Origin: a bacterium
GTDB lineage: Bacteria > Patescibacteriota > Minisyncoccia > 2-01-FULL-47-10 > JBBIMT01
Length of the DNA stretch: 60,779 bases
Reading direction: 5' to 3'
Assembly: GCA_037443185.1 (NCBI GenBank)
Contig: JBBIOV010000004.1
Location: forward strand, 1 to 60,779
Below are positions 1-60,779 of this stretch, one piece after another; the stretch's first letter is position 1; every line of letters begins with the position of its first letter. The notes under the pieces were generated by a model. The model searched no databases and was not told the DNA's origin. It saw nothing but the letters and a program-made list of their open reading frames with translations. The position numbers and the translations under genes were made by a program.

Positions 1-328
1 CCATTCCCCAGGCGGTGGAGTGACTCCTTAGGAGATGACACGCTTACTGCTTTCTTCTTCCCTTTGAAGGGAAAAAGGAATGGTAAAGCGTAGCCAGTCC
101 TCAATGGCAGCCAAGGTGCCGTTCAGGGACTTTAAAAATCCTCGCTTTTCAACGAGAATTCCTTGGGGCGTGGAATTTTTCCCCACAGTTATGGCGTCAA
201 AGGAGGAATAACTAAAAAAGACGCCAGCCACGCCAAAGTCAGGCGGTTGAGGCCAAGCGGGAGAGACTGGTTATCCCGAGTAACCGAAAGCCCACCCGAC
301 AGGGAGGAGATACACTTTACACTTTAAG

Positions 329-354
329 AGGCCCTATACGGGCCTTTTTGTTTT
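329..354 (+). terminator. Rho-independent terminator
   Basis: AGGCCC-tatac-GGGCCT stem-loop followed by a T tract (ttttgttttt). Confidence 0.75.
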
Positions 355-511
355 TACAAAAACTAAACTTAAGTTTAGTTTTAACCGCTGAAGAAAGTTA
401 AGACAAGATCAGGCCTTTGTAATTGTATTTAAATACAATCTGTTGCAATTTTTTAAAAATATGTTAGACTTTTAAATATTAATTATAATTAAGAAATATT
501 TTTTTGCTTAA

Positions 512-775
512 ATGCCTCATACTCATTCGGCAAAAAAAGAATTACGCAAAAGTATAAAACGCAGAGCCCAAAATCAAAAAAGAACAAACCTAATAAAATC
601 TCTTCGCAAAGAGATAAAAAAATTAATTTCGGAAAAAAAAATTAAAGAAGCGGAAGCGCTTTTGCCAAAATTATATAAAGCGGCTGATAAAGCTTTTAAA
701 GTGCATGCTATACATAAAAATAAAGCTAATCGCATTAAATCCAGAACAGCTCGACTTATTTTAAAGAATAAATAA
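512..775 (+). CDS. rpsT: 30S ribosomal protein S20
   Basis: 87 aa, basic. MPHTHSAKKELRKS start and the S20 motif 'DKA..V.AIHKNKANRIKSR'. Confidence 0.95.
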   Translation: MPHTHSAKKELRKSIKRRAQNQKRTNLIKSLRKEIKKLISEKKIKEAEALLPKLYKAADKAFKVHAIHKNKANRIKSRTARLILKNK

Positions 776-1664
776 ATTTTTCTATAAGTGTTTGAGGGGA
801 AATTTTTAATCTTTTAAGATTAAAATAAAGTTTCATTAAATCAAAATGTAGCTTGAGCAAAGAATTTAAATTATTATAAGGTATCGATTGCTCAAGACTT
901 TTTTTTATTATAAAGTATTTTAAAGAAGTAAATTTTTGAATCGTCGATAAAGATAAGTTTCTTAAGGAGAGTTCTTTAATGGTTAAAATATTTTTTATCT
1001 GCCAATTAATAGCGCCTATAATTTTAAACTCATCTATTTTCTCTTTTTGTATTAAATCATTCAAAATTTTCAAGGATTTCCCCTGTTGGCGACAAAATGC
1101 TTTATCAATAATTGCAAATGCGTTTTGTTTCAAGCTATATTCAGCTAAATAATAAATATCTTGGCCCAATATTTCTTTTGCTCCCTTTTTATTGATTATA
1201 AAAGCAACTTCCGTAGCCATCTTCCAAAAATCACCCCCACAATATTGACTTAAAATATTAATTGCTTCATTGTCATATTTTATTTTTAAATCTGTTAAAT
1301 AATCTTGAATAAACTTCAATATAGAAGCGCCTTTTAAGCTTTTGAATTTTTTTATTTTAACACCAAAAGGCAACTTCTTTAATTGATCTTGAGTGATTTT
1401 TTCAAAATAAAAGATAATTATTTTATTTTCATCATTTATGACAGCATCGGGAATCTGTAGTAAAGAAGACATTTTCTCCCCACGAATAAAAAAATTCTCT
1501 TCTTCAACTATAGAACTAAAAAGTGAATATGATGATATTTGAGAGACAATATCCTTTATTTCGCATTCTTCAAAATCCATTCTTTTATACTTTTTCCCTT
1601 TCAAAATTTTTTGAACAAAATGCAAAGCTCTAAAAGAATCTTCACCATATAAAAAATATACCAT
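756..1664 (-). CDS. holA: DNA polymerase III delta subunit
   Basis: N-terminal 'YFLYGED.F', 'NAFAIIDKAF' C-domain, and the classical holA-rpsT convergent arrangement. Confidence 0.85.
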   Translation of the reverse strand: MVYFLYGEDSFRALHFVQKILKGKKYKRMDFEECEIKDIVSQISSYSLFSSIVEEENFFIRGEKMSSLLQIPDAVINDENKIIIFYFEKITQDQLKKLPFGVKIKKFKSLKGASILKFIQDYLTDLKIKYDNEAINILSQYCGGDFWKMATEVAFIINKKGAKEILGQDIYYLAEYSLKQNAFAIIDKAFCRQQGKSLKILNDLIQKEKIDEFKIIGAINWQIKNILTIKELSLRNLSLSTIQKFTSLKYFIIKKSLEQSIPYNNLNSLLKLHFDLMKLYFNLKRLKISPQTLIEKFIYSLK

Positions 1665-1736
1665 AAATCGAGTTAAAATTTGTTAAAAATTTTTTATATC
1701 CGCTTCAAAACTTAACTTCAAATTTTATCAAAAATA

Positions 1737-2822
1737 TCACTTTTGATAATATATTGCCTCTTCATAGCGAGGGTCAATAAATTGTATCCAAGTTTTACCT
1801 GGTTTTAAAGCGATTTCCTGGTTTTGATTGTCAAAAAAAGTTAATTTCGCATTATAATTATCTTTTTTCCATTTACCCAATATTTCTTTTCCTAAAATAT
1901 AAGCCTTTAAATTACCTTCGCCAATCACTTTTAAATCGTTATATTGTCCTTCGATTTGTTTAGATGATGTTTCTAAAACCAAAATATTATCAGCTACGAC
2001 TTGCTTGTTGGTTAATTTATCAATTTCTGGACTGTCATTTTTAAATCTCTGATAATTACCATTTTCCTCATCATAGATATATTTTACCTTAAATTTACCA
2101 GCATAGGTAATAACTAAAGAAGCAAAACCGCTGTGTTTTTTATTTAAATCAAAAGAAGTTAAAAATGGATAAGGAGTAAGAGTGCTTTCCATTTTAAAAT
2201 TAAAAGATTGGGCGGCATTTTTAAGTTTATCATAACTTGTAAAACCGTTGTGAGGCGCTGGAATTGATGGTTTACGATAAAAAGTTTGAAAAGGATTAGT
2301 TAGGGCATCAATATTATCAATAACTTTTTTCTTTAAAGTATCTAAAGCAAAATGGGAGCCTCCCCAATGCACAAAGATAGCGTCCCATCCCTTTGCCAAT
2401 GGAATAAAGTCATCTCTTGCTGATCTTAATGAACCTATTTCTGCAGGCATCTCGCATAAAAAAAGCGCCATATAACGAGTTATGTCGCCAGTAATAACAG
2501 GTGCTTCAACGACAATATCAGCCATTGAAATTCCAGACAATGGTCGCGCTTCTTTATCACCAGCCATCATAACCGCAAAAGGTCTAGCTTTATAATTAGC
2601 ACATGGCAAACCACTTAAAGGACTTATTTTTTTGTTTTCCTGACTTTGAGTATTAATTATCAGTTGGTTAATCTTTTTATTATTTTCTATGACTATATTT
2701 TGATTATTACTATCAACACTTATTAAATCTTGTCTACTAAAGAAAATAATCCCTAAAAATAAAATAATAGTTGCAATAAATATATATTTTTTAAAATATT
2801 GACTGAAAATATTATAAATCAT
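1737..2822 (-). CDS. DUF3048 (YerB-like) membrane-anchored protein
   Basis: N-terminal TM. Motifs RPFAVM, ARPLSGIS.ADIV.E, EIGS.RSAR, APHN, GKTWIQF. Confidence 0.8.
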   Translation of the reverse strand: MIYNIFSQYFKKYIFIATIILFLGIIFFSRQDLISVDSNNQNIVIENNKKINQLIINTQSQENKKISPLSGLPCANYKARPFAVMMAGDKEARPLSGISMADIVVEAPVITGDITRYMALFLCEMPAEIGSLRSARDDFIPLAKGWDAIFVHWGGSHFALDTLKKKVIDNIDALTNPFQTFYRKPSIPAPHNGFTSYDKLKNAAQSFNFKMESTLTPYPFLTSFDLNKKHSGFASLVITYAGKFKVKYIYDEENGNYQRFKNDSPEIDKLTNKQVVADNILVLETSSKQIEGQYNDLKVIGEGNLKAYILGKEILGKWKKDNYNAKLTFFDNQNQEIALKPGKTWIQFIDPRYEEAIYYQK

Positions 2823-2933
2823 AAACTCCCCATCAAAAATTAAATAATAGATGTTTTTATTATAACAAGTTTAAATTTTTTCCATATATTGACAAAAAAA
2901 TTTTATTTATTACTTTTAAAGTTGCTAAAAAGA

Positions 2934-3842
2934 TTATTTTTGTCGCTGACAAATTGAGCAAAAAAAAGATGATCGACCGCTGATTTTTATTCTTTTGATA
3001 ATGCCCTTTTTACATCTTTGGCAAATTTGACCTTCCCTTTTATATACTTTTCTTTTTTTCTGATAATATCCTTTTTCTCCATTTGGTTTCCGGTAATCCT
3101 GAATACTGGTTCCACCATATTTTATCGCTTCTTTTAAAATTTTTTTAATACATAAAAAAATATTTTTTATTTCTTCATCCTTTAGTTGATAACTTTTTTT
3201 TAAGGGGTGAACTTTAGCACACCATAAAATGTCGTCAGAATAAATATTACCTATACCAGATATTGTTTCTTGATCCATTAAAACTTTCTTAATTGATTGT
3301 TTTTTCTTTTTTAGTAAAGTCTTTAATATTTGCCAGGTAAAATTTTTATTTAATGGCTCTGGCCCAAGTTTTTTTAATTCTTCAATTACATCAAGAGAAT
3401 TATAAATCCTTATTTTCCCAAATTTCCTCAAATCAGACATAGCAATTTGTTTTCCATTTGATAAAAACAGCATAAAATGCAAATAATCATTATAAACATC
3501 ATTTAAAGCGCTTGGCTTCAAAGATATCCAGGCGCTTTTCCATTTGTTGGCACCTAAAATCTTCTTATCAGTTTTTTCCCACCTACCATACAAAAGATGA
3601 CCAGTCATCTTTTGATGTATAAGCAAAATCTTTTTATTATCTAACTTGATAAGAATATTTTTCGCGCGCCGAAAAACTCCTTCAATCTTTTTACCAATAA
3701 TTTCTTTTTTAAAATTCTCAAATCCTCCACAAAATGAAAATTTATGAGCCTGATAATCAGTCCAGGCGTCGATAATTTTTTTCCCGATGATTCTTTTTTG
3801 TAAAAAATTAACTGTTGTTTCTACTTCTGGAAGTTCCGGCAT
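2934..3842 (-). CDS. mutM: Formamidopyrimidine-DNA glycosylase
   Basis: MPELPEVET start, HQKMTG, D.RKFG, LMDQ..ISGIGNIYSDD, C-terminal CxxC...CxxC zinc finger. Confidence 0.97.
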   Translation of the reverse strand: MPELPEVETTVNFLQKRIIGKKIIDAWTDYQAHKFSFCGGFENFKKEIIGKKIEGVFRRAKNILIKLDNKKILLIHQKMTGHLLYGRWEKTDKKILGANKWKSAWISLKPSALNDVYNDYLHFMLFLSNGKQIAMSDLRKFGKIRIYNSLDVIEELKKLGPEPLNKNFTWQILKTLLKKKKQSIKKVLMDQETISGIGNIYSDDILWCAKVHPLKKSYQLKDEEIKNIFLCIKKILKEAIKYGGTSIQDYRKPNGEKGYYQKKRKVYKREGQICQRCKKGIIKRIKISGRSSFFCSICQRQK

Positions 3843-3922
3843 AATAAACTTAAAACTAAAAATCTTAACACGTTCTAAATTTTTTTCAATTTTATTTTTT
3901 AAATCAGTTATTAAGATTATTT

Positions 3923-4888
3923 TTAAAATACTTTTGAAATAGATAAAAAAATTTGGCTTGCAAGAAAAACTAAGTATAAAATAATCAATAATGTTCCTTC
4001 AATTGGGGAAATAAAATTTTTTGTTTTCGCAAATAATAAAAAAACTAAAACTCCTAAAATCAAAAAATAAGACACCAGTAAAAAATTTAAAAAGTCGGTG
4101 ATGATGATAGGTCTTAGCAAGCTTACCATCCCTATAATAAGAGAATTCACTGCCGCACTCCCCAAAATAGTTCCTAAAGCGATATTTTTTTTTCTTTTTT
4201 TATTACCTAACAAAGCAATTGAAATCTCAGGCAAATTAGTCCCTATAGAAAGTATTATTAAACCCAAAACAAACGGCGTAATATTGAATCTATTTATGAG
4301 TTTCTCGCTTAAGCCAACTACCAAAGAAGACGAGGTAAGAAGAAGGATTGCGCCAAAAATGATTAAAAAACCAGCTTTAATAAGGGAAAGTATTTTCTTA
4401 AAATTTTTTTTCTTGTTTGTCAGTTGATGATTTTGTAAAGGCGAATACTTTTTTAAAGAAAAAAAGTAATAAAGATATGCTAGTATTATAACCAATCCTT
4501 CCAATTGAGAAATTTTTTTATCTACTAAAAAAATCGCTGGCAATAAAATAATCACCGCTACCCAAGCCAATTTCTTATATGAAAAATTTTTTTCAAATTG
4601 GATGCCGTGATAAAAAACAGCTAAAAGCCCAGTTACTAAACTAAATAAAACAAATGAACCTCCCATTAAATTACCTAATGATAAACTTGGAATACCTGCT
4701 ATCGCCGACATCATGCCAATAGCAAATTCAGGCATTGAGGTTAAAAATCCTATCAATGAAAAGCCTAAAAGAAAATATGATGTCTTTATAAGAGCATTGA
4801 TTTTTTCAATACCACTAATAATCATTCTAGTCGATTTACCCAAAACCAATAAAAAAAACATTAAAATTAATAAATAACTTAAAATCAT
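3923..4888 (-). CDS. Na+/Ca2+ (CaCA, YrbG-like) antiporter
   Basis: About 10 TM segments with two alpha repeats (LTSMPE...GNLMG; GTNLPE...GTILGS). Start placed at ATG 4888, 6 nt after a TGn-TATAAT element. Confidence 0.88.
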   Translation of the reverse strand: MILSYLLILMFFLLVLGKSTRMIISGIEKINALIKTSYFLLGFSLIGFLTSMPEFAIGMMSAIAGIPSLSLGNLMGGSFVLFSLVTGLLAVFYHGIQFEKNFSYKKLAWVAVIILLPAIFLVDKKISQLEGLVIILAYLYYFFSLKKYSPLQNHQLTNKKKNFKKILSLIKAGFLIIFGAILLLTSSSLVVGLSEKLINRFNITPFVLGLIILSIGTNLPEISIALLGNKKRKKNIALGTILGSAAVNSLIIGMVSLLRPIIITDFLNFLLVSYFLILGVLVFLLFAKTKNFISPIEGTLLIILYLVFLASQIFLSISKVF

Positions 4889-5045
4889 ATTTGAATTATA
4901 ACACAAATATACAAACACTAAAATTTATATTTGTTTTTATTTATTCATTTTATCAGATAAAACTTTATAATTTAATTTTTAAGGATTGGTAAAATAGTGA
5001 ATATTAAATGTTTATTTAAAAAATTATACCTGCAAGATATATGCT

Positions 5046-5074
5046 TTGACAATTAGTTTATTTTGTAGTATATT
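5046..5074 (+). promoter_or_regulatory. sigma70 promoter of rnpB
   Basis: TTGACA (5046-5051), 17 nt, TATATT (5069-5074), 7 nt before the RNase P RNA 5' end. Confidence 0.7.
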
Positions 5075-5081
5075 TATTATT

Positions 5082-5599
5082 GAGGCGGGAATTGGACAGC
5101 CGCTTTTGCGATTTTGTTGCAAAAGAGGAAAGTCCGAACACCTTGCGGCGAAGTCAAAAACAGTTAACAACATTTTTTAAATTTTTAATACCACTTGCCG
5201 CTACAAGTTAAAGATAAAACATTCAGACAGTGTTAATTGTTTTTGACTTCGCCGCGTGGCAGTCGCTAACAGCGACCGTCCTATCTGTTAAAAACAGAGG
5301 GGATAGGGAAAGTAGCACAGAAACAAAACCGCCCCCACACAAACGAGTTTGTAAATAAGCGTTTATAGAATAAAAATTACATTTATAAATAAACTCGTTT
5401 GATGAGGGGGTAAGGGTGAAAAGGCAAGGAGTAAGACCCTTGCCGTTTGTATGGCGACATACAAGCGCGCTAAACCCTGCCTGGTGCAACCTGCAATAAA
5501 TGCAGGGCTTGAGGCTGTTGGCAACAACAGTCCCAGATATATGGCTGTCATTTGCATTTTAAAATGCAAAACAGAATTCGGCTTATAGATTCCCGCCTC
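5082..5599 (+). ncRNA. rnpB: RNase P RNA with an extra long helix
   Basis: P1 GAGGCGGGAAT/ATTCCCGCCTC, GAGGAAAGTCC, AGTAGCACAGAAACAAAACCGCC, AAGGGTGAAA, GCTAAACCC...GTGCAA and ACAGAATTCGGCTTAT universal regions. Confidence 0.96.
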
Positions 5600-5692
5600 G
5601 AAAACTTTGAAATATTTTTTTAAAAACTTTTATAAAAGCTTTATTGCTATTACAAAAGTAGTAGGATTTAGGAGTGTAATTTTATTTACAAA

Positions 5693-7075
5693 ATGAAAAA
5701 GTCAGAGATTTACTTTAATGTTGCTATAGTTTTTACTGATTTTTTATCAATTCTTTTAGTGGGAATACTTACTTTTTTCATTAGACATTCAACATTAATT
5801 CAAAAATTAAAACCAGTATTTTTTGAATTGAAATTTGATCAATTTTTACTATCCTTAATTATTGTTGCTATAATTTGGGTTTTTATTTTTGCCATAAATA
5901 GTCTTTATAGTTTGAAAGTCACTCGAAGCGTCACTGAAGAAATCTTTAAAGTCATAAATTCTTCATTGGTGGTTTTTGCATTAATTGCTACCTTTTTATT
6001 TTTATCTCGTATTTTATTCGATTCTCGTTTTATAATTATTATTGGGTGGATATTATCTTTACTGGCTATCATTATTTTCAGGATTATCATCAAAAAAATT
6101 CAACAATATCTTGTAAGTCAATTTAGCTTTGCCAGACATAAAGTTTTATTAATCGGAAAGGTTGGATCTCAAGCTTTATATAATTTAAAAAAAGAACTAA
6201 ACGCCACACCGCGTTTTGGATATGAAATTGTAGCCGAGAGCAATGATATCTCTCTTTCTCATATTGAAAAATTAATTAAAGAAAAAAATATAGATGAGAT
6301 TTTTTTAACTGATCTTAATTTTCCAAAAAAAGATATTTTAGAATTAGTATCTTTTTGTTTTCGCTCACGCATCGCCTTCAATTTCTTGCCAGTAATGTTT
6401 GAAACTTTTAAAACGCAAGTGCATACTTTAGCGACGATGCCGCTTGTTAAAATTATTAATACTCCGCTTGATGGTTGGGGGAAAATCTTAAAAAGATTTT
6501 TTGATATTTTATTTTCTATTTTATTAATGCCGTTTTTTTTAATTATTTATGTTATTGTCGCTTTTTTCATTAAAATAGATTCAGAAGGTCCGGTGATTGT
6601 TAAATTAAAGAGGATAGGTGAAGGAGGAAAAATTTTTAAAATTTATAAATTTCGTTCAATGATAAAAGATGCTCATAAAATGAAAAAAAATCTTTTACAT
6701 TTATCACAACGGGAAGGACCTTTGTTTAAAATGAAAAATGATCCACGAATTACCAGAGTGGGAAAAATTTTACGTCGTTTCCGGATAGATGAGATTCCCC
6801 AAATTATCAATGTTTTAAAAGGAGAAATGTCTTTTGTTGGGCCAAGACCACATGAACCAGAAGAAGTAAGACAATATCTTCCTTATCAAAAAAGATTAAT
6901 ATCAATTAAACCTGGCGTCACAGGACTTGCCCAAATTTCCGGAGCTTCTGATTTGCCATTTGAAAAAGAAGTAGAATTAGATATTTACTATATAGAAAAT
7001 TGGTCTTTGCTTTTTGATATTAAAATTCTTATTAGAACTATTTTTAAAATTTTTTTAGATAATTCCGCTGTTTAG
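5693..7075 (+). CDS. Polyprenyl-phosphate sugar-1-phosphate transferase (WcaJ/WbaP family)
   Basis: N-terminal TMs, then KRFFDI, IYKFRSM, DPRITRVG..LRR..IDE.PQ..NVLKGEMS.VGPRP, KPG.TGLAQ, YIENWS. Confidence 0.93.
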   Translation: MKKSEIYFNVAIVFTDFLSILLVGILTFFIRHSTLIQKLKPVFFELKFDQFLLSLIIVAIIWVFIFAINSLYSLKVTRSVTEEIFKVINSSLVVFALIATFLFLSRILFDSRFIIIIGWILSLLAIIIFRIIIKKIQQYLVSQFSFARHKVLLIGKVGSQALYNLKKELNATPRFGYEIVAESNDISLSHIEKLIKEKNIDEIFLTDLNFPKKDILELVSFCFRSRIAFNFLPVMFETFKTQVHTLATMPLVKIINTPLDGWGKILKRFFDILFSILLMPFFLIIYVIVAFFIKIDSEGPVIVKLKRIGEGGKIFKIYKFRSMIKDAHKMKKNLLHLSQREGPLFKMKNDPRITRVGKILRRFRIDEIPQIINVLKGEMSFVGPRPHEPEEVRQYLPYQKRLISIKPGVTGLAQISGASDLPFEKEVELDIYYIENWSLLFDIKILIRTIFKIFLDNSAV

Positions 7076-7487
7076 CTTTTAGCTCTTTAAAATTGTTCTT
7101 TTATAAGTTAAAAAAATAGTGTTGTAAATAAAATTAGAAATTAATACTTTAAAAATATTTTAAAAAATTCTCTAACTGCTGGAAATAAGATTTAATCATA
7201 AGTTTACATAAAAGAAATTTTTAAAATTTAAGATAAAAATATTTCTAAACTTAAGGTTGATTTAAATTTTTTTATTTTATTATTAAAAAAACAAAAATCA
7301 TCTTCAAAGAAACAATAAAAAAGATAGATATTCAATAAAAAATTATGTTTGAAATTATACCCGGTAAAATTTGCTAAAGTATGTAAATAATCATAAAAAA
7401 TACCAAAGAACCACCCACAATATATAATATGCCATCATTCTAACTTTAGACGTAAAAAAATTTCTTAACTACTTGTTTATTGAACTT

Positions 7488-7571
7488 TTAATTCTTTTTC
7501 TTTTTACGCACTTTCCTGGCCTTCTTTTTATTTTTGTTTTTCTTTTTTGTGTGAACTTTTTTCTTTTTCAT
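7488..7571 (-). CDS. 27-aa Lys/Arg-rich micro-protein (not in ORF track)
   Basis: MKKKKVHTKKKNKNKKKARKVRKKKKN*, preceded by AAGGAGGTGAT (7576-7586) 4 nt before the ATG. Confidence 0.65.
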   Translation of the reverse strand: MKKKKVHTKKKNKNKKKARKVRKKKKN

Positions 7572-7726
7572 TTTTATCACCTCCTTTTATAATTTTTTCA
7601 CTGATTAATTTTAAACCCGAATGCTTTAAAAATTTTTAAAGCTGTCTCATTCATTTAAATAAATTTTATAACAACAATAAAAATAAATTCATGAATAAAA
7701 ATTTTATTTTATACACATTAATTTTA

Positions 7727-8926
7727 TTATAAGATCTTTTTAATGGCAAGAGGAAAAAATTTTTTTCTACCATATCTTTTTTCGATTTCATCTAAAGCAT
7801 CTAAAAAATTTTTTCTCTTTTTCATATGTTCAAATAAAAAATCCTGACAATATCTTCTTAAATTAAAAACCCCAACGCCAAGTAGACGTACAGGCTCAAC
7901 AATAAACAAACTATTCAATATTACCTTAGCCTCTTTAAAGATATCATAACCATCGCAGGTAAAATAGCTAAGTTTTTTTCGGCGCGAAAAGGTGGAAAAA
8001 TTTTGCAATCGAATTATCAGGCAAATTGTATTTCCCTCCACATTTTTTTGCCTCATTCTAAAAGCAACTTCTTCTGAAATTTTTTGCAGATATTGATAAA
8101 GTAATTTCTTATCTATAGTATTACTAATGAAAGTCTCACAATGACTCATAGACTTAACCTGGACTTCACGGTAATAATAAAAAGAATCATTACCAAAAGA
8201 AATATTCTTTAGGTCAATTCCAAATATCCCAAAATGACGCTTTAAAAAATATTCTGATGCATTTTGTAAGTCTTCAAAAGTTTTTATGCCTATTGAAAAT
8301 AATTTTTCTTTAGTTTTTTTACCAATTCCAGCAATTTTATCTATGGCTAAATTTCTAAGAAGTCTTGAAACATTTTCTTTGGTGATAATTTTTAAGCCAT
8401 TTGGCTTTGATAAATCGGATGCAAGTTTAGCTAAAACATAATTATAAGAAATTCCGATAGAAGAAGTTAAATATTCTCCCAATTTTTCTCTAATTTCTTT
8501 TTTTATTTTCAAGGCAATATCTTTAGCTTTTTTATAATTGTAATTGTTGACTTTAGTCACTTCTTTTTCATTATGATTGCTGCCAATAGATATTGCCCCT
8601 TCATCTATACTTAAAATTTTTAAATTTTCCCCGTATTTTGCCATTATTTTAAAAACTTCTTTTGAAATATATTCATATCGAGGCTCATCAGCTTCAACAA
8701 AAATAATTTCAGTGCACAGTTTTTTTGCTTCAAAAGGCAGCATTCCGTTTGTTATGCCAAATTTTTTTGCCTCTTTAGAAGCCGCGGCAACTACTGAACG
8801 AATTACTTTTTTGCCTTGAAAATTACCGACAACTGCAATAGGTTTATTTCTTAACAAAGGATTGCCTTGCTGATGACAAGAAGCAAAAAAAGAATCCATA
8901 TCCAGATGTAAAATGACATTTTTCAT
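7727..8926 (-). CDS. dinB: DNA polymerase IV (Y family)
   Basis: ILHLDMDSFFAS, SIDEG, LAKLASDLSKPNG, GIGKKT, VRLLGV. Start trimmed to MKNVILHLD. Confidence 0.93.
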   Translation of the reverse strand: MKNVILHLDMDSFFASCHQQGNPLLRNKPIAVVGNFQGKKVIRSVVAAASKEAKKFGITNGMLPFEAKKLCTEIIFVEADEPRYEYISKEVFKIMAKYGENLKILSIDEGAISIGSNHNEKEVTKVNNYNYKKAKDIALKIKKEIREKLGEYLTSSIGISYNYVLAKLASDLSKPNGLKIITKENVSRLLRNLAIDKIAGIGKKTKEKLFSIGIKTFEDLQNASEYFLKRHFGIFGIDLKNISFGNDSFYYYREVQVKSMSHCETFISNTIDKKLLYQYLQKISEEVAFRMRQKNVEGNTICLIIRLQNFSTFSRRKKLSYFTCDGYDIFKEAKVILNSLFIVEPVRLLGVGVFNLRRYCQDFLFEHMKKRKNFLDALDEIEKRYGRKKFFPLAIKKIL

Positions 8927-9232
8927 AAAATTAAATATAAGAAACTTTAAGAATTTATTTTTATATATTCTTTTACCAAAAAGAGTAATTAAAAAAATTT
9001 TTAAGTTTTTCTTAAAATACAAAACTATAATTTAACCTTTAATTTTTTTACATATATTATATACGAACAAAAAACGAAAACAATACCATCTTCTTAAACT
9101 TAATAAGATAAAGTATTATTTTAAAAATTTATTGATTACAAAGTTAAACGCTATCTGTTATTTTGCTATGTTTTTAACTTTATTAAATTTTCATTAATAA
9201 AAATCACATAAAAACGGCATTTCTTTATTAAT

Positions 9233-9255
9233 AAAAAAGGGCGCATTATGCGCCC
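9233..9255 (-). terminator. Rho-independent terminator after the 93-aa gene
   Basis: Minus strand reads GGGCGCA-taa-TGCGCCC then TTTTTT. Confidence 0.75.
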
Positions 9256-9274
9256 AAATAATCTTAAAGTAATT

Positions 9275-9556
9275 TCACTCCCAATCACGTCTTCTTGCCA
9301 AATTATCTAATTTAAAATTGATAAATGCATCTACTGCTTTTTTTTTCAATTTTTCTATCCTATCTTTATCTATCTTATACATCTGCCACTTTTCATTATA
9401 TCCCCCTCCTGCTTTTAATTGAACTTTGCCGTTTGGAAGAAAACGGAAAACTAACCAACCGGCTGTATCTTCAACTGTTACTTCTACGCAAAAACCATCT
9501 GGAAGAAAAATACGCCGAATGTTTCTTACGGAAATTTCTTCTATCATCTCTATCAC
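9275..9556 (-). CDS. Small hypothetical protein, weak SpoVG-like topology
   Basis: 93-aa ORF with a GGAGGGTG SD, its own promoter-like element and a terminator. Confidence 0.6.
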   Translation of the reverse strand: MIEMIEEISVRNIRRIFLPDGFCVEVTVEDTAGWLVFRFLPNGKVQLKAGGGYNEKWQMYKIDKDRIEKLKKKAVDAFINFKLDNLARRRDWE

Positions 9557-9571
9557 CCTCCAGAAAGAACT

Positions 9572-9593
9572 AAATTTATGATATCATAAATTT
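9572..9593. promoter_or_regulatory. 22-bp perfect palindrome over a putative -10 (operator candidate)
   Basis: AAATTTATGATATCATAAATTT. The minus strand gives TTTACT-16-TATCAT. Confidence 0.5.
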
Positions 9594-9608
9594 TTGAAAA
9601 GTAAAGTG

Positions 9609-9950
9609 TTATTTTATTTTTGAACCCACCTTAATTTTTTTATGTGGTCCAATTAAAACTATCTTACCTGATTCATCAGAGGCAGCAAGAAGCATTCCTT
9701 GAGAAATGACTCCCATTAAATTTCGCGGTTCTAAATTTACAACAATAACTATTAATTTATTCACCAAATCTTTTGGTTTATAAAATTTGGCAATACCAGC
9801 AACAATTGTTCTTTTTTCCTTACCTAATCTGACTTCCAATTTCAATAATTTTTCAGACTCTTTAATCTTTTGAGCTGATAAAATTTTGGCTACTCTTAAA
9901 TCGATTTTAGAAAAGTAATCGTAGTTTATGGTGTTCATTTTTTGAATCAT
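9609..9950 (-). CDS. Stand-alone tRNA-binding OB-fold protein (Trbp111/CsaA/MetG C-domain)
   Basis: FSKIDLRVAKI, SEKLLKLEVRLG, RTIVAGIA, NLEPR.LMG..SQGMLLAA. Confidence 0.9.
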   Translation of the reverse strand: MIQKMNTINYDYFSKIDLRVAKILSAQKIKESEKLLKLEVRLGKEKRTIVAGIAKFYKPKDLVNKLIVIVVNLEPRNLMGVISQGMLLAASDESGKIVLIGPHKKIKVGSKIK

Positions 9951-10022
9951 TCAAATTTTATTTAATTTTTTAAAATCAACGACCACAATAATATTTCTTA
10001 TAAGAAAGTAACATAGTTTATA

Positions 10023-13000
10023 TTAATCATCAATAATTATGTTTTCTTGAGTAACATTTGCTCCTTCTACAATTTCAATAGCTGGATAAGCTGAATATTT
10101 TATCTTAACATTTTTAAGTACGCCTGATGAACCGTTTTCATATTGAATCGCTTTCCAGTTATTTGGCAAAGGCAAAGAAGCGTCTCCATCATTGTTTGTA
10201 TCACCACCTATTAAATCATCGTGAAAATCAGTGATATAAATAGGTTTATCAAGAGTACCGTTAAACTCTAAAGTGCCGCCTGATTTAACTTTGAAAATAT
10301 ACCAAGGAAAATCCCAGAATATTTTAAAAATAGTTCCTTCTTGAATATTAATTTTACCGCCACTACCAATTAAAGCCTGATTGACTATAATATAGGGAAC
10401 TTCATTTTGTAAGGTAACTTCTTCTTTAATAGGAGAAGTATCAACGATACTTTGGGAAAAATAAATTCCGTTATAGGTATTATTAGTTAAAGTGATATTC
10501 TTAATTGTTATGATAATATCGTCATAATCTTCTTGTAAAATAGCCTTGTCAGCTCCAATAATAGACACATCTTCTAAATGAAGAAGAGTTTTTTCTGGGG
10601 GATTGTAAATTTCTGGAGAACGATTATGAATACCAACATACCGACCACTGATGATCTGGCTGTTTTTTAAAGAAACATCTCCTGATAAAATATCAACTCC
10701 AATAGAGCCTTTAATCCCTTCATTTACAATTTTGATTTTTTCTAAAGAAACTTTTTTAGTTAAAGGATTTTTAATCATTAGACTTTGAGCAATAGATTCA
10801 AAGGAAACATTCTTTAAAGCGACATTAGAATTAATGATTTTTAGCCCCACCCCTAAACTATTTTTAAAAAGAACATCTTCTAAAGTAGCTTCAGAACTAT
10901 TCTTAATTAGCACCATTTCATTTAATTGATTGGGATAATAAACAAAGGGATTGGAATTTAAACCACCAAAAGAAAATTCTACATTCTTGAAAATAGCCTT
11001 GCCGGCATTTATGGATATTCCTTGCCAGTCACCAGGTTGTGGGTTTTGGCAAGATGAAGTAAAGATAATTGGTTTTTCGTTAGTACCTTGAGCATCAATA
11101 GTGCCAAAACTTTTAAGCAAGTAAAAATCCCGAGGACAACTTAAAGGCATTATTTTAACTCCAGGCATAATTTTTAAAGTAGCACCTTGTAAAATAGTCA
11201 GATAATCCCACTGGTCAGAAGCGATAAAATAAGGAAAATCTGAATCATTTTCATACATTACCCAGTCCTGTCCGATGACAGTTGCAAAACCACTGCCTGA
11301 AAAGAGAGTAATGCCGTTATATTGATTATTTCTTCCTGAATTATTTTTGAAAATAGGAGCCGGATAAACATTTTGTCCATTAATGAGTTCGCCTTGAGAG
11401 TGAATAAATATAGGATGATAAAAGCCTTCAAAAGAGTTATTGATAATTTGGGGACTAATGGGACGCAAAACAGAGATGCCGTAAACCCATTTATTGGGAG
11501 TATCGGCTTTTAAGAGACTGTTTTGTAAAGAAAATGAGGAGGATTGTAAATTGAAAATGTTAGAAGGAAGAGGTTTTGAAAATTGAATATTAACATTCAA
11601 ATATTCAAGAAAAGATTGTGAAGTATCTTTAAATAAGAAAAAATCAAGATAATCTCTATTAAAATTGTTTAGACTATCTGAGTCTAAAGATATATGTATA
11701 TTTTCTGAAGCACTGCCTAAAGCCTTAAAGACACCTTGAATTTCAAAAGCACTGATACGCTGTCTAGGATTAAAATTAAAAGGGGCTGATACTGAAGGAG
11801 AAACATATTTAAATATTATTTGAGTTCCTGAAGTGATGTTCAGTGAAGCTTGAGCGTCTAAAAGAGGATGGCTATATTCAGAAAATTCTATAATGTAAGG
11901 ACTTTTTCTTTGGCACCAATAATTTTGATTTCGAAGAATAGTCGTTTGATTGATGATTGTTTGAAAATTCGTATCATTTTGAGAAGTTAAAGTAAAATCA
12001 TTTTCTTTTTTGGGGGTGCCTAAAATAACTTTTCCATTTTTATCTTGAACCTTTGGCAGGCAATCTTCATTGAAACCATCATTTAAATAAAGTGCCCAGA
12101 ATGACAAATCTTTTCTTTGAATAGAACGAGAAGTTGAGTCGTTTTCTTTTTTAAGCCAACCTTGAGAAAAATCAACTTCATCAATGATTAAATTGAAATT
12201 ATCTACTAAAGCAATCTTTTGGCCTGACAGATTAAAAGGAAAATGAAATATTTTATCTGCTTCAATTTGGGGTAAATCTTCATTATTTAAATACTTAAGC
12301 AAATAAAAACCTTGGGGAGGGATTTTATCATCTTCAGTGAAAGTTAACTGATAATCTTCCCATTTTAAGCTAAAACCATTTAAATTAATCTCATCTTCAG
12401 TCAAATTTTTTAATTCCAACCATTGATTTTGAACATTGTTGAAATCTATATAAATCTCATTGATTAAAATTTGATTTTGAAATTTTGAAAATACTGGCTG
12501 ATTTGTCGAATTATCTTGTTCTTTTTCGTTGTCATTTAAATTTTCGTTTTCTTTTCGAGAAGAATAATTATCATTTGAAAAGTTTTGAAAGATGCTAATG
12601 TTGTCATTTGTAATATTTTGATTTTGTAACATTGAAGAAGACGAGGATAAGGTAGAAATGACTGAATCGTCAGTTTTGTTAAGAGAGGGGCCGCCAGGAA
12701 TTAAAAGGAAAGTCGAGGGTAAATTTTGTTTTATTTCATTTAAGGAATTGGTTGAATATTGTCCAGACAAATGAGCTTGATAATAGTTCCAGGTGGCTTG
12801 ATAAATATCTTCAGATAATTTTTGGATATCAATTAATTTTTGATTTTCTTCATTATTGACATTATCTTTAAAAATAGTTGATGGGGTTTGGTTAATGTGT
12901 TTAGGGTTAAGTTTTACATCAAAAGCAGAAATCAAAGAAATGTTTTCAAAGCTCGATTGATTATAATTATCTTTTGTTAAGGTATTAGAACTAGAATTTA

Positions 13001-14081
13001 ATGATTGATATTCTTGAAATGTAGGAAATGCTGTTTTTATATGATTATTATCACCTATAAATCTAACAGATAAATATCCTTTTTTTATGTAATTATCTAT
13101 TGTTTTTAAGATCTCGTTAAAGACATGATAGCCACTTTTTATTCCTGAAGCTATAACATCAGCTAATAAAGCCGTAGAGTAATCTATTACCTTAAAACCA
13201 ACAATAACAGTATTGATGTATCCTTTATAAACTGTTTTAAAAATGGTAGCGCCTATGTCTGTTAAAAAATCTCCTGTATTAATTAAAAAACCTTCGGTTT
13301 TAAAGAGCCAATTATCAGATGGTGGATTAAAACAACCGCTTGCTGATGATTGAATATCTTCAGAAACAAAAAGTTTTTTGAGCGCGTTTTCAATTTCTAT
13401 AATTATTCTTGAGGCAGCATTGGCTAAATAAACATTTCTTAAAGAATGACCGCCCCAGAGATTTTTTGCCTCTTTGGGACTTAAAGGAATATCTATATTG
13501 GCTGGAAGCGGAGGATTGATTTTTAATTGAGTGGCCAATTTTCTGACAAAATTGATTACTTTATCATTGCTACTGGTAATGTAAAGACCATCTCCAGCAA
13601 TATAATGAGCTGGAGTAGCAATATCATATACTGCCAGTGATTCTTTAGGGAAGCCGTTTTGAATTAAATATTCATAAATTTGATTGGCGTATAAAGTTCC
13701 CTGCGAATATCCTAAAAGCAAAAGTTTTTTTGTTGTTAAATTTTTATGCAAATCAAGAAGCATTTTCTTTAAGTCATAACTATTTAAAGGCATTCCAGCA
13801 AGTTGACTGGCAGTTTGTAAAAGATCCCCCGCGCCTTGAAAATGGGAAGGGTTGTAGAGATGTTTGATATAAACTTTTTCATCTTTATAATAATTAAATA
13901 AAATGTCTTCAAAGTTTCTTTTATCTTTTTTAGCCTCATCCTCGTTAGTTAAAATTCCATTGACATAAAAGATACTATACCCAGCAGATTCGCAGGCTTG
14001 ATCCTGCCCTTTAACGAATGGGACGATTATTATAAACGATATGACAATAAAAATGCTAACAGTAATTATTCTTTTTTTCAT
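10023..14081 (-). CDS. Large secreted protein: alpha/beta-hydrolase (GYSQG), lamin-tail domain, parallel beta-helix repeats
   Basis: Signal peptide MKKRIITVSIF...VKG. Then VNGILT, LLGYSQG, SSND, GGHSL; ILINEI...WLELKN; and repeated 'GT...PI.FTS...GDWQGI' modules. Start trimmed to MKKRII. Confidence 0.8.
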   Translation of the reverse strand: MKKRIITVSIFIVISFIIIVPFVKGQDQACESAGYSIFYVNGILTNEDEAKKDKRNFEDILFNYYKDEKVYIKHLYNPSHFQGAGDLLQTASQLAGMPLNSYDLKKMLLDLHKNLTTKKLLLLGYSQGTLYANQIYEYLIQNGFPKESLAVYDIATPAHYIAGDGLYITSSNDKVINFVRKLATQLKINPPLPANIDIPLSPKEAKNLWGGHSLRNVYLANAASRIIIEIENALKKLFVSEDIQSSASGCFNPPSDNWLFKTEGFLINTGDFLTDIGATIFKTVYKGYINTVIVGFKVIDYSTALLADVIASGIKSGYHVFNEILKTIDNYIKKGYLSVRFIGDNNHIKTAFPTFQEYQSLNSSSNTLTKDNYNQSSFENISLISAFDVKLNPKHINQTPSTIFKDNVNNEENQKLIDIQKLSEDIYQATWNYYQAHLSGQYSTNSLNEIKQNLPSTFLLIPGGPSLNKTDDSVISTLSSSSSMLQNQNITNDNISIFQNFSNDNYSSRKENENLNDNEKEQDNSTNQPVFSKFQNQILINEIYIDFNNVQNQWLELKNLTEDEINLNGFSLKWEDYQLTFTEDDKIPPQGFYLLKYLNNEDLPQIEADKIFHFPFNLSGQKIALVDNFNLIIDEVDFSQGWLKKENDSTSRSIQRKDLSFWALYLNDGFNEDCLPKVQDKNGKVILGTPKKENDFTLTSQNDTNFQTIINQTTILRNQNYWCQRKSPYIIEFSEYSHPLLDAQASLNITSGTQIIFKYVSPSVSAPFNFNPRQRISAFEIQGVFKALGSASENIHISLDSDSLNNFNRDYLDFFLFKDTSQSFLEYLNVNIQFSKPLPSNIFNLQSSSFSLQNSLLKADTPNKWVYGISVLRPISPQIINNSFEGFYHPIFIHSQGELINGQNVYPAPIFKNNSGRNNQYNGITLFSGSGFATVIGQDWVMYENDSDFPYFIASDQWDYLTILQGATLKIMPGVKIMPLSCPRDFYLLKSFGTIDAQGTNEKPIIFTSSCQNPQPGDWQGISINAGKAIFKNVEFSFGGLNSNPFVYYPNQLNEMVLIKNSSEATLEDVLFKNSLGVGLKIINSNVALKNVSFESIAQSLMIKNPLTKKVSLEKIKIVNEGIKGSIGVDILSGDVSLKNSQIISGRYVGIHNRSPEIYNPPEKTLLHLEDVSIIGADKAILQEDYDDIIITIKNITLTNNTYNGIYFSQSIVDTSPIKEEVTLQNEVPYIIVNQALIGSGGKINIQEGTIFKIFWDFPWYIFKVKSGGTLEFNGTLDKPIYITDFHDDLIGGDTNNDGDASLPLPNNWKAIQYENGSSGVLKNVKIKYSAYPAIEIVEGANVTQENIIIDD

Positions 14082-14118
14082 AAATTTATCTTTGTAGTTT
14101 CTTTTTGAATAGATAAAT

Positions 14119-14805
14119 TTAGTTAGGTAAAATAGATAAATCAATGTCGCATTCATTGCCCAAATCTCCGCTTGTACGCGCCATTTTATAAAAATCTTGT
14201 TCTCTTTTTTTTCTTTCGTAAGTGTTGAATTGTTTTTCTTCTACAAAATTAATAAGTTCATCCTTTTTCCTAAAGAATTCTTTGAGGTCGACTTTAGGAA
14301 TAGTAGAAGTAAGACAATAAGAAGCAGTACTACTTTTTTCTTCCCAAAAAGTAGCAATCTCTTCATTAACAAAGGGAACTAAAGCAGTAATTTGTAAAGA
14401 TTGAGCATATTGTAAAAGTTGAGCTCGCATTTTAGCAGAATGAGGATATTCTTTAAAGATAGCTAGTTCAACATCATCTCGAATACCATTTTTATTGACA
14501 TCAACTCCTTCCAAGGTAGCATCTTTGACCTCAGGGTTAGGCTCAGGAGGAAGATTTTTGCCTAAAACATCATCTAAAGTAAGTTTAGTATTGTTGATTT
14601 TAATAATAATATCTTTAGTAGCTTCTTTTTGTAAAAAAGTAGGTAGTCTGATTAAAGTAATAATCATTAAAAGGATAAACATTATTAAAAATGAGACCCA
14701 AAGACGATGTAAATATTTTTTTAGTTTTGATTCTTTTTTAATGGTAGTTATCTCTGGTGTTTCTATGTTTAAGTTTGAATCCATATTTTTGTAATACCCT
14801 TTCAA
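14119..14805 (-). CDS. Membrane-anchored protein with a DATLEGVDVNKNGIRDDVE motif
   Basis: Single N-terminal TM and a DxNxNGxxD-like acidic loop. Lies immediately upstream of the large hydrolase gene on the same strand. Confidence 0.75.
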   Translation of the reverse strand: MKGYYKNMDSNLNIETPEITTIKKESKLKKYLHRLWVSFLIMFILLMIITLIRLPTFLQKEATKDIIIKINNTKLTLDDVLGKNLPPEPNPEVKDATLEGVDVNKNGIRDDVELAIFKEYPHSAKMRAQLLQYAQSLQITALVPFVNEEIATFWEEKSSTASYCLTSTIPKVDLKEFFRKKDELINFVEEKQFNTYERKKREQDFYKMARTSGDLGNECDIDLSILPN

Positions 14806-14940
14806 AATTAAACTTCTTAAAAGGATATATTGTTTTAAAAAAGATAATTTTTATGCTCTTAAAATATTTTTTCAAGATTCTTTCTTTAACAATTTATCAA
14901 CATAATTATTAACAAGCGAAGATAAAAGAAATTTAAGAAT

Positions 14941-17025
14941 TTATGATTTAGTTTTTAGATTAGTAGAACATTCTTTATTAGAACATTTTTCTTTTTTCCA
15001 ACGATTAAGCCCCATTAAAGCACCACAAACTGAACAGATATGCCCAGTAGGTTTATCCCACATTGCATATTTACAATCGGGGTAACGCGAACAAGAGTAA
15101 AAAATTTTTTTGCGCCGTGTTTTTCGTTCCACTATTTCACCTACTTTACATTGCGGACACTTTATATGAGTAGATACCAAAATATTTTCCGTAAAGTCAC
15201 ATTCTGGATATTTTGAGCAAGAATAAAATTTACCAAACCGACCTAATTTAATGACAACGAAATTGCCGCATTTAGGACAAATTCGATCTGTTTTTTCATC
15301 TTCTTTTTTCTCAATCTCCTTATATTTCTCTTCAAGAAGTTTTTCAAATGGCTCGTAAAAATTTTTTAAAGTTGGAATAAGGCTTTTTTTACCTGAAGCA
15401 ATTTCATCTAACTCATCTTCCATATGAGCTGTAAAATTAACATCGACAATTTGCGGAAAATGATTTGAAAGTAAATCACTGACAGCAAAACCTATTTCTT
15501 GGGGTATAAGTTTTTTATTTTCATCTTTAATAATATATTGTCGTTTAAATAAAGTTTCAATGATTGGAGCATAAGTTGAGGGCCTCCCTATCCCAAAATC
15601 TTTTAAAGTTTTTATAAGTGAACTTTCGGTAAATCGCGCTGGTGGTTTTGTGAATTTTTGTTGTGGATTAACTTCCTGCAGCTGCGCCTTATCAGAAAGG
15701 AAAATCTCTGGCAATACTGTTTCTTTAAGCCTCATCTGGTAAACTTTCAAAAAACCTTCAAATTTTAAAATTTGACCTTTTGCTTCAAAAGTAAATTCTC
15801 TTTGAGCGTCTTCAATATTAATCAAAGTATTTTCAAAAATGGCTGACGACATTTGAGTCGCTAAAGCGCGAGACCAAATTAAGTTATAAAGTTTATATTG
15901 ATCAGGAGTAAGATCACTTTTGATGTTTTCAGGAACAAAATAAATATTTGTTGGTCTAATTGCCTCATGGGCTTCTTGAGAAAGTTTTGATTTGTTCTTA
16001 AAAATGCGCAGCGAAGACGCAAGATACCTCTTTCCAAAATTTTTTTCAATAAAATCACGAAATTGCGATATCGCCTTTTGAGATAAATGCACTGAATCAG
16101 TTCTCATATAAGTAATTAGCCCAATTCTTTCATAATTTTTGATGTTTACACCTTCGTAGAGTTGTTGAGCAATCAACATTGTTTTTTGCGCTGAAAATCC
16201 CAGTTTATAAGCCGCATCCTGTTGAAGCGTTGCTGTTATATAAGGCGGTAAAGGGTTTTTTAAAATTTCTTTTTTTTCAGCAATTACTACTTCCCAAAGG
16301 TCTTTTAGTAAAATTTTTTCTTTAATCTTTACAGCCATTTCTTTATTTTTAATATCAAATTGTTTTAATTTCTGTTGATTAATTTTGGTTAACTGAGTCT
16401 TTATAATTTTATCATTATCATCACAGTGTTGAATTTTAAATAGCCCAAAAATCTCCCAATATTCTTCAGGTTTAAAATTTTGTATTTCTCTTTCACGATC
16501 AACAATTAATTTCAAAGCCGCTGATTGAACTCGACCGGCTGAAAGTCCACTGGCTATTTTTTTCCATAAAAGAGGTGAAAGTTTATAGCCTACAAGTCTA
16601 TCTAAAATCCGGCGTGCTTTTTGGGCATCGACCAAATTTAAATCTATATCTCGAGGATTTTTAATAGCTTCTAAAATAGCTTCTTTTGTAATTTCGTGAA
16701 AGACTATCCTTTTAAAATTTTTAGCTCTGTTTTGACTTAAAATTTCTTTTAAATGATAAGCAATTGCTTCTCCTTCGCGATCTTCATCAGTAGCAAGGAT
16801 AATTTCTTTTTCATTTTTAGCTTTCTCTTTTAGAACTTTAACATTTTTTTTGGCTTTTTGCGGAATCACATATTTAATTTGAAAATCTTTTTTAACATCA
16901 ACTCCAAGAGAGCTTTTAGGTAAATCACGAATATGACCAAAAGAAGATTCCACTCGGTATTTGGAACCTAAAAAACCTTTTATCGTCTTTGCTTTTGTTG
17001 GTGATTCAACAATAACTAAACTCAT
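14941..17025 (-). CDS. topA: DNA topoisomerase I
   Basis: LVIVESPTKAKTI, ATDEDREGEAIA, SAGRVQS, LITYMRTDS, AHEAIRPT, GIGRPSTYA, C-terminal zinc ribbons. Confidence 0.98.
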   Translation of the reverse strand: MSLVIVESPTKAKTIKGFLGSKYRVESSFGHIRDLPKSSLGVDVKKDFQIKYVIPQKAKKNVKVLKEKAKNEKEIILATDEDREGEAIAYHLKEILSQNRAKNFKRIVFHEITKEAILEAIKNPRDIDLNLVDAQKARRILDRLVGYKLSPLLWKKIASGLSAGRVQSAALKLIVDREREIQNFKPEEYWEIFGLFKIQHCDDNDKIIKTQLTKINQQKLKQFDIKNKEMAVKIKEKILLKDLWEVVIAEKKEILKNPLPPYITATLQQDAAYKLGFSAQKTMLIAQQLYEGVNIKNYERIGLITYMRTDSVHLSQKAISQFRDFIEKNFGKRYLASSLRIFKNKSKLSQEAHEAIRPTNIYFVPENIKSDLTPDQYKLYNLIWSRALATQMSSAIFENTLINIEDAQREFTFEAKGQILKFEGFLKVYQMRLKETVLPEIFLSDKAQLQEVNPQQKFTKPPARFTESSLIKTLKDFGIGRPSTYAPIIETLFKRQYIIKDENKKLIPQEIGFAVSDLLSNHFPQIVDVNFTAHMEDELDEIASGKKSLIPTLKNFYEPFEKLLEEKYKEIEKKEDEKTDRICPKCGNFVVIKLGRFGKFYSCSKYPECDFTENILVSTHIKCPQCKVGEIVERKTRRKKIFYSCSRYPDCKYAMWDKPTGHICSVCGALMGLNRWKKEKCSNKECSTNLKTKS

Positions 17026-17188
17026 TTTAATGTTAAATAATGAAGAGAAGTTGAACTTTTAAAAATATTTGAAAATCTTAGGAGCTTTAAGATTATAAAC
17101 TTTAACGATGTATTAAATAAGCAGCAGTTATCAATTAATATTTAAAATTTTTAACTAATAAATCTTTATTTTTAATTTTAAGTAAAAT

Positions 17189-18082
17189 TTACTCAAGAAC
17201 ATATCTTTTGTTGCCTATATCTTTTATTTTTCCGGCTATTTCCATTTTAGTTATTATAACTAAAAGCTTGCTCAACTCAATATTTAATTTTTTTGATATT
17301 TCGTCAATAGAGTGCGGTTTTGCCTTTAAAATATTGATGATTGAAAGCCAATGATTAAAATCTTCATCTTGATTTGACACTCCGGTATTAACTTCTTTTT
17401 TGTGGTGCAATTTTTCTATAAATAACGATTTTTTCTTTAAATAATTTAAAATATCTTTAGGTGAAACAGCAAGATATGCTAAACTTTTCTTTATCAAATT
17501 ATTGGTTGCTTCATAATTTTTAGAATAAATAGAACCAGGAATAGCAAAAAGTGGCCGCTTATATTTTTTAGCAAAAGCAGCAGTTATCATTGCTCCTGAT
17601 TGAAAAGGCGCTTCAACGATTAAAACGCCCAAGGAGATTCCAGCGATTATTCTATTTCTTTTTTTAAAATTTGAGGGAAAAACTTTAGCGCCTGGAGGAT
17701 ATTCACTAATGATTAAACCTCCTTCTTTTAATATTTTATGAGCCAATTTTATCTGACTAGAAGGTGTAATATTATTAAGAGCACTGCCTAAAACCGCAAT
17801 AGTTTTACTTCTACCTGCCATTGCCCCTTCATGAGCCGATGAATCAATACCAAAAGCTAAACCACTGACAATATTTAATCCAGCAAAAGAAAGTTCAAAA
17901 GCAAATTTTTTTGCCGTCTCTTTGCCTTCTGTTAAACATTTTCTTGTTCCCACTATTGCAAAGCAAGGCTCATTAAGTAAATCTAAATTTCCGCTTGCAT
18001 AAATTTTTTGGGGCGCACCTGGAAGATTTTTTAAAAGTTTTGGGTATTGATTTTGATTTTGCGATAAACAAAAGATTTCCAT
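17189..18082 (-). CDS. dprA: DNA-processing protein DprA
   Basis: AIVGTR, IVSGLAFGIDSSAH, F..RNRIIAG, VEA...SGAM.TA, and a C-terminal winged helix. Sits upstream of topA. Confidence 0.95.
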   Translation of the reverse strand: MEIFCLSQNQNQYPKLLKNLPGAPQKIYASGNLDLLNEPCFAIVGTRKCLTEGKETAKKFAFELSFAGLNIVSGLAFGIDSSAHEGAMAGRSKTIAVLGSALNNITPSSQIKLAHKILKEGGLIISEYPPGAKVFPSNFKKRNRIIAGISLGVLIVEAPFQSGAMITAAFAKKYKRPLFAIPGSIYSKNYEATNNLIKKSLAYLAVSPKDILNYLKKKSLFIEKLHHKKEVNTGVSNQDEDFNHWLSIINILKAKPHSIDEISKKLNIELSKLLVIITKMEIAGKIKDIGNKRYVLE

Positions 18083-18094
18083 AACAAGATGGAA

Positions 18095-18123
18095 ATCTTA
18101 TGCTCTAATCTTGATTTTGTCAA
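18095..18123 (-). promoter_or_regulatory. sigma70 promoter of dprA (very short leader)
   Basis: TTGACA-17-TAAGAT, ending 12 nt before the ATG. No SD. Confidence 0.6.
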
Positions 18124-18222
18124 ATTTATTATAATTAAGCCAGTCACTTAATTGAAATGATTATTTTGAAATATTTAATTTAATGTATTTTATTTTAAAG
18201 CTAAAAGTAGATTGTATTTACT

Positions 18223-20799
18223 TTACTGTCGCAGACGCGGTTCAACGCGTTTTAATAAAACAGCGTTAATTGCCACGATAATAGAAGAAGCTGACATTAA
18301 AAAAGCTGAGATTTCAGGCCGCAGCGACCAGCCAAAGATATTATAGAAAACGCCGGCTGCAACAGGAATTGAAAGCAGATTATAAATCGCAGCCCAAAAA
18401 AGATTTTGCTTCATTTTGTTTACTGTAGCCCTGCTTAAACGAATAGCCGCTACAATATCATAAGGATCAGATTTCATAAGTACAATGTTACCAGTTTCAA
18501 TTGCCACATCTGTACCGGCGCCAATTGCAATGCCGATATCAGCTTGCGCCAAAGCAGGAGCATCATTAACGCCATCACCAACCATTGCCACAAATTTGCC
18601 CTCTTCTTGAAGTTTTTTTACCCATTTAGCTTTATCAGCTGGCAAAACCTCAGCGAAAACTCTTTCAATCCCAAGCTCTTTGGCAATAGCTTTAGCTGTT
18701 CGTTCATTATCGCCAGTCATCATTATAATTTTTAGTCCCATTTTTTTAAGCTCATCTACTGTTTTTTTAGAATTTTCTCTTAAAGTATCGGCAACAGCAA
18801 TTAACCCTATTATTTCATTATCAAGAGCCAAAAGCATTACAGTTTTGCCTTCTTTTTGAAGTTTTTCAATTTTTTTATTAATCTGGTCGTTGATTTTAAT
18901 TCGATAATTTTTCATAAGCTTCTGATTACCCAAAAGCACTAAGTTCTTAGCATCAACTGCCTTGCCATAAAGTCCAAAACCAGATTCTGCCTTAAATTCA
19001 GCAATATCTGGTTGAAAACCTTTAAAAAACTTAGCCTTCTTTTGGATTGTCTTATCAAAAGAATTAAATGACTTTTCACCAAAACTAGCAGCAAGACCAA
19101 TTATAAATCCTTTTACTCCATAACCTGCCACGGCTTCAAATTTTGCGACATTTAGTAGTTCAATTTTATCTTTTACAGCTTTCTCAACAATAGTTTTTGC
19201 TAGCGGATGTTCGGAATGTTTTTCAATGGAAGCGGCAATTTGCAAAATTTTTTTTTGCATATCTTCGTTTTCTATATTTATAAAAGAAATAACATCTGTT
19301 ACTTCAGGTTCTCCTTTAGTAAGAGTTCCTGTTTTATCTAAAATAATAGCATTAATCTTTGAAGTTCTTTCAAGGGTAGCAGCATCTTTAATTAAAATGT
19401 TATGTTTAGCGCCAAGACCAGTTCCTACCGCAACTGCTGTTGGAGTAGCAAGTCCTAACGCATCAGGACATGCGATAACCACAGCGGAAACAGCAAAAGT
19501 TAAAGCAGTAATTAGTGAAGCGTCAGCGAAAAAATACCATCCTAAAAAAGCGGCAATTCCTGAACCAATAGCGACAATCACCAATACCGCTGCGGCTTTA
19601 TCAGCGATTCTCTGACCTGGCGCTTTGGAATTTTGCGCTGTTTGCACCATCTTGATAATTTGTGCTAGTACGGTTTCGCTACCAACTTTGGTGGCTTTAA
19701 ATTTAATTGAGCCTTGTTGATTAATTGAGCCGCCAATTACTTGGCTACCAATTTTTTTATGCACTGGCATTGATTCTCCGGTGACCAAAGATTCATCAAC
19801 ATATGTTTCTCCTTCAATAATTACGCCGTCAACAGGGATTTTATTGCCAGGCCGAATCACGACAATATCTCCTTTCAAAATTTCAGCGCTAGGAATTGTA
19901 ATTTCCTTGCCTTTACGAATAACTGTTGCTTTAAGAGGAATTAAGTCAAAAAGCACTCGCAAGGCTTCTGAAGTGCCACGACGAGAACGCATCTCCATCC
20001 AATGACCAAAAAGAACAAAGGTAACCAACGCCGCTGCGGCTTCATAAAAAGTTTCAGAGTCAGGTTTTAAAAAAGTTAATAAAGCGCTAAAAAAATACGC
20101 TGCCAGTACACCAGTAGCCACTAATACTGCCATATTTAACTGTCGAGCTTTTAAAGACCGATAAGAGCCGGTAATAAAAATTGAACCAGCCCAAAAAACA
20201 ACTGGGGTAGTAAGAATTAAAAGCAAGATATTAACGGGGAAAGGAGAAGGAAGTTGAAGCTTAAAATAATTTGTAGCAACCGGCGAGTAAAGAAATATTG
20301 GAATCAACAAAATAAACGAGATTAAAAACCGACGACGCATATCAGATTCCATTTTCCTGGCAATTTTAAAGTCAGACATCGCTGTTTCATGTTCTCTATG
20401 GGTTATTTTCGAAATTTCAAATTCTAAATCTTCTACTGGGGCGGTTTTTTTCTTCCTTTTTTCTTGAATTAATCCCATACCACATCCCGGGCATCGACCA
20501 GGCGTTAACTGTTTAACTTCTAGATGCATAGGACAAGTGTAAATTTTTTTTTCGCTAAAAGATTGCGCACCTTCTTTATGTTCGTTTTTTAAGTGCTTCA
20601 GTTTTTCATTAAGACTATATTCATATTGCTTTGCCTCCATAGTACAGCCACAATTTACAGATAATTTCTCAGCGCTACAACAAAGGCACTCCTTACCACA
20701 AGAGCAACTTGATTTTAGATTGCTATCATTTGAAAATTTTTTCTTAAAATTTTTTTGAGAGCACTGTTTGTGGTTCATAATTAAAAAATTATTAATCAT
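18223..20799 (-). CDS. copA: P1B-type heavy-metal (copper) ATPase
   Basis: TGES, CPD in the TM6 motif (CPDALGLATP), DKTGTLT, SEHPL, GDGVNDAPAL, YN and MxxSS motifs. N-terminal YTCPMH...CPGCGM domain. Confidence 0.93.
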   Translation of the reverse strand: MINNFLIMNHKQCSQKNFKKKFSNDSNLKSSCSCGKECLCCSAEKLSVNCGCTMEAKQYEYSLNEKLKHLKNEHKEGAQSFSEKKIYTCPMHLEVKQLTPGRCPGCGMGLIQEKRKKKTAPVEDLEFEISKITHREHETAMSDFKIARKMESDMRRRFLISFILLIPIFLYSPVATNYFKLQLPSPFPVNILLLILTTPVVFWAGSIFITGSYRSLKARQLNMAVLVATGVLAAYFFSALLTFLKPDSETFYEAAAALVTFVLFGHWMEMRSRRGTSEALRVLFDLIPLKATVIRKGKEITIPSAEILKGDIVVIRPGNKIPVDGVIIEGETYVDESLVTGESMPVHKKIGSQVIGGSINQQGSIKFKATKVGSETVLAQIIKMVQTAQNSKAPGQRIADKAAAVLVIVAIGSGIAAFLGWYFFADASLITALTFAVSAVVIACPDALGLATPTAVAVGTGLGAKHNILIKDAATLERTSKINAIILDKTGTLTKGEPEVTDVISFINIENEDMQKKILQIAASIEKHSEHPLAKTIVEKAVKDKIELLNVAKFEAVAGYGVKGFIIGLAASFGEKSFNSFDKTIQKKAKFFKGFQPDIAEFKAESGFGLYGKAVDAKNLVLLGNQKLMKNYRIKINDQINKKIEKLQKEGKTVMLLALDNEIIGLIAVADTLRENSKKTVDELKKMGLKIIMMTGDNERTAKAIAKELGIERVFAEVLPADKAKWVKKLQEEGKFVAMVGDGVNDAPALAQADIGIAIGAGTDVAIETGNIVLMKSDPYDIVAAIRLSRATVNKMKQNLFWAAIYNLLSIPVAAGVFYNIFGWSLRPEISAFLMSASSIIVAINAVLLKRVEPRLRQ

Positions 20800-20866
20800 T
20801 TATTTTATTTAAAAGTTCGCTCCAAAATTTTACCAAATTGTTATTGTGATAATCTAGAGCCTGGTT

Positions 20867-21139
20867 TTATCTTTTAGATAAAGTATAAATTTTAACGAGT
20901 TCTTTTATTGCTTTTTCTGCCTCGGTCTTTTTCTTCATTTGGTGTTTAATATGACTGCGCAAATGATTTTCCAGCAAAAAAGCATCAAGACTTTGAAGCG
21001 ATTTTTGGATAGAAAGTGACTGCTCTAAAAGCTCAGCGCAGTAAAGTTCTTTTTCTATCGCCTTAATAAGCCCAGAAATTTGTCCTTGAATAATTTTAGC
21101 GCGGTGCAACGCTCTTTTTTTGAGTTTTTGATTGACCAT
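20867..21139 (-). CDS. csoR: CsoR/RcnR-family metal-sensing repressor
   Basis: R...I.GQ..G, C34, H59, H63. Directly upstream of copA. Confidence 0.88.
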   Translation of the reverse strand: MVNQKLKKRALHRAKIIQGQISGLIKAIEKELYCAELLEQSLSIQKSLQSLDAFLLENHLRSHIKHQMKKKTEAEKAIKELVKIYTLSKR

Positions 21140-21164
21140 AAAATAAATTTCAGTAATTTAATAT

Positions 21165-21193
21165 ATCTTATACCCCTATAACCTATTTGTCAA
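21165..21193 (-). promoter_or_regulatory. csoR-copA promoter with a G-tract operator-like spacer
   Basis: TTGACA-aataggttataggggta-TAAGAT (17-nt spacer). GGGGTATA resembles a CsoR operator half-site. Confidence 0.6.
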
Positions 21194-21327
21194 TAGAAAC
21201 TTTGAAATTAAAAATAAAAAATTAACTTTAATAATGTATCAAAATTTTAAAAGTCAAAACTTTAAGAGATTTCTTTTATACTGAATATTATCTTTACTTA
21301 AATAAAAAAAATGCTAAAATTAAAATA

Positions 21328-21831
21328 ATGGATTTTTATACTTTATTTAAAATAAGTCATATCATTGGAACAGTGCTAGGCGCTGGAGGTGCGACTTTCG
21401 CTGAAGTTTTATCTTATCAGGCCCTAAAAGATAAAAAGGTATCAGAAGAAGAATCAAATGTATTAAAAATAACTTTTTTTATTTTAAGAATTGGGTTATT
21501 TTTGACAGTAATCTCTGGATTCGGATTTTTAATTTTATGGCGGTTAGGTAATTTTGGTCCAGCGTATTTTTATAACGAAAGATTTTTATCAAAAATGTTG
21601 ATTGTCGCAATTATTATGTTAAACGCCCTAGCAATGCAATTTAAAATTATACCAACCTCAATTGGTAGCCCGATTTCATTAATTTCCTGGTATAGCGCTT
21701 TAATTTTAGGCTCATGGCGTTCGCTTAATATATCTTTTATTACAATTATTCTATTTTACATCGTAATGGTTATTGTGGCTTATTATTTTTTGAATTTTAT
21801 AAAAAATAAAAACAATAAAATTTCTACTTAA
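21328..21831 (+). CDS. 4-TM membrane protein, His in TM1
   Basis: Hydrophobic 167-aa ORF with SHIIGTVLG. TTTACT-16-TAAAAT lies 7 nt upstream. Confidence 0.75.
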   Translation: MDFYTLFKISHIIGTVLGAGGATFAEVLSYQALKDKKVSEEESNVLKITFFILRIGLFLTVISGFGFLILWRLGNFGPAYFYNERFLSKMLIVAIIMLNALAMQFKIIPTSIGSPISLISWYSALILGSWRSLNISFITIILFYIVMVIVAYYFLNFIKNKNNKIST

Positions 21832-21850
21832 TAAAATTTTATTTTTCTTT

Positions 21851-22309
21851 ATGTCACCTTTACTTGTATTTTTTCTTTCATCTCACATTTTTCTTGGTAT
21901 AATCGCAATAGCTTTTTTTTTCAGTGTTACAATGAATCTCTTAAAAAGAGAGGTAAATTTATTCTCACTTAAAAGAAACTCTTTTGGAGGGTTGCTTGCT
22001 TTTATTTTATCTTGGCTTACCGGAGGTTATTATTATGTCTTTTACTATGGAGATAGTGTCAAGCCAATTATTAAACAGGGGCTTTATTCTTGGGCACATA
22101 ATTTTATAATGGAATTAAAAGAACACATTTTTTTATATCTTCCCTTTTTGGCTTTTATTGTTTTTATAGCTTCATATTTAATGCAAGATAAATTAAAGGA
22201 AAATGAAAATTTAAGAAAAAGTCTTGCCATGTTGTCATTGACGATCTTTATTTTAGGATTGTTGATTGCTTTTATGGGTATCATTATTTCTGGAGCGGTA
22301 AAAAAATAA
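21851..22309 (+). CDS. 4-TM membrane protein with several His residues
   Basis: SHIFLG and WAHNFIMELKEHIFL motifs. Confidence 0.75.
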   Translation: MSPLLVFFLSSHIFLGIIAIAFFFSVTMNLLKREVNLFSLKRNSFGGLLAFILSWLTGGYYYVFYYGDSVKPIIKQGLYSWAHNFIMELKEHIFLYLPFLAFIVFIASYLMQDKLKENENLRKSLAMLSLTIFILGLLIAFMGIIISGAVKK

Positions 22310-22340
22310 ATCGGCTTTTTAAAATAATTTTTTAAACCAA

Positions 22341-22664
22341 TTGTTTATGACAAAACTCCAAGCACTCATTTTTGGCGCAATAATAACAATAATTTTTTTA
22401 ACCTTAATAATAATTACAGCGGATTTATATTCGCCTTTAAAAGATTTTTTAAAAAACACTTTTTACCATCATTGGATTGGAAAAGGAATTTTAGGAATAA
22501 TTGTTTTTTTAATTTCATCACTAATTTTCAATTTAATACCTTCTTCTCAGGATATAGATAATCAAAAAATTTCAAACAAACTTCTTTCTCTTTTTTTTAC
22601 AACTATTTTAAGCTTTTTAGTTTTAACCTTATTTTACTTTTACGAGGCTTTTATAAAAAAGTAA
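22341..22664 (+). CDS. 3-TM membrane protein with an HHW motif
   Basis: TFYHHWIGKG within a hydrophobic 107-aa ORF. Confidence 0.7.
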   Translation: MFMTKLQALIFGAIITIIFLTLIIITADLYSPLKDFLKNTFYHHWIGKGILGIIVFLISSLIFNLIPSSQDIDNQKISNKLLSLFFTTILSFLVLTLFYFYEAFIKK

Positions 22665-22750
22665 TAAATTTTTATCTGCTACTTTTATATTTTTAAAAAA
22701 CATCTTGCTTTTGCAAGATGTTTTTAATTAGTTTATTTTTTAGGTTGCTA

Positions 22751-23326
22751 TTAAAAAAGCTTAAGCACATTCCACCAAGCAGCAATGTAATCAGCGCGTC
22801 GATTTTGGTATTTTAAATAATAAGCATGCTCCCAAACATCAAGTCCAAGAAGGGGAGTATGGTTTTTTAAATAAGGAGAGTCTTGATTTGGCAAAGAATA
22901 AACTAATAATTTTTCGTTTTCATCGCGTACAAGCCATACCCACCCAGAACCGAAATGAGACAAGGCGGTTTGGCTAAATATCTTTTTAAATTCATCTAAA
23001 GATTTAAATTCTTTTTCTATTTCTGAAATTAAATTTTTATCTAACTCTTTTTTAGGAGCCATAATCTGCCAAAATAAAGTATGATTTAAATGTCCTCCTC
23101 CGTGATTAATTATTTGCTGGCGGATATCTTCAGGGACGCTTTTGATATTGCGTAAAAGATATTCAAGATTTTTTTCCTGCAGCACTGGATATTTGTCAAG
23201 TGCTTTATTTAAATTATCAATATAAGCTTGATGATGCTTTGTATGATGAATTTCCATTGTTTGTGCATCAATATATGGCTCAAGCGCATTATAAGGATAA
23301 GATAATGAAGGTAATGTGTATTTCAT
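22751..23326 (-). CDS. sodA: Superoxide dismutase (Mn-type signature)
   Basis: HHTKHH, GGGHLNH, FGSGW.W, NQD, LDVWEHAYY. Start trimmed to MKYTLP. Confidence 0.95.
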   Translation of the reverse strand: MKYTLPSLSYPYNALEPYIDAQTMEIHHTKHHQAYIDNLNKALDKYPVLQEKNLEYLLRNIKSVPEDIRQQIINHGGGHLNHTLFWQIMAPKKELDKNLISEIEKEFKSLDEFKKIFSQTALSHFGSGWVWLVRDENEKLLVYSLPNQDSPYLKNHTPLLGLDVWEHAYYLKYQNRRADYIAAWWNVLKLF

Positions 23327-23547
23327 AGTATTTAAATTAATAATTAAATTCAAAAATCATTGTTGACTACATTATACTCCTAAAATCATCTTTAGATCAA
23401 TAAATTTTACCAATAAAAGCGTCTTAAGTAAAGTTTAGTCTTTATAGCTTTTTAGGCAATAAAATAAAAAAACATATTGACATTAAAAAATTAAAAGTTA
23501 AACTAAAAATACATTTTAGCCAGTTCTTTAACAGGAGGGTTAGTATT

Positions 23548-23949
23548 ATGAAACAGGCTACATTAAAGCTACCGTTAAAAATGGTGAAAAAGGTGTTTCG
23601 GCAATTAAACCCAAAAACGGTCATAAAAATATCTAAGATCAAATCAGTAAGTCCTCAATTAGTTAAAAAAGTATCTGAAATGACAGCTGACGAAATTTAT
23701 GGAGGCGTAAGAGACGATAAGTACCTGCAAATTGTTTTTATAAATGGTACTTTGGAGATGAACGACAAAACACCGGTTAGATTTCAAGCAATATGTCGCT
23801 TGAAAAATCAGGGAGACGGTTGGAAACCGGATAATTTAGAAATTAGCTACGAAAATGAAGAAAATATCTTTTATAGATTTGAGCTAACTGTTTATCAAAG
23901 CAAAAAAAGAACAATAGTCTGTTACGAACCAGTAAAAGAAAGGAGATAA
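23548..23949 (+). CDS. Hypothetical protein
   Basis: 133-aa ORF with an AGGAGG SD and an upstream TTGACA-16-TAAACT (23477-23504). Confidence 0.65.
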   Translation: MKQATLKLPLKMVKKVFRQLNPKTVIKISKIKSVSPQLVKKVSEMTADEIYGGVRDDKYLQIVFINGTLEMNDKTPVRFQAICRLKNQGDGWKPDNLEISYENEENIFYRFELTVYQSKKRTIVCYEPVKERR

Positions 23950-23951
23950 AA

Positions 23952-24263
23952 ATGGATATTAAGGAAGAATATGAAATATTGTCTTCCTTGACAAAAAAGG
24001 AACTTCTTGAATCACTGGGGAAAGGATTGTGGATTCCTTGTTTATTGAAGTTAAACGAAGAAAAATATCGCGCTATAATAAGAATAGATAAGATGTCAGC
24101 TTTAGATAATGAGGGTGCAAGGCTTATGTGGGAATTTTGGGGATATATCAAAAACGATAAAGAGTTTATGATGAGAGGTCGATATAATTCAACAACAAAA
24201 AAGGGCACTTTATGGATAGTTGGGAGGGCTAAAAACTTCTCTTATAATCAAGACGGAAAGTAA
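23952..24263 (+). CDS. Hypothetical protein
   Basis: 103-aa ORF with an AGGAG SD, starting 2 nt after the previous stop. Confidence 0.65.
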   Translation: MDIKEEYEILSSLTKKELLESLGKGLWIPCLLKLNEEKYRAIIRIDKMSALDNEGARLMWEFWGYIKNDKEFMMRGRYNSTTKKGTLWIVGRAKNFSYNQDGK

Positions 24264-24264
24264 A

Positions 24265-24789
24265 TTAATTGCACTTGGGTCCGCGTGATAGAAAATTGAG
24301 CGCGGACTTTTTTTTATAAATAAAAAAAGGAATCAAAAATCCTAAAATAATTCCTCCTGCAATATCTAAAGGCCAATGTTCGCCAATAAAAATTCTACTA
24401 AACCCAATCAAAAAAGCTAAAATGAAAAATTTAAAGACTAAAATTTTATTTAATGTTGATTTATTTTTATGAAAAACAGAAAATAAAAATGCAAAAGCTA
24501 AAGCAAAAGCAACGCTTGTGTGCCCGGAAGGAAAAGAGGAAGCATTTAAATTAAATGGACGAGTCGCAATATTGAATATTTTAATAAATTGAGATATAAA
24601 CCAAGCAAATAAAGAACTGCCAAAAATAAAAAAGTAAACTTTAGGATTTAATTTGTTAAGAATAAGGGAAATAAAGACACCAAGAATTAACAAAAAAATA
24701 AGATACTCAGCAAAAAAAATGCCAATTAAATCTAAAAAGACATTTTCTCCATAAAAACCATAAATTATATTAAAAAGATATTCATTCAT
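24265..24789 (-). CDS. PAP2-family membrane phosphatase (undecaprenyl-PP phosphatase-like)
   Basis: K-x6-RP, SFPSGH and SR-x5-H-x3-D motifs. Confidence 0.9.
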   Translation of the reverse strand: MNEYLFNIIYGFYGENVFLDLIGIFFAEYLIFLLILGVFISLILNKLNPKVYFFIFGSSLFAWFISQFIKIFNIATRPFNLNASSFPSGHTSVAFALAFAFLFSVFHKNKSTLNKILVFKFFILAFLIGFSRIFIGEHWPLDIAGGIILGFLIPFFIYKKKSALNFLSRGPKCN

Positions 24790-24806
24790 TAAAAGTGTAT
24801 CATTTT

Positions 24807-25760
24807 TTATTTATCGCTTAATTTTAATATCGCTTCTGCAGTTTTATTAGGATCATGTCGAATGAGGTCTTTTTGGGTTATCAAATCAGTTTCTATTATT
24901 TTTATAGAATAAGACGAGAGATCGTTTTTTACTAAAATTGAGTTTTCCTTGCCATATTTTTTAAGTCGCGTTTTAGATGGTTTTTTACTGTTAAATAAAA
25001 TAAAATCTAAAATGTTTTTCCCTAAATATTTTTCAAGTTCCTTTAAAAAATCGCTTAATTTAAAATTTGTCGTTTCTCCGTATTTTGTCATTAAATTAGC
25101 AACATAAATCTTTTTTGCTTTTGATTTTTTTATTGCTATTGGAATGCCTTTAACTAATAAATTCGGAATAATGCTTGTAAAAAGGTCGCCTGGTCCAATC
25201 ACTATTAAATCTGCTTTTTTAATTGCCAAAATCGCTTTAGGGTTAGCTTTGGGCTGGGGTTTTAAAAAAACTTTTTTGATTCTTAGATGGCCGTTATGTC
25301 TGGGGATATCAATGTTGGTCTCTCCGGCAATTTCACTCCCATCTTCTAAAATTGCGTGAAGTTTTATGTCTTGAAGTGTCACAGGAATAACCTCGCCTTT
25401 TATATTTAATAAAGTGCCAGCCAACTGAACCGCCTTTTCAAAATTACCCGTAACTTGCTCCAAGGCACTTAAAAAAATATTGCCAAAATTATGGCCAGCA
25501 AGTTCTCCTTTAGCAAAACGATAATTAAATAAATCAAGCCAATGCTTTTCGGATTGAGAAAGAGCAATAAGGGCACGCCTAATATCTCCAGGCGGCAATA
25601 CTCCCAAATCACTACGCAATCTACCAGTTGACCCTCCATCATCAGCCATAGATACAATTGCTGATAAATGGACTGGATATTTTTTAAGTCCAGTTAAAAC
25701 TTGGAATATTCCGGTAGCGCCGCCGATAACCACAATATTGGCAGTCTTTTGTTTTGACAT
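24807..25760 (-). CDS. yvcK: YvcK/GlmR (UPF0052, CofD-like) protein
   Basis: IGGATG, DDGGSTGRLR...LPPGDIR, GHNFGN, GPG.L.TSI.PNLL, NLMT..GET, RHD. Confidence 0.93.
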   Translation of the reverse strand: MSKQKTANIVVIGGATGIFQVLTGLKKYPVHLSAIVSMADDGGSTGRLRSDLGVLPPGDIRRALIALSQSEKHWLDLFNYRFAKGELAGHNFGNIFLSALEQVTGNFEKAVQLAGTLLNIKGEVIPVTLQDIKLHAILEDGSEIAGETNIDIPRHNGHLRIKKVFLKPQPKANPKAILAIKKADLIVIGPGDLFTSIIPNLLVKGIPIAIKKSKAKKIYVANLMTKYGETTNFKLSDFLKELEKYLGKNILDFILFNSKKPSKTRLKKYGKENSILVKNDLSSYSIKIIETDLITQKDLIRHDPNKTAEAILKLSDK

Positions 25761-25764
25761 AAAA

Positions 25765-25836
25765 CGGGAGCGGCAGGACTCGAACCCGCAGTCCCACTTT
25801 TGGAGAGTGGTGGTTTACCAATTAACCAACGCTCCC
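25765..25836 (-). tRNA. trnW: tRNA-Trp(CCA)
   Basis: Acceptor stem GGGAGCG/CGCTCCC, anticodon arm CCACT-ctCCAaa-AGTGG, GGTTCGAGTCC T-loop. The 3' CCA is not encoded. Confidence 0.95.
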
Positions 25837-26052
25837 TGATAGAACTATTAAGCAACAAATTTAAGAGATTTGGATTATTTTATCTCAAAAATCAACAAAA
25901 GTCAAAAAATGCCCTTTGGCTTTAAAGCAATAGGCTTTTAAGTAACAATTTCTTATAAGTAATGATTTAACAAAGATTTGACAGTTCTAAAATCTTCAAA
26001 AATTACTTTAATTTTTTTTAACACCAAATAGCATAATAACTTCAACATTTTC

Positions 26053-26442
26053 TTACTCCATTCTTAAAATTTGTTTGACTTTTGCCAAAATTTCATCTGG
26101 AGTATAATGTGCTTTAACAAGAAAATCAGCTGCACCCATATTTAAGCCCCTTTGAATTTCTTCTTTTTGTCCTAAATTAGATAAAATTATAACCGGAACT
26201 TTTTGAGTTCGTGGGTCATTTTTTAATTCTTCTAAAACCTCAAAACCGTCTTTTTCAGGAATTATTAAATCAAGCAAAATAATCGCCAAAGATTCTTTTT
26301 TTGCAATTTCTAAGGCTTTTTGTCCATTTTCAGCTTGCAAAACATCAAAGCCAAAATCGCTCATTTTTTTAACAACTAACTCTCTTAAAAAATTATCATC
26401 CTCAACTATCAAAATTTTTATTTTTTCATTTTCCATTTTCAA
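26053..26442 (-). CDS. Stand-alone response-regulator receiver protein
   Basis: ILIVEDD, ILLD, DG, ILSN and FLVK receiver motifs. No output domain. Confidence 0.9.
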   Translation of the reverse strand: MKMENEKIKILIVEDDNFLRELVVKKMSDFGFDVLQAENGQKALEIAKKESLAIILLDLIIPEKDGFEVLEELKNDPRTQKVPVIILSNLGQKEEIQRGLNMGAADFLVKAHYTPDEILAKVKQILRME

Positions 26443-26474
26443 AAATATTAAATTTCATTTTTTCTCTATCTTAT

Positions 26475-26846
26475 CTATAAATATTTATTAATTTTTTCCA
26501 CTACTTCTTCTGGATTAATCTCAGCTTTTATGATAAAATCTTTGGCTCCAAGCTCAATCGCTTTATCAAGTTCAACTTTTTGTCCAGAATTTGATATAAT
26601 GATAATAGGAATTGATGATTTTCCTGTTTCTTTTAATTTTCTCATTACCTGAAACCCATCAAGTTTAGGCATTACAATATCTAAAAGAAGAAGGTGCGGA
26701 TTAAATTCATTAATTTTTTTTAACCCCTCTTCTCCATCAAAAGCTTGAGCTACTTCAAAACCTGTTCCTTTTAATTTTTTCGCCAAAAGATCAGAAAGTA
26801 TTATTTCATCCTCAATAATTAATATTTTTTTAAATCCGGTACTCAT
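26475..26846 (-). CDS. Stand-alone response-regulator receiver protein
   Basis: ILIIEDE, LLLLDIVMPKLDG, IISN, DFIIK. TTGACT-18-TATAAT lies 7 nt before the ATG. Confidence 0.9.
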   Translation of the reverse strand: MSTGFKKILIIEDEIILSDLLAKKLKGTGFEVAQAFDGEEGLKKINEFNPHLLLLDIVMPKLDGFQVMRKLKETGKSSIPIIIISNSGQKVELDKAIELGAKDFIIKAEINPEEVVEKINKYL

Positions 26847-27014
26847 ATTAAAAATTATAATATATTTTTTTAAGTTAAGTCAATGCTAAAAAACACTAAA
26901 GATTATTTAATATCAAATTTAAATCAAATTTAAAAATCGCCAATATTGCAAAACATCAATTGTTTCTCTCTATCATAAAACAACTAACACAAAAAAATTA
27001 TTCTTTAAAAAGTA

Positions 27015-27043
27015 TTGACAAAAAATAACTTATCTGCTAAAAT
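27015..27043 (+). promoter_or_regulatory. sigma70 promoter facing a non-coding hairpin
   Basis: TTGACA-17-TAAAAT with an extended -10 TG. No ORF downstream on the + strand. Confidence 0.7.
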
Positions 27044-27095
27044 AAATAGCTTAAGCAAGATAGGGAATGTTTTAAAATTTAATGTACTTTATACA

Positions 27096-27270
27096 AAAGA
27101 TATATTTTTTAGCTCGCAGGCAATTTTGGAGTATAAAATAGAACGTGGATAAGCCGGCTTTGCTTTTTAAAAAGTCAAATGCTGTCTTAATCCTTTAGTT
27201 TACTCCACCCTTGAGAGTTGTCCATACCTCAAGTCCTACCCTTTGCCTGCGAACTTAAGAATATATCTTT
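27096..27270 (+). ncRNA. ssrS: Probable 6S RNA (long irregular hairpin)
   Basis: 27096-27123 pairs with 27243-27270. Inner helices GGAGTA/TACTCC and GGAT-AAG/CTT-A-ATCC; side hairpin CTTGAG/CTCAAG; 175 nt; promoter upstream. Confidence 0.55.
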
Positions 27271-27286
27271 AACTTTATATCAAAAA

Positions 27287-30277
27287 TTAGAATCCTAGAA
27301 CTGTTCTAATCTCATCAAAAGAGGTAATGCCTTCTTTTACCCTCATTAATCCATCTTGTATAAGGGAACAAAAATTTTTTTGTTTCAAGTAATCTTTCAT
27401 TTGGGCTTCTGAAGCGCCTTGAGCTACTAAATTTTTTAACTGGCTATCAAAAAAGATAAACTCATAAAGGCCAATTCTTCCTAAAAATCCGGTAAATTGG
27501 CAATTAGCACAGCCTTTGGGATAATATAACACTGCCTCTTTATCAATAGCAATCTCATATTTTTTAAACAAATTGAGCTGTTCTACAGTAATCTTTTTTT
27601 CTTCTTTACATTTTGGACAAAGTCTCCGCACCAATCTTTGCGCCATTGCCATATTAATGGTAGCAGATATATCTTCTCTTGAAATGCCTAAATTTGCAAG
27701 TCTAAAAACTGTTCCAAGTGAATCATTAGTATGAACGGTTGACAAAACAAGATGTCCAGTTAAAGCAGCTTGGATAGCAGTTTGCGCTGTATCATAATCA
27801 CGAATCTCTCCGATCATCATAATATCCGGATCTTGTCTTAAAAGAGATTTTAAAGCGGTTTCAAAAGTATAACCACGTTCAGGGTCAATTTGTGTTTGAA
27901 TAATACCTTTAAGCTTATACTCAATTGGATTTTCAACAGTGATAATTTTTGTTGTAGATGAGTCAAGTCGGGCAAGCATAGCATAAAGTGTTGTAGTTTT
28001 ACCAGCGCCTGTCGGCCCGGTAGTCAAAATCATTCCTGTTGATTTTCTTAATTCATCGTAAATTAAAGGCAAAACTTCTTGCCTTATCCCCAATTCTTCA
28101 AGCTTGATAATTCCGATATCAGATCTTAAAAGCCTCATAACAACTGTTTCTCCGAATCCTCCAGGAATAATTGAAATACGTAAATCAAAAGATTTTTCTC
28201 CGGCAATAGTTGAAAATCTACCTTCTTGAATTTCTTGATAGACGCCTATTTTCATTCCTGATAATTGTTTGATTTGGGCTACAAGTGGTAAATAAAGTTT
28301 CTTTGGCAGTTCAGCAATCTGATGCAAAACTCCATCGATACGATAACGAATGATAAAAGTATCTTTTTGTGGCTCAAGATGTATATCAGATGCTCTCATC
28401 AAAAATGCTGAAGCAACAGACCATTGAATCATTTCTTCTAAAGAAGATTTCGCAAATTGCAAAGATAAAACTTCCGGATTTAATTTTTCAGGTGTCAAAT
28501 AATCTAAAATTTCAGAGTTAATTTTTAAACTGTTTGATAGAAGCGCTACAACCGCTTGGCCATAGAGTTGTTCAATAAATCTAGCATCTCCAGCCACTCT
28601 TTGCACTTCCTCTAAAGAAGTTTCTCCTTCTAAAACTTTCAATAGTCCGTGCTGAAGCATTGTAATCATTCCTTGCTCAATAGCAGTTTTTCTTAATTCA
28701 TAACTTGTCGCATCCTCCAAAATTAATTTTTCAATAACATCATCTATAGCAAACATCTCAAAAATACCAGTTCTTCCTTTATAACCAGTACCAAAACATT
28801 TTTCGCAACCTTTTGGTTTATAAACATTGCCAATCTCAGAAGGCGGCGTTATTTTTGACTTTGGCGAAATTAAGGAAAGAGCTTGGTTAATAGCTTCTTT
28901 CATCTCTGGTGATAAAACATATTGCTCTTTGCAATAGGGGCACAATTTTCTTACAAGTCTTTGAGCAATAACCAAAGATAAAGCTGGAGGAATTAAAGTC
29001 TTTTCCACCATTAGATTTCTAAGTCGTGGCACAGCTCCGGCAGCATCATTTGTATGTAAAGTCGAAAAAACTAAATGTCCCGTTAAAGCGGCATTTATTG
29101 CCATATTTGCGGCATCAGGGGATCTAATTTCTCCGACCATAATGACATCCGGATCTTGTCTAACTATAGCCGTAAGTCCCTTTTCAAAAGTATAACCTTC
29201 TTCGTTATTAACTTGAGTTTGCGATACTCCTTCCATCTGATATTCTATCGGATCTTCTATAGTAATAATTTTGATTTCTGGATTTTTGATAAATTCTATA
29301 CAAGCATATAAAGTAGTAGTCTTACCTGATCCCGTCGGTCCAGTAGTTAAAATCATTCCGTTAGGTTTTGAGATTTCTTTTTCAAGTAAAGCTACTTGAG
29401 TCGGATGCATTCCCATTAGCTTTAAATCATATTTAGGCACTGAAACCCCAAGTAGCCTCATTACTACTGCCTCTCCTAAAGCGCCAGGCAAAATTGAAAC
29501 ACGAACATTGATATCCTTTTTTTCTTTGTCTGATTTTTCAATTCTTAAAGTAAATCGCCCGTCTTGATTTATATTTTGAATATTTAGTTTTAAATTAGAT
29601 AATATCTTAATTCTAGAAATTATATAATGATGATGTTCCAAAGGAAAACGTACAACATCTTGCAACACTCCGTCAACACGAAATCTTACAGTCACTCCTT
29701 GTTCATATGGTTCAATATGGATATCAGTACATTCAGAAACAACAGCACCAATAAACATTTTTGTTAAAAAATCATTTACATTTTTGGATTCCTCTTTTAA
29801 CTGTTCTTCGAGCGTTTTTATCGTATCGATCAAACCACTTTGCTCCTGCCAAGCTTTATAATCAATCAAAAAAATTCCCTCGACCGTATAAAGTGGAGGA
29901 TGGTAAAGCTCATATAATCGCCAAGCTTTCTTTAAAGATGAGATTGAAGCCAACAAAAGAGTATAAGTTTTCTTTTGGCTTTGGAGTTCATCTAAAAAAA
30001 GTTTTAGTTCTGGATTATCTGGATCAAAAGCTGCAATAAAAAACTTATCTCCTAATCGCTGGAGAATCGCCATTAATCCTTTGCGAGCGCGCGCAAGCGG
30101 CAAGTAAACAAGACTATCAATATCGATTGGCGCAACATCAAGATTAATATAAGGAAGATTAAGTGCTTGAGCTCTGGCTTTAGTAATTTTTTCTTCTTCT
30201 AAGCGACCGATGCCGCTTAAATATTCTATCCTTTTTTCTTCTAAAACTAAATCGCTTTGACCAAGCTGAATAGACAT
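27287..30277 (-). CDS. pilB: PilB/GspE-family secretion ATPase with two tandem ATPase modules
   Basis: Two copies of DIH.EP...R.R.DG.L, GPTG[S/A]GKTTT, RQDPD..M.GEIR, TGHLV.ST.HTND and the tetracysteine motif. Confidence 0.92.
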   Translation of the reverse strand: MSIQLGQSDLVLEEKRIEYLSGIGRLEEEKITKARAQALNLPYINLDVAPIDIDSLVYLPLARARKGLMAILQRLGDKFFIAAFDPDNPELKLFLDELQSQKKTYTLLLASISSLKKAWRLYELYHPPLYTVEGIFLIDYKAWQEQSGLIDTIKTLEEQLKEESKNVNDFLTKMFIGAVVSECTDIHIEPYEQGVTVRFRVDGVLQDVVRFPLEHHHYIISRIKILSNLKLNIQNINQDGRFTLRIEKSDKEKKDINVRVSILPGALGEAVVMRLLGVSVPKYDLKLMGMHPTQVALLEKEISKPNGMILTTGPTGSGKTTTLYACIEFIKNPEIKIITIEDPIEYQMEGVSQTQVNNEEGYTFEKGLTAIVRQDPDVIMVGEIRSPDAANMAINAALTGHLVFSTLHTNDAAGAVPRLRNLMVEKTLIPPALSLVIAQRLVRKLCPYCKEQYVLSPEMKEAINQALSLISPKSKITPPSEIGNVYKPKGCEKCFGTGYKGRTGIFEMFAIDDVIEKLILEDATSYELRKTAIEQGMITMLQHGLLKVLEGETSLEEVQRVAGDARFIEQLYGQAVVALLSNSLKINSEILDYLTPEKLNPEVLSLQFAKSSLEEMIQWSVASAFLMRASDIHLEPQKDTFIIRYRIDGVLHQIAELPKKLYLPLVAQIKQLSGMKIGVYQEIQEGRFSTIAGEKSFDLRISIIPGGFGETVVMRLLRSDIGIIKLEELGIRQEVLPLIYDELRKSTGMILTTGPTGAGKTTTLYAMLARLDSSTTKIITVENPIEYKLKGIIQTQIDPERGYTFETALKSLLRQDPDIMMIGEIRDYDTAQTAIQAALTGHLVLSTVHTNDSLGTVFRLANLGISREDISATINMAMAQRLVRRLCPKCKEEKKITVEQLNLFKKYEIAIDKEAVLYYPKGCANCQFTGFLGRIGLYEFIFFDSQLKNLVAQGASEAQMKDYLKQKNFCSLIQDGLMRVKEGITSFDEIRTVLGF

Positions 30278-30445
30278 ACTTTTATTTTACATTTTAAATA
30301 AATAGAAGCAAGATTTTATACTCAATAGATAATTAAATAACACTTTGAAAGAATTATAAAATGATATGTTTTGCATTGAGCTTGACCTTGTAAATCCAAA
30401 AATTTATTTAAATTTAGTTAATTATTTTTTAATTTTATTAAAAGA

Positions 30446-31783
30446 TTATGGAATGGGGAATTGAAGACAAAATTTTTTTATTTCTTTTTTTATTTGTTTA
30501 AGTTTTTTGTTTTGAGATATAACTTTTTTAAAATTTTTAAGATATAAATGAATTTTATTTTTATCAGCGGGAAGGCGGAATGCGTTTATCTCGTTTAACA
30601 CCTGATTTATCCAGAAGGCAATCTTTTTCATTTCTTTTTCTTTCATACCTCTAGTGGTAAGAGCCGGCGTTCCAAGCCTAATTCCGCTTGGATAAAAAGG
30701 AGAAAATTTTTCACCTGGAATGGTATTTTTATTAACTGTAATACCGGCAATATCTAACGCTTCTTGAGCCAACACTCCAGCGCCTGAACCTAACGAATCA
30801 GTTAAGTCCATTAGAATTAAATGATTTTGAGTGCCATTACCGATTAATTTATATTTAAATTTTTTAAGTTCTTCCGCTAATACTTTGGCGTTTTTAACAA
30901 TTTGCGCTGCGTACTTTTTAAAAGAAATACTTGAGGCTTCTTTTAAAGCAACCGCAATGGCGGCAGTCTGATGATTATGCGGCCCACCACCAAGCCCTGG
31001 AAAAACCGCTGAATCAATCTTGCGTGGCAAATCAGGGTCTTTTTTTAATCCCTTTTTTGTAATCATTATAATAGCACCACGGGGTCCACGCAAAGTTTTA
31101 TGAGTAGTCGTTGTAATAATATGAACATAAGGTACAGGAGATGGATGGACGCCACCGACAATCAAACCAGCAATATGAGCGATATCTGCCACTAAATAAG
31201 CTCCAACTTCATCTGCAATGCAAGCAAATTTTTCATAATGAAATTTTAAAGGATAAGCCGTTGCTCCCACCCAAAATAATTTCGGTCTATATTGAAAAGC
31301 CATTTTTCTTATCTCTTGATAATCAAAAAGATCGTCATCTGTCAATATATCTTTGATGCTATATTGAACAGTTTTATAAAAAATTCCAGTAGCGGAAACT
31401 TTAAAACCATGAGTTAGGTGACCTCCAGCAAAAAGATGTTGTCCCATTACTATATCTTTAGGCTTACAAGTTGCCAAATAAACTGCCAGATTTGCTGGAG
31501 AACCACTATAGGGTTGCACATTCGCATAAGGCACTTTAAATAATTTTTTTGCTCTTTCTTGAGCTAAAGTTTCAATTTCATCTATAATATTGTTGCCGCC
31601 ATAATATCTCTTTTTGGGATATCCTTCAGAATATTTATTAGTCAAAATAGAGCCCATCGCCTGACGAACAGCCAAAGAAGTAAAATTTTCCGAAGGAATC
31701 ATTTCTAAGACTTCACTTTGTCGTTTCTTTTCTTTTTGAATTAAATAAAATATTTTCTTATCTATCTTTTTTAGTTGATTCAT
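30446..31783 (-). CDS. glyA: Serine hydroxymethyltransferase
   Basis: MIPSENF, NKYSEGYP.KRYYGG, ANVQPYSGSPAN, TTTTHKTLRGPRG, SGIRLGTPA.TTRG. Confidence 0.98.
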   Translation of the reverse strand: MNQLKKIDKKIFYLIQKEKKRQSEVLEMIPSENFTSLAVRQAMGSILTNKYSEGYPKKRYYGGNNIIDEIETLAQERAKKLFKVPYANVQPYSGSPANLAVYLATCKPKDIVMGQHLFAGGHLTHGFKVSATGIFYKTVQYSIKDILTDDDLFDYQEIRKMAFQYRPKLFWVGATAYPLKFHYEKFACIADEVGAYLVADIAHIAGLIVGGVHPSPVPYVHIITTTTHKTLRGPRGAIIMITKKGLKKDPDLPRKIDSAVFPGLGGGPHNHQTAAIAVALKEASSISFKKYAAQIVKNAKVLAEELKKFKYKLIGNGTQNHLILMDLTDSLGSGAGVLAQEALDIAGITVNKNTIPGEKFSPFYPSGIRLGTPALTTRGMKEKEMKKIAFWINQVLNEINAFRLPADKNKIHLYLKNFKKVISQNKKLKQIKKEIKKFCLQFPIP

Positions 31784-31865
31784 ATAATAAAAATATTCTT
31801 TAAAAAAATTTCATACACTTTATTTAAAAAAAAATTTAATTTCAAAATAAAAAATATTTAGTAAG

Positions 31866-32618
31866 TTAATTTTTTGTTTTTCTTTTTATAAAAATTTCAT
31901 TTCGTCTAATAAATGATAAAAGTAAACTTTTAAGTCCAGGCACTGATAACTGTGTTCTATAATTTAACATTGCTTCATGTTTTTTTTCAAGCTCTTCAGG
32001 AGAAAGGATAAAACTAACCCATTTATTATTTTTAAAAAGCTTGGGAGGAGGAATTAAAAAATCATTAGGACGAAAACGGTAAGGTTTAGGGAAAGCAACA
32101 TAATGAATTAAATAACTTAAAAACAAAGTTTCTTTCATTTGAAGTTGTAATAATAATTGACCTAAAGTTTTATGGTCTCTATCTAAATCCAGTTCAGAAG
32201 GATAAATAATCGTATTAGGTTTTATCTCCTGCGCAAATTTTCTAAGTGCTCTGAAAATTTTAACTCTGTTTGAGGTGTTTTTACTGTATCTATCTGGGAA
32301 ATTTAAAAAAATAATGTTATCGGTTTTTACTTTTAAAGCTTTGCAAGCTTGGAAAAATTCTTTTAAACGGTCATCTTTAGGCCCCCATTTTTCGCCTCCA
32401 CTGATTAAGATGATAAAAATATCGCAGCCCTGTCGAGCTGCTTTAAATAAAAAACCACCGGCGGCGATTGTTTCATCATCAGGATGGGGACCAATAAATA
32501 AAATTTTTTTATCTTGAGGCGCTTTTAAAATTTGAAAGTTGTTAATAATTTTTGAGACATTTTTTTGTCCTTTGAGATTAAAAAAATTAAAAAATTTTCT
32601 TATTTTCCAAGGCAACAT
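31866..32618 (-). CDS. PIG-L/LmbE-family deacetylase
   Basis: IGPHPDDETIAAGG, R..E...AC..L, L.FPD and D..H motifs. Confidence 0.85.
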   Translation of the reverse strand: MLPWKIRKFFNFFNLKGQKNVSKIINNFQILKAPQDKKILFIGPHPDDETIAAGGFLFKAARQGCDIFIILISGGEKWGPKDDRLKEFFQACKALKVKTDNIIFLNFPDRYSKNTSNRVKIFRALRKFAQEIKPNTIIYPSELDLDRDHKTLGQLLLQLQMKETLFLSYLIHYVAFPKPYRFRPNDFLIPPPKLFKNNKWVSFILSPEELEKKHEAMLNYRTQLSVPGLKSLLLSFIRRNEIFIKRKTKN

Positions 32619-33048
32619 CTATTGAAAATTATAGGGTTTTACCTGTTTTTTATGACAAAAAATTAAGCTTAAAATAATCTTCGTTTTTAAAAATTCTTTA
32701 ACTCTATGAGTCTAATATAGTAATATTTTCTTTGGCGACATTACGGTTGCCTCTGAAATTAAAAACAATGGACATTGAATATTTTATTTTAATGTTTTTA
32801 AAATACAAGTAAATCTCAAATAAATGGTAGATACAAATCTTTAAAACTGCTTGAAATTAAAGAAAAAGTTTAGATTGTTCAAAAAATGATTTTATTTTCA
32901 ATCTGAATAAACAGAAAATCATTTTGATACGCAAAATTAAATCCCCTAAACTAAATAAATTTAAACGATTAACCGCCGGTAAAATAGGCTTCGTGTTTTT
33001 AAAGGAGCTCATTTTAAATAGTTTAACGATGCTGATCTTTCTTTTTTC

Positions 33049-34074
33049 TTAAATAATAACTGAACAAAAGACCAGTATACCTAAAATTATAAGCAAGTCG
33101 CCTAAAGTTTTATTTCGCGGCTTAAATGCGTCACCATTTTTTTGTAGTTCTTTTTTGTCTCCATTTGCTGATGGAATTGTGTCGCTTTTTTTAATTTTAA
33201 TTCCGTTTGATATTTTTGCATCCTTAGAAGGCTGAATAACTGATCTAGAAGTCTCAGCTTGGGAGATAGGACTCACAATTACTTGACCTTTATCAGAAGT
33301 AATAAAACACCACTCAGGAGAGATAAAAATACTGCCAGAAGAGGTTAAGGCGCCAATTCGATAAAAATATTCCGTATTTGGTTTTAATCCTTGAATATTT
33401 TTTAGATGATCTTGAGTAAAAACACTCCAATTAGTTCCCCAGGAATAACCAAAATGAACTAATTTATCGCTAGCGGTTGGATGGGATAAAATATCATAAA
33501 CTATTTTACTTTTTGCCTAATTTTTTGTCTTCCAAACGAAAGAAGCGGCATTATCTTTAACTGCTATAGTCGGCTCGCCTGTTGGTAAAAAATCTCCGGC
33601 ATTTTCTTGTAAAAATCCACCTCCGATACCTAAAAAAGAAATTGGCACTGAACCGCCACCTGTTAATTGTTGCTGTGGCACTCCATTTGAAGTAGAAGGG
33701 ATTGGTTGAGCATTATATGACAATATAGCAATATCCAAAGCACAGGATGAGTAGTTTTTAGATAAATCAACATTAATAGGAATTGATACTAAAACTTGCC
33801 ATAGATCTTGCGTATCTGATGGTTTTAATAAAGTTGCGGAATTTAAATTATCGCCTTCGCTTTCTTTATTTTGTACTGAAATAAAATCGCATAGCAATGG
33901 ACTCTGACCAACCACTAAAGAAATCTTGTAACTTACTTGATTTATGTTTTGTTCAAGGGATAATAAAAGATCTTGCGATAAATTTTCTCCGGGAAAAATA
34001 TTACCAAAAGTTATGGAAGAGGGATTGGTAATTAAAATAATTTGCGCATGAACTGGAAATTGTTTTATATTCAA
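33049..34074 (-). pseudogene. Surface protein (FN3/purple-acid-phosphatase-N-like domain, C-terminal TM) split by an in-frame TAG
   Basis: ORFs 33517-34074 and 33049-33276 are in the same frame, and reading continues after TAG 33517-33519 (VWKTKN*AKSKIVYD...GLKPNTEYFYRI). Confidence 0.7.
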
Positions 34075-34870
34075 TAAACTTATAATAAAAAAAGCCGCAA
34101 ACCAAACAACCCTCTTAATAAAATTGTTTTATTGCGACTTTTACATTTATTTTTCATTTAGACAAAGGGGTTAACTGAAAGTTAACAATAAAGAAGACGG
34201 GGTAAATTTCAAATTCGTCGGAGACAATTTAATTTGGTTTAAGTTTGGTTTAAGTATTGAGTTGTGGTTGCTGGCAAATTATTGGTGATCTGGTTGAAGC
34301 CTTGGGTTGAAATAGAGGATAAATTGTCACCAACATTTCCAATTCTGATGGGGAAGAATTAAATTGAGCACCTGAAAAATCTTTTGAACAATAAATTAAA
34401 TCTATTCTACCTGGCGATTTAATACCGTCAGCTTTGATTTGTTCATAAATAGTAAGTTTTTGGGGTGTTTTAAGGGATATGCTACCGCCGTTTCCATTTA
34501 AACCAATAGCGCTAACAATAGCACCACTTGAAATGAAAATATCATCATTTGAAGTTGTTTAGAATCGAGTTCGGAATATACTTTGTCTATTTTGGAGTCT
34601 AGTTCGCAATAAAAACGATTTATTCTTTCTTCCAATATAGAATGTCCTTAAGCAATTATACTAAATTTCTCATTAATATCTTCGATCAAAACGCCAAAAT
34701 ATCGTTTGATATCGCTGTTATTATAAGCAGCTTGAAGCTTTTTTGATCTTTTTGAAGTTTTTTTGATCTTTTATTAAATTTTTTATTTTTTTGATTTAGG
34801 CATTAAAATTTACGAACTTTTCTAAGTTTTTACTTAGTAACTTTTTACTCTATTGTTTAGCAAGATAATT

Positions 34871-37444
34871 TTAAAAGTCAATCTTTATTTCTTCCATTTG
34901 TCCCCAACTTATCCCCATTTTCACATCAACTTTTAAAGGAACATCTAAAGGAAAAATATTTTCCATAATATTTTTAATTTTGGGCGCTATTTCTTTTAAA
35001 TATTCTTCCTTAATCTCAAAAAGCAATTCATCATGAATTTGTAAAATTAAATATCCCGTACCTTCCGGATAATCTTTTAATAAAGCATTTAATTTTATCA
35101 TTGCCAATTTCATCAAATCAGCCACAGTACCTTGAAGTGGCGCATTAATTGCCTCTCTTTCAGCTTGAAGACGAGCGCGAAAACCTCCACTTTTTAAAGC
35201 TGGTAAAAATCTTTTTCGGCCAAATAAAGTTTCCACATATCCTTTTTTAAGCGCTTCTTTCTTAGCTTTATCAATATAATCTTTAACTTTGGGGAATTGA
35301 GCGAAATAATTTTTTATAAAAGCTTTAGCCTGCTCTCTTGTCATTTGAGTAGCTTGAGAGAGTCCAAAAGCCGAAAGTCCATACAAAATCCCGAAATTTA
35401 AGATTTTTGCAAGACGACGCTCAGCCGGAGAAACTTCTTCCTCTTTAATATAATGCAATTTTGCCGCAGTTATAGTATGAATGTCTTTATTTTGACGAAA
35501 AGCTTTAATCAAATGTTCATCTTTTGAAAAATGAGCCATAATTCTTAACTCTATTTGAGAGAAATCGAAAGAAAGAAATTGATATCCCCTTTCAGCTTCA
35601 AAAGCGCCACGAATTTTCATTCCCCATTGTGTTCTTATTGGAATATTTTGTAAATTTGGCTCTAAAGAAGAGAAACGTCCCGTAGCGGTACCGGCCTGAT
35701 CAAAATTAGTATGAATACGGCCGTCGGCAGCGATATAATTAGGCAAAACATCGGTATAAGTATTTTTTAATTTAGAAAGTTCTCGATAGTTTAATATTTT
35801 TTCAATAATAGGATGAACATTTAAAAGTTTTTTAAGTTCAGTTTCATCCGTGGAGATAGCGCCCTTTGGCGTTTTCATTATATTTTCAGTTGGCAGCTTT
35901 AATTTTTCAAACAATATCGGCACAAGTTGTTTAGGGGAATTTATGTTAAATTTAACTTGGGCAATTTCATAAATTTCTTCTTCTAATCTGGCTAATTCTT
36001 CCTGAAGTTCATTTGATAATTGAATCAATTTCTCTTTGTTGATTTTTATGCCTTGTCTTTCCATAGACGATAATACCAAAACTATGGGCATTTCAATGTT
36101 ATTAAAAATTTTATAAAGATTGTTTTTTTGTAGTTCGTTTTTTAATATTTCTTTTAAACGAAAAGCGGCATAAATTTTTTCGCTTAAAGTTAACTTTTCT
36201 TTGATTAATGGAAAAATTTGATAAAACTGACAAATTTTTTCAAAAGATAAATTTTTACTATCAGGATTTAAAAGCCAAGCACTAATTTTTAAATCAAAAA
36301 GAGGGCAAGATAATTTAGAAAATAATTTTTCTTTTTTAAAAATTTCTTTAAGATTATACCCAATTAATAATTTATCTTTACAATTATCAACAAATTTATC
36401 CACAGTCAAAATATAAGCTTGTCGTAGAGTTGCTAAAACTAAACTATTTTTATCCACAAAATCATCTATAAAAAACTCTATAGTTTTTTCAATTTCTTTG
36501 TAATTTTTTAATACTTTTGAAGGAATCGAAAAGGTTTTAGAAGTCATCTCTTTTGGTTTGAAATTTAATAAAACTGCAAATGGTAATCTTGGAATCAAAC
36601 TTTTAAAACCAAACTTTAAAAGTGTATTAGCCACCTTATTTTCATCATAGCCACCGAAAGTAAAATCGGAAATTTTATACTCAATAGGAATATCTTTATA
36701 AATTGTAGACAATTCTCGAGAAAAAAAAGCTTCTTCTTTCTGGTCTTTTAGAATTTTACGAATTTTGTCGTTTATTTTACTGGAATTTAAATTTTGATAT
36801 ATTCCTTCAAGATTACTAAATTCCTGAATGAGTTTAGAAGCTGTTTTTTGGCCTATACCTTTAACACCAGGAATATTATCAGAAGGATCTCCAACAAGAC
36901 CTTTATAATCCGGCAATTGCTTTGGTTCTAAATTATATCTTTCTTTTACTTCTTTTAAACCATAAATTACAGTGTCACTAATTCCTTTTTTTAAGGAGTA
37001 AACTTTCACTTTGTCAGAAACCAGCTGCAAAGTATCCAAATCTCCAGTAACAATAATACATTCAATATCATTAAAATTTTTCACTAACCACTGACAAACA
37101 CTTCCTATAATATCATCAGCTTCAAATCCTTCTTTTTCTAAAATTTTTATATTTAAAACATTTAAAATTTCTTTAACCATTGGAATTTGTCTAATTAAAG
37201 CTTCCGGCGTTTTTTCTCTATGAGCTTTATAGTCTTTAAACATCTTGTCCCGAAAAGTAGGTTTTGCCAAATCAAAAGCCGCCGCAATATAATCAGGTTT
37301 TACATCTTTTAACATTTTTAATAAAACAGAGCTAAAACCATAAAGCGCATTTGTTGGACGCCCTTCTTTATCAGACAATGGTGGCAAAGCATGAAAAGAT
37401 CTATGAATTAACGCTAAGGCATCAATTAAAATAAATTTTTTCAT
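34871..37444 (-). CDS. polA: DNA polymerase I
   Basis: 5'-3' exonuclease (LIDA..LIHRSFHALP, GFEADDIIG, GDPSDNIPGV) and polymerase motifs (DFSQIELR, AK..NFG..YG, LQIHDELLFE). Middle domain is divergent. Confidence 0.97.
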   Translation of the reverse strand: MKKFILIDALALIHRSFHALPPLSDKEGRPTNALYGFSSVLLKMLKDVKPDYIAAAFDLAKPTFRDKMFKDYKAHREKTPEALIRQIPMVKEILNVLNIKILEKEGFEADDIIGSVCQWLVKNFNDIECIIVTGDLDTLQLVSDKVKVYSLKKGISDTVIYGLKEVKERYNLEPKQLPDYKGLVGDPSDNIPGVKGIGQKTASKLIQEFSNLEGIYQNLNSSKINDKIRKILKDQKEEAFFSRELSTIYKDIPIEYKISDFTFGGYDENKVANTLLKFGFKSLIPRLPFAVLLNFKPKEMTSKTFSIPSKVLKNYKEIEKTIEFFIDDFVDKNSLVLATLRQAYILTVDKFVDNCKDKLLIGYNLKEIFKKEKLFSKLSCPLFDLKISAWLLNPDSKNLSFEKICQFYQIFPLIKEKLTLSEKIYAAFRLKEILKNELQKNNLYKIFNNIEMPIVLVLSSMERQGIKINKEKLIQLSNELQEELARLEEEIYEIAQVKFNINSPKQLVPILFEKLKLPTENIMKTPKGAISTDETELKKLLNVHPIIEKILNYRELSKLKNTYTDVLPNYIAADGRIHTNFDQAGTATGRFSSLEPNLQNIPIRTQWGMKIRGAFEAERGYQFLSFDFSQIELRIMAHFSKDEHLIKAFRQNKDIHTITAAKLHYIKEEEVSPAERRLAKILNFGILYGLSAFGLSQATQMTREQAKAFIKNYFAQFPKVKDYIDKAKKEALKKGYVETLFGRKRFLPALKSGGFRARLQAEREAINAPLQGTVADLMKLAMIKLNALLKDYPEGTGYLILQIHDELLFEIKEEYLKEIAPKIKNIMENIFPLDVPLKVDVKMGISWGQMEEIKIDF

Positions 37445-37506
37445 AAAAATAATTAGCAATTACTAAAATATCCTTAAAAAATAAAAAAAATCAGCTTAAA
37501 ACGCTT

Positions 37507-37803
37507 TTAGTAGTTTTTAATTAAAATTTTTTTAAGATTAATTTTAAGCTTTTTTTTAAAAATACTCTGAATTTTTGATTCATTGAGGCGAATTTCAGAA
37601 GCAATTAGGGGGTTGAAAGTTTTGATTGTTAAGGCTTTAGTTTTTAAATTAAAATAATATATTTCAAATTTACCACGTAGTTTTTCAGGAAAAAAATCAT
37701 TTAAAATCAAACGCGATAGGCTTATTATTTGGGCAATTTGAAATCCTTTAACAAAAAGAGAAGATTTAGATTTTTTACGAATAATAGTTTTAATAGAGCG
37801 CAC
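37507..37803 (-). CDS. dciA: DciA/DUF721-like helicase-loading protein
   Basis: 98 aa with 'LTIKT.NPLIASEIRL....I' resembling the DciA KH-like fold. Directly downstream of dnaN. Confidence 0.55.
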   Translation of the reverse strand: MRSIKTIIRKKSKSSLFVKGFQIAQIISLSRLILNDFFPEKLRGKFEIYYFNLKTKALTIKTFNPLIASEIRLNESKIQSIFKKKLKINLKKILIKNY

Positions 37804-37884
37804 AGTAAAATTTAATTTTTAAAGTGTTTAAAGAAAAATTTTAAAAATATTTAACACAATCTAGAATGAGTAAATCTTAATTTT

Positions 37885-39009
37885 TCATTCTCTAATGGGC
37901 ATCGCTAAATAGAAATAACTTTTATCTCCTTTACCCCGAATTAATGCTGGTTTTTGGTTTGTATTGAAACTTAAAATTGCTTTATCAGTTGTAAGATTTG
38001 TAAGCCCATCGTATAAATACTTCCAGTTAAAAATAATTTGCATTGAATCTCCGGTGATGGATGCAAAAATAAAGGATTTTGATTGTCCTGTCTCAGAAGA
38101 AGCTGATTCTAAAGTTATGACTTGTTCTTTTGAATTAATATTAATTTTTATATCGTTGGTACGTGAACTAAAAATACTAACTGCTTTTATTTTTTGAAGC
38201 AATTCGTTCCTATCAACAAGCACTTCAGTTAAAAATTCCTGAGGAATTATTTTTTCATAATCCGGAAATTGACCTTCAATCAACCGCGAAGTTAAATGAA
38301 TACCATCAAGAATAAACAAAACTTGATTTTCGTCATATACCACGGACAAAATATCTTGCTTTAAATCCAAAATTTTTAAGAGCTCAGTCACTCCTTTAAG
38401 AGGTAAAATAAATGATTTAAGAGATTCTTTTGTGTTTGTGCTTAAAGCTTCGTTGTTTAAAACAATTGTTTTTTCACCAAGACGAAAACTATCTGTAGCA
38501 ACAAGCTTTAAATGTTTATCCGAAAAAGAGAATAAAACTCCTGAAATTTCAGGACGTGTCTCAGAGATTGTTACCGTATTAATCAGTTGTCTTAAAGCCT
38601 CAGCAACTAAAGACACTGATAAAGCAACAGAGTTGTTTTTTTCAACGTTGGGAATAGCTGGAAATTCATCAACTAAATTTCCTCTTACAATAGCTTCAAA
38701 ATCACCGGCGCTTAATTTAATATTATTTCCTTCAACTAACTCAAGCAAAACTTTATCAGATTTAATATTAGAAACTGCGGCTGTGATAATATTTGCAGGC
38801 ACACAGGCTTTACCCTCTCCTTCAACTTTTCCGGTAATCCAAACGCATAAAGCAGTCTCTAAATTGGTTGCGCTTATTTTTAATTTACCCTTATCAGTTT
38901 CAATCAACAAATTACCAAGTACTGGCAATGAAATATTTTTAGAAACTATATGACTAGCTAAATTGAGACTTTTTAATAATTTTTCTCTAATGCAGGTAAA
39001 TTTCATCAT
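37885..39009 (-). CDS. dnaN: DNA polymerase III beta clamp
   Basis: LPVLGN.LI, ATNLE, RPEISGV, VATDSFRL, SRLIEG.FPDY, C-terminal MPIR. Confidence 0.97.
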   Translation of the reverse strand: MMKFTCIREKLLKSLNLASHIVSKNISLPVLGNLLIETDKGKLKISATNLETALCVWITGKVEGEGKACVPANIITAAVSNIKSDKVLLELVEGNNIKLSAGDFEAIVRGNLVDEFPAIPNVEKNNSVALSVSLVAEALRQLINTVTISETRPEISGVLFSFSDKHLKLVATDSFRLGEKTIVLNNEALSTNTKESLKSFILPLKGVTELLKILDLKQDILSVVYDENQVLFILDGIHLTSRLIEGQFPDYEKIIPQEFLTEVLVDRNELLQKIKAVSIFSSRTNDIKININSKEQVITLESASSETGQSKSFIFASITGDSMQIIFNWKYLYDGLTNLTTDKAILSFNTNQKPALIRGKGDKSYFYLAMPIRE

Positions 39010-39251
39010 AATAATATAATTAATTTTTATTTAGTTATCGTAGGGTTTAATAATTATGGGGATAGTTTTAAAATTTCAAAGCAAATTCTCAAAAATTATT
39101 TTTAAAAGGTGTGTGAATAAAATGTTAAAAGTTTGGACATTATTTTTTACTTTCCTTTTCTTCAACTTGTTAAACTTTAAATTAATTCATTATTAACTAA
39201 ATTATAAACAATTTTTTTTAAAAACTTTTAAAAATTATTGTAAATGTTTTT
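39010..39251. other. Candidate oriC part (dnaA-dnaN spacer)
   Basis: Very AT-rich. TTATTCACA on the minus strand at 39112-39120, and a weaker box at 39057-39065. Confidence 0.45.
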
Positions 39252-40631
39252 TCAATAATTGTATAATCTCTCTTTAATCATTTCCATTTCTTGTCGAGCT
39301 TCTTCGTCATTTTTTATCGCCTCATCAATTTTGCGACAAGCATACATAACAGTTGTATGGTCTCTACCGCCTAATTTTTGTCCAATTGTTGGAAAAGAAT
39401 AATCTAATTCTGTTCTTAGAAGATACATAACAATTTGGCGAGCTTTGGCAACTTCTTTTTTTCGCCCTTTCCTTATGATCTCGTTTTGATCTAAATCTAA
39501 CATCTGGGCGACAGTCTCAATTATTTTATCAAAAGTTATTTCTTTTTGTTGAGCGCTGGAAAAGTCAGTTATTAAATCTGATATTCTTTCTTTAGAAAGT
39601 CTACCAAATTTTTCCCATTCAATAATAACACGATTTAGCGCTCCTTCAAGGACGCGAATATTTTTAGATATTTTTTGGGCAATTTCTTCAAAAACCCAAT
39701 CTTGCAAAATAGCATCTTTTTCTTCAGCTTTTTTCTTTAAAATTGCTAAGCGAGTTTCAAAATCAGGAATACCTAAATCGACAATAACCCCTCCTTCAAA
39801 GCGCGAACGAAGTCGTCCTTCTAAATGAGCGATAATTTTTGGTGGCCTATCTGAGCTTAAAACAATTTGCTTATTTTTCTCATAAAGATAATTAAAGGTA
39901 TGAAAAAGTTCATCTTGACTTTTCTCTTTGCCAGATAAAAACTGTACGTCGTCAATAATTAAAAGATCAATTGCTCGATAGCGTTCTTTGAACTGTTCCA
40001 TATCTTGTCTTTTTAAAGCATTTATTAATTCATTCGTAAAAGTTTCCGCAATGACATATTTTATTTTAATATTTTTATATAACTGCAAAGCGCGGTTACC
40101 TATGGCTTGTAAAAGATGGGTTTTGCCAAGTCCAGTGCTGCCGTATATAAACAAAGGATTAAATTTCTTTCCTAAATTTTCGGTCACAGCCAATGCTGCC
40201 GCATGTGCAACTTCATTAAATGAACCAACAATTAAGGATTCAAATGAATATTTGGTATTTAATCCGGTTTCAAAATAATTCTTAGGTAAAGAATGAAGTT
40301 CAAGTTGATGTTTTAATTGAGATGGTGAGGATTCTTTAATTTTTTTGATTAAAGAAACTTTTTTATTAAATTGTTGACCCTCTTGAGCTTTAGAGACTTC
40401 ATAAACAACTTCTTTTATAGTAGAATCTATATTACGAAGGGCACGAATTACAATATCGTTAAATTTACTTTGAATCCATGTTTTTTGAAAAAGGCTGTCG
40501 ATGCCAATAATGACTTTATGGCCCTCGCGAGCAATCAAACGAGAGTTTTTAAACCAGGTATTGAAACTTGCTTTTGATACCGACAATTCAATTTCACCAA
40601 GTGCGGCATCCCATAGCTCTTGTAAAGTCAT
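39252..40631 (-). CDS. dnaA: Chromosomal replication initiator DnaA
   Basis: NPLFIYG.TGLGKTHLLQAIGN, LIIDDVQF, RLRSRFEGG, NIR.LEGAL, GGRDHTTVMYA. Confidence 0.98.
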   Translation of the reverse strand: MTLQELWDAALGEIELSVSKASFNTWFKNSRLIAREGHKVIIGIDSLFQKTWIQSKFNDIVIRALRNIDSTIKEVVYEVSKAQEGQQFNKKVSLIKKIKESSPSQLKHQLELHSLPKNYFETGLNTKYSFESLIVGSFNEVAHAAALAVTENLGKKFNPLFIYGSTGLGKTHLLQAIGNRALQLYKNIKIKYVIAETFTNELINALKRQDMEQFKERYRAIDLLIIDDVQFLSGKEKSQDELFHTFNYLYEKNKQIVLSSDRPPKIIAHLEGRLRSRFEGGVIVDLGIPDFETRLAILKKKAEEKDAILQDWVFEEIAQKISKNIRVLEGALNRVIIEWEKFGRLSKERISDLITDFSSAQQKEITFDKIIETVAQMLDLDQNEIIRKGRKKEVAKARQIVMYLLRTELDYSFPTIGQKLGGRDHTTVMYACRKIDEAIKNDEEARQEMEMIKERLYNY

Positions 40632-40794
40632 ATTAAAAAATTTAATAATTCACACTAACTTTAAATATAACAGCAGATTTTAAAAAATAAAGAGAAAAAG
40701 AGGAGGGAAATTAAGGGATAAAATGTGGATATCCTGTTAATAATTTGATTGTAATCAATAATTAAAAAAATAGCAAGACTTTTGAATAATTTTT
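40632..40794. other. Candidate oriC part / divergent dnaA-rnpA promoter region
   Basis: ATATCCACA (minus, 40724-40732) and TTATTAACA (minus, 40735-40743) DnaA-box-like sites. Confidence 0.45.
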
Positions 40795-41145
40795 ATGCTT
40801 CCTAAACAATATCGTTTACCTAAAAAAGAAATTGAAGAAGTTTTAAAATGCGGCAAGCACTTTTACTCGGATAATTTTTTTATAAAATATAAAAAAAACA
40901 CTGCTTTATCAAAAAATCAAAATCCCCGTGCTTGTATTATTGTTTCGACTAAAGTTTCTACCAAAGCAACTAAAAGAAATCTCATAAAAAGGAGGTTGCG
41001 TAACGCTTTATATTTGATTTTTAAAGAAATTCCGTTTAAACTGGATATTGTTTTAATTGCCAAAAATAGTCTTCTTGAAAAAAAATACAAAGATATTGTG
41101 ATGGAATTAAAAAAAGCATTTAATCAGCTGTTAAAAAAGATATAA
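40795..41145 (+). CDS. rnpA: RNase P protein component
   Basis: MLPKQYRL and IIVSTKVSTKATKRNLIKRRLR (RNR motif). Confidence 0.95.
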   Translation: MLPKQYRLPKKEIEEVLKCGKHFYSDNFFIKYKKNTALSKNQNPRACIIVSTKVSTKATKRNLIKRRLRNALYLIFKEIPFKLDIVLIAKNSLLEKKYKDIVMELKKAFNQLLKKI

Positions 41146-41277
41146 AGCAATAAGGGGTGTTTTTAGAAAAATCAAAATTCAAATCTTTTAAGTGTTTTTA
41201 ATTGAATAATTTAAAAGCTTTACCTATATCAATAATTTAATTAGTTATTTAGTTAACAAATTAATAGACTCTAATAT

Positions 41278-42009
41278 ATGTATACTATTTTTATTTTTGA
41301 TCCAATAATCAATGCGCTTATATTTTTTTATTCTTTATTTAATGATATGGGAATTGCTATTATCATTATTACAATTATCATTCGTTTAATTTTATTTCCT
41401 TTATCAAAAAAAGCTTTACTTGCTACCCAAAAAATCCAAGAAATTCATCCAAAAATTAATCAAATCACAAAAGAATTTAAACATGATAGACAACGTTTAA
41501 ATATTGAAGTGATGAAAATATATAAGGAAGCAAATGTTAATCCAATATTGCCTTTTATCAATTTTGCGGTTCAAATAACAATTTTAATTGCTTTGTATCA
41601 GGCATTGCAAGTAAGTCAAGACCCTAGTAAACTTTTGCCTCATCTTTATTCAATCACGCCTCATCCTCAAGAGTTAAATTATATTTTTTTAGGCTTTATC
41701 AATTTATCTTTACCTAATATTTATTTTGCTTTTATAGCGGCAGCGGCAACTTTTTGGCAATTAAAAATTTCTTTAGCTTCCTCTCGCCCAATCAATCAAA
41801 CTGATTCTTTAAAAAATAAAAATGAGCCTATATACATTATGCAGCAGATGACTAAACAATTAAATATAATAATGCCTTTTATTATTTTTTTCGGAGCAAT
41901 TAAACTCTCTGCGGCTTTAAGCTTGTATTGGGTTATTTCTACTTTATTTACTGTTGGGCAAGAATATTATTTAAAATATCAACATTCAAAAATTGTGTCA
42001 GCAGCATAG
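41278..42009 (+). CDS. yidC: Membrane protein insertase YidC (short form)
   Basis: GIAIII.TI.IR.ILFPL, QI.ILIALY, FLG.I.L, AL.LYW..S.LF...QE. Confidence 0.92.
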   Translation: MYTIFIFDPIINALIFFYSLFNDMGIAIIIITIIIRLILFPLSKKALLATQKIQEIHPKINQITKEFKHDRQRLNIEVMKIYKEANVNPILPFINFAVQITILIALYQALQVSQDPSKLLPHLYSITPHPQELNYIFLGFINLSLPNIYFAFIAAAATFWQLKISLASSRPINQTDSLKNKNEPIYIMQQMTKQLNIIMPFIIFFGAIKLSAALSLYWVISTLFTVGQEYYLKYQHSKIVSAA

Positions 42010-42152
42010 TTTTTATAGAGGGACCAACTAAAATATTACAATAACTATATGGTATAGCGATAACAGATTAAATATTAAGTATAAATTGTGTGAGTTAAAA
42101 AATTTTAAAAGTTAAGATAAATCCGTAATGGATTATTCGTAATTTATCAAAA

Positions 42153-43580
42153 ATGACTGGAAAAAAAATAGGTATTAATTTTGCTATTTCCGCTTTGTCT
42201 CGAGTTATTGGATTTTTTATTTCATATTTTATAACTCTTCGGCTCATTACGGGATATTTAAAAGAAGAAGGCTTTGGCCAATACTCAACAGCTTTTGCTT
42301 TCACTTATTTTTTTAGTTTCTTGGCAGATTTAGGACTTTATTCTTTAATGACGCGTGATATATCGCGACCGCAAGCTAACGAAAAAAAAGTTGCCACTGA
42401 TATTTTTTCCTTACGGCTTTTTTCTATCACCGTTTCTTTGCTAATTGCTGTGATAGTGATGTTTTTTCTTCCTTATAAAGATGAAGTAAAAATTGCAATT
42501 TTACTTTCAACTTTATTTTATTTTTTTTCTTCGTTAAGTCAGGTGATTTCGGGAATTTTTCAGAAATATCTGAAAGTTTGGTATATGTCAATTGCTGAAA
42601 TTGTAAGCAGGGTTATTGGATTAGCGGCGGTTTGGGGGGCAATTATTTTTAATTTAGGACTTTTAGGTATCGTTTTTGCAACTTCTTTGGCGGCTTTTGT
42701 TAATTTTTTATTTGTTTTTCCTTTAGCAAGAAATCTTATACCTTTTTCATTTTCATTAGATTTTACAAGCTTTAAAAATATTTTTAAAAAAACCTGGCCT
42801 ATTGGACTTTCTATTGTTTTTACAGTTGTTTATTTCAAAATTGATACTATTTTGCTTTCTTTTTTTAGATTTTATCACGAAGTGGGAATTTATAATTTAA
42901 GTTATAAGCTTTTTGAAGGCTTAATATTTTTCCCAGCGATGTTTGTCGGACTTATAATGCCGATTTTATCAAAATTTGCTCTCCAAAATAAAGAAAAATT
43001 CATAGAATATTTCCAAAAAAGCTTACATCTTATTTTAGTGGTAGCGCTTCCATTGATTATTATTTTATTTACAAAGCCTTTATATGTTGTTCAGTTTTTT
43101 GGTTCTAACTTTTCAAAGCAATCATTAAACGACGCTGCTATTGTTTTTCAGATGCTGCTTGGGGCTTTCTTTTTTGTCGCTTTAGGGTCGCTTTTGTCAA
43201 ATGCTTTAATTGCTTTAGAAAAACAAAAGTATCTTTTAATTGCTTATTTTTTTGGAATGATTTTTAATATTATTTTGAATTTAATTTTTATTCCAAAATT
43301 TGGATACTTTGCCGCCGGAGCTACAACTTTAGCGACAGAAGCTCTTGTTACCTTGCTTCTTTTAATCTTTTTAATAAAAGATGTTCAGTTAACAATTTAT
43401 TTTTCTGATCGTTTAAGAGTAATTATTCCTTCTATAATTTTAGTTCTTTTTAATGCCTTTTTGCCAACAGAAATTTCTATTGTTTATTTTTTGTTTTTAG
43501 GTGCGTTGGTTTATTTTATCGCTTTATACCTTTCTCGGGGGCTAACCCAAAAAGATTTCGATTTCGATGAGAAAATTTAA
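42153..43580 (+). CDS. Wzx-type polysaccharide flippase
   Basis: 12-14 TMs with FGQYS.A, ADLGL, KIDTILLS, VGIYN.SY and LN.IFIPKFG..AA..TT motifs. Confidence 0.88.
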   Translation: MTGKKIGINFAISALSRVIGFFISYFITLRLITGYLKEEGFGQYSTAFAFTYFFSFLADLGLYSLMTRDISRPQANEKKVATDIFSLRLFSITVSLLIAVIVMFFLPYKDEVKIAILLSTLFYFFSSLSQVISGIFQKYLKVWYMSIAEIVSRVIGLAAVWGAIIFNLGLLGIVFATSLAAFVNFLFVFPLARNLIPFSFSLDFTSFKNIFKKTWPIGLSIVFTVVYFKIDTILLSFFRFYHEVGIYNLSYKLFEGLIFFPAMFVGLIMPILSKFALQNKEKFIEYFQKSLHLILVVALPLIIILFTKPLYVVQFFGSNFSKQSLNDAAIVFQMLLGAFFFVALGSLLSNALIALEKQKYLLIAYFFGMIFNIILNLIFIPKFGYFAAGATTLATEALVTLLLLIFLIKDVQLTIYFSDRLRVIIPSIILVLFNAFLPTEISIVYFLFLGALVYFIALYLSRGLTQKDFDFDEKI

Positions 43581-43610
43581 TTGACATAAGCGTGAGTGTA
43601 ATTTATTTAT

Positions 43611-44930
43611 ATGATTACTTTGATTTTAATTTTTTTTGCGTTTTTGCCGTTTTTTCCTATTTTGCCTGGGTTTTTTGGCCTTAACTTGCCGCTATCAAGA
43701 CTTATGGCAATTATAATTTTTACTACCTGGCTTTTTAGAGGTTTGTTTAAAAAAGATCTATTTATTCCTTTTGATTTAAAAAGTATTTTTTTTTATACTT
43801 TTTTATTTTTTGCTGGTATTTCCGGATTTTGGACATCTGACAAAGAAGTTTGGCTGCGGAAATTTTTATTTTTGTTAAACTTATTATTTCTTTATTTGCC
43901 AATTGTTCAGACTTTTAAAAATTTTTCTTTTGATTTTTCGGCTAAAATATTTAAGGTAATATTTTATAGCGGAATTGTTATTGCTTTACTTGGTATTTTT
44001 CAATTTTTGATACAGTTTTTTATTCCTAAAGAAGATTTTTTGCAATGGTTTTTTGATATTTTTGGCTCTATTTTTTATGGCAATTTTTTAAAGTCGGTTG
44101 TTTTGGAATATTCAAGTTTTTTTGTTTCTGTTGGGGGTAATGATTATTTAAGGGCTTTTGGTTTTTTTCCAAGTCCTCAAAATTTTGCGCTTTTTTTAGG
44201 CATAATTCTTTTCCTCTCTTTTTTTATTAAAAATAAAATTGCAGGTCCAGTATTTTATAGCGGTATTTTAGCGATAATTTTGGCAATTTTATTCACCTTA
44301 TCAAGAGGCGCTTATGTTGCGTTGCTTATGACTACTTTTACATTAATATGCTACAGACTCTTTAATAAAGGAGAAGTGCGAACGAAAGTATTTGGTTTGT
44401 TGTATATAGTATTGAGTATGCTAGTAATATTTTTATTATCATTTTCTCCGTTTATGGAAAGACTTACTGATATTTTTCTAGCGCAGGATACTTCTCGCCA
44501 ACATAGAATAGAGTTGTGGCGAAAATCACTTATGGTTATTAAAGAAAATTTATTTTTTGGAGTGGGACTTGGTAATCTTCCTATATATATAGAGCCAGAT
44601 AAAGATTTGCGCGCTCCAGTTAACGCGCATAATACATACCTTGAGATATGGGCAGAGTTGGGACTGGTTGGAGTTGTTTCATTTATACTAATTTTTTTGT
44701 CGATACTTTATAAAATGACTCATTATGCATTATGTATTACAAATTACAAATTTCAAATCACTCATCACAAGCTCCAAAACACACATCACGAACTACAGAT
44801 TGTAGGTGATAATTATTCCCCCCTTTTTTATCCAATACTTTATTTTTTAATTTTGTCTATTTTTGAGACCACAATTTATTTCTTCCCAGCTATGGCTCTT
44901 TTAATGTTGATTTTAGGATTTTTTGTCTAA
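43611..44930 (+). CDS. O-antigen ligase/Wzy-like membrane protein
   Basis: R..GFF..P, FTLSRG, R..LW, GVGLGN, AHNTYL.IWAELG.VG. Confidence 0.88.
   Translation: MITLILIFFAFLPFFPILPGFFGLNLPLSRLMAIIIFTTWLFRGLFKKDLFIPFDLKSIFFYTFLFFAGISGFWTSDKEVWLRKFLFLLNLLFLYLPIVQTFKNFSFDFSAKIFKVIFYSGIVIALLGIFQFLIQFFIPKEDFLQWFFDIFGSIFYGNFLKSVVLEYSSFFVSVGGNDYLRAFGFFPSPQNFALFLGIILFLSFFIKNKIAGPVFYSGILAIILAILFTLSRGAYVALLMTTFTLICYRLFNKGEVRTKVFGLLYIVLSMLVIFLLSFSPFMERLTDIFLAQDTSRQHRIELWRKSLMVIKENLFFGVGLGNLPIYIEPDKDLRAPVNAHNTYLEIWAELGLVGVVSFILIFLSILYKMTHYALCITNYKFQITHHKLQNTHHELQIVGDNYSPLFYPILYFLILSIFETTIYFFPAMALLMLILGFFV
44714..44804 (+). repeat. Degenerate 7-nt tandem repeat inside the ligase CDS
   Basis: aatgact cattatg cattatg tattaca aattaca aatttca aatcact catcaca agctcca aaacaca catcacg aactaca gattgta. 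Confidence 0.75.
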
Positions 44931-45495
44931 AGTAAAACAAGCGACCATTTTTGGTCGCTTGTTTATCCCCTCCTTTTTGTAAAGTCAACAATATATCAAA
45001 CATCCCCGCTCGGGGACAATTCTTAAATAACGAATTACAAGTTTTGTCAAAAATTCTCAACAAAAGCACACCGCGTGATGTTACATTAATAGATCCAATG
45101 TAGTGCCTTCCTCCTAATGGCAAAAGATTAATATTTTGCCAGCTGCTATATTTATCACAAGAGATTTCTCTTTTGCTTTTTAATGTCTCTATCGCTCTGA
45201 GCTTTGGCATAATACACCATTTGATGCCAAGCTCACCGGCAGGCACTGCTACATCTCCTTCGCTCTCAAAGATTAATTGATCAGCAGAGATGTTAATTTG
45301 ATCACCAACATTAACCTCTGCTACCATTGTTTGGCTGACAAAAGTTGATAGCCGGAAACGATCTCTAAACATTGAGCGCAATGTGTTTAAGTCACGCTCA
45401 AATGCAATTATCGGAGCGTGCGTGCTAAAAAAAATAACAAGCGCGCTAACAATTAGAAGAATAAAACTACTTATTATTATCAGCTGAGGCCTCAT
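44890..45495 (-). CDS. Hypothetical membrane-anchored protein
   Basis: N-terminal TM, AAAGGAGG SD, ATGA overlap with the upstream SPFH gene. Confidence 0.7.
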   Translation of the reverse strand: MRPQLIIISSFILLIVSALVIFFSTHAPIIAFERDLNTLRSMFRDRFRLSTFVSQTMVAEVNVGDQINISADQLIFESEGDVAVPAGELGIKWCIMPKLRAIETLKSKREISCDKYSSWQNINLLPLGGRHYIGSINVTSRGVLLLRIFDKTCNSLFKNCPRAGMFDILLTLQKGGDKQATKNGRLFYFRQKILKSTLKEP

Positions 45496-46664
45496 TCTTT
45501 GCCTCCTTTCTCTATTTTGCTGATGATCGGGGCGATATTTTTAACAATTTCCGCCACACTGGGCAAAATTTCTCTTAAGGAACTTGAGACATCAAAATTG
45601 AAGTCTTTAGTTTCAACTTTGACACCTGGTTTACCTTCTTCTGCAAGTCGAAGCTGTTTTAGCGCTCTACCCAGCTTTATACGCTCCTCAGATTCTATTT
45701 GATCTATTTTTTCCTCTGAGAAACCTAATGATTTTAGATAAATTGTAGCAGCTTGGGCAGCAGCTTCAGCATTTATCCGTTCTATATCTTTTTGGGCAAT
45801 CTCTAACCCTATTTGCGTTTCTGCTTGAGTTATCTCTGCTGGTACTTCTATGTCTATCATAATAGGCAGAAATGCTATCCCAAGATTTAAGGCAGCCGTG
45901 TCTGGCCAACCATTAATCTTGTTCAATACTTCGTTAGGGATAGATGCGCCAAAAAGAAAAAATTCAATTAATCCATTAATTTCTTTGTCAGCGTATATCC
46001 TTTTACGCAGTTCTTGCCAACTGACCTTCTCTTTTAACTCATCAGATAATGCTTGGAAATATTGCTGCATCATCTGTTGGATACGTCCTTGGTATAGAGC
46101 TTTTACCCCTTCAACTCTGCCAGCTAAGATATATTGTTGAACACGACTTGGCTGTTGGGGAACTCGGAAATATCTTTCTGTCCCGTCTTCATCATGATAG
46201 AGAACATTTTGAGCCTCTCTGCCGCCATCTAAAACAAATGGAAAACTGCCTTTTATTTTGACATTGCCTACTTTTGGAAACGGCACTGAAGTTTCTATAT
46301 CGAAGTCTACCTTTTTAATACTTTCTAACTGGGGTCGTTGACGAATAGGAACAATAAAGTAGATTGTGGGGCCGCGAAAGATATTGGTTGGACGACCCCA
46401 ATCTAAAATCATTGATCCCTCGTCTGGTTTATTAACCTTGATCGCTAGCAAGGCAAAGCTCATATTTATGAATGATCCAGCAAGATTGATAATATCGACT
46501 ATGCCAGATATCAACAAAAACCAAGGAGTTGCCGCCGCAAGCAAGTTAAAACAAAAATAAGATCCAGCTATGATTGATTGTTTCTCCCATCTTCCGACTC
46601 TTCCCTCTAAATTGTAAGGCAGCCAAGCAAGCAATGTTGCTAGTAAAGTCAAAACTAGAAACAT
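45492..46664 (-). CDS. SPFH/band-7-like membrane protein
   Basis: N-terminal TMs, 'V.KPDEG...WGRP....GP.IYF..P', 'LGI......DIEVPAEI..A', then an Ala/Glu coiled coil. AAAGGAGG SD. Confidence 0.65.
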   Translation of the reverse strand: MFLVLTLLATLLAWLPYNLEGRVGRWEKQSIIAGSYFCFNLLAAATPWFLLISGIVDIINLAGSFINMSFALLAIKVNKPDEGSMILDWGRPTNIFRGPTIYFIVPIRQRPQLESIKKVDFDIETSVPFPKVGNVKIKGSFPFVLDGGREAQNVLYHDEDGTERYFRVPQQPSRVQQYILAGRVEGVKALYQGRIQQMMQQYFQALSDELKEKVSWQELRKRIYADKEINGLIEFFLFGASIPNEVLNKINGWPDTAALNLGIAFLPIMIDIEVPAEITQAETQIGLEIAQKDIERINAEAAAQAATIYLKSLGFSEEKIDQIESEERIKLGRALKQLRLAEEGKPGVKVETKDFNFDVSSSLREILPSVAEIVKNIAPIISKIEKGGKE

Positions 46665-47203
46665 TTGAACCTCCTTTCAAAATGTTAAAGAACAACAAAA
46701 AAATAATATCATATTGAAAGGATAATGTCAATATGTACAAATAAGAATTAACTAATCTAACTTATTTAAAAGTTTTATTTTTTCTTTTAGTGTTTTTCTA
46801 ACTTACTAAATTTATTATATCTATTAAATTTTAGTATAAAATATCGATTACATTTTTAATTAAAATTTTTTAATATCCTTATTTTTAAATTTCATTTTTA
46901 GTACGATTTTGTTGGGTTATGATATATTCTTTTTAATAAAGTTACTTATATTATTTTTATTCCGTTTTTATTGACGTTAAATTTTTAATCTTTTATTTCT
47001 AAAAAAAAGTTGATAAGCTTACTTTTTTTAAAAAAATACTTTCTATAATGTTTCAATTGTCAGTTTGATTTTTTTCTATTTTTTTAAAAGTCCTTATTTT
47101 AAATTGATATATTTTTAATTAAATTAAAAATTTTCTTTTAAAATAGACGTCTTTTTTATAATGTCTGCAATTTATAGCCTGAAATTTGAAGTTTGAGCAC
47201 TTT

Positions 47204-48241
47204 TTATTTGATTTTTACATAAAATGGTATCAAAGTGTTACTATCTTGGAGGATTAAATATTTTTCATCAGGGGTTAATTGAAGATTAAAGCCATTGAAA
47301 TTTATTTTTGCTATTTCGGTTTCAATTTTTTTTGCGATATCAAAATGAATAATTTTATCTTTTAAAGCGCAATAAAGCTCTTGTTCGCTTTGAGAAAAGA
47401 TGCATTTTTTGACCTCAGTTGAAAAAGGTAGTTTTAATGAATATTGACTCCCGTTTTGGTTGATGTTTAAGTCGACGAAATTTAAAATAATCTTTCCATT
47501 TATCTTTTCTTGGTAAATAAATTTTAAACCAGAAGATGCAAACAAAGCATCAAACCCTGAAATGGCATTTAAAATTTTAGCAATTTTTTTGCTGGCTACA
47601 TCAATTAAATATAAAGATTCGCTTTCTTGATTCTCGCTTTTTCTCCACAAATAAGCGCCGTTTAAAGTCCAATTTAAAGTTGGCTCATAAGCAGGGCTTT
47701 TAATAATTTTTAAGTAATTTTGTCCGTTATAGTCGGCGACGCTGATAATATTTTCTGTGGGAGTTTTAAAATTATATAAAATTTTTTGAGAATTAGGGGA
47801 GAAAACCAGTGAATCTTGAATATTTGGGTTTAAAGGGTAAGCTTTTTGTTCAATAAAATCATAAATGTATTTTTTATTATCAGTGCTTACAAAAACTTTT
47901 AAATTATCTGGCGACCAAGTGATTTTTTTTATATTTTTCAAATTGGGGTTTGCTATCATTCTTACAATCTGTTCCGGAAAAATTTCATAAAGCGCGCCAT
48001 CATCAGCGCCGTAAAATTTTATTTTTCCGGAAAATTCTTCAATGTTTAAACCAACAGCTGCAATGTCAGCCAGTGCTAGCGGAGATTCTTGAATAGTTGT
48101 TTTTTTGGTTTTGTCGTTTTTATTGATTATTGTCATTGTGTTTTGCCTATTCTTTATATACGCAAAACTCAAAACGCCAATTATTAAGATAATAAGCGTA
48201 ATATTGATAAAAAAAAGAATTTTTCTAAGATGAAACATCAT
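47204..48241 (-). CDS. Membrane-anchored TolB/PD40-like beta-propeller protein
   Basis: N-terminal TM and repeated WSPD/FSPN/LTPDEK blade motifs. Confidence 0.7.
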   Translation of the reverse strand: MMFHLRKILFFINITLIILIIGVLSFAYIKNRQNTMTIINKNDKTKKTTIQESPLALADIAAVGLNIEEFSGKIKFYGADDGALYEIFPEQIVRMIANPNLKNIKKITWSPDNLKVFVSTDNKKYIYDFIEQKAYPLNPNIQDSLVFSPNSQKILYNFKTPTENIISVADYNGQNYLKIIKSPAYEPTLNWTLNGAYLWRKSENQESESLYLIDVASKKIAKILNAISGFDALFASSGLKFIYQEKINGKIILNFVDLNINQNGSQYSLKLPFSTEVKKCIFSQSEQELYCALKDKIIHFDIAKKIETEIAKINFNGFNLQLTPDEKYLILQDSNTLIPFYVKIK

Positions 48242-48257
48242 ATTTTAAAAAATATTT

Positions 48258-49394
48258 TTATTGTTTAGGTTTACAAAAACCATATCTACCAAAGTCTGTT
48301 TCAAATATTTGACAAGCAAAATTCTCTTTGCAATCTTTATCTTCCTCACATGGACCATTTTCATCTTGTGGTGGAGTACATTTATAGGCATTTTTCCCCA
48401 TAAATGTTAGCCATCTTGATGGAACGCCCATATTACATATTGTCGAAGAAGAACTTTGTGAACAAGTCGAGTCATCATTATCAATACATTCTCCAGTTTT
48501 AATAAATTTACCACTTTCAGGATCTGTTTTTCCTCTGGCTTCGACGCATTGATTGTTTTCGTCCATAATACAAAGTCCAGGAGCTGAACAAACATTTAAA
48601 TAGCAAGCCCTATATATTCCCCATCCACCACCAGGAGTGGTTAAGTTTGGTAAATTTTCTTGATTGTAATCAGCGCAAGTTTTTATTTTATCGCAAGTTA
48701 CTGTTTTGCATTTATCTTCAAGAAAAAGACCTTCATCCCATTTATTACTTTGATCCCAAAAACATAAACTATTTTTTGGCTCTTTGCCTTTACCAAAACC
48801 TCGTCCTTTAATTACCTGACAATAATCAAATTCACAAAATTTTTTTTTATCATTGACAGGCAAACGATTATAGGCGTCACAGGAATCAACTTGGCCGCCA
48901 GCAAAATAACAAGCTTTTGGGATATCTGGTAACACTTCGGCAATTGGCGTTAACTTTAAATTTAATAAGTCAGGGTTTATGGTATTTAAAATTAGATATG
49001 TGCCAAGCAGTAAAAATACACCATACAAATTATTTTCAATCCTTTTTTGAGCTTCTTTGGCAAGTTCGGAATTTACGCCTGATAAAAACCATTGGATGCC
49101 AGCATATATTAAATTTGCAAGAACAATTATACCTAAAACCCAAATACTAAATACAAAGACATAACGAATATATTCAGGTGGAGTAGTTTTAGCTGTAATT
49201 GTGCCATAGCCAGGAACTGTTGGATATTGAACTTCTGGTTTTTTCAATAATTCTTCTGACGAAACATTAGAGCTTGTTTGTTCGGGCGAGTCAGTTGGGT
49301 CTTGCGCAAAAGCAAAATTGGCACAGATTAAAAGAAAGCCAATGATGAATACGAATAATTTTAAAAAATTTAGTAATTTTTTTACGCTTGGCAT
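48258..49394 (-). CDS. VirB2/TrbC-like pilin with a Cys-rich C-terminal domain
   Basis: Signal peptide (AFAQ). Hairpin '...IYAGIQW..SG......EAQKRI.N.LYG..LLLG.YLILNTINPDL' typical of CPR pilins. About 20 Cys follow. Confidence 0.7.
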   Translation of the reverse strand: MPSVKKLLNFLKLFVFIIGFLLICANFAFAQDPTDSPEQTSSNVSSEELLKKPEVQYPTVPGYGTITAKTTPPEYIRYVFVFSIWVLGIIVLANLIYAGIQWFLSGVNSELAKEAQKRIENNLYGVFLLLGTYLILNTINPDLLNLKLTPIAEVLPDIPKACYFAGGQVDSCDAYNRLPVNDKKKFCEFDYCQVIKGRGFGKGKEPKNSLCFWDQSNKWDEGLFLEDKCKTVTCDKIKTCADYNQENLPNLTTPGGGWGIYRACYLNVCSAPGLCIMDENNQCVEARGKTDPESGKFIKTGECIDNDDSTCSQSSSSTICNMGVPSRWLTFMGKNAYKCTPPQDENGPCEEDKDCKENFACQIFETDFGRYGFCKPKQ

Positions 49395-49647
49395 TATAAA
49401 TTTTGCAAAAACGGACTTTATTAAAAAGGCCCGGTCTCATCAATCTTAAAATACATATTAAATGTTCAAATCAAAATGTTAAAAATAAAAAAATTGTGAA
49501 ATTTTTATACAATTTAAATTTTTAAATTGTTAATCTGCAATTTTGGCAATTTATAATTTTAATTCTTTATGTCATTTAAGCATCTTTAACATTTTTAATG
49601 ATTAAAACATTTTTTTATATTTTAAAGTTTATTCATTTTTTCTCTAT

Positions 49648-51501
49648 CTATGCACCGGGTGTCTGTAAAATCCCTTCCTCTAACAGTTGTTTTTTTGCAG
49701 CTTGAATTTTTAAAATCTGTTCTGGATCTGAAGTGATAATTTGATCTTCTGAGTAGGAGGCAACCACTTGAATTGCTGCACGTTTTAGCCCAGCGAAAAA
49801 TATTCCTTCACCGACCTTTGATTGTACTAAAATATGTTTTTCTTCATCGGTTAAATTAAAAACTTTTTGAGTTAAATCAACTGTAGACGGAGATTGTTTA
49901 AATAAAATTTGTAAAGAAGAATTAGTAATTATTGGTTCGCCAAAGCGAGATTTTAAAAAATCGTTTATATCCTGAGTAATGGTTGACAATCCTAAATAAT
50001 ATTTACGACATCTTTTGGCTAAAGCAAATAAAAATGAAGCAGAGTCTTCGTGAGAGAGCATCCACCAAGCTTCATCTATAAATAGCAATCTTTTTTTTAA
50101 GTTAGCTCGAATTTTTTTCCAAATGTAGTTTACAATAATATACATAGCCACAGGCCTTAGGTCGTCTTCCATATCACGAATATTAAAAACAACCAAGCCT
50201 TTATTTATATCAACATTGGATTGGTTGCTGAAAAATCCAGCAAACCGACCAGTAATATATTTTTCTAATTTTATAGCCAAATCTTTGCCACCAGCTAAAT
50301 CTTCTAAAACATTTTTTAAATCCACTAAAGTGGGAGGAGTTTTATTGGAAAAGTCAACCCCTGGTTTTATATCTCGCGAAGCGTAAGTCTCTTGTATTGC
50401 TTTATCCATTAAAGAATCTTCTTCTGGCGTAAAGCCGCCAAGCATAATTCTTGTAATTGCGACAAGATCGATAATATTTTCTTTTAAAATGTTTGCTGGA
50501 TCTTCATCAGGGCGAATTGGCGGCAAATCAAAAGGATTTAAATGATGCGGGCTTGTTAGAGAAATTTTTAAATAAGTGCCTCCCACAGTTTCACAAAGAT
50601 ATTGATATTCATTCTCAGGATCAATTATGATGATATCAACCCCCAACATCAAATATCTCATTATTTCCAGCTTTGCGGCATAACTTTTTCCACCGCCTGA
50701 TTTGCCTATAATAATAGTATTTGCGTTTTCAAGTGAAAATCGATCAAATAAAATAAGACTATTATTATGGCGGTTAATGCCGTATAAGATGCCTTTGTTG
50801 GAACTAACATCAGCAGAGACAAAAGGAAAAGTTGTTGAAAGGGGGCTGGTATTCATTGAGGTAGTAATGTTTATTTTATCCATTACAAGAGGTAAAGTTG
50901 TTGTGAAACCTTCTTCTTGTCGAAAAGTACAAATCTTAGCATAGACAAGACGGTTTTCCAAAAATGCGATTATCTCTTTTTCAAGTTCAGTAACTTCTTC
51001 TGGGCTATTGCCATAAATTGTAAAATAAAGCCCGACTTTAAAGAATCTTTCATGACCTTGTTGCAAAGCGATCCGCAGCGCCTCAATATCTTCTCGCGCA
51101 GTATCTAATTTTGGGTCACGAACATACCCTTTTTCTGCTCTCAGTTCAATCTCTGCTTGAATTTTAGCTAGTCTTGAAGTTAAATTTTTTAAAACTATCC
51201 CAGAATCCACTGGTCTAATAAAAATTGCTACATCATGCATTCTATTTAAGTTAATAATTGGCGAAAGCCAAGCAGTTCGCAAAAATCTTGGGTAGGTAAA
51301 AACAAACATTGTGCGGCAAAATTTTCTGCCTATTTGAATATAATTTGACTCAATTTTTACAGCCGGGGGCGCAATAAACTCTTGCAGTTGCTTGATCCCT
51401 TCTTCTTCAAGAGAAAATTGGGCTAATGGAGATTGAGGCGCAATATTTTTTTTATTGAATTTTACTTTAAGAGAATCAAGTAGTTTCATTTTTATTTGCA
51501 T
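49648..51501 (-). CDS. VirB4/TraC-like (DUF87/HerA-FtsK superfamily) ATPase
   Basis: Walker A GKSGGGKS, IIIDPENEY, Walker B FIDEAW, RKY..GL.TITQD..DF, G.G.FF. Confidence 0.9.
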   Translation of the reverse strand: MQIKMKLLDSLKVKFNKKNIAPQSPLAQFSLEEEGIKQLQEFIAPPAVKIESNYIQIGRKFCRTMFVFTYPRFLRTAWLSPIINLNRMHDVAIFIRPVDSGIVLKNLTSRLAKIQAEIELRAEKGYVRDPKLDTAREDIEALRIALQQGHERFFKVGLYFTIYGNSPEEVTELEKEIIAFLENRLVYAKICTFRQEEGFTTTLPLVMDKINITTSMNTSPLSTTFPFVSADVSSNKGILYGINRHNNSLILFDRFSLENANTIIIGKSGGGKSYAAKLEIMRYLMLGVDIIIIDPENEYQYLCETVGGTYLKISLTSPHHLNPFDLPPIRPDEDPANILKENIIDLVAITRIMLGGFTPEEDSLMDKAIQETYASRDIKPGVDFSNKTPPTLVDLKNVLEDLAGGKDLAIKLEKYITGRFAGFFSNQSNVDINKGLVVFNIRDMEDDLRPVAMYIIVNYIWKKIRANLKKRLLFIDEAWWMLSHEDSASFLFALAKRCRKYYLGLSTITQDINDFLKSRFGEPIITNSSLQILFKQSPSTVDLTQKVFNLTDEEKHILVQSKVGEGIFFAGLKRAAIQVVASYSEDQIITSDPEQILKIQAAKKQLLEEGILQTPGA

Positions 51502-51616
51502 TTACGCAATTTGGCAATTTTAAAATAAAAAACAAAATAAGAACAAAAAATATTTATTTTTTATAAATTAATTAAACAAATTAATTAAACTATATTGATT
51601 ACTATAATAGTAATTA

Positions 51617-52267
51617 TTATTCTGATTGTTGTCCTTTTTCATATACACTTAAATTAGTTTCTTTCATTTTATCATCAGGATTATACAAATTATAAAAAAG
51701 TTCAATTAATTCTTTGGTATTGAGAAATTCAGCTTTTATCATCATTGATTCAAGCCCAATTTTTAAATGCTTTAATCTTAACCACAGTTGATTCTTATGT
51801 TCTTCAAATTCAGCTTGAGTGTAAATTGGCTTGTATCTTCCGGCGCCAAAAAGAGAAAAGCTTTTTTTAATATTAACAGGCTCAAAAGGAACTACAACAT
51901 AAAAATATTTTGAAATGATATTTGAAAATTGAATTAAACTTTTTACAAATTCTATGTAGCTCTGAGTTTGTATTTTTAAAAGTTCATTTTCTTGTTTAGC
52001 GGAAAGCTCAGCCAAGTCCATTAAATATTTATCCAAATTAATCTGGCGAGAGTTCACGACAATTTGAATTGGAAAATCCACTGAGTTTAAAAAACTTTGA
52101 AAACGATAAATTAAAGCATCCTGTTCAGGCGCAGAAAGTAAAGCAAAATTAACAGAAGAGCACATTAAAATAGCCCTAAGTCCACCGTTTTTTAAAATAA
52201 CAACCCCATCTTTAATCTCAGATATTTGAACGAAATTTTGGGTTGAAGGACGAGAACCAAAAAACAT
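51617..52267 (-). CDS. VirB4-associated protein (TraC N-domain-like)
   Basis: STQ.F..I.EIKDG.V.LKNG, S.NF.L.S..EQ.A....F..FLNS.DFPIQI. Lies between the PrgI-like and VirB4-like genes. Confidence 0.7.
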   Translation of the reverse strand: MFFGSRPSTQNFVQISEIKDGVVILKNGGLRAILMCSSVNFALLSAPEQDALIYRFQSFLNSVDFPIQIVVNSRQINLDKYLMDLAELSAKQENELLKIQTQSYIEFVKSLIQFSNIISKYFYVVVPFEPVNIKKSFSLFGAGRYKPIYTQAEFEEHKNQLWLRLKHLKIGLESMMIKAEFLNTKELIELFYNLYNPDDKMKETNLSVYEKGQQSE

Positions 52268-52347
52268 AATAGCAAATTTGTGATTATATCAATAGTTTAT
52301 TTTGTTTGATAGCTAAAGTGAAAATTTATAATAAAATTATTTTTTCA

Positions 52348-52800
52348 TTATGAATAAAGCTTTTTTGAATTGAGATTTTTGGCTATTTCGGATATTTTTT
52401 TGTCAATCTCAACTGATGATAAAATTTTTGGGATATTAGGTTTTTCATCTTGTTGTTTATGTTTTTTTATAATTTGAATCTCAGATAAATCAATAATCTG
52501 ATCTTTAAAAATTACATCTTCATATTCTCGTTTCCAGATATAAATTTGGGATTTCCCCATAAATGCAAAAACAGATGTTAAAAAATCAAAGAAATTCCTG
52601 CCATTTACTTTAACAAAACTAAAAGCAATAGCAACTGAAGCAATGGGAGTAGCTAAAATAAAAAAAGCTGCAGGTTTAAGTAGTAGGTACATTATTCCTA
52701 AAAATCCAAAAACCAATAAAAAACCTATCACTTGTTTAAACTCAAGTCCGAAAATAATTTTGCTTTCTATTTCTATAAATTGAGGCATTTGGTACTCCAT
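52348..52800 (-). CDS. PrgI/VirB3-like protein
   Basis: MEYQMPQFIEIESKIIFGL, two TMs, F.KVNGR.F..F, YIWK. Confidence 0.8.
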   Translation of the reverse strand: MEYQMPQFIEIESKIIFGLEFKQVIGFLLVFGFLGIMYLLLKPAAFFILATPIASVAIAFSFVKVNGRNFFDFLTSVFAFMGKSQIYIWKREYEDVIFKDQIIDLSEIQIIKKHKQQDEKPNIPKILSSVEIDKKISEIAKNLNSKKLYS

Positions 52801-52921
52801 ATACTTATGATTATATCATAGAAATGTCCAATGTCTAAATTTAATTGTCAAATATCAATTAAACTTCGTTTGAAATTTTAAATCATTTGTTACTAAAGAT
52901 TATTTAGCATCAAGAAATAAA

Positions 52922-53338
52922 TTATTTGATTTGATCTTGGCGCAAATCAACGATATTGCCTTTTAGGCGTGGTATTGGTTTTTCTGGAGCTGGTTTATTT
53001 TCTGGTGCAAGAGTTTTGGCTAGAGCTTTTAAAGGCAAAGGAGCAAAATAATCTTTATATTTATTTATAATATTTTCGTATAAAAGCTGCGAAATTTTAA
53101 ATGCTTTTGCTTGGTTTATTTGTAATTCTTTTTGTAAATATTCTACCATTTTATTTAAAGCTACCTCTTTTAAAAAAATTGTAGAAACGGCATAACTTAA
53201 CCAATATCTTTGCAATTGATTTAAAGAAGTTTGTTGAGCGATATTATCTAAAAATAAATGATATTCTTCGCTTAGGAGAAGATTTTGAATATTTTCTGGT
53301 AAATTTTGGAATTTTTGGATTCTTTGTAGGTTTGCCAT
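52922..53338 (-). CDS. Hypothetical protein in the T4SS-like cluster
   Basis: 138-aa helical ORF, co-oriented within the cluster. Confidence 0.65.
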   Translation of the reverse strand: MANLQRIQKFQNLPENIQNLLLSEEYHLFLDNIAQQTSLNQLQRYWLSYAVSTIFLKEVALNKMVEYLQKELQINQAKAFKISQLLYENIINKYKDYFAPLPLKALAKTLAPENKPAPEKPIPRLKGNIVDLRQDQIK

Positions 53339-53364
53339 CGAAATAGCTGAAAAATTTTAAATAG

Positions 53365-55359
53365 CTATTTTATTTCTTTTTTTTCTGGTTCTTTATATTC
53401 TTTTTCTTTTGGTGGGCGTTCAGCGCCCCATTTCTCGACATTGGAAATTATTTTTTTCTGGGACTCATTTATTTTCTTTAATGTTTCAGTCTTTAATTTT
53501 AAAGCGTCGGCATATTCTTGGAATTTGCGAGGTGTTCTTTCAAAGACCTTTTCTAAATTCCTTATACCTTTGGCAACATTTTCAATTCTTTCGGCGTCTT
53601 GTTTTTTTATGATATTTTCTATTCCTGTTTTTCCGAGCGCCGCTACAACCTCCGGTTTTAAAAGATCATTTTTATCAATCAAGTGACTTAAATGTCTATT
53701 TGCTGAAATGTGTTCTATTCTTTCTTTTTCTGTTGTAAAAACAACTGAAGGAGCGGCAATTCCGATTTTTGCCGAGAAGTCCTTGCTAATATTTTTTGCT
53801 CCCTGATAGAGATTTCTTAATTCTTGTGGAGTTAAATTCAATTTTGCTAAATCTCCTGATACGGCAAGATTATTGGCGATAGCTATCTTTTGTTCATAAT
53901 CGCCAGAAGCATAAAAAGCAACTTGAGTTTCTGTTGACATTTTTTTATAATCATTCATCAATTTTTTTATTCTTTCTTCTGATGCGCTTAATTGTTTCTG
54001 ACTCCAAACAGCTGCTTCCTTCATTCCAGGGATAGCCATTAAATATTTATTTGAACTAACGCGTTTTAAAATAGCTTGGGGAATTTCTTTTGCCATTAAA
54101 GCGCCGCGAGCTGCTAAACCAGCACCGACTGCTATTGAAGTTAAGCCTTTTTTTGCTAAAGTAATTGTTGATATTTTGATTGCTTTTTTTAAGAAATTAT
54201 CTATTTTTCCTAAATATCTTTCTGCTGATCCAATAATCTGAGAGGCGCCCGTTGCGCTAATTTGTTGAGCAGCTATTTGAGCGATTTTTAAAAAAGCAAA
54301 AATAGTTAAAAATATTAAAAAAGGAGAAAATTGGCCTAAAAAAGCCATTGCTTGAAATGGAATAGCGGTTCCTGGAGGCAAAGGAGTGTTAAAATTTTTA
54401 AAAATAGCGCTTGAATTATCATTAATTATAAACGATAGACGAGCTGCCAAATATAAGAAAAAAGCCATAGTGACACCTATAAAAGACCAAGAAAATAACT
54501 GACTCCACCAATTTTTAAGCCAGCCAGAACCAAAAGGCATTATTCCCAAAACGAAAGCAATTGGAGCCAAAATCGTAATTATCCAAAGTGCGACGATTCG
54601 AATAATGAAAATAAGGGCAATAAGCAAAAATAGATGCGCTGCAAGAGCAAGAAAGATAATAGAGAAAATTTTTGTGCCATAAGAATAAATAGCATGTCCA
54701 ATAGGAATTCCAAAAAATGTTATCTGAGATAATCCCGATTTCTCCTTAAGGATAGTCCCAAACTCCGGATTATCCACAAGCAATTTATCAATATGCATAG
54801 CTTGGGCTATTGCAAGAGGAGTTTCAGGACTTAAACCTTGTCCTATAAAAAAATTCATTAAAATCTGACTCATATCAACTATCACCCCAGTAATAACTTG
54901 AGTAAAATTTACTAAAAGAGCAATTGTTATTAACAGCGCAAATCTCTTTTTAGCCCCATAATCGTCAATATTGAAAATTGACGAAAAAGCTATAATGACC
55001 ATCCATATTACAAATAGAATATTTGCCATTTCTCTTGTTATTGTCCAACCAACAGTAACTATTCCTTCTCGAGTTAGTGGCAGGTTATTAAATTGCGGAC
55101 TTAATACATAAGATAATAGTTGAGCGCTTAATGATAATACCCACGCTGCTAAAGAACGGACCGTATCTAATAATTTCTCTCCCATAAATGGCGCAAGCAA
55201 TGTAATAATAGTTCCAATAACAACAGGAATTACCCAAGCGATTGCCTTGGCGGTTGCTGGTTTTACTAACAACCAAAAAACCAAAAAACTAACGACTACA
55301 AGGCGCCATTTTCTTATCAAACAAGTCCATTTTTCCAATAAATTTGAAATCTTTTGCAT
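53365..55359 (-). CDS. VirB6/TrbL-like polytopic membrane protein
   Basis: W..TR..AN..F, LLVNFT..I.G..VD.S, IRIVALW...ILAP.AF, W...WW..L..W.F, then a charged C-terminal tail. Confidence 0.75.
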   Translation of the reverse strand: MQKISNLLEKWTCLIRKWRLVVVSFLVFWLLVKPATAKAIAWVIPVVIGTIITLLAPFMGEKLLDTVRSLAAWVLSLSAQLLSYVLSPQFNNLPLTREGIVTVGWTITREMANILFVIWMVIIAFSSIFNIDDYGAKKRFALLITIALLVNFTQVITGVIVDMSQILMNFFIGQGLSPETPLAIAQAMHIDKLLVDNPEFGTILKEKSGLSQITFFGIPIGHAIYSYGTKIFSIIFLALAAHLFLLIALIFIIRIVALWIITILAPIAFVLGIMPFGSGWLKNWWSQLFSWSFIGVTMAFFLYLAARLSFIINDNSSAIFKNFNTPLPPGTAIPFQAMAFLGQFSPFLIFLTIFAFLKIAQIAAQQISATGASQIIGSAERYLGKIDNFLKKAIKISTITLAKKGLTSIAVGAGLAARGALMAKEIPQAILKRVSSNKYLMAIPGMKEAAVWSQKQLSASEERIKKLMNDYKKMSTETQVAFYASGDYEQKIAIANNLAVSGDLAKLNLTPQELRNLYQGAKNISKDFSAKIGIAAPSVVFTTEKERIEHISANRHLSHLIDKNDLLKPEVVAALGKTGIENIIKKQDAERIENVAKGIRNLEKVFERTPRKFQEYADALKLKTETLKKINESQKKIISNVEKWGAERPPKEKEYKEPEKKEIK

Positions 55360-55370
55360 TTAAAAAACTT

Positions 55371-57125
55371 TTATCTATCAGGAGTGAAAAATGCTTTTTC
55401 TGGATTTCCAAACCAATACTTAACTATTATTCCGAAATTATAATTATGAAGTTGAAGGATATCTTTATACCATTGACTAAAATAATTTCCATCAATCCAG
55501 GTCGGATTATCTTTATTTTTGTAGCTTTCGTCTAATTTAATGCCAGTGTCTTCAAAGGGCGCAAGAAGCGATCCCATACTAGATTCAAGACCAGGACCAA
55601 AAGTTTCAACTTGAGTTGGCGGATTTTGTACGCGATTGTTATTATTGCTTTCAAAATTTACCGAGACCCATCTTTTATCTGAGCCAAGTCTTCCGGCAAC
55701 AAAGCCAGGCTCGTTAGTGATGTCCCTTTCAATATAAGCTATATTTTCCTGGCTGGGTCTAACTTTAAAGGCGTTGCGAGCCATATCAAATTCAGCTTGA
55801 GTTGCGGCGGCTATTTTATTTAAAAGTATTACAGCAGGGGAAATAACATATTCGGTATCATAATAAAACCAGTCACCAGTGGGAGTATATTTGGGGGCAT
55901 CATTTGAATTTTCATTTTCTGCGCTTAATCCTTCTTTTTCAATAGCCGAAAGTAATCGGTTATAGGTTTCTTGATCATAAGCTCTGTATCCGATTAAATA
56001 TTTTTCCGGGCGAATGCCTTGTCCAGCTATATACTGGGCAATTCGTAATTTTTCATATTGATTAATTATATTTTTAATATTTTCATCAATTTTGTCTCTG
56101 ACGCTTACAAAAGTACTGTTTGGATCTTGAACTGCGGTTAAGAGCATACCCCAGGTCCAGTTCATACCTAAGGGCTCCTTGAGTTTTGGTTCATTATCAA
56201 AGGCTTTATACTGACAGGCGCCGGTTTTTGCAAGAAAAACATTTGGGTCATTAGGATTGATATCTTCGACAGCAGTTGAGCCATAACCAACGATTTTTGG
56301 ACAGCCCAACAATGCCATTATTTTTTCGCAACGAGCTGGAGTATACCATCTTTCTGGAGGCGCAACATCTATATAGTTCATCTTGCGCGCAATTTCAAAT
56401 AAAAAATATTGTTTTAAAGCGTCTCGTTTTTGATCTGCTAGTTGTCTATCTTCTGAAAAAGGAAAATGTCGCCACGGCGCAAGGTAGCACATAACAAAAT
56501 CTCTTGCTTTTTGGGCCGGTTCTTCAAATAAAAAATTGTCTGGATTGGTAATGATTCTGCCTTCTAATTTTATTTGTACACATTCTCCTTCCTGAGTTAA
56601 AACACCATGAATACAAAAGGGATCCTGATCAGTTCCAGCGGCTAAAGGATTATCTTTATCAAAAGGAGCGGTTATAATAGTGAGACCTCTACTTTTCATA
56701 TAATTTTTTATCTCATCGTACCAAGTGCATACCTTTGCGCGATTTCTTTTATCTTCGTCACCTTCAAAGCCTGGAGTAAATGGAGTTTGCTCGCAATACT
56801 TGTTTATCTCGTGAAACTCTAAAAGAACCGGTTCAGATCTAAGCTCGGTAAAAGCTTCAAACATCAATTTGTTTACATCTTCCCGAGCTTTTTCTATTTG
56901 GGCTAACTTAAAAGACATTTGGAAATCTTCATTGCGCTCCTGTATTGCTTGCATTAAATTAAACAAAAACACTTCCAGTGATTTTTCATAATCTGTATTA
57001 TTATCAAAGCCAACAGTCCAAACAGGAACAGCCGCATTTGCCGACAAGCTGAAAAATACAACACTAATCAGTCCTACAACTAAAACAGCTATGCAATTTC
57101 GTTTTGTTTGAAAATTAAGAATCAT
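55371..57125 (-). CDS. Secreted hypothetical protein of the T4SS-like cluster
   Basis: Signal peptide (SANAA), several Cys residues, co-oriented within the cluster. Confidence 0.7.
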   Translation of the reverse strand: MILNFQTKRNCIAVLVVGLISVVFFSLSANAAVPVWTVGFDNNTDYEKSLEVFLFNLMQAIQERNEDFQMSFKLAQIEKAREDVNKLMFEAFTELRSEPVLLEFHEINKYCEQTPFTPGFEGDEDKRNRAKVCTWYDEIKNYMKSRGLTIITAPFDKDNPLAAGTDQDPFCIHGVLTQEGECVQIKLEGRIITNPDNFLFEEPAQKARDFVMCYLAPWRHFPFSEDRQLADQKRDALKQYFLFEIARKMNYIDVAPPERWYTPARCEKIMALLGCPKIVGYGSTAVEDINPNDPNVFLAKTGACQYKAFDNEPKLKEPLGMNWTWGMLLTAVQDPNSTFVSVRDKIDENIKNIINQYEKLRIAQYIAGQGIRPEKYLIGYRAYDQETYNRLLSAIEKEGLSAENENSNDAPKYTPTGDWFYYDTEYVISPAVILLNKIAAATQAEFDMARNAFKVRPSQENIAYIERDITNEPGFVAGRLGSDKRWVSVNFESNNNNRVQNPPTQVETFGPGLESSMGSLLAPFEDTGIKLDESYKNKDNPTWIDGNYFSQWYKDILQLHNYNFGIIVKYWFGNPEKAFFTPDR

Positions 57126-57211
57126 ATGTCATGAATAAATTAATTATGAATTATGATGAATTATTCAAACCATTATCTTTATTCTCAATTTATCATTCTG
57201 CCAAAAACTAT

Positions 57212-57970
57212 TTATGGTTTTTGGTCTGGTATTTTATCTTTGGGTAAAACTTCTGTAGGGATTGATAAATTATATTTTTTAACTATTTCTCTTAAATTTG
57301 TTAAAAGTTCACGAGCTGTATTGCGAGCTGTATTCATTTCTTGGGAATTTAAAACTTCTAAAATTTTTTCCCGATTACCTGAAAATTGTGCAATTTTTTC
57401 AAGTTGTGATACATAATTTTTAATCGAGATTAAAGATTTTTCATGAAATTCTTTAAGTTCGTCCGGGGGAGTTAACGTTTCAAGTTTAGGAATTTTTTCT
57501 TTGAACAATTTTATCAAATTATTCATTTTAGAAGGATTACCGTCGCGCGCTTCAAAAAGAGCTAGTGAAACATCGGTATTGTCTGGAAAATTTAAATTAG
57601 CGCTGTCTATTAAATATTTTTCCATTGCTGATTTTGAAAATTGGTTGATTTTTTCAATTTTCAAATCTAAAGAATTAACTGGAAGCGTGCTAAAAGCAGA
57701 TAAGGAGGATAAAGATAAGGAAGATTGAGATGATAATGATTTTTGTTCTGACGCAACTTCAGAAGTTTGAGAGAAAATGGAACTTAAAGAAGTCTTTAAG
57801 GTCTCCTGAGGATTTGCATTAACTGCCAATTCTTTATCAAGATTAAGTTTTTGAACTTTCTTTTTAATAGGAAAATTTTCCAATTGAATGACATCGGTTT
57901 TGTTTTTAATATTAGACCAGCCAAAGATTGCAATTATTAAAGCTATCAGTAATAACGAACTTTTTTTCAT
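57212..57970 (-). CDS. Secreted/anchored helical protein (paralog A)
   Basis: N-terminal hydrophobic segment and 'KLETLTPPDELKEFHEK'. Confidence 0.7.
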   Translation of the reverse strand: MKKSSLLLIALIIAIFGWSNIKNKTDVIQLENFPIKKKVQKLNLDKELAVNANPQETLKTSLSSIFSQTSEVASEQKSLSSQSSLSLSSLSAFSTLPVNSLDLKIEKINQFSKSAMEKYLIDSANLNFPDNTDVSLALFEARDGNPSKMNNLIKLFKEKIPKLETLTPPDELKEFHEKSLISIKNYVSQLEKIAQFSGNREKILEVLNSQEMNTARNTARELLTNLREIVKKYNLSIPTEVLPKDKIPDQKP

Positions 57971-58049
57971 AAAAGAGAATTTTTAAATTACTAATTAATT
58001 AAACTATTGGATTGATAGATTTTTCCAAATTTTCATAAACACTTTTATA

Positions 58050-60779: not shown

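Follow-up and report, generated by a model that had tools for sequence, protein, structure and literature searches.

The window, the whole stretch of 60,779 nucleotides that was analysed, carries on its reverse strand a gene for an unusually organised PilB/GspE-family ATPase, and beyond its 3' end an antisense small RNA gene and two genes for single-domain response regulators. The features are as follows.

27287..30277, reverse strand: tandem PilB/GspE-family ATPase gene, 996 aa, N1-[N2-CTD]-linker-[N2-CTD]
29888..30277, reverse strand: N1 domain, about residues 1-130 (weak MshEN/T2SSE_N match; alignment to PDB PilB N-termini; AF2 secondary structure)
28589..29788, reverse strand: ATPase module 1, residues 164-563 (HMM envelope; residue mapping to Geobacter PilB)
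28451..28588, reverse strand: inter-module linker, residues 564-609 (envelope offsets; hhalign; pLDDT)
27290..28450, reverse strand: ATPase module 2, residues 610-996 (HMM envelope and motif conservation)
27095..27270, forward strand: gene for a conserved, structured small RNA that runs antisense and convergently to the tandem gene
27015..27043, forward strand: promoter-like TTGACA-17-TG-TAAAAT reading into the small RNA (11 of 12 positions match, with TG extension)
26854..26883, reverse strand: promoter-like TTGACT-18-TATAAT directly upstream of REC_a (11 of 12 positions, a consensus match only)
26475..26846, reverse strand: REC_a, single-domain response regulator, 123 aa (Response_reg only, E 2e-24)
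26053..26442, reverse strand: REC_b, single-domain response regulator, 129 aa from TTG or 127 aa from the ATG at 26436 (Response_reg only, E 3e-23)

The reading frame of the tandem gene opens with an ATG three codons past an in-frame upstream stop, and its neighbours are glyA (serine hydroxymethyltransferase), the small RNA gene and the REC genes. Pfam T2SSE (PF00437) matches the chain in two stretches, with envelopes at residues 164-563 and 610-995 and a score of 755.9 bits (E 7e-228; gathering cut-off 24.9 bits). N1, which matches MshEN/T2SSE_N weakly over residues 39-122, occurs once per chain for the two modules. The original prediction of one chain with two full PilB/GspE modules is borne out by these two envelopes and by two complete sets of motifs. 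It had also placed the Walker A motifs correctly except for a shift of one base: GPTGSGKTTT of module 1 covers residues 313-322 (29312-29341) and GPTGAGKTTT of module 2 residues 754-763 (27989-28018).

The 996-residue gene is a genuine, intact, covalent double PilB/GspE module. An assembly chimera, or a fusion of neighbouring genes by sequencing error, is vanishingly improbable, as a second assembly of the genus encodes the same 996-residue protein at 99% identity, three other Logan/JGI contigs carry a homologue at 84-90% identity, and more than 100 further clusters have the same linker length. We collected 116 homologues of 950-1050 residues (40-99% identity) from NCBI, JGI, ENA and Logan assemblies, on contigs of up to 1.27 Mb. 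The linker, about 47 residues long, is near-constant among them: in all 43 tandems the two envelopes lie 46-48 residues apart, or 43-45 in one family. Its second half is homologous to the segment preceding N2 in module 1 (hhalign probability 99%), and residues 568-581 within it have the lowest AF2 pLDDT of the chain.

Catalytic residues of the two modules

Each module superposes on Geobacter metallireducens PilB (5TSH) with a TM of 0.92 and an rmsd of 2.6 Å, at about 40% identity. The N1-N2-CTD order, Walker A, Asp box, atypical Walker B with its catalytic Glu, His box, two Arg fingers and Zn tetracysteine are shared with PilB of this species (5TSG, 5TSH, 6OLJ) and of Myxococcus (3JC8), and Walker B, the His box and CxxC...CxxC are found in each half. 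The tandem protein differs in adding a second N2-CTD after the linker, with one N1 per two modules. Module 1 residues R259, R274, T315, K319, E345, E383, H401 and H408 were mapped by alignment to Geobacter PilB (counterparts R271, R286, T327, E357, E395, H413 and H420; functional assignments from PMC5424180), and their module 2 counterparts R700, R715, T756, K760, E786, E824, H842 and H849 are invariant. Across 38-116 homologues, the Walker A Lys, Asp-box Glu, catalytic Glu, both Arg fingers and the His-box His are invariant or near-invariant in both modules, and the Zn tetracysteines (C446/C449/C491/C494 and C887/C890/C923/C926) are kept in 116 of 116 sequences. Both modules keep every residue that serves to bind and hydrolyse ATP, to coordinate Mg and to sense neighbouring subunits.

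The Asp box reads ITIEDPIEY in module 1 (residues 338-346) and ITVENPIEY in module 2 (residues 779-787), where ENP (27926-27934) had been taken in the original prediction as a sign of unequal activity. This reading of ENP is not upheld: the Asp-to-Asn change is a minority state (16 of 116 second modules and 6 of 116 first modules), the Asp that it replaces is not the Mg ligand, and the Mg-coordinating Glu (Geobacter E357, equivalent to E345 and E786) is kept together with all other catalytic residues. A ring with one catalytic and one regulatory or structural module, ENP marking the weakened one, would resemble F1 alpha3beta3, which likewise has two module kinds per ring. Such a ring could account for the faster evolution of module 2 (mean pairwise identity among homologues 48%, against 54% for module 1), for ENP in module 2 of this lineage and for RQNPD in most second modules versus RQDPD in module 1, but the invariant catalytic residues of module 2 and the presence of ENP in some first modules make it distinctly unlikely. 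No position is fixed differently between the modules at 90% conservation, and at 75% only three are, all conservative. The lower conservation of module 2 leaves room for some functional asymmetry.

Family affiliation and origin of the tandem gene

On the NCBIfam equivalog for type IV-A PilB (TIGR02538, cut-off 675.65 bits), the two halves score 462.7 and 404.8 bits, each below the cut-off, and the whole chain exceeds it at 860 bits solely because two modules sum. Each module alone also falls below the NCBIfam GspE equivalog cut-off, and on the PilT/PilU model (TIGR01420, cut-off 319.1 bits) the halves reach 172 and 163 bits. The Zn tetracysteine motif occurs in PilB/GspE and is missing from PilT/PilU. 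Because each half carries it and scores higher on the PilB than on the PilT model, both halves are classed by sequence as extension-type (PilB-like) and not as PilT/PilU. The bidirectional motor action suggested earlier is at odds with two extension-type halves and with a separate, true PilT, which the genome encodes on contig C13.

Two complete type IV pilus loci lie elsewhere in the genome (contigs C11 and C13), each with its own single PilB. The tandem gene lies outside a pilus operon, and among about 40 loci examined no pilC, pilM or pilin gene was found adjacent; at a single exception (L127), a further PilB-like gene lies directly downstream. Given these neighbourhoods and the sub-cut-off scores of the single modules, a role in pilus extension is an assumption. 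GspE (Vibrio 1P9R, 4KSR, 4PHT) shares the motifs and matches equally strongly in sequence and fold, but the tandem protein has two modules, no T2SS genes lie nearby, and the lineage is one without an outer-membrane secretin context (PMC6744442). Thermus PilF (5OIU, 6F8L), the longest solved PilB relative at about 890 residues and the best alignment partner of module 2, resembles the tandem protein in chain length, but its extra length consists of three N-terminal GSPII domains and it has one ATPase module. No PDB chain with two such modules was found, and the literature searched on tandem, fused or double PilB or GspE, and on PilB in Patescibacteria/CPR, does not describe the architecture. The tandem PilB is apparently an undescribed, conserved variant.

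The tandem form is present in 24 of the 151 genomes of its class, the Paceibacteria-like Patescibacteria including Moranbacteria; in the remainder the best match is a single form of about 555 residues. In a sample of the phylum it occurs in three of 401 genomes, every one in this class, and a search of genome contigs for related loci returned mostly single-module PilB/GspE from other phyla and one tandem, from Moraniibacteriota. A three-module variant was also found, and the single, double and triple forms share one locus order: a DHH-like gene, then PilB, then ruvB. In relatives, the orphan PilB is flanked by a degenerate DHH-like gene on one side and by the antisense small RNA gene on the other, with ruvB-yebC-ruvC coming next. 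By position, the tandem gene is orthologous to this class-wide single-module orphan PilB.

Phylogenies of the separate halves, with PilT left out, place module 2 (with module 3) in one clade (SH-aLRT 98) and module 1 with the single forms (SH-aLRT 93), and the single clade of module 2 therefore indicates one old duplication. Paraphyly of module 2 in a PilT-rooted tree is a long-branch effect that disappears once PilT is removed, and duplication within the lineage is not rejected (p-AU 0.63). The repeat unit takes in the pre-N2 segment. Module 2 derives from a single internal duplication of residues ~133-563, evolved somewhat faster than module 1 and was copied a second time in the three-module variant.

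The small RNA is tightly linked to the tandem gene though it forms no part of the protein finding. The element, of 176 bp, lies just past the tandem gene and contains a conserved RNA of about 170 nt with a fold z of -4.6, and all 15 pairs of its closing stem covary across 21 sequences (0 of 500 shuffles reach the observed values). A model of it (R1) matches in 81 of 101 class genomes, usually once and mostly beside the orphan or tandem pilB, and the same promoter motif is visible by eye on that strand in the gaps of relatives. Rfam holds no family for it, with matches up to E 10 considered. The class-wide covariation, the strand-specific G-U pairs and the predominance of one match per genome are the grounds on which a MITE or an ordinary terminator was rejected.

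The adjoining receivers and their likely kinase

REC_a and REC_b score 86 and 83 bits on PF00072 and carry no output domain. Inspection of the translations by eye gives a complete phospho-acceptor site in both, with pocket residues E12/D13, acceptor D56, S85 and K107 in REC_a and D15/D16, D58, S88 and K110 in REC_b. Two output-less receivers do follow the tandem gene on the same strand, as first described, and the window indeed holds no kinase; three lie elsewhere in the 652-kb genome. The promoter-like sequence before REC_a suggests that the receivers form a separate transcription unit with its own putative promoter.

Gene order in relatives accounts for this neighbourhood. Sister families have an intact PAS-kinase-REC-REC operon, with a kinase of the PAS-HisKA-HATPase type, and the two receivers are its output half: kinase-REC_a-REC_b stands in two genomes (G122 and G063) and kinase-REC in a third (G149). 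The kinase orthologue of the present genome lies directly upstream of ruvB on another contig (C3), as it does in an independent assembly of the same genus, and is likely the cognate partner of REC_a and REC_b. In a genus-specific reciprocal exchange, the tandem gene came to stand before the receivers together with its RNA, and the kinase before ruvB. One inversion would be the simplest route, a model that rests on gene order in fragmented assemblies. The upstream DHH-like partner moved as well, so there was more than one event. The small RNA stays with the orphan or tandem pilB even after rearrangement.

The original prediction saw in the receivers possible direct regulators of the motor. Several observations point that way: three of the four REC proteins of the genome adjoin PilB-family genes, REC_a and REC_b are 44-49% identical to pilus-locus receivers against 36-39% to each other, the order pilB-REC-pilT is kept in 18 of 30 class loci, and response regulators are reported to bind PilB1 in Synechocystis (bioRxiv 10.1101/2021.06.11.447907). 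However, the receivers adjoin the tandem gene in this genus only; REC genes are absent from the neighbourhood of 19 other tandem loci, ruvB takes the place of the receivers in a relative at 61% identity, their ancestral position is after the kinase, and the 440-nt gap between the genes holds the antisense RNA gene and a separate putative promoter. A dedicated role in the tandem motor is consequently very unlikely. As the adjacency stems from rearrangement, it implies no specific tie of the receivers to the tandem motor, which guards against reading a regulatory link into it and identifies the likely cognate kinase.

Receivers of this kind may plausibly act on pilus ATPases in general, given the conservation of pilB-REC-pilT in the class. 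REC_a and REC_b would be phosphorylated by the displaced kinase and would act through protein contact, possibly on pilus ATPases generally. Output-less receivers with a complete phospho-acceptor site are also known in PilG/PilH of Pseudomonas and the PixE/PixG-type regulators that bind PilB1 in Synechocystis, and those of this class are likewise encoded beside pilus ATPase genes. For PilG/PilH, direct PilB contact is not reported (PMC11656802). The present system differs in having no Chp/CheA-type kinase genes, its partner being a PAS-HisKA kinase; REC_a and REC_b also lack a PATAN domain.

Ring assembly and wider function

PilB-family motors are thought to be homohexamers that cycle through two-fold symmetric states, and mixed or engineered rings are the usual means of studying how neighbouring subunits hand over. 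Of the two architectures proposed originally, the three-chain pseudo-hexamer stands as the most economical and most likely reading, because one-, two- and three-module forms share a locus and 1, 2 and 3 divide six. Modules 1 and 2 of three chains would alternate around a single ring of six modules, with three N1 anchors only. Both module types would hydrolyse ATP, and the ring would drive a PilC-type platform as ordinary PilB does. An engineered GspE-Hcp1 fusion, another kind of fusion than tandem PilB, reportedly shows that hexamers can be enforced covalently.

The second architecture, a stacked double ring in which six chains would form a module-1 ring and a coaxial module-2 ring, is kept as a rival, credible but unlikely. 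Stacked rings are formed by the majority of known tandem P-loop ATPases, among them KaiC, p97 and ClpB, which share two P-loop modules per chain with the tandem PilB but, like F1, belong to other superfamilies. AF2 is compatible with stacking, as the single-chain model (pTM 0.50 whole, 0.65 for the CTD1-linker-N2' fragment) does not place the modules confidently relative to each other. On the other hand, the subunits of a PilB-family ring are strung like beads, each N2 packing on the adjacent CTD (PMC5424180), and a covalent link between neighbours fits this arrangement naturally. The near-constant linker, moreover, repeats an ordinary pre-N2 segment, and the three-module variant fits 2 x 3 = 6, where stacking would need a triple stack. 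Taken as a whole, a two-module orphan PilB that forms a three-chain, six-module ring, with the receivers adjoining through rearrangement, is the best explanation and a reasonably probable one.

On a more speculative and unlikely reading, the orphan PilB lineage of the class would not be a spare pilus motor but would power a machine of its own, such as one that takes up or handles DNA ahead of recombination by RuvABC. In its one-, two- and three-module forms, the orphan PilB would work with the translationally coupled, degenerate DHH-like partner and with the small RNA, which is antisense and of housekeeping type. The tandem ring would be obligately trimeric, its two non-equivalent active modules alternating three-fold with three N1 anchors only, and would match a trimeric platform such as that reported for PulF (PMC10790770).

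If the three-chain ring is true, the tandem PilB would be a natural ring with covalently linked, diverged adjacent positions, in which single-position Walker or catalytic mutants could be made without subunit mixing. It would thereby offer a ready tool for studying firing order and symmetry, with one-, two- and three-module versions at one locus. The small genomes of Patescibacteria retain, outside their two pilus loci, a third PilB-type ATPase, which points to an unassigned function.

A PilB chain with two complete modules

The Pfam family T2SSE matches twice (E 7e-228) in a 996-residue protein encoded on the minus strand of the window, which confirms the original prediction of two PilB/GspE modules on one chain. 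Each half has an Asp box, Walker B, His box and CxxC...CxxC pattern, and both Walker A boxes are present, although one base away from the positions first assigned to them.

Features of the tandem PilB gene
27287..30277, minus strand, tandem PilB open reading frame, ATG start, 996 residues
29312-29341, minus strand, Walker A box of the first half
27989-28018, minus strand, Walker A box of the second half

The ATG lies three codons past the preceding in-frame stop. A profile built from the family places the module envelopes at residues 164-563 and 610-995, while residues 1 to about 130 form a single N1-type domain, which matches MshEN weakly and aligns with the N-termini of solved PilBs. The window is chromosomal, with a G+C content of about 30%, and lies near dnaA-dnaN-polA.

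An origin of the gene as an assembly chimera, a concern raised at the outset, is very unlikely because independent assemblies carry the same architecture. In a large protein collection, over 115 clusters of 950-1050 aa show 40-99% identity to the tandem protein; they are drawn from NCBI, JGI, ENA and Logan assemblies and in some cases from contigs of 0.6-1.27 Mb. The named homologues come from Moranbacteria, Parcubacteria and Patescibacteria, and a second assembly of the same genus carries the protein at 99% identity. The offset between the two envelopes is 46-48 residues in nearly all of 43 dissected tandem proteins and 43-45 in one family.

Neither module is degenerate across homologues, the other outcome that would have told against a double motor. 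In both modules of 116 homologues, the Walker A motif GPTG(S/A)GKT, the two Asp-box glutamates, the catalytic glutamate of GE(I)R, the TGH...H(T)N motif and all eight cysteines are invariant or nearly so. Residue correspondences were taken from a HMMER alignment to Geobacter PilB, for which McCallum et al. (PMC5424180) assigned the roles of the seven residues listed below; all seven are invariant in each module of a 38-sequence alignment.

Catalytic residues of Geobacter PilB and their equivalents in the two modules
Walker A contact: Geobacter T327; module 1 T315; module 2 T756
Asp-box Mg ligand: Geobacter E357; module 1 E345; module 2 E786
Catalytic Glu: Geobacter E395; module 1 E383; module 2 E824
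Arg finger: Geobacter R271; module 1 R259; module 2 R700
Arg finger: Geobacter R286; module 1 R274; module 2 R715
His box: Geobacter H413; module 1 H401; module 2 H842
His box: Geobacter H420; module 1 H408; module 2 H849

The D-to-N change (ENP) in the second module had been taken as a sign of unequal activity, which is not borne out. Because the site corresponds to Geobacter D354, which is not a Mg ligand, and the change occurs in only 16 of 116 second modules and also in six of 116 first modules, it is a lineage variant and does not mark a dead module across the family; the Mg ligand itself is intact. Mean pairwise identity is 48% for module 2 versus 54% for module 1, with module 2 lower in 97% of comparisons, and no position is fixed differently between the modules at 90% conservation. 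Judged by their residues, both modules look active. Each half is also clearly extension-type in its profile scores (463 and 405 bits for halves 1 and 2 against the PilB model, 172 and 163 bits against the PilT model); both halves stay under the PilB and GspE equivalog cut-offs when scored separately. Superposition on PilB 5TSH gives a TM of 0.92 for each module of an AF2 model (pLDDT 85.7), and no two-module chain is found among solved structures.

Distribution and history of the tandem form

Type IV pili are encoded at two complete loci of the 652-kb genome, one on contig C11 (pilB-pilC-pilins-pilM-N-O) and one on contig C13 (pilB-REC-pilT-pilC-pilin-pilD-minor pilins), which supplies the pilT that had been proposed as a point to check. 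Since each locus has its own single PilB, the tandem protein is an extra ATPase. Contig C7 encodes a further relative of 393 aa without N1.

The tandem form of about 1000 aa is found in 24 of 151 genomes of the class, the best match elsewhere being a single PilB of about 555 aa, and in only three of 401 phylum-wide genomes, all three of this class. Single and tandem forms share a locus, with a gene of about 380 aa immediately upstream in many genomes, often overlapping, and ruvB, yebC and ruvC downstream. The upstream gene (for example at L140 4604-5758 and L235 3782-4909 in relatives) is related to the DHH family and matches Pfam models weakly. Its DHH and GGGH catalytic motifs are degenerate in nearly all copies, which points to a partner protein without catalytic activity. 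Three complete modules are present in a 1460-aa protein (P0008, L235 5001-9383), known from one JGI contig only and encoded at this same DHH-linked locus. In four class genomes, PilB-like frames of 920-970 aa show a match spanning two modules but contain one to four in-frame stops (G140:C6:127162-129129, G144:C6:14687-16843, G048:C2:54669-56720 and G088:C17:168918-171410); these could represent neighbouring genes of the single form, tandems that have split, or copies in decay.

A maximum-likelihood tree of 111 modules groups all second modules, together with the third module of the triple protein, in one clade (SH-aLRT 98), while single forms and first modules fall together (SH-aLRT 93). In no chain are the second and first modules sisters in this tree, whereas modules 2 and 3 of the triple protein are. 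Placing the origin of module 2 inside the lineage of orphan, one-module PilBs gives a slightly better tree, one that is not rejected (p-AU 0.63). Profile comparison extends the repeat unit to about 30 residues before N2, giving units of about 133-563 and 580-996. Most simply, one old internal duplication produced module 2, which then changed faster, disappeared from some lines, as suggested by the nesting of single forms among the first modules, and was later copied again in the triple protein.

Receivers and a structured RNA beside the gene

Two receiver genes and a structured RNA gene lie downstream of the tandem gene. As predicted, both receivers lack an output domain and lie on the strand of the tandem gene.

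Features downstream of the tandem gene
26475-26846, minus strand, REC_a, Response_reg-only, phospho-acceptor site complete
26053-26442, minus strand, REC_b, Response_reg-only, phospho-acceptor site complete
27095-27270, plus strand, structured small RNA gene of ~170 nt, convergent with tandem pilB
27015-27043, plus strand, promoter-like site of the small RNA, TTGACA-17-TGnTAnAAT

The proposal that these receivers regulate the tandem motor directly loses ground when other loci are compared. REC_a and REC_b follow the tandem gene only in this genus (the window, two contigs at 84% identity and the second assembly), and none of 19 other tandem loci has receiver genes in this place, which in a relative at 61% identity is taken by ruvB. 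The genome encodes four REC proteins and three histidine kinases, and no REC gene adjoins a kinase gene. Among sister families within this order, the genes that best match REC_a and REC_b directly follow the one that best matches a PAS-HisKA-HATPase kinase encoded on contig C3. The arrangement is kinase, REC_a and REC_b with overlapping genes in G122, kinase and a two-REC frame in G063, and kinase and one REC in G149. The C3 kinase is thus the likely cognate kinase of REC_a and REC_b.

In this genome the kinase gene lies 113-114 nt upstream of ruvB (C3 69890-71491 and 68835-69776, both minus strand), as it does in an independent assembly of the same genus (G026). As this slot is the place of the tandem gene in relatives, the downstream partners of the two genes have been reciprocally exchanged (loci compared with this genome: L227 3123-5466, L228, L233 13051-15045 and L236). 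The simplest explanation is a single inversion between loci of opposite orientation, which would account for the pilB-REC as well as the kinase-ruvB junction; the DHH-like gene has also moved (C3 55019-56134), so this exchange is not the sole event. A good promoter-like site directly precedes REC_a (26883-26854), and a 440-nt gap containing the oppositely transcribed RNA gene separates it from the tandem gene. Together with the genus-only arrangement, the kinase-REC order of sister families and the exchange of partners, this indicates that the adjacency of receivers and tandem gene is secondary.

A more general action of the receivers on PilB-type or PilT-type motors is plausible, since REC genes are part of the pilus ATPase operon of the class, and REC_a and REC_b share more identity with those receivers (44-49%) than with one another (36-39%). 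The order pilB-REC-pilT-pilC (C13 4046-8663 in this genome) is conserved in the class: among 30 loci of different families (L168-L197), 18 have a REC gene between pilB and pilT, immediately before the latter, and in G149 a REC gene also precedes pilB-pilC of the second pilus locus (L233 6357-9572).

A U-run follows the small RNA gene. Across 21 sequences from many families, every one of the 15 pairs in its closing stem shows covariation, with 95% of cells paired; these values were not reached in any of 500 shuffles, and slid controls were about 40% paired. The G-U pairs are formed only on the strand opposite pilB. A covariance model finds the RNA in 81 of 101 class genomes, usually once and nearly always just past the 3' end of orphan or tandem pilB. 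The linkage is to pilB and not to ruvB, because in this genus the RNA parted from ruvB and stayed with pilB after the rearrangement. It matches no Rfam family; the genome, which appears complete, gives no match to 6S RNA (RF00013) or small SRP RNA (RF00169) at E up to 1. The window also holds a bacterial class A RNase P RNA (5084-5601, plus strand), whose full 367-position model is matched across 518 nt, implying about 150 nt of insertions.

Probable ring assembly and significance

PilB rings consist of packing units, each formed by N2 of one subunit and the CTD of the next on which it sits, and these units are joined like beads on a string (PMC5424180). One two-module chain could fill two adjacent ring positions. 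A six-module ring would then take three such chains, or two copies of a three-module chain. The tandem assembly would most likely be a planar pseudo-hexamer in which the modules alternate and just three N1 domains are present. Indirect support comes from the module numbers per chain (one, two and three), each of which is a divisor of six, and from the nearly constant linker length. AF2 gives low confidence to the relative placement of the modules (pTM 0.50 for the full chain, 0.65 for a CTD1-linker-N2' fragment). A stacked double ring is a serious rival. No platform, pilin or alignment gene adjoins orphan or tandem pilB in roughly 40 loci examined, of which only L127 has another PilB-like gene directly downstream.

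Full-text literature searches returned no description of a tandem, fused or double PilB/GspE in published papers, and a two-module PilB is unmentioned in a 2024 review of PilB regulation and in papers on Patescibacteria pili; databases name the homologues merely as GspE/PulE family or PilB. The tandem PilB is real, conserved and mechanistically useful, but it is made of component parts that are well understood.
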